A DNA stretch of 24,530 nt, from positions 1 to 24,530 of the forward strand of contig JASLZZ010000068.1 of the NCBI GenBank assembly GCA_030754595.1, given 5' to 3'. Under the pieces are notes generated by a model. That model was not told the origin of the DNA. It saw only the letters and a list, made by a program, of their open reading frames with translations, and did no database searches. The translations under genes and the position numbers were made by a program. Numbering within the stretch: the stretch's first letter is position 1; every line of letters begins with the position of its first letter. Shown piece after piece: positions 1-24,530 of this stretch. The DNA is from Nitrospinota bacterium. GTDB taxonomy: Bacteria; UBA8248.

Positions 1-141
1 CCCGCCGGGGCGGATATCTGGGTGCGCGCCGGGGTTCTCTCCCTCGAAGTCATCGGAGGTACGGCGGCCTATCTACTTGTTTCGTGGCTTGTCATGCCCG
101 ATTCGGCGGCGCTTTGTCGCACTGCACTGAGACGGGCCTGA
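1..141 (+). CDS. 3' end of a membrane protein gene truncated by the window edge, possibly lipid II flippase MurJ/MviN
   Basis: Frame 1 is open from base 1 to TGA at 139-141 (PAGADIWVRAGVLSLEVIGGTAAYLLVSWLVMPDSAALCRTALRRA*). It has a hydrophobic helix with a G-x3-Y pattern and a basic tail, reminiscent of MurJ C-termini. Too short to identify firmly. Confidence 0.45.
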   Translation, partial: PAGADIWVRAGVLSLEVIGGTAAYLLVSWLVMPDSAALCRTALRRA

Positions 142-149
142 GGTCGGAA

Positions 150-1133
150 ATGGTCAGGCCGCGGGGATCGAATCCGGTGAAACGAGGCAGGCGGCCAAAC
201 GGGGAAAATAGGGGGGCGGCGGAGGCGGGATTACTTAAAGAAAATTATCAAGAAAACATACGTAACTATCAAAATTATTTACTGATAGAGCGACGAATGT
301 CGCCAAAATCGGTAGAGAGCTATACCCATGATACCCGGGTTTTCCTCCTGTGGGCCCAGCGGCGAAAAATAACCGACCTGCGCTTCCTGTGCCGCGATGA
401 GGTGGTCGCCCACATCACCCACCTCCGGAAAGAGGGCCGGGCGGACACCACCTTGAGGAGGCATCTGGCCGCGCTCAGAGTTTTTTCCCGCTATCTTCTC
501 ATGGAAAAATGGATCGACGCGGATTTCACGGCTGATATTTCCTATTCCGCGTCCTGGAAAAGACTTCCCAAAACGCTTTCAAGCGATGAGGTGGATCGCC
601 TCCTCGCGGCGCCGGATGGCCAAACCCCCGAGGGCGTTCGGGACGGTGCGATGCTGGAGATACTTTATGCCACCGGAATGCGGGTGAGCGAGTTGGTGGG
701 ACTGAAAATCCCTCAGATTCATCTCGACGCGGGTTTTTCCATCGTACAAGGGAAAGGGGACAAGACCCGCCTAGTTCCGGTGGGCGACCTTGCCCGGGAC
801 CGGGTCAGGGAGTATCTCGAGACCGCCCGCTCCGCCCTTCTCAGGGGCCGGCCCTCGGATTTCGTCTTCGTCACCCGGCGCGGGGGGGGCATGACGCGGC
901 AAGCCTTCTGGGTCCGCCTGAAGAGATGGGCGCTGGTGGCCGAGATTGATCGGCCGGTGAGTCCCCACATGCTCCGCCACAGCTTCGCCACCCACCTGCT
1001 CCACCACGGGGCTGATTTGAGGACTATCCAGTCGATGCTGGGACACGCTGATATCTCGACCACGGAAATTTACACCCATATCGACAGGGATTCCCTGAGG
1101 GACACGCTGGATGGGCATCACCCGAGGGGGTAG
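150..1133 (+). CDS. xerD: Site-specific tyrosine recombinase XerD
   Basis: Catalytic set present: YATGMRVSE (R), GKGDK (K), HMLRH (HxxR), LGHAD (H), TEIYTH (Y). XerD-type TRQAFW and C-terminal HHPR. Start placed at ATG 150 (GAGGT at 140-144), because the ORF-track start at 84 overlaps the upstream CDS. Confidence 0.92.
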   Translation: MVRPRGSNPVKRGRRPNGENRGAAEAGLLKENYQENIRNYQNYLLIERRMSPKSVESYTHDTRVFLLWAQRRKITDLRFLCRDEVVAHITHLRKEGRADTTLRRHLAALRVFSRYLLMEKWIDADFTADISYSASWKRLPKTLSSDEVDRLLAAPDGQTPEGVRDGAMLEILYATGMRVSELVGLKIPQIHLDAGFSIVQGKGDKTRLVPVGDLARDRVREYLETARSALLRGRPSDFVFVTRRGGGMTRQAFWVRLKRWALVAEIDRPVSPHMLRHSFATHLLHHGADLRTIQSMLGHADISTTEIYTHIDRDSLRDTLDGHHPRG

Positions 1134-1167
1134 CGAAATAATTACGTAAACAAGAGCCTGTTTCATG

Positions 1168-1196
1168 TTGACGCCCCCAAGGGGGGGGCGTACGAT
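1168..1196 (+). promoter_or_regulatory. Sigma70-type promoter for the phoH operon
   Basis: TTGACG (1168-1173), 17-bp spacer, TACGAT (1191-1196). The inverted repeat ACGCCCCC/GGGGGCGT spans the spacer. Confidence 0.7.
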
Positions 1197-1247
1197 CCAG
1201 CCCGTTGGAGCAGGGACCAACGACTTCAGGTGAGGAGATATTGTCTT

Positions 1248-2204
1248 TTGGTCACGAGGATTTCCGCAACGCCTCTTGAGGGTTCGGACCATCTGATTCA
1301 CCTGATCGGGAACAGGGATGAGTCCCTGAGAACGGTTGGAAAAGCCTTCGGCGTGAAGATTCGGATCGCGTCCGAGGGATTTCTGGCGGAAGGGCAACTC
1401 GAATCGGTTGAGGGCGCGCTTCAGTTTTTCGATGAACTCTCGGCCAGGATCGATGAGGGCTACAGATTTAACCCGTCCGAGGTCGGCGTTCTCGCCCGGA
1501 CGGTGGCCAAGGGCGACGGGCTCACGTTGAACGATCTGGTCTCGGCCAGGGTCGCCATGCCCTCGAAGAAGCGCCACGTGATTCCGAAAGGGGTGGCCCA
1601 GAAGGACTACCTCGAAGCCATCCGGGCCTGCAACCTGACCTTCGGAATCGGACCCGCCGGGACGGGGAAGACCTACCTGGCGATGGCGATGGCGGTTTCA
1701 GGCCTCATGGAGAAGGCCTACTCCAGAATCGTGCTGACCCGACCCGTCGTTGAGGCCGGCGAACGGCTGGGCTTTTTGCCCGGGGATTTGCAGGACAAGG
1801 TTAATCCTTATTTTCGGCCCTTGTTCGATGCCCTTCACGACATGGTGGATTTCGAGCGGGCCGAGCGGTTTCTCCAACGGGGGGAAATCGAAATCGCGCC
1901 GCTGGCCTATATGAGAGGCCGATCGCTGAACGACTCGTTCGTCATACTTGACGAGGCGCAAAATACCACGCCCGAGCAGATGAAAATGTTTTTGACGCGC
2001 ATGGGCTCCGGGAGCAAGGCCGTTGTGACAGGCGACATTACCCAGATCGACCTTCCCGACTCGGCGGGATGCGGGTTGATTCACGCCAGAGACGTTCTCG
2101 GCGGGCTCGATGAAGCCCGCCTCATTCAATTTACCCAGCGGGACGTGATCCGGACGGAGTTGGTCCGGAAAATCGTACAGGCCTATGAGGCCCACCGCGG
2201 CTAA
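1248..2204 (+). CDS. phoH: PhoH family ATPase/RNA helicase (YbeZ-like)
   Basis: GPAGTGKTYLA Walker A, RIVLTRP, GERLGFLPGDL, APLAYMRGR, LDEAQN, GDITQIDL. Likely TTG start at 1248 (AGGAG at 1233-1237); GTG 1230 is an alternative. Confidence 0.95.
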   Translation: MVTRISATPLEGSDHLIHLIGNRDESLRTVGKAFGVKIRIASEGFLAEGQLESVEGALQFFDELSARIDEGYRFNPSEVGVLARTVAKGDGLTLNDLVSARVAMPSKKRHVIPKGVAQKDYLEAIRACNLTFGIGPAGTGKTYLAMAMAVSGLMEKAYSRIVLTRPVVEAGERLGFLPGDLQDKVNPYFRPLFDALHDMVDFERAERFLQRGEIEIAPLAYMRGRSLNDSFVILDEAQNTTPEQMKMFLTRMGSGSKAVVTGDITQIDLPDSAGCGLIHARDVLGGLDEARLIQFTQRDVIRTELVRKIVQAYEAHRG

Positions 2205-2266
2205 ACCGCCCCCATACTCGACTACCCAAAACCACCTATACGACATGTATTCTTGAGGATTCTCAA

Positions 2267-4738
2267 TTGAATCAGCTGACCGGAAACGCAAAAGCGTCCG
2301 GAAAAGGCAAAAACGGGGCCCCGCGAAAGCACCACTCGAAGGAGGGCCGCATCCGGAAGTATTGGAATGCCGCCCTCGAGTCGAAGGTCTTTCCCTGGGT
2401 GTTGGGCGCCACCCTCGCCGCCGCGCTGTCGCTCCTGATAACAACAGGCCTGACCGTCAAGTCGGCCGACTACCAGGCCGGCGACATCGCCCGGCGAGAC
2501 ATCAAGGCTCCCAGGGATATGCGTCTTGAAGATGCCGCGGCCACCGAGGCGCTCCGCGAGCAGGCGCGGGAGAAGGTCCTGCCGCACTACGATGTGGACC
2601 CCAAGCTAAAGGAGAGGCTGGAGCGGCAGGTCCGGAGCGCGTTCGAATTGATCCAAAAGGCGCAGGCGGGCCAGTCCGCCACCGTCAGGAACCGACTGCT
2701 CAATCTCCGAGCGAAAACCGGGGGCGGCACCCTCATCGATGAATCCCGGGTCTACCGGGAATTGTTTCGCTCCAAGACGTTTCATTCCGCGGAAACCGCT
2801 CTTGGCCGTTCGCTGAGCGGAGCGCTCTCACCGGGGCTCATCCGGGTATTCCGTAAAGAGCGTTACGCCCCGTGGATTGGAGAGGACATCCTGAAGCTTG
2901 TCCGGGCCGCTCTCTCGAGAGGGATCGTCAGCGACAACCGCCTCTACACCCTCCACACGGTTAAAGGAATCATCGTCCGGGATATCCGCACCGGAAACAG
3001 GGTGCCCCTTCCGGCCTCCTTCGAGCCTCTGGAACTCAGGAAAGTGGAAAAATTCCTCGTCCGCCAGGCGGAGAGCAAGAAACTGCCGTTTTCTTCCTCC
3101 GGGCGCGCGCTCCTGGCGGCCCTGGCGGCGCGGCTGGTTCAACCCACCCTGAACTTTAACAACCAGGATACGGTCGAGGCCCAAAAACGCGCGGCGGAGA
3201 AAGTGGCGGCGGCGAGCCGGGTGCTCAAGAACGGGGAGATGATCGTCCGCGAAGGGGAACGGATCAGCGAAAGCAAGCTGGCGACGCTCCGCGCACTCGA
3301 GAGAAAAGGGCGCCAGGCCTACATCGTTGACAACTTCCTTGGCACCTCCATTTTGATCGCCTTCTTTCTGGGTTTCGCTTGGACCGCCGCGCAGCGCTAC
3401 GACTTGGGACTCCTCAGGGCTCCCAGGAGCGTGGGTCTGTTCGTTTTGCTGCTGCTCGCCCACGCGGTTTTGCTCAAACTCGGCACACTTTTGGCCAACG
3501 AACTACAAGAGACGGCGCGCGGGGTTGACGTATTCACCTACTACCTGGCGATCCCCTTGGCTTCCGCCGCGATGCTGGCGGGCATCCTTCAAGGCCGATC
3601 GACGGCGGTTTTGATGGCTGTCATGTCGGCGGCGCTCACCGGCCTGTTGATTCCCGGTGACGTGCACTTCAGTCTCATTGCGTTGGCCGGCGGCACCTAT
3701 GCCGCGATTAATTGGAAGGACTACCGGCACCGCACATCCATCCTCGTCGCGGGCTTGATGATCGGTCTGGCGAACGCCGCCCTTGTTTTCGGCTTCAACC
3801 TCCAAGGCGGTCTCCGCTTCGCGATGGAGAGGTGGGCGGACGTGCCCTTCGCCTTCGCCGGCGGCCTAGCTAACATTATTATCGTTTCAGCCGTCATGCC
3901 GCTTCTCGAGGCGGCCTTCAAGCTAACGACCGACATGAAACTCCTGGAACTCTCCGATCAGAACCATCCTCTCCTCCGCCAGCTCGTGGTCCGGGCGCCG
4001 GGCACCTACCACCACAGCCTCATTGTCGGGAACCTCGCCGAGGAAGCCGCCGAGGCCGTCAAGGCGAATCCGCTGCTCATCCGGGTCGGGGCCTACTTTC
4101 ACGATGTCGGAAAAATCGTCAAGCCCGAATACTTCATCGAAAATCAGGGGCAACTGAACAGACACGACAAGCTCAGCCCCTCGATGAGCGCGCTTATTCT
4201 CATCAGCCACGTCAAGGAAGGTCTTGAAATGGCGCGGAGTCATAAGCTGCCCAAGGAGATATGCGATCTGATCTGCCAGCACCACGGCACCTCGCTCATC
4301 CGCTACTTCTTCGAGAAAGCCAAAGAGCAGGAGGCCGAAGGGTCGGACATCCACGAGGAGGTCTACCGCTATCCCGGTCCCCGGCCCCAAACCCGCGAGG
4401 CGGGTATCCTGTTGCTCGCCGACATGGTGGAGGCCGCCTCGCGCTCCCAGGCCGACCCTTCCCCCGCGCGGCTGGCCGGCCTTGTCGAGCGCCTTGTGCA
4501 GATGGCTTTCACCGACGGCCAACTCGACGATTGCGACCTCACCCTCCGCCATCTGAGTCAGATCCGGGAGGCCTTCCTCCGGGTGCTGGCCGGCATCTAT
4601 CACCACCGAATCATCTACCCCGAAAAGTCATCATCCGAGCGGAAAGGAAACAATGGGGATATCCATCACAAACCGGCAAAGGAAGGCGCGCATCAGCCTC
4701 GCGCGGCTACGCCGGCGGGCGGCGGCGGTCCTGGATAA
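2267..4738 (+). CDS. pgpH: 7TM-HD phosphohydrolase, PgpH/YqfF-like (putative cyclic-di-AMP phosphodiesterase)
   Basis: N-terminal TM helix, large extracytoplasmic domain and about 7 TM helices. HD domain motifs APGTYHHS, YFHDVGK, YFIENQ, QHHGT, YPGPRP and LADMVEA. Conserved phoH-(7TM-HD)-ybeY order. TTG start with GAGGA SD. Confidence 0.88.
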   Translation: MNQLTGNAKASGKGKNGAPRKHHSKEGRIRKYWNAALESKVFPWVLGATLAAALSLLITTGLTVKSADYQAGDIARRDIKAPRDMRLEDAAATEALREQAREKVLPHYDVDPKLKERLERQVRSAFELIQKAQAGQSATVRNRLLNLRAKTGGGTLIDESRVYRELFRSKTFHSAETALGRSLSGALSPGLIRVFRKERYAPWIGEDILKLVRAALSRGIVSDNRLYTLHTVKGIIVRDIRTGNRVPLPASFEPLELRKVEKFLVRQAESKKLPFSSSGRALLAALAARLVQPTLNFNNQDTVEAQKRAAEKVAAASRVLKNGEMIVREGERISESKLATLRALERKGRQAYIVDNFLGTSILIAFFLGFAWTAAQRYDLGLLRAPRSVGLFVLLLLAHAVLLKLGTLLANELQETARGVDVFTYYLAIPLASAAMLAGILQGRSTAVLMAVMSAALTGLLIPGDVHFSLIALAGGTYAAINWKDYRHRTSILVAGLMIGLANAALVFGFNLQGGLRFAMERWADVPFAFAGGLANIIIVSAVMPLLEAAFKLTTDMKLLELSDQNHPLLRQLVVRAPGTYHHSLIVGNLAEEAAEAVKANPLLIRVGAYFHDVGKIVKPEYFIENQGQLNRHDKLSPSMSALILISHVKEGLEMARSHKLPKEICDLICQHHGTSLIRYFFEKAKEQEAEGSDIHEEVYRYPGPRPQTREAGILLLADMVEAASRSQADPSPARLAGLVERLVQMAFTDGQLDDCDLTLRHLSQIREAFLRVLAGIYHHRIIYPEKSSSERKGNNGDIHHKPAKEGAHQPRAATPAGGGGPG

Positions 4739-5186
4739 ACTCCACCCGCCCGATGATTCGTCCACCGGCCACGACATTGACATTGCCATCGTGTGCGACC
4801 GCACGATGCGGAAGCTGAATCGGCAGTTTCGAAACATCGACGAGACGACGGACGTTCTCTCTTTTCCCTCCGCGCCGTTTCCGGCCGAAGGGTTTTCCGG
4901 CCAGGGGCCGGACGATTTCAACTCTGCCCAGGAACACAATCATATCGGCGACGTCGTAATCTCCATCGGCGAGGCGTTGCGCCAAGCCGGAGAAGACGGG
5001 GTGTCGATCGATGTGGCGATCGATCGCTTGCTCGTCCATGGGGTTTTGCATCTCCATGATTTCGAGCACGACTCCGCGGGGGGAAGTTCGCGGATGCGCC
5101 GAAAGGAAAACGCTCTGTTGAAAATGCTTCACGGCGTCGGCCTTCCCGGATACGCGGTGCGGGGGGGCGCGGCTCGAAAGGGTTAG
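4653..5186 (+). CDS. ybeY: rRNA maturation endoribonuclease YbeY
   Basis: MRKLNRQFR, TDVLSF, IGDVVIS and the HGVLHLxxxxH zinc triad. AAGGA SD upstream. Overlaps the preceding gene by 86 nt. Confidence 0.9.
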   Translation: MGISITNRQRKARISLARLRRRAAAVLDKLHPPDDSSTGHDIDIAIVCDRTMRKLNRQFRNIDETTDVLSFPSAPFPAEGFSGQGPDDFNSAQEHNHIGDVVISIGEALRQAGEDGVSIDVAIDRLLVHGVLHLHDFEHDSAGGSSRMRRKENALLKMLHGVGLPGYAVRGGAARKG

Positions 5187-5216
5187 GACTCAGCCGGGCG
5201 GGGGAGATTCGAGAGC

Positions 5217-5738
5217 TTGGAACCACTCTGGGTGCCTTGGCGCATGGAATACATTCATCGGGACAAAACCGCCGGGGGTGGCTCGGGGGAGGGCGGTTGC
5301 GTTTTCTGCGGGGTGCTCAAGGAGGAGGACGGCCCCGGCAATCTGGTCCTCCACCGAAGCGAGCTGGCCTACGTGGTGTTGAACAAGTACCCCTACTCCA
5401 ACGGCCATCTCATGGGCGTCCCGAACCGCCACGTGAGGGAATTCGAGGCCCTCGGCGGGGAAGAGGGCGCGGCGTTATTCCGTTTGGTTCAAGAATGCAT
5501 CTCCATCCTGAGGCGGACGCACGGAGCGCAGGGGTTCAACGCGGGCATGAATCTGGGCAAGCTCGCCGGAGCGGGGATCGATCCCCACCTGCACTTCCAC
5601 GTGGTTCCCCGGTGGGAGGGAGATCATAACTTCATGTCTGTCCTCGGAGAGGTCAGGGTCATTCCCGAACACATTGAATCCACCTACGAAAACCTGAGGC
5701 GGGTTTTCGCAGAAAGCCTCGGGGAATCGCCGGTGTAA
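5217..5738 (+). CDS. HIT family nucleotide hydrolase/phosphorylase (Ap4A-type)
   Basis: LWVPWRMEYI N-terminus, CVFC, LNKYPYSNGH, GFNAGMNLG and the HLHFHVVPRW histidine triad. Confidence 0.9.
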   Translation: MEPLWVPWRMEYIHRDKTAGGGSGEGGCVFCGVLKEEDGPGNLVLHRSELAYVVLNKYPYSNGHLMGVPNRHVREFEALGGEEGAALFRLVQECISILRRTHGAQGFNAGMNLGKLAGAGIDPHLHFHVVPRWEGDHNFMSVLGEVRVIPEHIESTYENLRRVFAESLGESPV

Positions 5739-5748
5739 GGGAAAGCGA

Positions 5749-6129
5749 ATGGGCGCTTTACGATTGTTGCTGGGGCTAATTGTAGCGATGGCCGTCGTCA
5801 GCTTCGGGGTGGTGAACATGGAGCCCGTTCCGGTGACCATTCACCGCCTCGGAACCCACCGAATTCCGCTGTTCTATGTCCTCCTTGTCTTTTTTGGCGG
5901 GGGTTTTCTGTTCGCCTGGATAGGGGGTCTTTTCGACAGGATTCGCTTTTACTCCCGCTTGCGTGGCTTCCGCAAGGATAATCGCGCGCTCAAACGTAAA
6001 CTCGATGAGGCCCGGGAGGAGAGCGGCCGCCTCCTGCCACCGGCGCCGGACTCGAACGGAGAGGCCGCGAGCCGGATTCAAGTCTCCGGTCAAGAATCGA
6101 GGCCGGGGACTTCAGGGGAGAGGAGCTGA
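5749..6129 (+). CDS. lapA: LapA family (lipopolysaccharide assembly protein A-like) membrane protein
   Basis: Two TM helices joined by the FGVVN-x3-V-x-I loop and a PL motif, followed by a basic coiled-coil-like segment (RLRGFRKDNRALKRKLDE). This is the LapA/YciS architecture. Confidence 0.7.
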   Translation: MGALRLLLGLIVAMAVVSFGVVNMEPVPVTIHRLGTHRIPLFYVLLVFFGGGFLFAWIGGLFDRIRFYSRLRGFRKDNRALKRKLDEAREESGRLLPPAPDSNGEAASRIQVSGQESRPGTSGERS

Positions 6130-6130
6130 A

Positions 6131-8935
6131 GTGTCTTCGACAACCGGAGAAACGCGAGAGGCTTCGGCCGTTCGGCCGGAAATACCCGGGCCCGCCACTC
6201 CTCCCGTCCCGGAGCCCTCAGCCAAATTGGAGCCCTCAGCTGTCTCGAAACCCTCAGCCAGATCGAAAAGCGCAACCAAGAAGGCCGAAAAACCCAGCCC
6301 GGCCATGCGCCAATTTCTGGAAATAAAAAGCCGCCATCCCGACGTCATCCTGTTTTTTCAGATGGGCGATTTCTTCGAGATGTTCTACGAGGACGCCCAC
6401 ATAGCAGCGAAGGAGCTCGAACTTACCCTGACCTCGCGCCAGAAGGACTCGGATGGCGTGCCCATCTCGATGTGCGGCGTTCCCCTTCATGCGGGAGACG
6501 CCTATTCGGCCCGCCTCCTCGAAGCGGGCCACAAGGTGGCGATATGCGAGCAGGTGAGCACGCCCGCCGAGGGAAAGGGAATCGTCCGGCGCGAAGTCGT
6601 CCGCACTCTCACGCCGGGGACGGTGAGCAATCCCTTGCTCGTCGAGGACAAGGAGGGCTGCTACCTCGCGGGCCTCACGGCCGGGGGTGCGGAAGGGGAA
6701 GGAGGCTGGGGCGTGGCGTGGGTGGATCTGTCCACCGGCGAATATTGCGCCTCGGAGATCGTGGGAGAGCGCTCGGGCGCCCTCATGGCGGACGAACTCG
6801 AGCGGCTGAGGCCGAGGGAGGTGTTGATCCCGCCCGGCGTCGAAATGCCGCAGGCGGCATCCGAGCGTCTGAAGGCGTTTGGCGCGCGTCTTGAACAGCG
6901 GGGGGTGGAAGAGACCTGGAGTTCTCCCGCCGTCCAGCTCGCCGAACAATTCGGCGACGATGAGAGGGTCGAATCCGAGGCGGCGAACCATCCGCTGGCC
7001 GCCGCCGCCGCCGCTGCGCTGCTCGCCTATCTCCGGGAAATCCAGCCTGGAGGCCTTCCCCACCTGCGGCCGGTTTCCTTCCGGCGAATGTCGGACACCA
7101 TGTTGCTCGACGCCGCCACCCAGCGGAACCTCGAACTCGTACGCTCGGCGATGGATGGCGGCCGGAAAGGAACCCTGCTGGGTTTGATGGACGAGACCTT
7201 GACGGCGATGGGGGGCCGTCTTCTGAGGCGTTGGGTCCTCTCGCCGCTGATTTCCGCCGGGGCGGTGGCGCGGCGTGCGGATGCTGTCGAGGAACTCGTC
7301 GATGGCTTGTCCCGGCGTGGCGCTCTTCGCGAATCACTGGCCCGGATTCAGGACCTCGAGAGAATTCTGGGACGGGTGGGAATCCAGACGGCCAACGCCA
7401 GAGACCTCCTGGCGCTGGGACACTCTCTGGCCGCGCTGCCTCCGCTGGCGGATGCGCTCGCGGGCGCGGAGGCAGCCGAATTGGCCGATATCTCGGAGGA
7501 TTGGGACTCGCTCGAGGATTTGTCGGCCGAACTCCGCGATACGCTTCAGGACGATCCTCCCCCCCCTCTCACCATCCGGGAGGGCGGGATGATCCGGGAC
7601 GGGGTGGACGCCGATCTCGACCGCCTCCGGGCCGCGAGCCGGGACGGAAAGTCCTGGATCGAGTCCTATCAGAGTGAGGAGCGCGAACGAACCGACCTGC
7701 CGGTGAAGGTCGGGTTCAACAGGGTGTTCGGCTTCTATCTCGAGTTGCCCAAGCGCTACTCCGAGGAGGCGCCGATCGAATACACGCGCAAGCAGACCCT
7801 GGTCTCGGCGGAGCGGTACGTGACGCCCGAACTCAAAAAAATCGAGGACGAAATCCTGGGCGCCGAGGAGAAGGCGAAGGAGCTCGAATATCGTCTTTTC
7901 GGCCGCCTACGGGCCTGCGTGGCGTCAGAGTCCAGGCGGATTCTTCAGGCGGCGGACCGGGTGGCGCGGATCGACGCCCTCGCCGCGCTGGCCGAACTCG
8001 CCGTAATGAGAGGATATGTCCGCCCCGAGGTCAACGAGGGCGAGCATATCGATATCATCGAGGGGCGCCATCCCGTCATGGAGGCGGATATTTCCTCGGC
8101 TTTCGTCCCCAACGACCTGAAGGCCGGAGGGGAGCGGCAGATCATGATCGTGACGGGGCCGAACATGGCGGGAAAATCCACCTTCCTCCGCCAGTCGGCC
8201 CTGATTATCCTCATGGCGCAGATCGGAAGTTTCGTTCCCGCTGAATCGGCGCGCATCGGCGTCGTCGATCGGGTCTTCACCCGCGTAGGGGCGCATGATC
8301 GCCTCCTCGAGGGACAGAGCACCTACATGGTCGAAATGGTGGAGACGGCCACCATTCTCCGGGAGGCCACCTCGAGGAGTTTTGTCGTCCTCGACGAGGT
8401 GGGCAGGGGAACGAGCACCTTCGACGGAGTGAGCATCGCGTGGGCCGCGGTCGAGTATCTTCATGACGCCGCCGCCCACCGGGCGCGGACGCTTTTCGCC
8501 ACCCACTACCACGAGATGGCCGATCTCGCGAAACGGCTGCCACGCGTGTCGAATCTGACGGTGGAAGTCCGCGAGTGGGGAGATGAGGTGGTCTTTTTGC
8601 GAAAAGTGAGCGAGGGGAGCAGCGACAGGAGCTACGGAATACACGTGGGCCGGCTGGCGGGTCTGCCCCCCGAGGTCATCTCGCGGGCGCGCGATATACT
8701 CGCCGGGCTGGAAGGGGAAACCGCCTCTCCCATCGTCCCCGCCCATTCTTCCGGCAGCCCCTTGGGCGCCTCCGGGCAGGCAGATCATCAACTATCCCTT
8801 TTCGGATCCTTGTCCCCGGAAATCGAAGCCAGGCTGCTCGAAATCGACCTCGACGGCCTGAGCCCCCGGGCAGCGCTGGAAAAACTCTACGAGCTCCGGG
8901 CGCTCGCGGCGAAGGGCCGGGAAGGTGCCAAATAA
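6131..8935 (+). CDS. mutS: DNA mismatch repair protein MutS
   Basis: PAMRQF, FFQMGDFFEMF (FxE), TGPNMAGKST Walker A, STYMVEM, LDEVGRGTST, FATHYHE, SYGIHVG and a QLSLF beta-clamp motif. GTG start at 6131 with GAGGAG SD, 1 nt after the lapA stop. Confidence 0.96.
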   Translation: MSSTTGETREASAVRPEIPGPATPPVPEPSAKLEPSAVSKPSARSKSATKKAEKPSPAMRQFLEIKSRHPDVILFFQMGDFFEMFYEDAHIAAKELELTLTSRQKDSDGVPISMCGVPLHAGDAYSARLLEAGHKVAICEQVSTPAEGKGIVRREVVRTLTPGTVSNPLLVEDKEGCYLAGLTAGGAEGEGGWGVAWVDLSTGEYCASEIVGERSGALMADELERLRPREVLIPPGVEMPQAASERLKAFGARLEQRGVEETWSSPAVQLAEQFGDDERVESEAANHPLAAAAAAALLAYLREIQPGGLPHLRPVSFRRMSDTMLLDAATQRNLELVRSAMDGGRKGTLLGLMDETLTAMGGRLLRRWVLSPLISAGAVARRADAVEELVDGLSRRGALRESLARIQDLERILGRVGIQTANARDLLALGHSLAALPPLADALAGAEAAELADISEDWDSLEDLSAELRDTLQDDPPPPLTIREGGMIRDGVDADLDRLRAASRDGKSWIESYQSEERERTDLPVKVGFNRVFGFYLELPKRYSEEAPIEYTRKQTLVSAERYVTPELKKIEDEILGAEEKAKELEYRLFGRLRACVASESRRILQAADRVARIDALAALAELAVMRGYVRPEVNEGEHIDIIEGRHPVMEADISSAFVPNDLKAGGERQIMIVTGPNMAGKSTFLRQSALIILMAQIGSFVPAESARIGVVDRVFTRVGAHDRLLEGQSTYMVEMVETATILREATSRSFVVLDEVGRGTSTFDGVSIAWAAVEYLHDAAAHRARTLFATHYHEMADLAKRLPRVSNLTVEVREWGDEVVFLRKVSEGSSDRSYGIHVGRLAGLPPEVISRARDILAGLEGETASPIVPAHSSGSPLGASGQADHQLSLFGSLSPEIEARLLEIDLDGLSPRAALEKLYELRALAAKGREGAK
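6211..6264 (+). repeat. Three imperfect 18-bp tandem repeats in the MutS N-terminal extension
   Basis: GGAGCCCTCAGCCAAATT / GGAGCCCTCAGCTGTCTC / GAAACCCTCAGCCAGATC, encoding EPSAKL EPSAVS KPSARS. Confidence 0.75.
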
Positions 8936-8939
8936 CGGA

Positions 8940-8969
8940 TTGAGAGATGAGGGGGAAATCCGCTAGAAT
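8940..8969 (+). promoter_or_regulatory. Candidate sigma70 promoter for the DUF4390-kinase-REC/LpxC unit
   Basis: TTGAGA (8940-8945), 18-bp spacer, TAGAAT (8964-8969). The inverted repeat CGGATT (8936-8941)/AATCCG (8957-8962) overlaps it. Confidence 0.55.
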
Positions 8970-8992
8970 CTTCTCGTGCCCCGGGAGGGAGT

Positions 8993-9628
8993 ATGTACGG
9001 TAAAGTGATGAATTTTTGTGGATTATGGCGGTCCGTGGCGGCAGCCAGGAGATTTTTTGCCGGAACTCTCCTGGTTTCGGGGATGATGCTCGCCGCTTCG
9101 CCCGCCCTTGCCGCTCCCGATGGCAAAAGCGCCCCCGAAATTAAGGACGTTGCGGTCGTGGAAAAAAAGGGCCGCCTCCTCGCTTTCGTGTCATTGGGGA
9201 GCGCCTTCTCGCCCAAGGTGTTCGAGGCCCTCCACAGCGGGGTGACGACCCGATTCACCTACGAGATCGCGCTGATGCGAGACCGGGCCGTTCTCTTCGA
9301 CATCGAGATGGACCGACAAACCCTGACTCACCAGGTGAAATTCGACGCCTTGAAGAAGGCATACACTTTTATCTCCCAGAACGGATCGGACGAGAAAATC
9401 GAGAAAGTCACGAAGGTCCGGAAGAAAATGATGGACTGGATGGCAGAGATCAACGGCCACGCCATCGCGAAGACCAGGGCGCTCGACCCCAAAGCGCGGT
9501 ATTATCTACAGGTCCGCGCCAACCTGAACTCGGTGAAATTCGCATTTCCGTTCAACTACATGCTTTCGTTCCTGAACAGCAAAACGCCGTGGGCCGCTTC
9601 ACCGCTCTTTGGTGCGAGAGGTATGTAG
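8993..9628 (+). CDS. DUF4390-like exported protein
   Basis: Signal peptide ending ASPALA-AP. Patterns EALHSGV-x3-F-x-Y-x-I-x-L, VKFDALKK-x-Y and YYLQVRA-x-L...FPF...TPW. Lies immediately upstream of an NtrY-like kinase, the typical DUF4390 context. Confidence 0.75.
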   Translation: MYGKVMNFCGLWRSVAAARRFFAGTLLVSGMMLAASPALAAPDGKSAPEIKDVAVVEKKGRLLAFVSLGSAFSPKVFEALHSGVTTRFTYEIALMRDRAVLFDIEMDRQTLTHQVKFDALKKAYTFISQNGSDEKIEKVTKVRKKMMDWMAEINGHAIAKTRALDPKARYYLQVRANLNSVKFAFPFNYMLSFLNSKTPWAASPLFGARGM

Positions 9629-9632
9629 CGCC

Positions 9633-11897
9633 ATGTATCCCACGAGTATGGATTACGATGAGATCGCCCTTCGACGGCGCAAGAACATCCGGAGGGCGAC
9701 CCTCGGCCTGATCGGCTTCACCATTCTCTTGCTCACGGCGTGGATTTATTTCAAGGAGCTTGAGCCGGGAACGCCTCTGCTGAATAATGTCGTCGTATTC
9801 GCCCTCGTCAACCTGAACATTATTCTCTTGATGGTTCTGGCCCTGCTCGTCGTCCGGAACCTCGTTCGCCTGTACCACTCCTCTCGGCAAGGCGCCGGCG
9901 GTCTCCGCCTTCAGGCGAAACTCATCGCCGCCTTCGTGGGTTTCACCCTCGTCCCCTCGGTTCTTTTATTCGTGATCGCGAGCGGTCTCATCAACCAGAG
10001 TTTCAATACCCTTTTCAACATGAAGGTCGAGGGAGCGCTGAAAGGCTCTTTCCAGGTCGCCCAGACCTACTACCGGGAATCGGAGCAAAGCGTCATGGCT
10101 GCCTCGAATCGGCTCGCCAAGAGCATCGAGGCGAACGGGTGGGGGAGCCTCGAGAAGAAGGAGGTGCTGAAGGCCTACATCAAGAGCGTTCGAGGGGACC
10201 TCGAGGCCGATGCGATTCAGCTTTTCAGCGCCGATCGAAAAAGCCTGGCCTATGTTCTTCGCGACAAGCTGCCCTCGGCGACGAGCTTTTCCGCGTCGCA
10301 AGACTACCTCGAAAAGGTGCTTCAGGGCGAGACCAGAACGAGCGTTGAAAGCTGGGGGGGAGGGGAGGCGATTCATGGTGTCTCGCCCATCAAGTCCGGC
10401 GCCAAGATAATGGGATTCGTCGTCGTGTCCCGCTATATTCCCGAACGGCTGGTCGCGAAAGTCGAGGGAATCATCAACGCCTATGAAGACTACAAAGAGC
10501 TCGAACTCTCGAAAAATCCGATCAAGGCCAGCTACATCATTACTTTTCTTCTCATGACGCTGTTGATCCTCTTTGCCGCCATCTGGTTCGGTTTCTACAT
10601 CGCGCGCGGCATCACGGTGGCGATCGAAGAACTGGCCGAAGGCACCCGCGCCGTCTCCGAAGGCGACCTCGACTACCGGGTCGATGTCCAGGCCGACGGC
10701 GAGGTGGGAATACTCGTGAAGGCCTTCAACAACATGACCCACGAGCTTAAGGTGAACAAACAGGAAATCGAGGCTGCGACCCTGGACCTCCAGCGCTCGA
10801 GCGCCGAAATCGACCGCCGCCGGCGCTATATGGTGGCCATGCTCGAGAATATCGGAACCGGCGTGGTTTCCATCAACCGGAGGGGGAGGATCACCATTCT
10901 CAACAACGCCGCCGCGGACCTCCTCCGGATTCAGTCGGACTGGGCCCTTGGGCGTCCCTTCAACGAGGTGTTCAAGGTGCATCACCTCGAGCCTATAAGG
11001 CATTTGCTGCGGGCGATGCGCAAGAGAGGCAAAAAGAGCGTTTCCGAGCAGCTCGAGGTCCTGATCGACGGCCAGCTGAGGACCCTCCGGTCGAGCCTGA
11101 CCCTGCTCGAGGGCTCTGACGGCAGGCACCTGGGTGCGGTCGTCGTTTTCGACGATCTATCTGTCCTCATCCGCGCCCAGAAAGTCGCCGCTTGGCGCGA
11201 AGTGGCGCAGGGGATCGCTCACGAAATCAAAAATCCCCTCACTCCCATCCAGCTCTCAACGGAGAGGATGCGCCGAAAATTCGAACAGGATGCGGTGGAT
11301 TTCCCCGAAGTGTTCGAAATCGCCACCGACACCATCATCTCTCAGGTGGAAGGGCTGATGGATCTGGTAAACGAATTCAGCCGCTTCGCCCGGTTGCCGG
11401 AGCCCCGGCTTTCTCCCTGCGGCATCGGCTCCTTGATCGATCAGGTGGTGAATCTCTACCGGGAACGGCGCGGAGACATCACTCTCGAAAAAGAGATAGA
11501 AGGCGCACTGCCCTCGGTCATGGCCGACCCTGATCAAATCCAGCGTGTTTTGATCAATTTGCTCGAAAACGCATTCGATTCCATGGAGTCCGGAGGCCGT
11601 GTGACATTGCACGCTCATGCGGATGCCGAACGAAGTCAGCTGGTCGTTGAGGTGTCCGACGAGGGCGGCGGAATCCCCGTCGAGAACAAGGAGCTCATAT
11701 TCTCTCCTTATTTCTCGACCAAGTATCAAGGCTCTGGGCTTGGGCTCGCCATATGCCACAGAATCATCGACGATCACAACGGCGAAATCACTGTGCGCGA
11801 TAACCAACCGTGCGGATCCGTATTCCGCCTCACCCTGCCGCTGGCACCATCGTCATCGGAGCCGGCCAGCATCGAAAGGACGGCCGCGATTGGATAA
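9633..11897 (+). CDS. NtrY-like membrane sensor histidine kinase (TM-periplasmic-HAMP-PAS-HisKA-HATPase)
   Basis: Three N-terminal TM helices, a periplasmic domain and another TM. HAMP (IEELAEGTRAVSEGDL...EVGILVKAFNNM), PAS (TGVVSIN..GRITILN.AA), H-box AWREVAQGIAHEIKNPLTPIQL, N-box NLLENA, G1 DEGGGI, F-box FSPYFSTK and G2 GSGLGLAI. Confidence 0.93.
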   Translation: MYPTSMDYDEIALRRRKNIRRATLGLIGFTILLLTAWIYFKELEPGTPLLNNVVVFALVNLNIILLMVLALLVVRNLVRLYHSSRQGAGGLRLQAKLIAAFVGFTLVPSVLLFVIASGLINQSFNTLFNMKVEGALKGSFQVAQTYYRESEQSVMAASNRLAKSIEANGWGSLEKKEVLKAYIKSVRGDLEADAIQLFSADRKSLAYVLRDKLPSATSFSASQDYLEKVLQGETRTSVESWGGGEAIHGVSPIKSGAKIMGFVVVSRYIPERLVAKVEGIINAYEDYKELELSKNPIKASYIITFLLMTLLILFAAIWFGFYIARGITVAIEELAEGTRAVSEGDLDYRVDVQADGEVGILVKAFNNMTHELKVNKQEIEAATLDLQRSSAEIDRRRRYMVAMLENIGTGVVSINRRGRITILNNAAADLLRIQSDWALGRPFNEVFKVHHLEPIRHLLRAMRKRGKKSVSEQLEVLIDGQLRTLRSSLTLLEGSDGRHLGAVVVFDDLSVLIRAQKVAAWREVAQGIAHEIKNPLTPIQLSTERMRRKFEQDAVDFPEVFEIATDTIISQVEGLMDLVNEFSRFARLPEPRLSPCGIGSLIDQVVNLYRERRGDITLEKEIEGALPSVMADPDQIQRVLINLLENAFDSMESGGRVTLHAHADAERSQLVVEVSDEGGGIPVENKELIFSPYFSTKYQGSGLGLAICHRIIDDHNGEITVRDNQPCGSVFRLTLPLAPSSSEPASIERTAAIG

Positions 11898-13221
11898 GGC
11901 ACAAATCCTCATCATTGACGACGAAGAGAGCATTCTTTCGACTCTTGAGGGGATTCTCGAGGACGAAGGGTACCGGACCCTCACAGCCAACTCGGGCAAG
12001 ATTGGCTTGGAACTCGTGCGCAACGAAAAGCCGGACGTCGTTCTGGTCGATGTGTGGATGCCCGGAATCGACGGCATTGAAACGCTCCAGGCGGTCAAGG
12101 AAATGCACCCAAGGGCCGAAGTTGTTGTCATGTCGGGCCACGGCACCATCGAAACAGCGGTGGCGGCCACGAAACTCGGGGCCTTCGACTTCATCGAAAA
12201 GCCGCTGTCGATGGAATCGATTCTTCGGGTCGTCGATTCGGCGGTTCGGACCCGCCGGAAGAACAAATCCGCCCCGTCCCCCGGAAAAGGGAAACCGACG
12301 GGTGCGAGAAAAAGCCGCGCCATCAATACGCCGGGCGTGCACGGCGAAACCGCCAAGAGCGTAGAGGCAGCTGGCCGGAACGGTTCCTTCGAAAGACAGC
12401 AAATGACGATCCGGCGGAGCGTCGTTTTATACGGCCGCGGACTTCACTCGGGACTCAAGACGGGTCTCATTCTCGAGCCCCTCCCGCCGGACAGCGGCAT
12501 TCGTTTCGGGAACCTGAGCACTCCGGACACTATCGCCGCACAGGCGGAATTCGTCGATAACACCAACCACGCCACCAACCTTCGAGCCAAGGACGTGGTT
12601 GCCCGGACCATCGAGCATCTCATGAGTGCGCTTCATGCCTACGGCGTCTCCAATCTGCTGGTCAAACTCAGCGAGGAGGTTCCCATCCTGGACGGCTCCT
12701 CGAAGAAGTTTTGCCGCCTTATCGAGGACGCCGGGCTGGAGGAGCAGGCAGAGGAATTATCTCCCATCGTTATTGACCAGGTGTTCGAGACTGGAGAGCC
12801 CGACTCTCCGGATGGCTACATCAAGGTGGAACCGGGCGAGGGATTTTCGGTTTCATACGACATGGATCTTCCCGAGCCCGTCGGAAAACAGTCATTCGAG
12901 TATCGTCACGATAGTATCAAGGGCTACCAGAATGAGATTGCGCCCGCGCGGACATTCAGTTTTATTTGGGAACTCGAAGCGCTCGAGGAAATGGGCCTGG
13001 GCGAGGGGGGGCGCTGGGGCAATTTCATTCTGATCGACAGCGAACGTGTCGTAAATACCGAGCTCCGTTTCCCGGATGAGTTTGTCCGCCACAAAATTCT
13101 CGACATCATTGGAGATATGTACCTGTTGGGCCGCCCCATCGAGGGGAGGGTCTCCGCCTTCCGGTCGGGCCATCGCCATAATGTCGGCCTTGTTCGACGT
13201 ATCGCGGAGTCCTTGCTTTAA
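11890..13221 (+). CDS. lpxC: Response-regulator receiver domain fused to UDP-3-O-acyl-N-acetylglucosamine deacetylase LpxC (443 aa)
   Basis: TTG start at 11890 with GAAAGGA SD, overlapping the kinase stop. REC: ILIIDDE, LVD(54)VWMP, MSGHG, FIEKP. About 50-aa linker. LpxC: Q-x-T..GRGLHSG, TIEHLMSAL, EVPILDGSS, EIAPARTF, RFPDEFVRHKILDIIGD, SGH. No stop or frameshift between the domains. Confidence 0.92.
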   Translation: MDKAQILIIDDEESILSTLEGILEDEGYRTLTANSGKIGLELVRNEKPDVVLVDVWMPGIDGIETLQAVKEMHPRAEVVVMSGHGTIETAVAATKLGAFDFIEKPLSMESILRVVDSAVRTRRKNKSAPSPGKGKPTGARKSRAINTPGVHGETAKSVEAAGRNGSFERQQMTIRRSVVLYGRGLHSGLKTGLILEPLPPDSGIRFGNLSTPDTIAAQAEFVDNTNHATNLRAKDVVARTIEHLMSALHAYGVSNLLVKLSEEVPILDGSSKKFCRLIEDAGLEEQAEELSPIVIDQVFETGEPDSPDGYIKVEPGEGFSVSYDMDLPEPVGKQSFEYRHDSIKGYQNEIAPARTFSFIWELEALEEMGLGEGGRWGNFILIDSERVVNTELRFPDEFVRHKILDIIGDMYLLGRPIEGRVSAFRSGHRHNVGLVRRIAESLL

Positions 13222-13261
13222 TAGGCTGAACTCCCGTGTCATTTTTCCAAAGGAATCGCAC

Positions 13262-14326
13262 TTGGACGAACGACCATCCCTGACCTATCGATCGGCGGGC
13301 GTGGACGTATCCGCGGGCGAGAGTTTCGCCGAGAAAATCGCTGGCGCGTTGCGCTCGACCCACCTGGCGCACCCGGGGCGCATCCTGGGCGAGGGTTCCG
13401 GTTTCGCGGGCATGTTTCGCCTGGGGGCTTCTTATCGCGACCCCGTCCTCGTTTCGGGAACCGATGGCGTCGGGACGAAGCTCAAGCTGGTCCAGCGCCT
13501 CGGAGCCCACGCGGGGATCGGAGTCGATCTGGTGGCGATGTGCGTGAACGATGTCATTACCTCGGGTGCGGCTCCGCTATTTTTCCTTGATTACATCGCC
13601 TCGGGGAAACTCGAGCCCGAGGTCTTGGCGTCCGTCGTCGATGGAATCGCGCAAGGTTGCCTGGATGCCGGCTGCGCGCTCCTAGGCGGCGAGACCGCCG
13701 AGATGCCCGATTTCTACGAGGCCGGAGTCTACGACCTCGCCGGATTCGCGGTGGGCGCGGTCGAGCGGGAGGAAATCCTGGAGGCGTCGAATGTCAGGGG
13801 AGGAGACGTGCTCATCGGTCTGCTTTCCTCGGGGATTCACTCGAACGGCTACTCGCTCGTCCGGCGGGTGTTCGACGACCCCGATGAATGGGCCGGAGAT
13901 GAGATTCATCCAGGCCTGGATACCAGCCTGAAGGAGGCGCTTCTCGCTCCCACCCGAATTTACGCCTCGGCCGCCAACGCCATCAGGGGGCAAAAAGGCG
14001 TGCACGCCATCGCCCACGTTACGGGCGGCGGGCTCCCGGGGAACGTGAACCGGATCCTGCCACCCAGCCTTCAAGCGGTGTTTCGTCCCGGAAGCTGGCC
14101 GGAGCCTGGTATTTTCGGGCTCATCGAAAAACGTGGGCCGGTCCGCCGCGATGAAATGTTCGGAACCTTCAATATGGGGATCGGCCTTGTCGTCGCGGCC
14201 GATTCGGGCGCCGCCGGCGAGGTAATGGATGCCTTGAGGAAGTCGGGCGAGGCGCCGTGCCGCGCCGGCGAGGTTCGCGCGAGAAAAGAGGGGGCGGCTG
14301 TCGTCATCGAGGGAGTTGAGCCATGA
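13262..14326 (+). CDS. purM: Phosphoribosylformylglycinamidine cyclo-ligase (AIR synthetase)
   Basis: TYRSAGVD, GTDGVGTKL, DLVAMCVND, PLFFLDY, GGETAEMP, SSGIHSNGYSL, HVTGGG, FNMGIG. TTG start at 13262 with AAGGA SD. Confidence 0.96.
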   Translation: MDERPSLTYRSAGVDVSAGESFAEKIAGALRSTHLAHPGRILGEGSGFAGMFRLGASYRDPVLVSGTDGVGTKLKLVQRLGAHAGIGVDLVAMCVNDVITSGAAPLFFLDYIASGKLEPEVLASVVDGIAQGCLDAGCALLGGETAEMPDFYEAGVYDLAGFAVGAVEREEILEASNVRGGDVLIGLLSSGIHSNGYSLVRRVFDDPDEWAGDEIHPGLDTSLKEALLAPTRIYASAANAIRGQKGVHAIAHVTGGGLPGNVNRILPPSLQAVFRPGSWPEPGIFGLIEKRGPVRRDEMFGTFNMGIGLVVAADSGAAGEVMDALRKSGEAPCRAGEVRARKEGAAVVIEGVEP

Positions 14327-14982
14327 GTCCGGGAAAAAAGCTTCGCATATTGGTTTTGGCTTCGGGGAGGGGCTCGAACCTCCAAACCCTTCTGGACGCG
14401 GTTGTGGAGCCCGACTATCCCGCCGAAATTTCGGGGGTGTTCAGCGACAAATCAGACGCCCAGGCGCTTGAGCGGGCGAGGAAGGCGGGAGTGCCCGCCG
14501 TCTGGATTGATCCCGCGGGGGAGGACTACGAGGATCGGCTCGCCGCCGAGATCGAAGCCGTGGGCTGCGATCTCATCTGTTGCGCCGGATATATGAAAAT
14601 CCTCTCTCCGGCGTTCGTGGCCCGTTTTCCGGATAAAATCATCAATATTCACCCCTCGCTTTTGCCGAGTTTTCCCGGCCTCCACGGCCAGAGGAAGGCT
14701 CTGCGCGCGGGAGTACGGGTTACCGGGTGCACCGTTCATTTTATCGACGAGGGGGTGGATACCGGTCCCATCATCTTGCAGGCGGCCGTCCCGGTTCTGC
14801 CGGAGGACACTGAGGAGACGCTTTCGGCGAGAATCCTCTGGTTCGAACACCGGATATATCCGTTGGCGGTCCGCCTGATCGCAGGGGGGCGGGTCCATCG
14901 GGAAGGAACCCGGGTCCGTCTAAGCGGAGTGGAGGTCAACCAGGAGGGCGGTTTTATCTCCCCGCCGATAAACATTCTATAG
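14323..14982 (+). CDS. purN: Phosphoribosylglycinamide formyltransferase
   Basis: LASGRGSNL, AGYMKIL, INIHPSLLP, GCTVHF, VDTGPII, EH..YP. ATGA overlap with purM. Confidence 0.96.
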   Translation: MSPGKKLRILVLASGRGSNLQTLLDAVVEPDYPAEISGVFSDKSDAQALERARKAGVPAVWIDPAGEDYEDRLAAEIEAVGCDLICCAGYMKILSPAFVARFPDKIINIHPSLLPSFPGLHGQRKALRAGVRVTGCTVHFIDEGVDTGPIILQAAVPVLPEDTEETLSARILWFEHRIYPLAVRLIAGGRVHREGTRVRLSGVEVNQEGGFISPPINIL

Positions 14983-15055
14983 GAACACCTTCAGTTATTT
15001 TTCTTAGTAGTTGTTTTAAAATAAGTTATCCGTTTTCTTTGAGGCAGGTGAATTG

Positions 15056-15862
15056 ATGCGCCCAATGGGTATTTTCGGGTTTTTGCCCCTCCTGAAACTT
15101 TGCCGGATTATGCCGCTTCGCCTTGGGCTCGTTGCTTTGCTCGGGATTGTTTTGGGTTTTACCGCCGGGCCAGCCAAAGGCGCGCCAGCCGAGGGCGCTG
15201 GGAATGAGGGCGCCCCCAGGGGAGAGGTCCGAACCTCCAGGACTGAGGAGATCGTTTCCCGCATCCAGCAACAATACGAGGCCACGCGGAAGCTTCAGGC
15301 CGATTTCGACCAGGAGAATCACTTGCGTTCCCTGGGCCGGGTCACCCGGTCGAGAGGGCGAATCCATCTCAACAAACCGGGCAAAATTCGAGCCGAATAT
15401 CTTGAGCCCGAAAAACAAATTGTTGTGTCCAACGGAAAACGCCTTTGGATATATACGCCCCGCCTCAAGCAGGTTATTGTGAGCGATTTGGGGGGCCCCG
15501 GCCGGGCTCCCGTGCCGTTGCTCTTTCTCGCCGGAAAGGGGAATCTAAGGCGCGACTTCCTCGTTACACTTCTGGACGAGGGTGTTCCCCCCAGAAAAGG
15601 GGGCGTTTGGCGGGCTGGACAGCCCCACCGCCTTTCACTCAAACCCAAACACCCGGGCTCCGGGTTCCAGAAGATGTGGCTCGAGGCCGACGCCGAGAGC
15701 TACCAGATTACGGGTATCGAATATTCCGATGTGTTGGGCAACAAAACGCGCATCCTTTTTTCACGCCTAAGGGAAGGCGTTTCCGTCTCTCCGGGCCTTT
15801 TCGAGTTTGACATCCCGCCAGGTGTAGAGGTATTGAAAAACCCCGGCGCGAAACGCCGCTAA
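15056..15862 (+). CDS. lolA: Outer-membrane lipoprotein carrier LolA
   Basis: Signal peptide, LQADFDQ, G-x-I-x-L-x-KPGKIR-x-EY-x-EP-x-KQ, VSNGK-x-LWIY-x-P-x-LKQV, D-x-LGN-x-T and FEF-x-IP-x-GV. Start uncertain (15053, 15056, 15065 or 15110). Confidence 0.85.
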   Translation: MRPMGIFGFLPLLKLCRIMPLRLGLVALLGIVLGFTAGPAKGAPAEGAGNEGAPRGEVRTSRTEEIVSRIQQQYEATRKLQADFDQENHLRSLGRVTRSRGRIHLNKPGKIRAEYLEPEKQIVVSNGKRLWIYTPRLKQVIVSDLGGPGRAPVPLLFLAGKGNLRRDFLVTLLDEGVPPRKGGVWRAGQPHRLSLKPKHPGSGFQKMWLEADAESYQITGIEYSDVLGNKTRILFSRLREGVSVSPGLFEFDIPPGVEVLKNPGAKRR

Positions 15863-15901
15863 GGTCGAGACGCCGCTGACATGACATCAGAGGATTTCTA
15901 A

Positions 15902-17038
15902 ATGGCATCCCAATTTTTTGAGTTGATCCCCCAGATTAGCGAGTGGTTCTTCAGTTTCGGGTACGCGGTTTACGGGATGATACTCGTCCTCGGCGTCCTC
16001 ATCTTTATTCACGAACTGGGCCACTATTTGGTCGCCAAGCTACTGGGCATCGGCGTCACCACCTTTTCCCTGGGTTTCGGCTGCAAAATCTGGGGTTTCC
16101 AGAGGGGAGAAACCGAATACAAGCTATCGATTCTCCCGCTGGGCGGCTACGTGAAACTCGTGGGCGAGGACCCCGAAGCGAGCGAGGAGGACCCCGACGA
16201 GCCGGCCGAGCCCGAGGACCCGGAAAAATCGTTCTACCTCAGGCCCGTTCACCAGCGAATGGCCGTCATCTTCGCGGGGCCTCTGTTCAATATCCTTTTC
16301 GCCCTGGTTTTGAGCTGGATATTGCACATGGTGGGCATCCCCGTGCCGGGGACCTGGGTCGGCGAGGTGATGCCTAAAACACCGGCGCAAACGGCCGGCC
16401 TCCGGGCTGACGACAGAATCATCGCCGTCGGTGGCCAGTCCGTCCGCAAATGGACGGAACTGGTCGAAATTATTCGCAAAAACACCAACAAACAAATCAC
16501 CCTCAAAATCGAGCGCGGGGGCCGGACCCTCGAACTGCCGATCACGCCCACCTCAAAAACCGCGAAAGGCAAGGACATCGGCTACGGGCGAATCGGGATC
16601 CGCATGTCCGAGCGCGTCTACAAAGAACGCTACGGACCCATCGACAGCGCATACCAGAGCCTGCGCCGCAACTACTACATCATCCGGCTGACGGTCGCGA
16701 CGCTCTACGGGATGATGGCTCGCACCGTTCCGGCTGATATCGGCGGCCCGATTCGCATCGCGGGCTTCGCCGGGGAGCAAGCCAAGCGCGGGCTGGCCTA
16801 TATCGTCGGTCTTTCGATTCTGCTCAGCCTGAATCTGGCCATCCTGAACCTGCTGCCGATTCCGATTCTCGATGGCGGGCACTTGGTTTTTCTCGCCCTC
16901 GAGGGCTTGAGGGGAAAACCCGTAAGCCTCCGCTTCCGGGATATGTCCGCACAGGTGGGCATAGTGCTGTTGATCGGGGTGATGCTCTTCGCCACCTACA
17001 AAGACAGCATGTATTATTTCGTCAAATGGACGCAGTAA
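15902..17038 (+). CDS. rseP: RIP metalloprotease RseP (site-2 protease, one PDZ domain)
   Basis: IFIHELGH zinc motif, FSLGFG, PLGGYVK, AGPLFN, PDZ (TPAQTAGLRADDRI) and NLLPIPILDGG. Confidence 0.95.
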   Translation: MASQFFELIPQISEWFFSFGYAVYGMILVLGVLIFIHELGHYLVAKLLGIGVTTFSLGFGCKIWGFQRGETEYKLSILPLGGYVKLVGEDPEASEEDPDEPAEPEDPEKSFYLRPVHQRMAVIFAGPLFNILFALVLSWILHMVGIPVPGTWVGEVMPKTPAQTAGLRADDRIIAVGGQSVRKWTELVEIIRKNTNKQITLKIERGGRTLELPITPTSKTAKGKDIGYGRIGIRMSERVYKERYGPIDSAYQSLRRNYYIIRLTVATLYGMMARTVPADIGGPIRIAGFAGEQAKRGLAYIVGLSILLSLNLAILNLLPIPILDGGHLVFLALEGLRGKPVSLRFRDMSAQVGIVLLIGVMLFATYKDSMYYFVKWTQ

Positions 17039-17057
17039 GGCCCGGGACAAAGGCGGC

Positions 17058-18335
17058 ATGATGGAAGAGTGGTCGGCTCAACACTTCACGGACAGCGTAT
17101 TCCACGAAAAACAGGTTCCGGGCGTGGGTCTTTCGCCCCGCGATCAGGCGGCGGAAGCCGCCAGTCTTCCCATCTGGAATCCATCTGAGCCCGGGGACGA
17201 TGCGGTACCTTGCAGCGACCCGGTCCAGTTCGTCCTGGCTCGCCGGAAGAGCCGCCAGATTTCCGTTCGCGGCATCAAGGTGGGCGGCGGCGCCCCCGTC
17301 GCCGTCCAGTCGATGTGCAACACGCTCACCCACGACATCGAGGCGACCGTCGGGCAAATCGGCCGGCTCGCGGAGGCCGGCTGTGAAATTGTCCGCGTGG
17401 CGGTCCCCGACGAGCGGGCGGCGAGGGCGCTGCCCGAGATCAAGCGCAGGACCAGCCTGCCTCTTGTCGCCGACATTCATTTCGACTACCGGCTCGCCCT
17501 GATGGCGGCCGACGCCGGAGTGGACTGCCTGCGAATCAACCCGGGAAACATCAACGGGGAGGACCGCGTGAGCGAAGTTGTCGCCTCCGCGAATGATCAC
17601 GGAATTCCGATCCGGGTCGGTGTGAACGCCGGTTCGCTCGAGAAAAACCTCCTCGATCGCTACGGGGGCGCCACCCCGCAAGCAATCGTCGAAAGCGGAT
17701 TGCGACACATCTCCATGCTCGAGAAGCGGGGCTTCTACGAGACCAAGATTTCCCTGAAAGCCTCCGACGTCGCGCGCACCGTCGTCGCCTACCGCCTGAT
17801 GGCCGAGCGGGTGGACTATCCTCTCCACCTGGGTATCACCGAAAGCGGCAGCCTGCGGACGGGGAGCATCAAATCGGCCGTGGGGCTGGGAATCCTCCTC
17901 TCCGAGGGGATTGGAGACACCCTGCGCGTCTCGCTCGCCTCCGATCCGGTGGACGAAGTGAGTGTCGCCTACGGAATTCTCAAGAGCCTCCGGCTCAGGC
18001 AAAAAGGCATAAACGTCGTGGCTTGCCCCTCCTGCGGACGGGTTCAGATCGATGTGGATAAACTCACGCTCGAAATCGAAAAAGATTTGGCCCATATCGA
18101 TGCGCCGATCACGGTGGCCGTCATGGGTTGCGAGGTGAACGGCCCCGGTGAGGCGCGCGAGGCCGATATCGGTGTGGCCGGAGGCCACAGGCGGGCCCTG
18201 ATCTTCATGAAGGGCGAAAAAATGGGACTCGTCGAGTACGCCGATATCAAGAAGAATCTCGTGCGCGAGGTCGAGGAGCTGGCGGCCAGAATGACAGTGG
18301 ATTCCGTGGATGCCCCCGGCGACGGGGACACTTGA
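17058..18335 (+). CDS. ispG: 4-hydroxy-3-methylbut-2-en-1-yl diphosphate synthase
   Basis: VQSM, GCEIVRVAVP, LVADIHFD, RINPGN, RVGVNAGSL, HLGITE, GIGDTLRVSL, and Fe-S ligand motifs CPSCGR and MGCEVNGPGE. Confidence 0.96.
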   Translation: MMEEWSAQHFTDSVFHEKQVPGVGLSPRDQAAEAASLPIWNPSEPGDDAVPCSDPVQFVLARRKSRQISVRGIKVGGGAPVAVQSMCNTLTHDIEATVGQIGRLAEAGCEIVRVAVPDERAARALPEIKRRTSLPLVADIHFDYRLALMAADAGVDCLRINPGNINGEDRVSEVVASANDHGIPIRVGVNAGSLEKNLLDRYGGATPQAIVESGLRHISMLEKRGFYETKISLKASDVARTVVAYRLMAERVDYPLHLGITESGSLRTGSIKSAVGLGILLSEGIGDTLRVSLASDPVDEVSVAYGILKSLRLRQKGINVVACPSCGRVQIDVDKLTLEIEKDLAHIDAPITVAVMGCEVNGPGEAREADIGVAGGHRRALIFMKGEKMGLVEYADIKKNLVREVEELAARMTVDSVDAPGDGDT

Positions 18336-20056
18336 TGCGATTCAGCAAGGCCTTTTTTCCCACACTCAAGGAAGCGCCCGCAGAAGCCGAGGTGGTGAGT
18401 CACCGCCTGATGATGCGGGCGGCGATGATCAGACGGCTCGCCGCCGGCGTCTACACCCTCCTTCCGCTCGGCGTCCGGGCCCAGCGCAAGGTCGAGCAAA
18501 TCTGCCGCGAGGAACTCGACCGCGCCGGCGCGCAGGAGGTTTTCCTCCCCACCCTCAACCCGGCCGAGCTCTGGCAACAATCCGGGCGCTGGGATGCTTA
18601 CGGCAAGGAGCTCATCCGCCTCCAGGACCGCCACGGAAGGGATTTTTGCCTCGGGCCGACACACGAGGAGGTCATCACTAATCTCGTCAGCCGCGAGGTC
18701 AGAAGCTACCGGGATCTGCCCCAGAATCTCTATCAGATACAGACCAAATTCCGGGACGAGATCCGCCCGCGCTTCGGGGTCATGCGGGGGCGTGAATTCA
18801 CGATGAAGGACGGCTACAGCTTCGACCGCGACGAGAAGGGGGCCGAGGAGAGTTATGGGCTGATGGTCGAGGCCTACAAGCGCATTTTTCGGCGCTGCGG
18901 CCTGACCTTCGGCGTCGCCGCCGCCGACTCGGGCGCCATCGGCGGGAGTTTTTCCCACGAGTTCATGGTGATGGCCGACACCGGCGAGGAGGCGATCTCC
19001 GTCTGCGGAAAATGCGGCTACTCGGCGAACGTCGAAAAAACGCCGGTCGAGATATCCTTACCCGATAACGGGGGCGGAGAGCTTGAAAAGGTTCACACGC
19101 CTGGCGCCCACACCGTGAACGAGGTGGCTTCGTTTCTCGATCTTCCGCCCGAGCAGGTCACCAAGACGCTTCTCTATATGGCGGACGATGAGCCCGCCGC
19201 CCTGATGATTCCCGGGCACAGGGAATTGAACGAGATCAAGGCGAAGAACGCCCTGGGCGCGGCGGCGCTTTTTCTCGCCGATGCGGCGGAAGTGGAGCGG
19301 CTCACGAAGGCGGCGGTCGGTTTCGCCGGGCCCGTCGGCTTGGACGAGGTCCGCATCGTCGCCGATAACTCCCTGAAGGGAAGGGGAGGACTTGTCCTCG
19401 GGGCCAACGAGACCGATCATCATTACACCGGCGGCGAGGAGGGGAGGGATTTCCGGGCTGACGCCTTCGCCGATTTGACGCTTGCCGAGGAGGGCGACCC
19501 TTGCGCCGAATGCGGAGAGCCGATGAATATCCGGCGGGGCATCGAGGTCGGCCATGTGTTCAAGCTGGGCTGCAAATACAGTGAGGCGCTCGAGGCGAAT
19601 TACCTGGACGAAAACGGGGAGACGAAAACCGTCGTCATGGGGTGCTACGGTATCGGCATCGGACGGACGGTGGCAGCCGCCATCGAGCAGAATCACGACG
19701 AGAACGGCATAATCTGGCCCACCCCCATCGCCCCTTATCACGTTGACATCGTATTGGTGAACATGAAGGACGCGGTATGCCGCGGGGAGGCGGAAAAGCT
19801 CTACACCACCCTCGGCGGGCTGGGCGTCGAGGCCGTTCTGGACGATCGGGACGAGCGCGCCGGGGTCAAGTTCAAGGACGCGGATTTAATCGGGTTTCCC
19901 TGTCTGGTGATCGTCGGTCCCAAAGGCATTAAAGAAGGTCAGGTGGAGGTGAAATCTAGAAAAACCGGGGAGCGGGAGTTCCTGCCCCTGGAGGGCGCGG
20001 CCGAGGTCATCAGGGCTAGGATTCTGGGAGAGATTGAAGCATTTGCCTCGTCCTGA
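18335..20056 (+). CDS. proS: Proline--tRNA ligase (bacterial type with INS editing domain)
   Basis: PTLKE.P.EAE..SH, LGPTHEE, KFRDEIRPRFG, REF.MKD.YSF, editing domain with GFAGP, GIEVGHVF, MGCYGIG and GVKFKDADLIG. TGATG overlap with ispG. Confidence 0.97.
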   Translation: MRFSKAFFPTLKEAPAEAEVVSHRLMMRAAMIRRLAAGVYTLLPLGVRAQRKVEQICREELDRAGAQEVFLPTLNPAELWQQSGRWDAYGKELIRLQDRHGRDFCLGPTHEEVITNLVSREVRSYRDLPQNLYQIQTKFRDEIRPRFGVMRGREFTMKDGYSFDRDEKGAEESYGLMVEAYKRIFRRCGLTFGVAAADSGAIGGSFSHEFMVMADTGEEAISVCGKCGYSANVEKTPVEISLPDNGGGELEKVHTPGAHTVNEVASFLDLPPEQVTKTLLYMADDEPAALMIPGHRELNEIKAKNALGAAALFLADAAEVERLTKAAVGFAGPVGLDEVRIVADNSLKGRGGLVLGANETDHHYTGGEEGRDFRADAFADLTLAEEGDPCAECGEPMNIRRGIEVGHVFKLGCKYSEALEANYLDENGETKTVVMGCYGIGIGRTVAAAIEQNHDENGIIWPTPIAPYHVDIVLVNMKDAVCRGEAEKLYTTLGGLGVEAVLDDRDERAGVKFKDADLIGFPCLVIVGPKGIKEGQVEVKSRKTGEREFLPLEGAAEVIRARILGEIEAFASS

Positions 20057-20098
20057 TGCGTCGGCCTGATGCGGGGCCCTCGCTGCTTTCGGGAAAAC

Positions 20099-20128
20099 TT
20101 GACGTTTCCTCCTCCAAACCCTTATATT
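20099..20128 (+). promoter_or_regulatory. Candidate sigma70 promoter upstream of the small Cys-rich ORF and tRNA
   Basis: TTGACG (20099-20104), 18-bp spacer, TATATT (20123-20128), in the intergenic region after proS. Confidence 0.6.
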
Positions 20129-20217
20129 TACTCGCCGCTCGCCAAAGGAAGGCGCCTTTCGGGTGAAAAAACCGGAGGGGTCGGCTTGGTGGTGTTTCGG
20201 CAGGAAGGACGGACGCT

Positions 20218-20406
20218 GTGGCGTCTCCCGGAATTCGCGAATGCGTGGTTTGCGCTTGGCGAGAAACCTGCCGCCTGAAATGGAGAAACGAACCGAGCGG
20301 GGCGCTTCATTGTCCCGAGTTCACTTTTGACCTGCGGTTCGCCCAGAAGCAGCCGCAAGCGGAAAATCATCTCGAACACCCTTCCGAACAGGGGGCCAGT
20401 GAGTAA
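20218..20406 (+). CDS. Small hypothetical 4-Cys protein (62 aa)
   Basis: GTG start with GGAAGG SD and an upstream promoter. Motif C9-x2-C12-AWR-x2-C18-x13-C32-PEF. Fits the gap between proS and the tRNA. Confidence 0.65.
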   Translation: MASPGIRECVVCAWRETCRLKWRNEPSGALHCPEFTFDLRFAQKQPQAENHLEHPSEQGASE

Positions 20407-20580
20407 TGCGACGGGAAATCGAAATCCTAATCTTGGTATTTCTCGGTTATATGTGTCTGATGCTCGGGCTTCGGATGGAAGACATCGGGTTCCGGGTATT
20501 TTTCTATATTCTTTCCGGAATGTTCGTCCTCGCGATCTTTCGTCCGAAGGTACAGCCCTGAATCGGACGATTTTTCTCCC

Positions 20581-20657
20581 GGCGGTGTAGCTCAAGCGGT
20601 TAGAGCACGCGGCTCATATCCGCGGTGTTGGGGGTTCGAGTCCCTCCACCGCCACCA
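20581..20657 (+). tRNA. tRNA with CAT anticodon, most likely elongator tRNA-Met
   Basis: Acceptor GGCGGTG/CACCGCC plus A-CCA. D arm GCTC/GAGC. Anticodon stem CGCGG/CCGCG with loop CTCATAT (CAT at 20615-20617). T arm GGGGG-TTCGAGT-CCCTC. G1-C72 is paired, so it is not the initiator. Confidence 0.93.
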
Positions 20658-20687
20658 GATAAAATCGCCGGACGATGAGGGGGCGCT

Positions 20688-22253
20688 ATGCCCGACAATC
20701 TCTCCGAAAGGCGTTCGTCCGATATTATCCGCGATTTCGAGGCCAAGGTCCGAAAGGGTTGCCTGCGCTCGGGGCTCACGGATGTCAAAGGCCACCTTCT
20801 CGTTGGGTTTTCCGGCGGCGCCGACTCGACCGCACTGTTGTTATCCCTAAAATCCCTGATGTCCGGCGGCGGCCGCTGGCCGGCCTCTCTTGTCGCCGTT
20901 CACGTCGAACACGGGCTCCGGCACGGCTCCTCGGAGCGTGATGCCCGCCATGCGGAGGAATTTTGCCAAAGCCATAAAATCTCCTTCCGCCGGGTCGGCG
21001 TCAGAGTCGAAGAATCCGGTGGACGCGGGCTCGAGGACGCCGCTCGGAGGGCGCGGCGCCGGGCATTTGTCGATGCCGCCCGGGAAACGGGAGCGAGGGC
21101 CGTCGCGCTGGCCCATACCCAGGACGATCAGGCCGAAACGGTCTTGATGCACCTCTTCGAGGGCGCCGGTGTGCGGGGAATCGCCGGCATTCGCCCCAGA
21201 AACCGATTGGAGGTGGGTCCACCAGGCAAGGGAGATCCCTCTAATGCCGGGGAACCTAGCGCGTCTAACATTCCGGAGATCGAGATCTTTCGTCCGCTCC
21301 TCGAAATTTCCCGCACGGAAATCGAGGACTATTTGAGGGCCCGTGACACCGGCTGGGTCGAGGACGAGAGCAACGCCAACGAGACCCGGCTGAGAAATCT
21401 TGTCAGAAGACAGGTTATCCCCATCATCCGGAAAAATATGGGGACAGGTGTCATCGGACGGATTGCGGGCAGCGCCAATCATGCGGCGGATGCCGCGGAG
21501 GCCTTGATTAAGGCGGTTGATGATGCGAGAAATTCCTTTCTATCGGAAGAAAATAGAAGGGTTCGCCTCGCGCCGGTGACTGGATTCATCCTCTTGCCCA
21601 GGGCCGTTCGGGCGGGCGTCTGGGCGGCGGCGCTGGATAGGGTCGATCAGCCTGGAGGGAGGCGGCGCGCCCTTGAGCGGCTTATCGAGAATCTCGATCA
21701 CCTGGCGGTTGAGGAAAGTCCATCCGCGCAGGTTAGCCTGGCCGGGGGAATGGCCGCATGGCGCCGCTACGACGCCATTTATATGGGGCCCGAGAGCGAA
21801 TACGCTCCTCCACCGCAGGGCGAAGTTCCCCTCGCCATTCCAGGCCGCACCCGCCACGAGGAACTTGGACTAGAGATCGATGCCGAGTTGGGCGAATACG
21901 AGCAATTTCAAGAGGGTGGAGAAGATTCCGGCGGCAAAATGACCGCTTTGTTCGACCCCGCTCTTTTGCCAAAGGGAATCGTTCTCAGAAACCGCCGCGC
22001 CGGAGACCGCTTCAGGCCGGCCGGGGCCCCGGGGGAGCGAAAGTTAAAGGAATTTTTCATTGACCGGAAAATCCCTCGCCCGGAGCGGGATTTCATTCCG
22101 ATTCTGGCCTTTGAAAGGAAGGTTATCTGGGTGGTCGGCCAAGCCGTCTCGGGCAGATATCAAGGAGGGGTCGCTTCGGTTCAGGCCACCCCTCGCCATG
22201 GGAAAAGATTAATTCTAAAGGCGAGGTTATTTCGAAAAACCTTTGAAAAATGA
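20688..22253 (+). CDS. tilS: tRNA(Ile)-lysidine synthetase
   Basis: PP-loop SGGADS, HGLR, E-x-AAR-x-AR, AHTQDDQAETVL, RPLL, EDESN, RN-x-VR. C-terminal TilS_C motif (R-x3-GDRF..G.RKLKEFFID.KIP..ER..IP). Confidence 0.94.
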   Translation: MPDNLSERRSSDIIRDFEAKVRKGCLRSGLTDVKGHLLVGFSGGADSTALLLSLKSLMSGGGRWPASLVAVHVEHGLRHGSSERDARHAEEFCQSHKISFRRVGVRVEESGGRGLEDAARRARRRAFVDAARETGARAVALAHTQDDQAETVLMHLFEGAGVRGIAGIRPRNRLEVGPPGKGDPSNAGEPSASNIPEIEIFRPLLEISRTEIEDYLRARDTGWVEDESNANETRLRNLVRRQVIPIIRKNMGTGVIGRIAGSANHAADAAEALIKAVDDARNSFLSEENRRVRLAPVTGFILLPRAVRAGVWAAALDRVDQPGGRRRALERLIENLDHLAVEESPSAQVSLAGGMAAWRRYDAIYMGPESEYAPPPQGEVPLAIPGRTRHEELGLEIDAELGEYEQFQEGGEDSGGKMTALFDPALLPKGIVLRNRRAGDRFRPAGAPGERKLKEFFIDRKIPRPERDFIPILAFERKVIWVVGQAVSGRYQGGVASVQATPRHGKRLILKARLFRKTFEK

Positions 22254-22291
22254 TCATGTTGGGCGAAATCCGAGCACCCGGATCTAATAGA

Positions 22292-22320
22292 TGGACGAAT
22301 GAGCCAAATCCTGTTAACTT
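22292..22320 (+). promoter_or_regulatory. Candidate sigma70 promoter for ftsH
   Basis: TGGACG (22292-22297), 17-bp spacer, extended -10 TG-t-TAACTT (22312-22320). Confidence 0.4.
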
Positions 22321-22363
22321 TTGCCGGTTGACGCCGTCTTTTCCTTTAATTTGAGAGAATGTT

Positions 22364-24298
22364 TTGAATCAATTTTATAAAAATTTGGCTTTATGGCTCA
22401 TCATTGGTCTCATCATGGTTGGGCTGTTCCAGGCGTTTAACGGCGCCCGCGCCCTCGACCGAAATATCGTCTACAGCGATTTTATCCGATCCGTAAACCA
22501 GGGGCAGGTCAGCGAGGTTCTTGTCCAGGGAGACAGCATCCGCGGTCGCTACCTCAACGGAAAAGTTTTCCAAACCTTCGCGCCTAAAGATCCGAGCCTA
22601 ATCTCCACACTCAGAAATAAAGGGGTGCGAATCAGCGCCGAACCCGCCGAGCAAAACTCGTGGTATATGAATCTGCTCATGAGCTGGTTCCCGATGCTCG
22701 TCCTGATCGGGGTCTGGATTTTCTTCATGCGACAGATGCACGTTGGCGGCTCCAAGGCCCTCTCCTTCGGAAAGAGTAAGGCGCGCCTTGTCTCCGAGCC
22801 GGATAAAAAGAAAGTCACCTTCAAGGATGTCGCTGGGGTCGAGGAGGCCAAAGATGAACTGGTGGAAATCGTAGAATTCCTTCGGGATCCGCCTAAATTC
22901 ACGCGCCTCGGCGCACGGATTCCCAAAGGGGTGTTGCTGGTCGGCCCCCCCGGAACAGGGAAAACCCTCCTCGCCAGATCTATCGCCGGGGAGGCCGATG
23001 TTCCCTTTTTTCAGAGCAGCGGATCGGGTTTCGTTGAAATGTTCGTCGGCGTCGGGGCCTCCCGTGTCCGCGACCTCTTCGAGCAGGGCAAAACCAACGC
23101 GCCATGCATCGTTTTCATCGACGAAATCGACGCTGTCGGACGCCACCGGGGCGCCGGGCTGGGAGGCGGCCACGATGAGCGCGAGCAAACCCTTAACCAG
23201 CTACTCGTCGAGATGGACGGCTTCGAATCGAACGACGGGGTAATCCTCATCGCGGCGACTAACCGGCCCGATGTTCTCGACCCGGCGTTGTTGCGCCCGG
23301 GCCGCTTTGACCGGCAAATTGTCGTTTCGCTGCCGGACATTAAAGGCCGCCTCAAAATTCTTCAGGTGCACGTCAAGGATATCCCGCTTGATGACTCCGT
23401 TGACCTCAAGCTCATCGCCCGCGGCACCCCCCGTTTCTCCGGGGCCGACTTGGCGAACTTGCTGAACGAATCCGCATTGATCGCGGCCGTTCGGGGTAAA
23501 AATTCCGTCGAGATGGCCGACCTGACTGAGGCCAAGGACAAGGTCTTGATGGGAAAAGAGCGGCGCAGCCTCGTTTTGAGCGAAAAGGAAAAAGAGAATA
23601 CCGCTTATCACGAGGCGGGACACGCCCTCGTGTCTCTGTTCACCCCCGGGACGGATCCGGTGGAGAAGGTAACGATCATTCCGAGGGGGTTTTCCCTGGG
23701 GAGCACCTGGTCGTTTCCGGAAGAGGACCGCTACAGTGAGGACAGGACCTACCTTCGGAATCAACTCACGATTTTGATGGGAGGCCGGGCGGCCGAAATC
23801 CTGGTTTTCGACGAAATGACCACCGGAGCCAAGCAGGATATCCAGAGTTCCACCGAGATTGCCCGAAATATGGTCTGCGAGTGGGGGATGAGCGATGAAC
23901 TCGGGCCTCTTGCCTACGGGAAGAAGAACGAGCAAATTTTCCTGGGGAGGGAGCTATCCCAGTCCCGTGATTACAGCGACTCCATCGCTTTGACAATCGA
24001 CAAGGAAGTCAAGGAATTGGTCACAACCGCCTATGATCGGGCGATAAAGTTGCTTGAAGATAACCGCGCCAAGCTCGACCTTCTGGCACATGCGCTACTC
24101 GAGTACGAGACTCTCGATAAAGACGAGATCAGCACCTTGCTCGAAACAGGGGAGGTTTCGAGTGCGCTAAAGAAAAAATTCGAGAACATCCGGAACGAAG
24201 CCTCAAGCGAACCTTCATCAGATCAGGAGGCGCCTCCGCGTACCCAGAAAGGCGGTCCGCGCCCATCCTCACCGGATTTGGCTCCGGGGCAAGCCTAG
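22364..24298 (+). CDS. ftsH: ATP-dependent zinc metalloprotease FtsH
   Basis: Two TM helices, [17 protein letters not shown] pore loop, [29 protein letters not shown] and HEAGH zinc motif. TTG start. Confidence 0.97.
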
Positions 24299-24530
24299 AA
24301 TCTGTCCCAAAACCTGTTTTTCCGCCCTATAATTACGCCATGTACCGCCCACGAAGAAGGAGCGGAGCACGTGGCATGGCATGGAGTGGCCGACGCGCAA
24401 TGGGAAGAGATTCGGGTCCACCTGCCCAGGGCGAAGCGCAGCCCGCAGGGAGGACGGCCCCGGGCCGACGACCGCAAGTGCTTCGAGGGCCTGCTGTGGG
24501 TCCTCTGGACCGGCGCACCCTGGAGCGCGC
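24298..24530 (+). mobile_element. Left end of an IS5-family insertion sequence (IS427-like), truncated by the window edge
   Basis: CTAG at 24295-24298 is followed by (G)AATCTGTCCCAAAA, the putative left inverted repeat. TATAAT at 24328-24333, then a transposase N-terminus. The exact boundary needs the right end. Confidence 0.72.
24371..24530 (+). CDS. IS5-family transposase, N-terminal fragment (DUF4096-like)
   Basis: GTG start with AAGGAG SD: MAWHGVADAQWEEIRVHLPRAKRSPQGGRPRADDRKCFEGLLWVLWTGAPWSA. Matches the D-x-QW..I...LP...GGRP..D.R....G..W...TG..W pattern. Absent from the ORF track because it runs off the end. Confidence 0.88.
   Translation, partial: MAWHGVADAQWEEIRVHLPRAKRSPQGGRPRADDRKCFEGLLWVLWTGAPWSA

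Follow-up and report, generated by a model that had tools for sequence, protein, structure and literature searches.

A receiver domain fused to LpxC behind an NtrY-type kinase in a Nitrospinota bacterium: the derived short form of an older NtrX::LpxC fusion

LpxC commits the cell to lipid A synthesis, and a gene that joins it in one reading frame to a phospho-receiver raises the questions of whether such a protein is real, how it arose, and whether a membrane signal may act through it on outer-membrane lipid synthesis without transcription. These questions were addressed for a 24,530-nucleotide stretch of DNA from a Nitrospinota bacterium (contig JASLZZ010000068.1; hereafter the window), in which the gene order is mutS-DUF4390-ntrY-[fusion]-purM. 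The relevant features are:

8940..8969, + strand, promoter-like site: TTGAGA, 18-nt spacer, TAGAAT; 10/12 consensus matches
8993..9628, + strand, DUF4390 gene, PlrP-like, 211 aa (Pfam PF14334, 3.5e-24)
9609..11897, + strand, NtrY-type membrane sensor histidine kinase gene; TTG start listed, alternative ATG at 9633
11890..13221, + strand, REC-LpxC fusion gene, 443 aa, TTG start
11905..12234, + strand, receiver (REC) of NtrX type, residues 6-115, with D10, D11, D54, S82 and K104
12049..12051, + strand, codon GAT of the predicted phospho-acceptor Asp54
12274..12387, + strand, disordered basic linker, residues 129-166 (AlphaFold2 pLDDT <50)
12400..13206, + strand, LpxC domain, residues 171-439, whole profile covered
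12403..12405, + strand, internal ATG (Met172) near the N-terminal end of the LpxC domain; not conserved as a start codon
12613-12618, + strand, GAG CAT, encoding E242-H243
13090-13116, + strand, H401/K402/D405/D409 (H401 to D405 at 13090-13104)
13171-13173, + strand, codon of H428

Translation of 11890-13221 yields 443 residues with 0 internal stops, in the order complete receiver, disordered linker of about 40 residues, complete LpxC. The TTG start at 11890 produces an 8-nt overlap with the kinase gene, whose TAA stop ends at 11897, and a GAAAGGA stretch is seen by eye 9-10 nt 5' of it; the start residue is common to close relatives (e.g. MDKGQILIVDDE in P0004), and P0002 has the same length of 443 aa. 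X5 (7.9 kb) and X9 (10.6 kb), contigs that come from two other studies, fully span 11600-13400, each with 2 substitutions, 0 indels and 0 joints relative to the window, and, being near-identical to it, may themselves be the source of the window DNA. Another genome of the genus (G050) has a 443-residue match to the fusion protein at 95% identity. A profile search of the 3.55 Mb assembly (96.9% complete) recovered the fusion protein as the sole PF03331 match; given that LpxB and LpxD are encoded elsewhere in this genome, the lipid A pathway would depend on the fusion, which appears to serve as the cell's LpxC. An assembly or gene-calling artefact, in the form of two separate genes or a chimeric contig, has a negligible probability in our view: the assembly is fragmented (138 contigs) with an estimated contamination of 6.4%, but the frame lacks a stop codon, the junction is spanned by the other-study contigs without an indel, and the same architecture recurs in 5/5 genomes of the genus and in genomes assembled as a single contig. 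The fusion is a genuine, conserved response regulator with LpxC as its only output domain.

The LpxC domain matches PF03331 over profile positions 1-267 of 268 (residues 171-439; 1.5e-78, 264.5 bits; Pfam) and scores 231.2 bits with the lpxC equivalog TIGR00325 (NCBIfam; cut-off 187.25), while solved LpxC chains match the protein with a best value of 2.9e-49. Residues H243, H401, D405, E242, H428, T355, K402 and D409 align with the same motifs in solved LpxC; we take H243, H401 and D405 to be the His/His/Asp zinc ligands and E242 and H428 the catalytic Glu/His pair. All of these, including the T355 that the fusion also carries, are invariant wherever the residue is present among 121 relatives, and seven LpxC residues are retained in 37/37 full-length representatives at 50% identity.

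The receiver matches PF00072 (Response_reg) at residues 6-115 (7e-30, profile positions 1-110 of 111; Pfam), and the AlphaFold2 model shows a (beta-alpha)5 fold of five strands and five helices in alternation, with pLDDT 74-94 per 10-residue block. Across the 121 relatives (45-98% identity), D10, D11, D54 and K104 are invariant in all rows bearing the residue, and position 82 is S in 112 and T in 9. D54 is kept in 35/37 full-length representatives at 50% identity and is N or S in the other 2, so that some members would work without phosphorylation. The best solved-structure matches of the receiver, 4d6x and 5m7n, are both NtrX structures, and the best NCBIfam regulator model for the fusion protein is NF051870 NtrX (1.3e-35), whose cut-off is missed (123 bits vs 600). 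Pfam detects neither AAA+ nor HTH in the 443-aa protein; both are present in the long relative P0021. The fusion protein derives from NtrX without itself being an NtrX. Both halves of the fusion, REC and LpxC, are under purifying selection. The residues conserved only in the fused clade lie almost entirely in LpxC (21, against 2 in REC) and do not clearly indicate that a receiver surface has co-evolved.

Between the two domains, a hand count gives 13 K/R, 4 P and 7 G in about 50 residues. The linker is unalignable among relatives and mostly about 40-75 aa long in the 49 short forms printed, the REC-to-LpxC gap being 22-70 aa in most short representatives. The structural model places this disordered linker between two confidently folded domains, which fits a regulatory domain on a tether. 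In the long form P0011, homology ends near P0011 residue 129 and restarts near residue 429, and the linker marks the scar of the lost AAA+/HTH module. Separate translation of LpxC from the internal ATG was considered and rejected as a conserved feature: position 172 is M in only 2/121 relatives and R or K in 118.

The sequence-only reading had described one uninterrupted 443-aa ORF of REC, linker and LpxC, with the acceptor D54 of an NtrX-like receiver at 12049-12051 and all zinc and catalytic residues intact at 12613-12618, 13090-13104 and 13171-13173; frame and codons proved exact to the base, and the structure and NCBIfam matches agree on NtrX. Two of the points it wanted checked, mis-assembly across the linker and a second lpxC in the genome, are answered by X5 and X9 and by the single PF03331 match.

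With respect to origin, 50/51 genomes of the window's phylum gave a match; each of the 50 has only one LpxC gene, and in every case it is joined to an NtrX-type regulator. A long REC-AAA+-HTH-LpxC protein of about 720 aa, or fragments of the long form, is seen in 39 genomes; 11 have the short REC-LpxC form, which occurs in all 5 genomes of the window's genus. The fused proteins constitute one clade versus 23 unfused lpxC+ntrX neighbour pairs (SH-aLRT 100%). The change from long to short required at least 6 events, at least 4 of them forced by strongly supported branches, and the AAA+/HTH middle was lost at least 4-6 times independently. Intermediates are seen as REC-HTH-LpxC (P0131, P0132) and as an HTH remnant (P0059), and the AAA+ domain of the long relatives is degenerate, without GAFTGA. 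REC itself is present in 119/120 clusters listed, the exception (P0104) starting inside REC.

The gene thus goes back to an older fusion in which an entire NtrX-type regulator (REC, AAA+, HTH) was joined to LpxC; this long form is the sole LpxC across most of the phylum. An in-frame deletion of about 300 residues in the window's genus took the already degenerate AAA+ and the DNA-binding domain, leaving REC, a flexible tether of about 40 aa and LpxC, in a gene that is still directly behind ntrY. The short form is fixed in the genus's 5 genomes and has arisen independently elsewhere, so that it represents a derived and selected state of the older NtrX::LpxC fusion; a one-off deletion is rejected. 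The sequence-only reading had counted an AAA+/HTH region between the domains of relatives against the fusion; such relatives were found, but they do not refute it, the short form being derived and recurrent. Its statement that LpxC is normally single-domain or FabZ-fused is incomplete: all of the 120 highest-ranking database clusters are REC/NtrX-LpxC fusions, as are 67 among the best 150 representatives at 50% identity.

The gene-neighborhood supplies a kinase and a further candidate component. The promoter-like site, a consensus match only, sits in the mutS/DUF4390 gap and is the sole + strand candidate 5' of the three-gene module. The DUF4390 gene abuts or overlaps ntrY (in the window the kinase TTG start overlaps it by 20 nt) and is present in 7/10 related loci that include upstream DNA; its product has a hydrophobic, signal-peptide-like N-terminus with an ALA/AP site (by eye) and is a putative periplasmic partner of the kinase. 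The kinase contains, in order, NtrY_N (1.6e-13), HAMP, PAS, HisKA and HATPase_c (Pfam), with the H-box AHEIKNP seen in the translation; the 25 NCBIfam families shown for it include no NtrY model, the best being other kinases below their cut-offs. ntrY lies directly 5' of the fusion in 11/11 loci of the window's phylum with upstream DNA, and in 4/4 tested distant short-form loci, where the surrounding genes differ (ruvCAB-ntrY-[REC-LpxC]-DUF2203). The window's genome yielded no second close copy of the NtrX module (best other match 34% identity), so the fusion is the only evident partner of NtrY. Elsewhere in the window, ftsH (22364-24298) lies beside tilS, a common arrangement.

In a second phylum, represented by an even sample of 121 genomes, fusions occur in 27. 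Of these fusion genes, 21/27 lack an NtrY-like gene within about 6 kb, so adjacency of fusion and kinase genes is not universal; a full-length NtrY is encoded elsewhere in 5/5 tested genomes with an unlinked fusion. A separate lpxC lies directly 5' of ntrY in 26/92 unfused loci, with ntrX too in 25 of the 26 and an lpxC-to-ntrY spacing of 13-836 nt, in one case 3462 nt. The unfused regulators are separate genes with full AAA+ domains, 47/62 of which have GAFTGA. Together the fusions and the unfused lpxC-ntrY neighbours point to a selected coupling between the kinase and LpxC. The available text of PMC7240162 reports that ntrYX deletion in R. sphaeroides increases lpxC mRNA 8.8-fold and LPS about 2-fold, and that of PMC3333781 gives lpxC as the single mapped target of the D. 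vulgaris regulator DVU2934.

Several known systems resemble parts of this arrangement. The NtrY/NtrX systems of Brucella, Rhodobacter sphaeroides and Caulobacter share the domain architecture of the kinase and the closest receivers, and are functionally tied to the envelope and to lpxC expression (PMC7240162, available text). The degenerate AAA+ domain of the long relatives is a further resemblance. However, the output of the NtrY/NtrX systems is transcription, whereas here it is an enzyme on the same polypeptide, without AAA+ or HTH. The Bordetella PlrP-PlrS-PlrR system belongs to the NtrYX family and has a DUF4390 protein, PlrP, as its third component; plrP precedes the kinase gene, as the DUF4390 gene does in the window (accessible part of PMC13001219). 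DVU2934, a sigma-54-type regulator, is comparable in having lpxC as its only mapped target (PMC3333781, in the same text); in that case and in the unfused lpxC-(DUF4390)-ntrY-ntrX clusters the genes are separate and the AAA+ domain full, and control would be transcriptional. Enterobacterial FtsH/LapB proteolysis and alphaproteobacterial NtrYX/ChvGI transcription are likewise separate controls, the latter from the same signalling family as the window's (review PMC12444477, available portion), whereas the window's control element is covalently on LpxC.

In overall layout the closest parallels are CheB (REC-methylesterase), PleD/WspR (REC-GGDEF) and RpfG (REC-HD-GYP), which have an N-terminal receiver, flexible linker and C-terminal enzyme, with the cognate kinase encoded next door. 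CheB and PleD serve as mechanistic models, through relief of autoinhibition or activation through dimerisation. The outputs of these proteins are signalling enzymes, whereas the window's output, a zinc amidase, belongs to primary envelope biosynthesis and is present as the only copy. LpxC-FabZ also places LpxC in a multidomain protein, but its partner is a C-terminal metabolic enzyme of the same pathway, unlike the N-terminal signalling domain here; the NCBIfam bifunctional LpxC-FabZ model matches only the LpxC part of the fusion protein. Full-text literature searches found no paper describing or characterising a REC-LpxC fusion, in agreement with the sequence-only reading, which knew of no characterised example; the words 'fusion', 'fused' and 'response regulator' do not occur in the available text of the LpxC review PMC12444477.

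In light of the above-described contextual connections, we favor, if only modestly, a reading in which NtrY sets Asp54 phosphorylation and the state of the receiver tunes LpxC post-translationally, most likely intramolecularly. NtrY would phosphorylate or dephosphorylate Asp54, and the DUF4390 protein would probably tune NtrY, as PlrP tunes PlrS. The phosphorylation state of the receiver would then determine the level of LpxC activity after translation and hence lipid A flux. By analogy with CheB, the likeliest mode is obstruction or release of the LpxC active site or acyl tunnel by the receiver on its tether; alternatively, receiver dimerisation might shift the oligomeric state, as in PleD/WspR. 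To our knowledge LpxC is monomeric in the systems studied, and a dimerisation switch would be without precedent for it. Phosphorylation may thus switch LpxC activity, as the earlier reading had conjectured, with the phosphorylated form either on or off. A stronger version, to which we give somewhat less than even chances, is that DUF4390-NtrY-REC::LpxC forms a complete envelope-homeostasis circuit with no transcriptional output, its sole output being the catalytic rate or lifetime of LpxC. The loci can be arranged as a series of states: lpxC beside ntrYX, NtrX::LpxC and REC::LpxC. If this is true, LpxC control would be an old and central task of NtrYX systems, and their pleiotropic transcriptional roles in proteobacteria would be secondary.

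The receiver could instead work like RssB or CpdR, as a degron or adaptor handle that depends on phosphorylation, whereby NtrY signalling would set LpxC half-life via FtsH, Lon or ClpXP rather than catalytic rate; we consider this unlikely, though it deserves the most weight among the alternatives. The C-terminal tail of E. coli LpxC is the FtsH degron, and the fusion protein ends right after the LpxC core with no E. coli-type tail evident, leaving room for another degradation handle. LpxC is under proteolytic control in the organisms studied, according to the available part of review PMC12444477, and the predicted disordered basic linker could start unfolding. However, the linker sequence is wholly unconserved, which is odd for a degron, and no adaptor or protease gene is specifically linked, the ftsH-tilS pairing being common. 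No match to the LapB zinc ribbon turned up in the window's genome, but the model has only 28 positions and also matches Gram-positive controls, so this absence means little.

It is rather improbable that the receiver mainly docks LpxC on the membrane-bound NtrY, or dimerises it, which would place LpxC near the later membrane-bound lipid A enzymes, with phosphorylation releasing or recruiting it. Receivers contact their cognate kinases at the dimerisation and phosphotransfer helices, but usually only transiently; likewise, the strict adjacency of ntrY across the window's phylum favors docking, but many second-phylum fusions are unlinked from ntrY. A Neisseria LapB homologue has been proposed to localise LpxC to the inner membrane (PMC12444477, available portion).

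The two remaining alternatives we hold to be very improbable, and about equally so. In one, signalling runs in reverse: LpxC would be the input, sensing a substrate or intermediate, and the receiver a phosphate sink or NtrY competitor. In long forms, where an HTH is kept beside LpxC, LpxC would modulate DNA binding, and the orphan fusions that coexist with a separate full-length NtrY gene would make the kinase serve two receivers if that NtrY has its own NtrX beside it. The window's genome, however, has no other close NtrX and the protein no DNA-binding domain, so a phosphate sink would be without a competitor; furthermore, the HTH has been repeatedly discarded while the LpxC catalytic residues are invariant. 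In the other, LpxC is constitutive and the receiver a leftover that ensures only co-expression with the NtrY module. A fusion between neighbouring genes can be fixed neutrally, and the acceptor Asp is lost in 2/37 representatives, but the receiver active-site residues are invariant over the 121 relatives, REC was retained through at least 4-6 independent deletions of everything between it and LpxC, and, at 53-73% identity across the window's phylum, the receiver is as conserved as the enzyme.

Translation of 11890-13221 yields 443 residues with no stop in frame. The gene starts with TTG, and its first 8 nt overlap the end of the upstream kinase gene (9609-11897), stop codon included; by eye, a purine-rich GAAAGGA is seen 9-10 nt 5' of this start. 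Examination of the protein with Pfam profiles reveals a Response_reg domain at residues 6-115 (7e-30) followed by an LpxC domain at residues 171-439 (1.5e-78) that covers 267 of the 268 profile positions; the protein also passes the NCBI lpxC equivalog model (231 bits; cut-off 187). The sequence-only reading had recognized here a receiver (REC) domain fused to LpxC, and the fusion proves to be real and robust, with a spread wider than that reading could see; the codon coordinates that it had assigned to D54, E242-H243, H401..D405 and H428 are all correct. As to whether this is the sole lpxC, a point it had raised, the genome (96.9% complete) returned one LpxC match only, with LpxB and LpxD encoded on another contig. 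Its concern over the junction between the domains is answered by two contigs (7.9 kb and 10.6 kb) from the marine metagenomes of two other studies, each of which spans 11600-13400 with 2 substitutions and neither an indel nor a joint; contigs as nearly identical as these may be this DNA's own source. Mis-assembly is ruled out by the open frame, the relatives with the same architecture and the contigs spanning the junction. An internal start at the ATG at 12403 is likewise rejected as a conserved feature, since Met occupies this position in 2 of 121 relatives. An RNA-library contig from sequencing record X16 covers 13079-13349 alone, that is, the 3' end of the fusion gene into purM, and is silent on transcript structure.

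The genes of the window are ordered xerC/D-like, phoH, 7TM-HD receptor, ybeY, HIT, mutS, DUF4390, ntrY and the REC-LpxC fusion, followed by purM, purN, lolA, rseP, ispG, proS, an unknown gene, tilS and ftsH. Individual features are:

2267-4738, + strand: 7TM receptor with intracellular HD hydrolase (7TMR-HDED, 7TM-7TMR_HD, HD), between phoH and ybeY
just 5' of the DUF4390 gene: promoter-like site
DUF4390 gene, 5' of ntrY: protein with a signal-peptide-like N-terminus (by eye)
9609-11897: ntrY kinase (NtrY_N, HAMP, PAS, HisKA, HATPase_c)
11890-13221, + strand: REC-LpxC fusion
20128-20595, - strand: 155-aa ORF between proS and tilS, with no Pfam match

Given that the DUF4390 gene, ntrY and the fusion gene overlap or abut, they probably constitute one operon. 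No close second NtrX was found in the window's genome, and the LpxC enzyme thus appears to be the only output of the NtrY kinase there. The lack of a match to LapB (PF18073) in the same genome is uninformative, as this 28-position model matches 10 of 14 control genomes, Gram-positives included.

The closest relatives, namely the 120 best database clusters, which with the window's own protein P0001 make up a set of 121 proteins, contain LpxC in all 120 cases and the receiver in 119, the exception, P0104, beginning inside the REC domain. The 120 clusters comprise a short REC-LpxC class (48 proteins, ~426-466 aa) and a long REC-AAA+-(HTH)-LpxC class (72 proteins of 623-748 aa, mostly 700-735); in four long forms Pfam gives the domain order REC, Sigma54_activat/AAA_lid, (HTH_8), LpxC. 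Wherever a residue is present, the 121 proteins show no variation in the receiver pocket or at the LpxC catalytic positions, apart from position 82, which is always Ser/Thr. Of the 150 top-ranking representatives at 50% identity, 67 have both domains and another 7 are fragments without the N-terminus; in 37 full-length representatives at this identity the seven LpxC residues are retained in 37/37 and D54 in 35/37. Given that the GAFTGA sigma-54 contact motif was found in 0 of 92 long-form proteins and loci examined, and that the Walker-B Asp-Glu is retained in 3 of 86 long-form proteins, the central domain of the long forms is degenerate, as in NtrX. There are also partial states: P0131 (491 aa) and P0132 (505 aa) are REC-HTH-LpxC proteins in which the AAA+ part alone has been lost, P0133 (650 aa) is a REC-AAA+-LpxC protein without the HTH, and P0059 (458 aa) is a short form retaining the last helix of the HTH. 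The linkers are conserved in neither sequence nor length; those displayed for short forms mostly span ~40-75 aa, and most short representatives have 22-70 aa between REC and LpxC.

Within the window's phylum an LpxC fusion match is present in 50 of 51 genomes, including all 29 high-quality ones, while in genome G003 (93% complete) searches with the protein and with the Pfam family both gave no LpxC match. By the family search each genome of this phylum has one LpxC gene, always fused, and three double LpxC matches are pieces of a single gene, either split at contig ends or, in genome G029, lying in two reading frames. In the latter (an 8 Mb assembly) the LpxC part of a long fusion is spread over two frames at G029:C19:33661-34492, suggestive of a frameshift or of an error in assembly. 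The short form is seen in 11 genomes, namely 5/5 of the window's genus, G041, G025 (the single short-form genome among 23 of its genus) and 4 small genomes of genus g9; the long form or its fragments occur in the other 39, including all deeper families (f2-f4). The nearest named relatives of the short forms bear the submitter labels Nitrospinota/Nitrospinae and, in some cases, Tectomicrobia. The order mutS-(DUF4390)-ntrY-[fusion]-purM is retained in 12 loci from 10 genera, with ntrY directly 5' of the fusion in 11/11 loci that have upstream DNA, DUF4390 in 7/10 and purM 3' of the fusion in 12/12; this common order argues that the short forms arose in place. No DUF4390 gene was detected at L095, L102 and L103 (genomes G004, G001 and G007, of the deepest family of the phylum), where the mutS-ntrY gap is ~60 nt in G004 and G001 and ~215 nt in G007; hence, this putative PlrP-like partner is not obligatory.

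A maximum likelihood tree of 119 fused proteins (REC+LpxC columns; quick search, LG+G4) requires at least six long/short changes, at least four of which are forced by branches with SH-aLRT >=95, and places the window's short clade of 10 members as sister to the long form P0011. When 23 unfused LpxC/NtrX-receiver pairs from neighbouring genes are added as an outgroup (LG+G4 quick search; rows >95% identical within one state dropped, reducing 168 to 118 rows), the 95 fused rows all group in a single clade (100), and the change count is the same. By profile search, the AAA+/HTH of unfused NtrX-like proteins and the middle of the long forms are homologous (E 1e-47 to 1e-137); together with the existence of the partial states, this makes loss the direction of change. 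Comparison of P0001 with P0011 indicates that homology stops near residue 129 and restarts near residue 429; ~300 residues are gone from the window's protein relative to P0011, and ~33 unalignable residues are left. A tblastn search with five long forms against all frames of 12150-12450 for out-of-frame remnants of the middle region recovered flanking in-frame homology alone, so that the exact deletion junction is unreadable.

Beyond this phylum, short fusions with 45-49% identity occur in records labelled Deltaproteobacteria, Thermodesulfobacteriota, Syntrophobacter, Syntrophorhabdus, Acidiferrales and Binatia. Four such distant loci show the context ruvC-ruvA-ruvB-ntrY-[REC-LpxC]-DUF2203, with Pfam confirming ruvCAB, DUF2203 and queG in L009 only, and ruvC, ruvB and DUF2203 in L007. 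NtrY lies 5' of the distant short fusions in 4/4 loci tested; at three other distant short-fusion loci no kinase lies immediately 5'. As ranking by match score favours loci with both genes, score-ranked loci were not used for the frequency of lpxC-ntrYX adjacency, and an even sample was taken instead, consisting of 121 genomes from the phylum of the Syntrophales genome G051, from which 119 LpxC loci were recovered. In this second phylum 92 loci are unfused, and 26 of them have an NtrY-type gene 13-836 nt (in one case 3462 nt) 3' of lpxC, an NtrX-type gene also being present in 25 and DUF4390 in between in 13; the other 66 have no such neighbour, ~14 of them with <3 kb of flank. The 26 loci fall among L106-L199. 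The unfused NtrX-like proteins are mostly full sigma-54 activators (GAFTGA in 47/62; Sigma54_activat 1e-71 to 1e-75). The unfused lpxC-(DUF4390)-ntrY-ntrX arrangement is likely to be the precursor state of the fusion, although lpxC lies there 5' and not 3' of the module. Examples with lpxC directly 5' of DUF4390-ntrY-ntrX on the same strand are L020, L042, L044 and L068, and those with lpxC directly 5' of ntrY-ntrX without DUF4390 are L021, L053 and L075.

The remaining 27 loci of the second phylum are fused (7 long, 20 short). The ntrY gene is directly 5' of the fusion in 6/27, and 21/27 are orphans with no NtrY-like gene within ~6 kb (L200-L212, L214, L215, L217-L223). A full-length NtrY is encoded elsewhere in 5/5 orphan-fusion genomes tested, which suggests that a single kinase serves two receivers in such genomes. 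One genome of this phylum, G085, has two LpxC genes (L116 and L223), of which one is unfused, with ntrY 3' of it, and the other is a short REC-LpxC fusion at a different place.

A conserved LpxC gene, the only one found in its genome, is physically tied to an NtrY/NtrX-type system, and this association is seen in three successive states: as neighbouring genes, as a fusion to the whole regulator and as a fusion to the receiver alone. The AAA+ and DNA-binding parts have been discarded repeatedly, with the receiver and its intact phosphorylation pocket kept in all proteins examined except P0104, which begins inside it. Such repeated independent stripping of the DNA-binding part, with the receiver almost always kept, provides strong comparative evidence that receiver-enzyme coupling is what selection maintains; a passive fusion, or signalling in the reverse direction from enzyme to receiver, is the least likely interpretation. 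In light of these observations, we propose that NtrY would set the phosphorylation state of Asp54, which in turn would control LpxC after translation. This phospho-control, as put forward in the sequence-only reading, is plausible, and its most likely mode would be either that the active site is controlled sterically or allosterically, or that the receiver drives oligomerisation. Control of LpxC degradation comes next, followed by localisation. LPS synthesis is controlled at the LpxC step, and the enzyme is a major target for antibiotics; its regulation has been worked out mainly in enterobacteria (FtsH/LapB), and far less in other bacteria. A natural fusion wiring a sensor kinase to the cell's only LpxC offers a system in which phosphorylation control of lipid A flux can be tested directly, and adds a primary biosynthetic enzyme to the outputs of response regulators.

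A full-text literature search, with most subscription journals outside its coverage, found no published receiver-LpxC or NtrX-LpxC fusion; the architecture is already in databases under plain 'LpxC' names, yet is uncharacterised. As a gene-fusion clue, the fusion lends support to the link between NtrYX, the envelope and lpxC that is known from alphaproteobacterial genetics but is poorly understood. In one such study, ntrYX deletion raises lpxC mRNA 8.8-fold and LPS ~2x, with an NtrX site at lpxC not found (PMC7240162), and the available sections of a 2025 review present transcriptional NtrYX control only, the words 'fusion' and 'fused' being absent from them (PMC12444477). It also backs the lpxC-specific regulator found in Desulfovibrio: lpxC is the single target of DVU2934, and in S. 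fumaroxidans lpxC adjoins the orthologous operon (PMC3333781). PlrP, a periplasmic DUF4390 protein, is inferred to keep PlrS phosphatase activity in check, with LpxC unmentioned in the portion of that paper available (PMC13001219).

The AlphaFold2 model of the window's protein (65-row alignment) contains two well-folded domains, with a mean pLDDT of 84 that drops to <50 at residues 129-166; the monomer pTM of 0.79 is a single score without bearing on domain packing. Predicted docking of residues 1-125 against 168-443 (65-row alignment each) gave a score of 0.00, which counts neither way on REC-LpxC contact. In the fused clade, 21 LpxC and 2 REC positions are conserved but different in the unfused neighbours; no interpretable interface was found among these 21 LpxC and 2 REC residues, which may simply reflect the long branch. 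In P0001 the LpxC positions of this kind include 192, 249, 251, 259, 275, 314, 328, 375 and 381, for example K259, which is E in unfused proteins, R375, which is S, and also C275.
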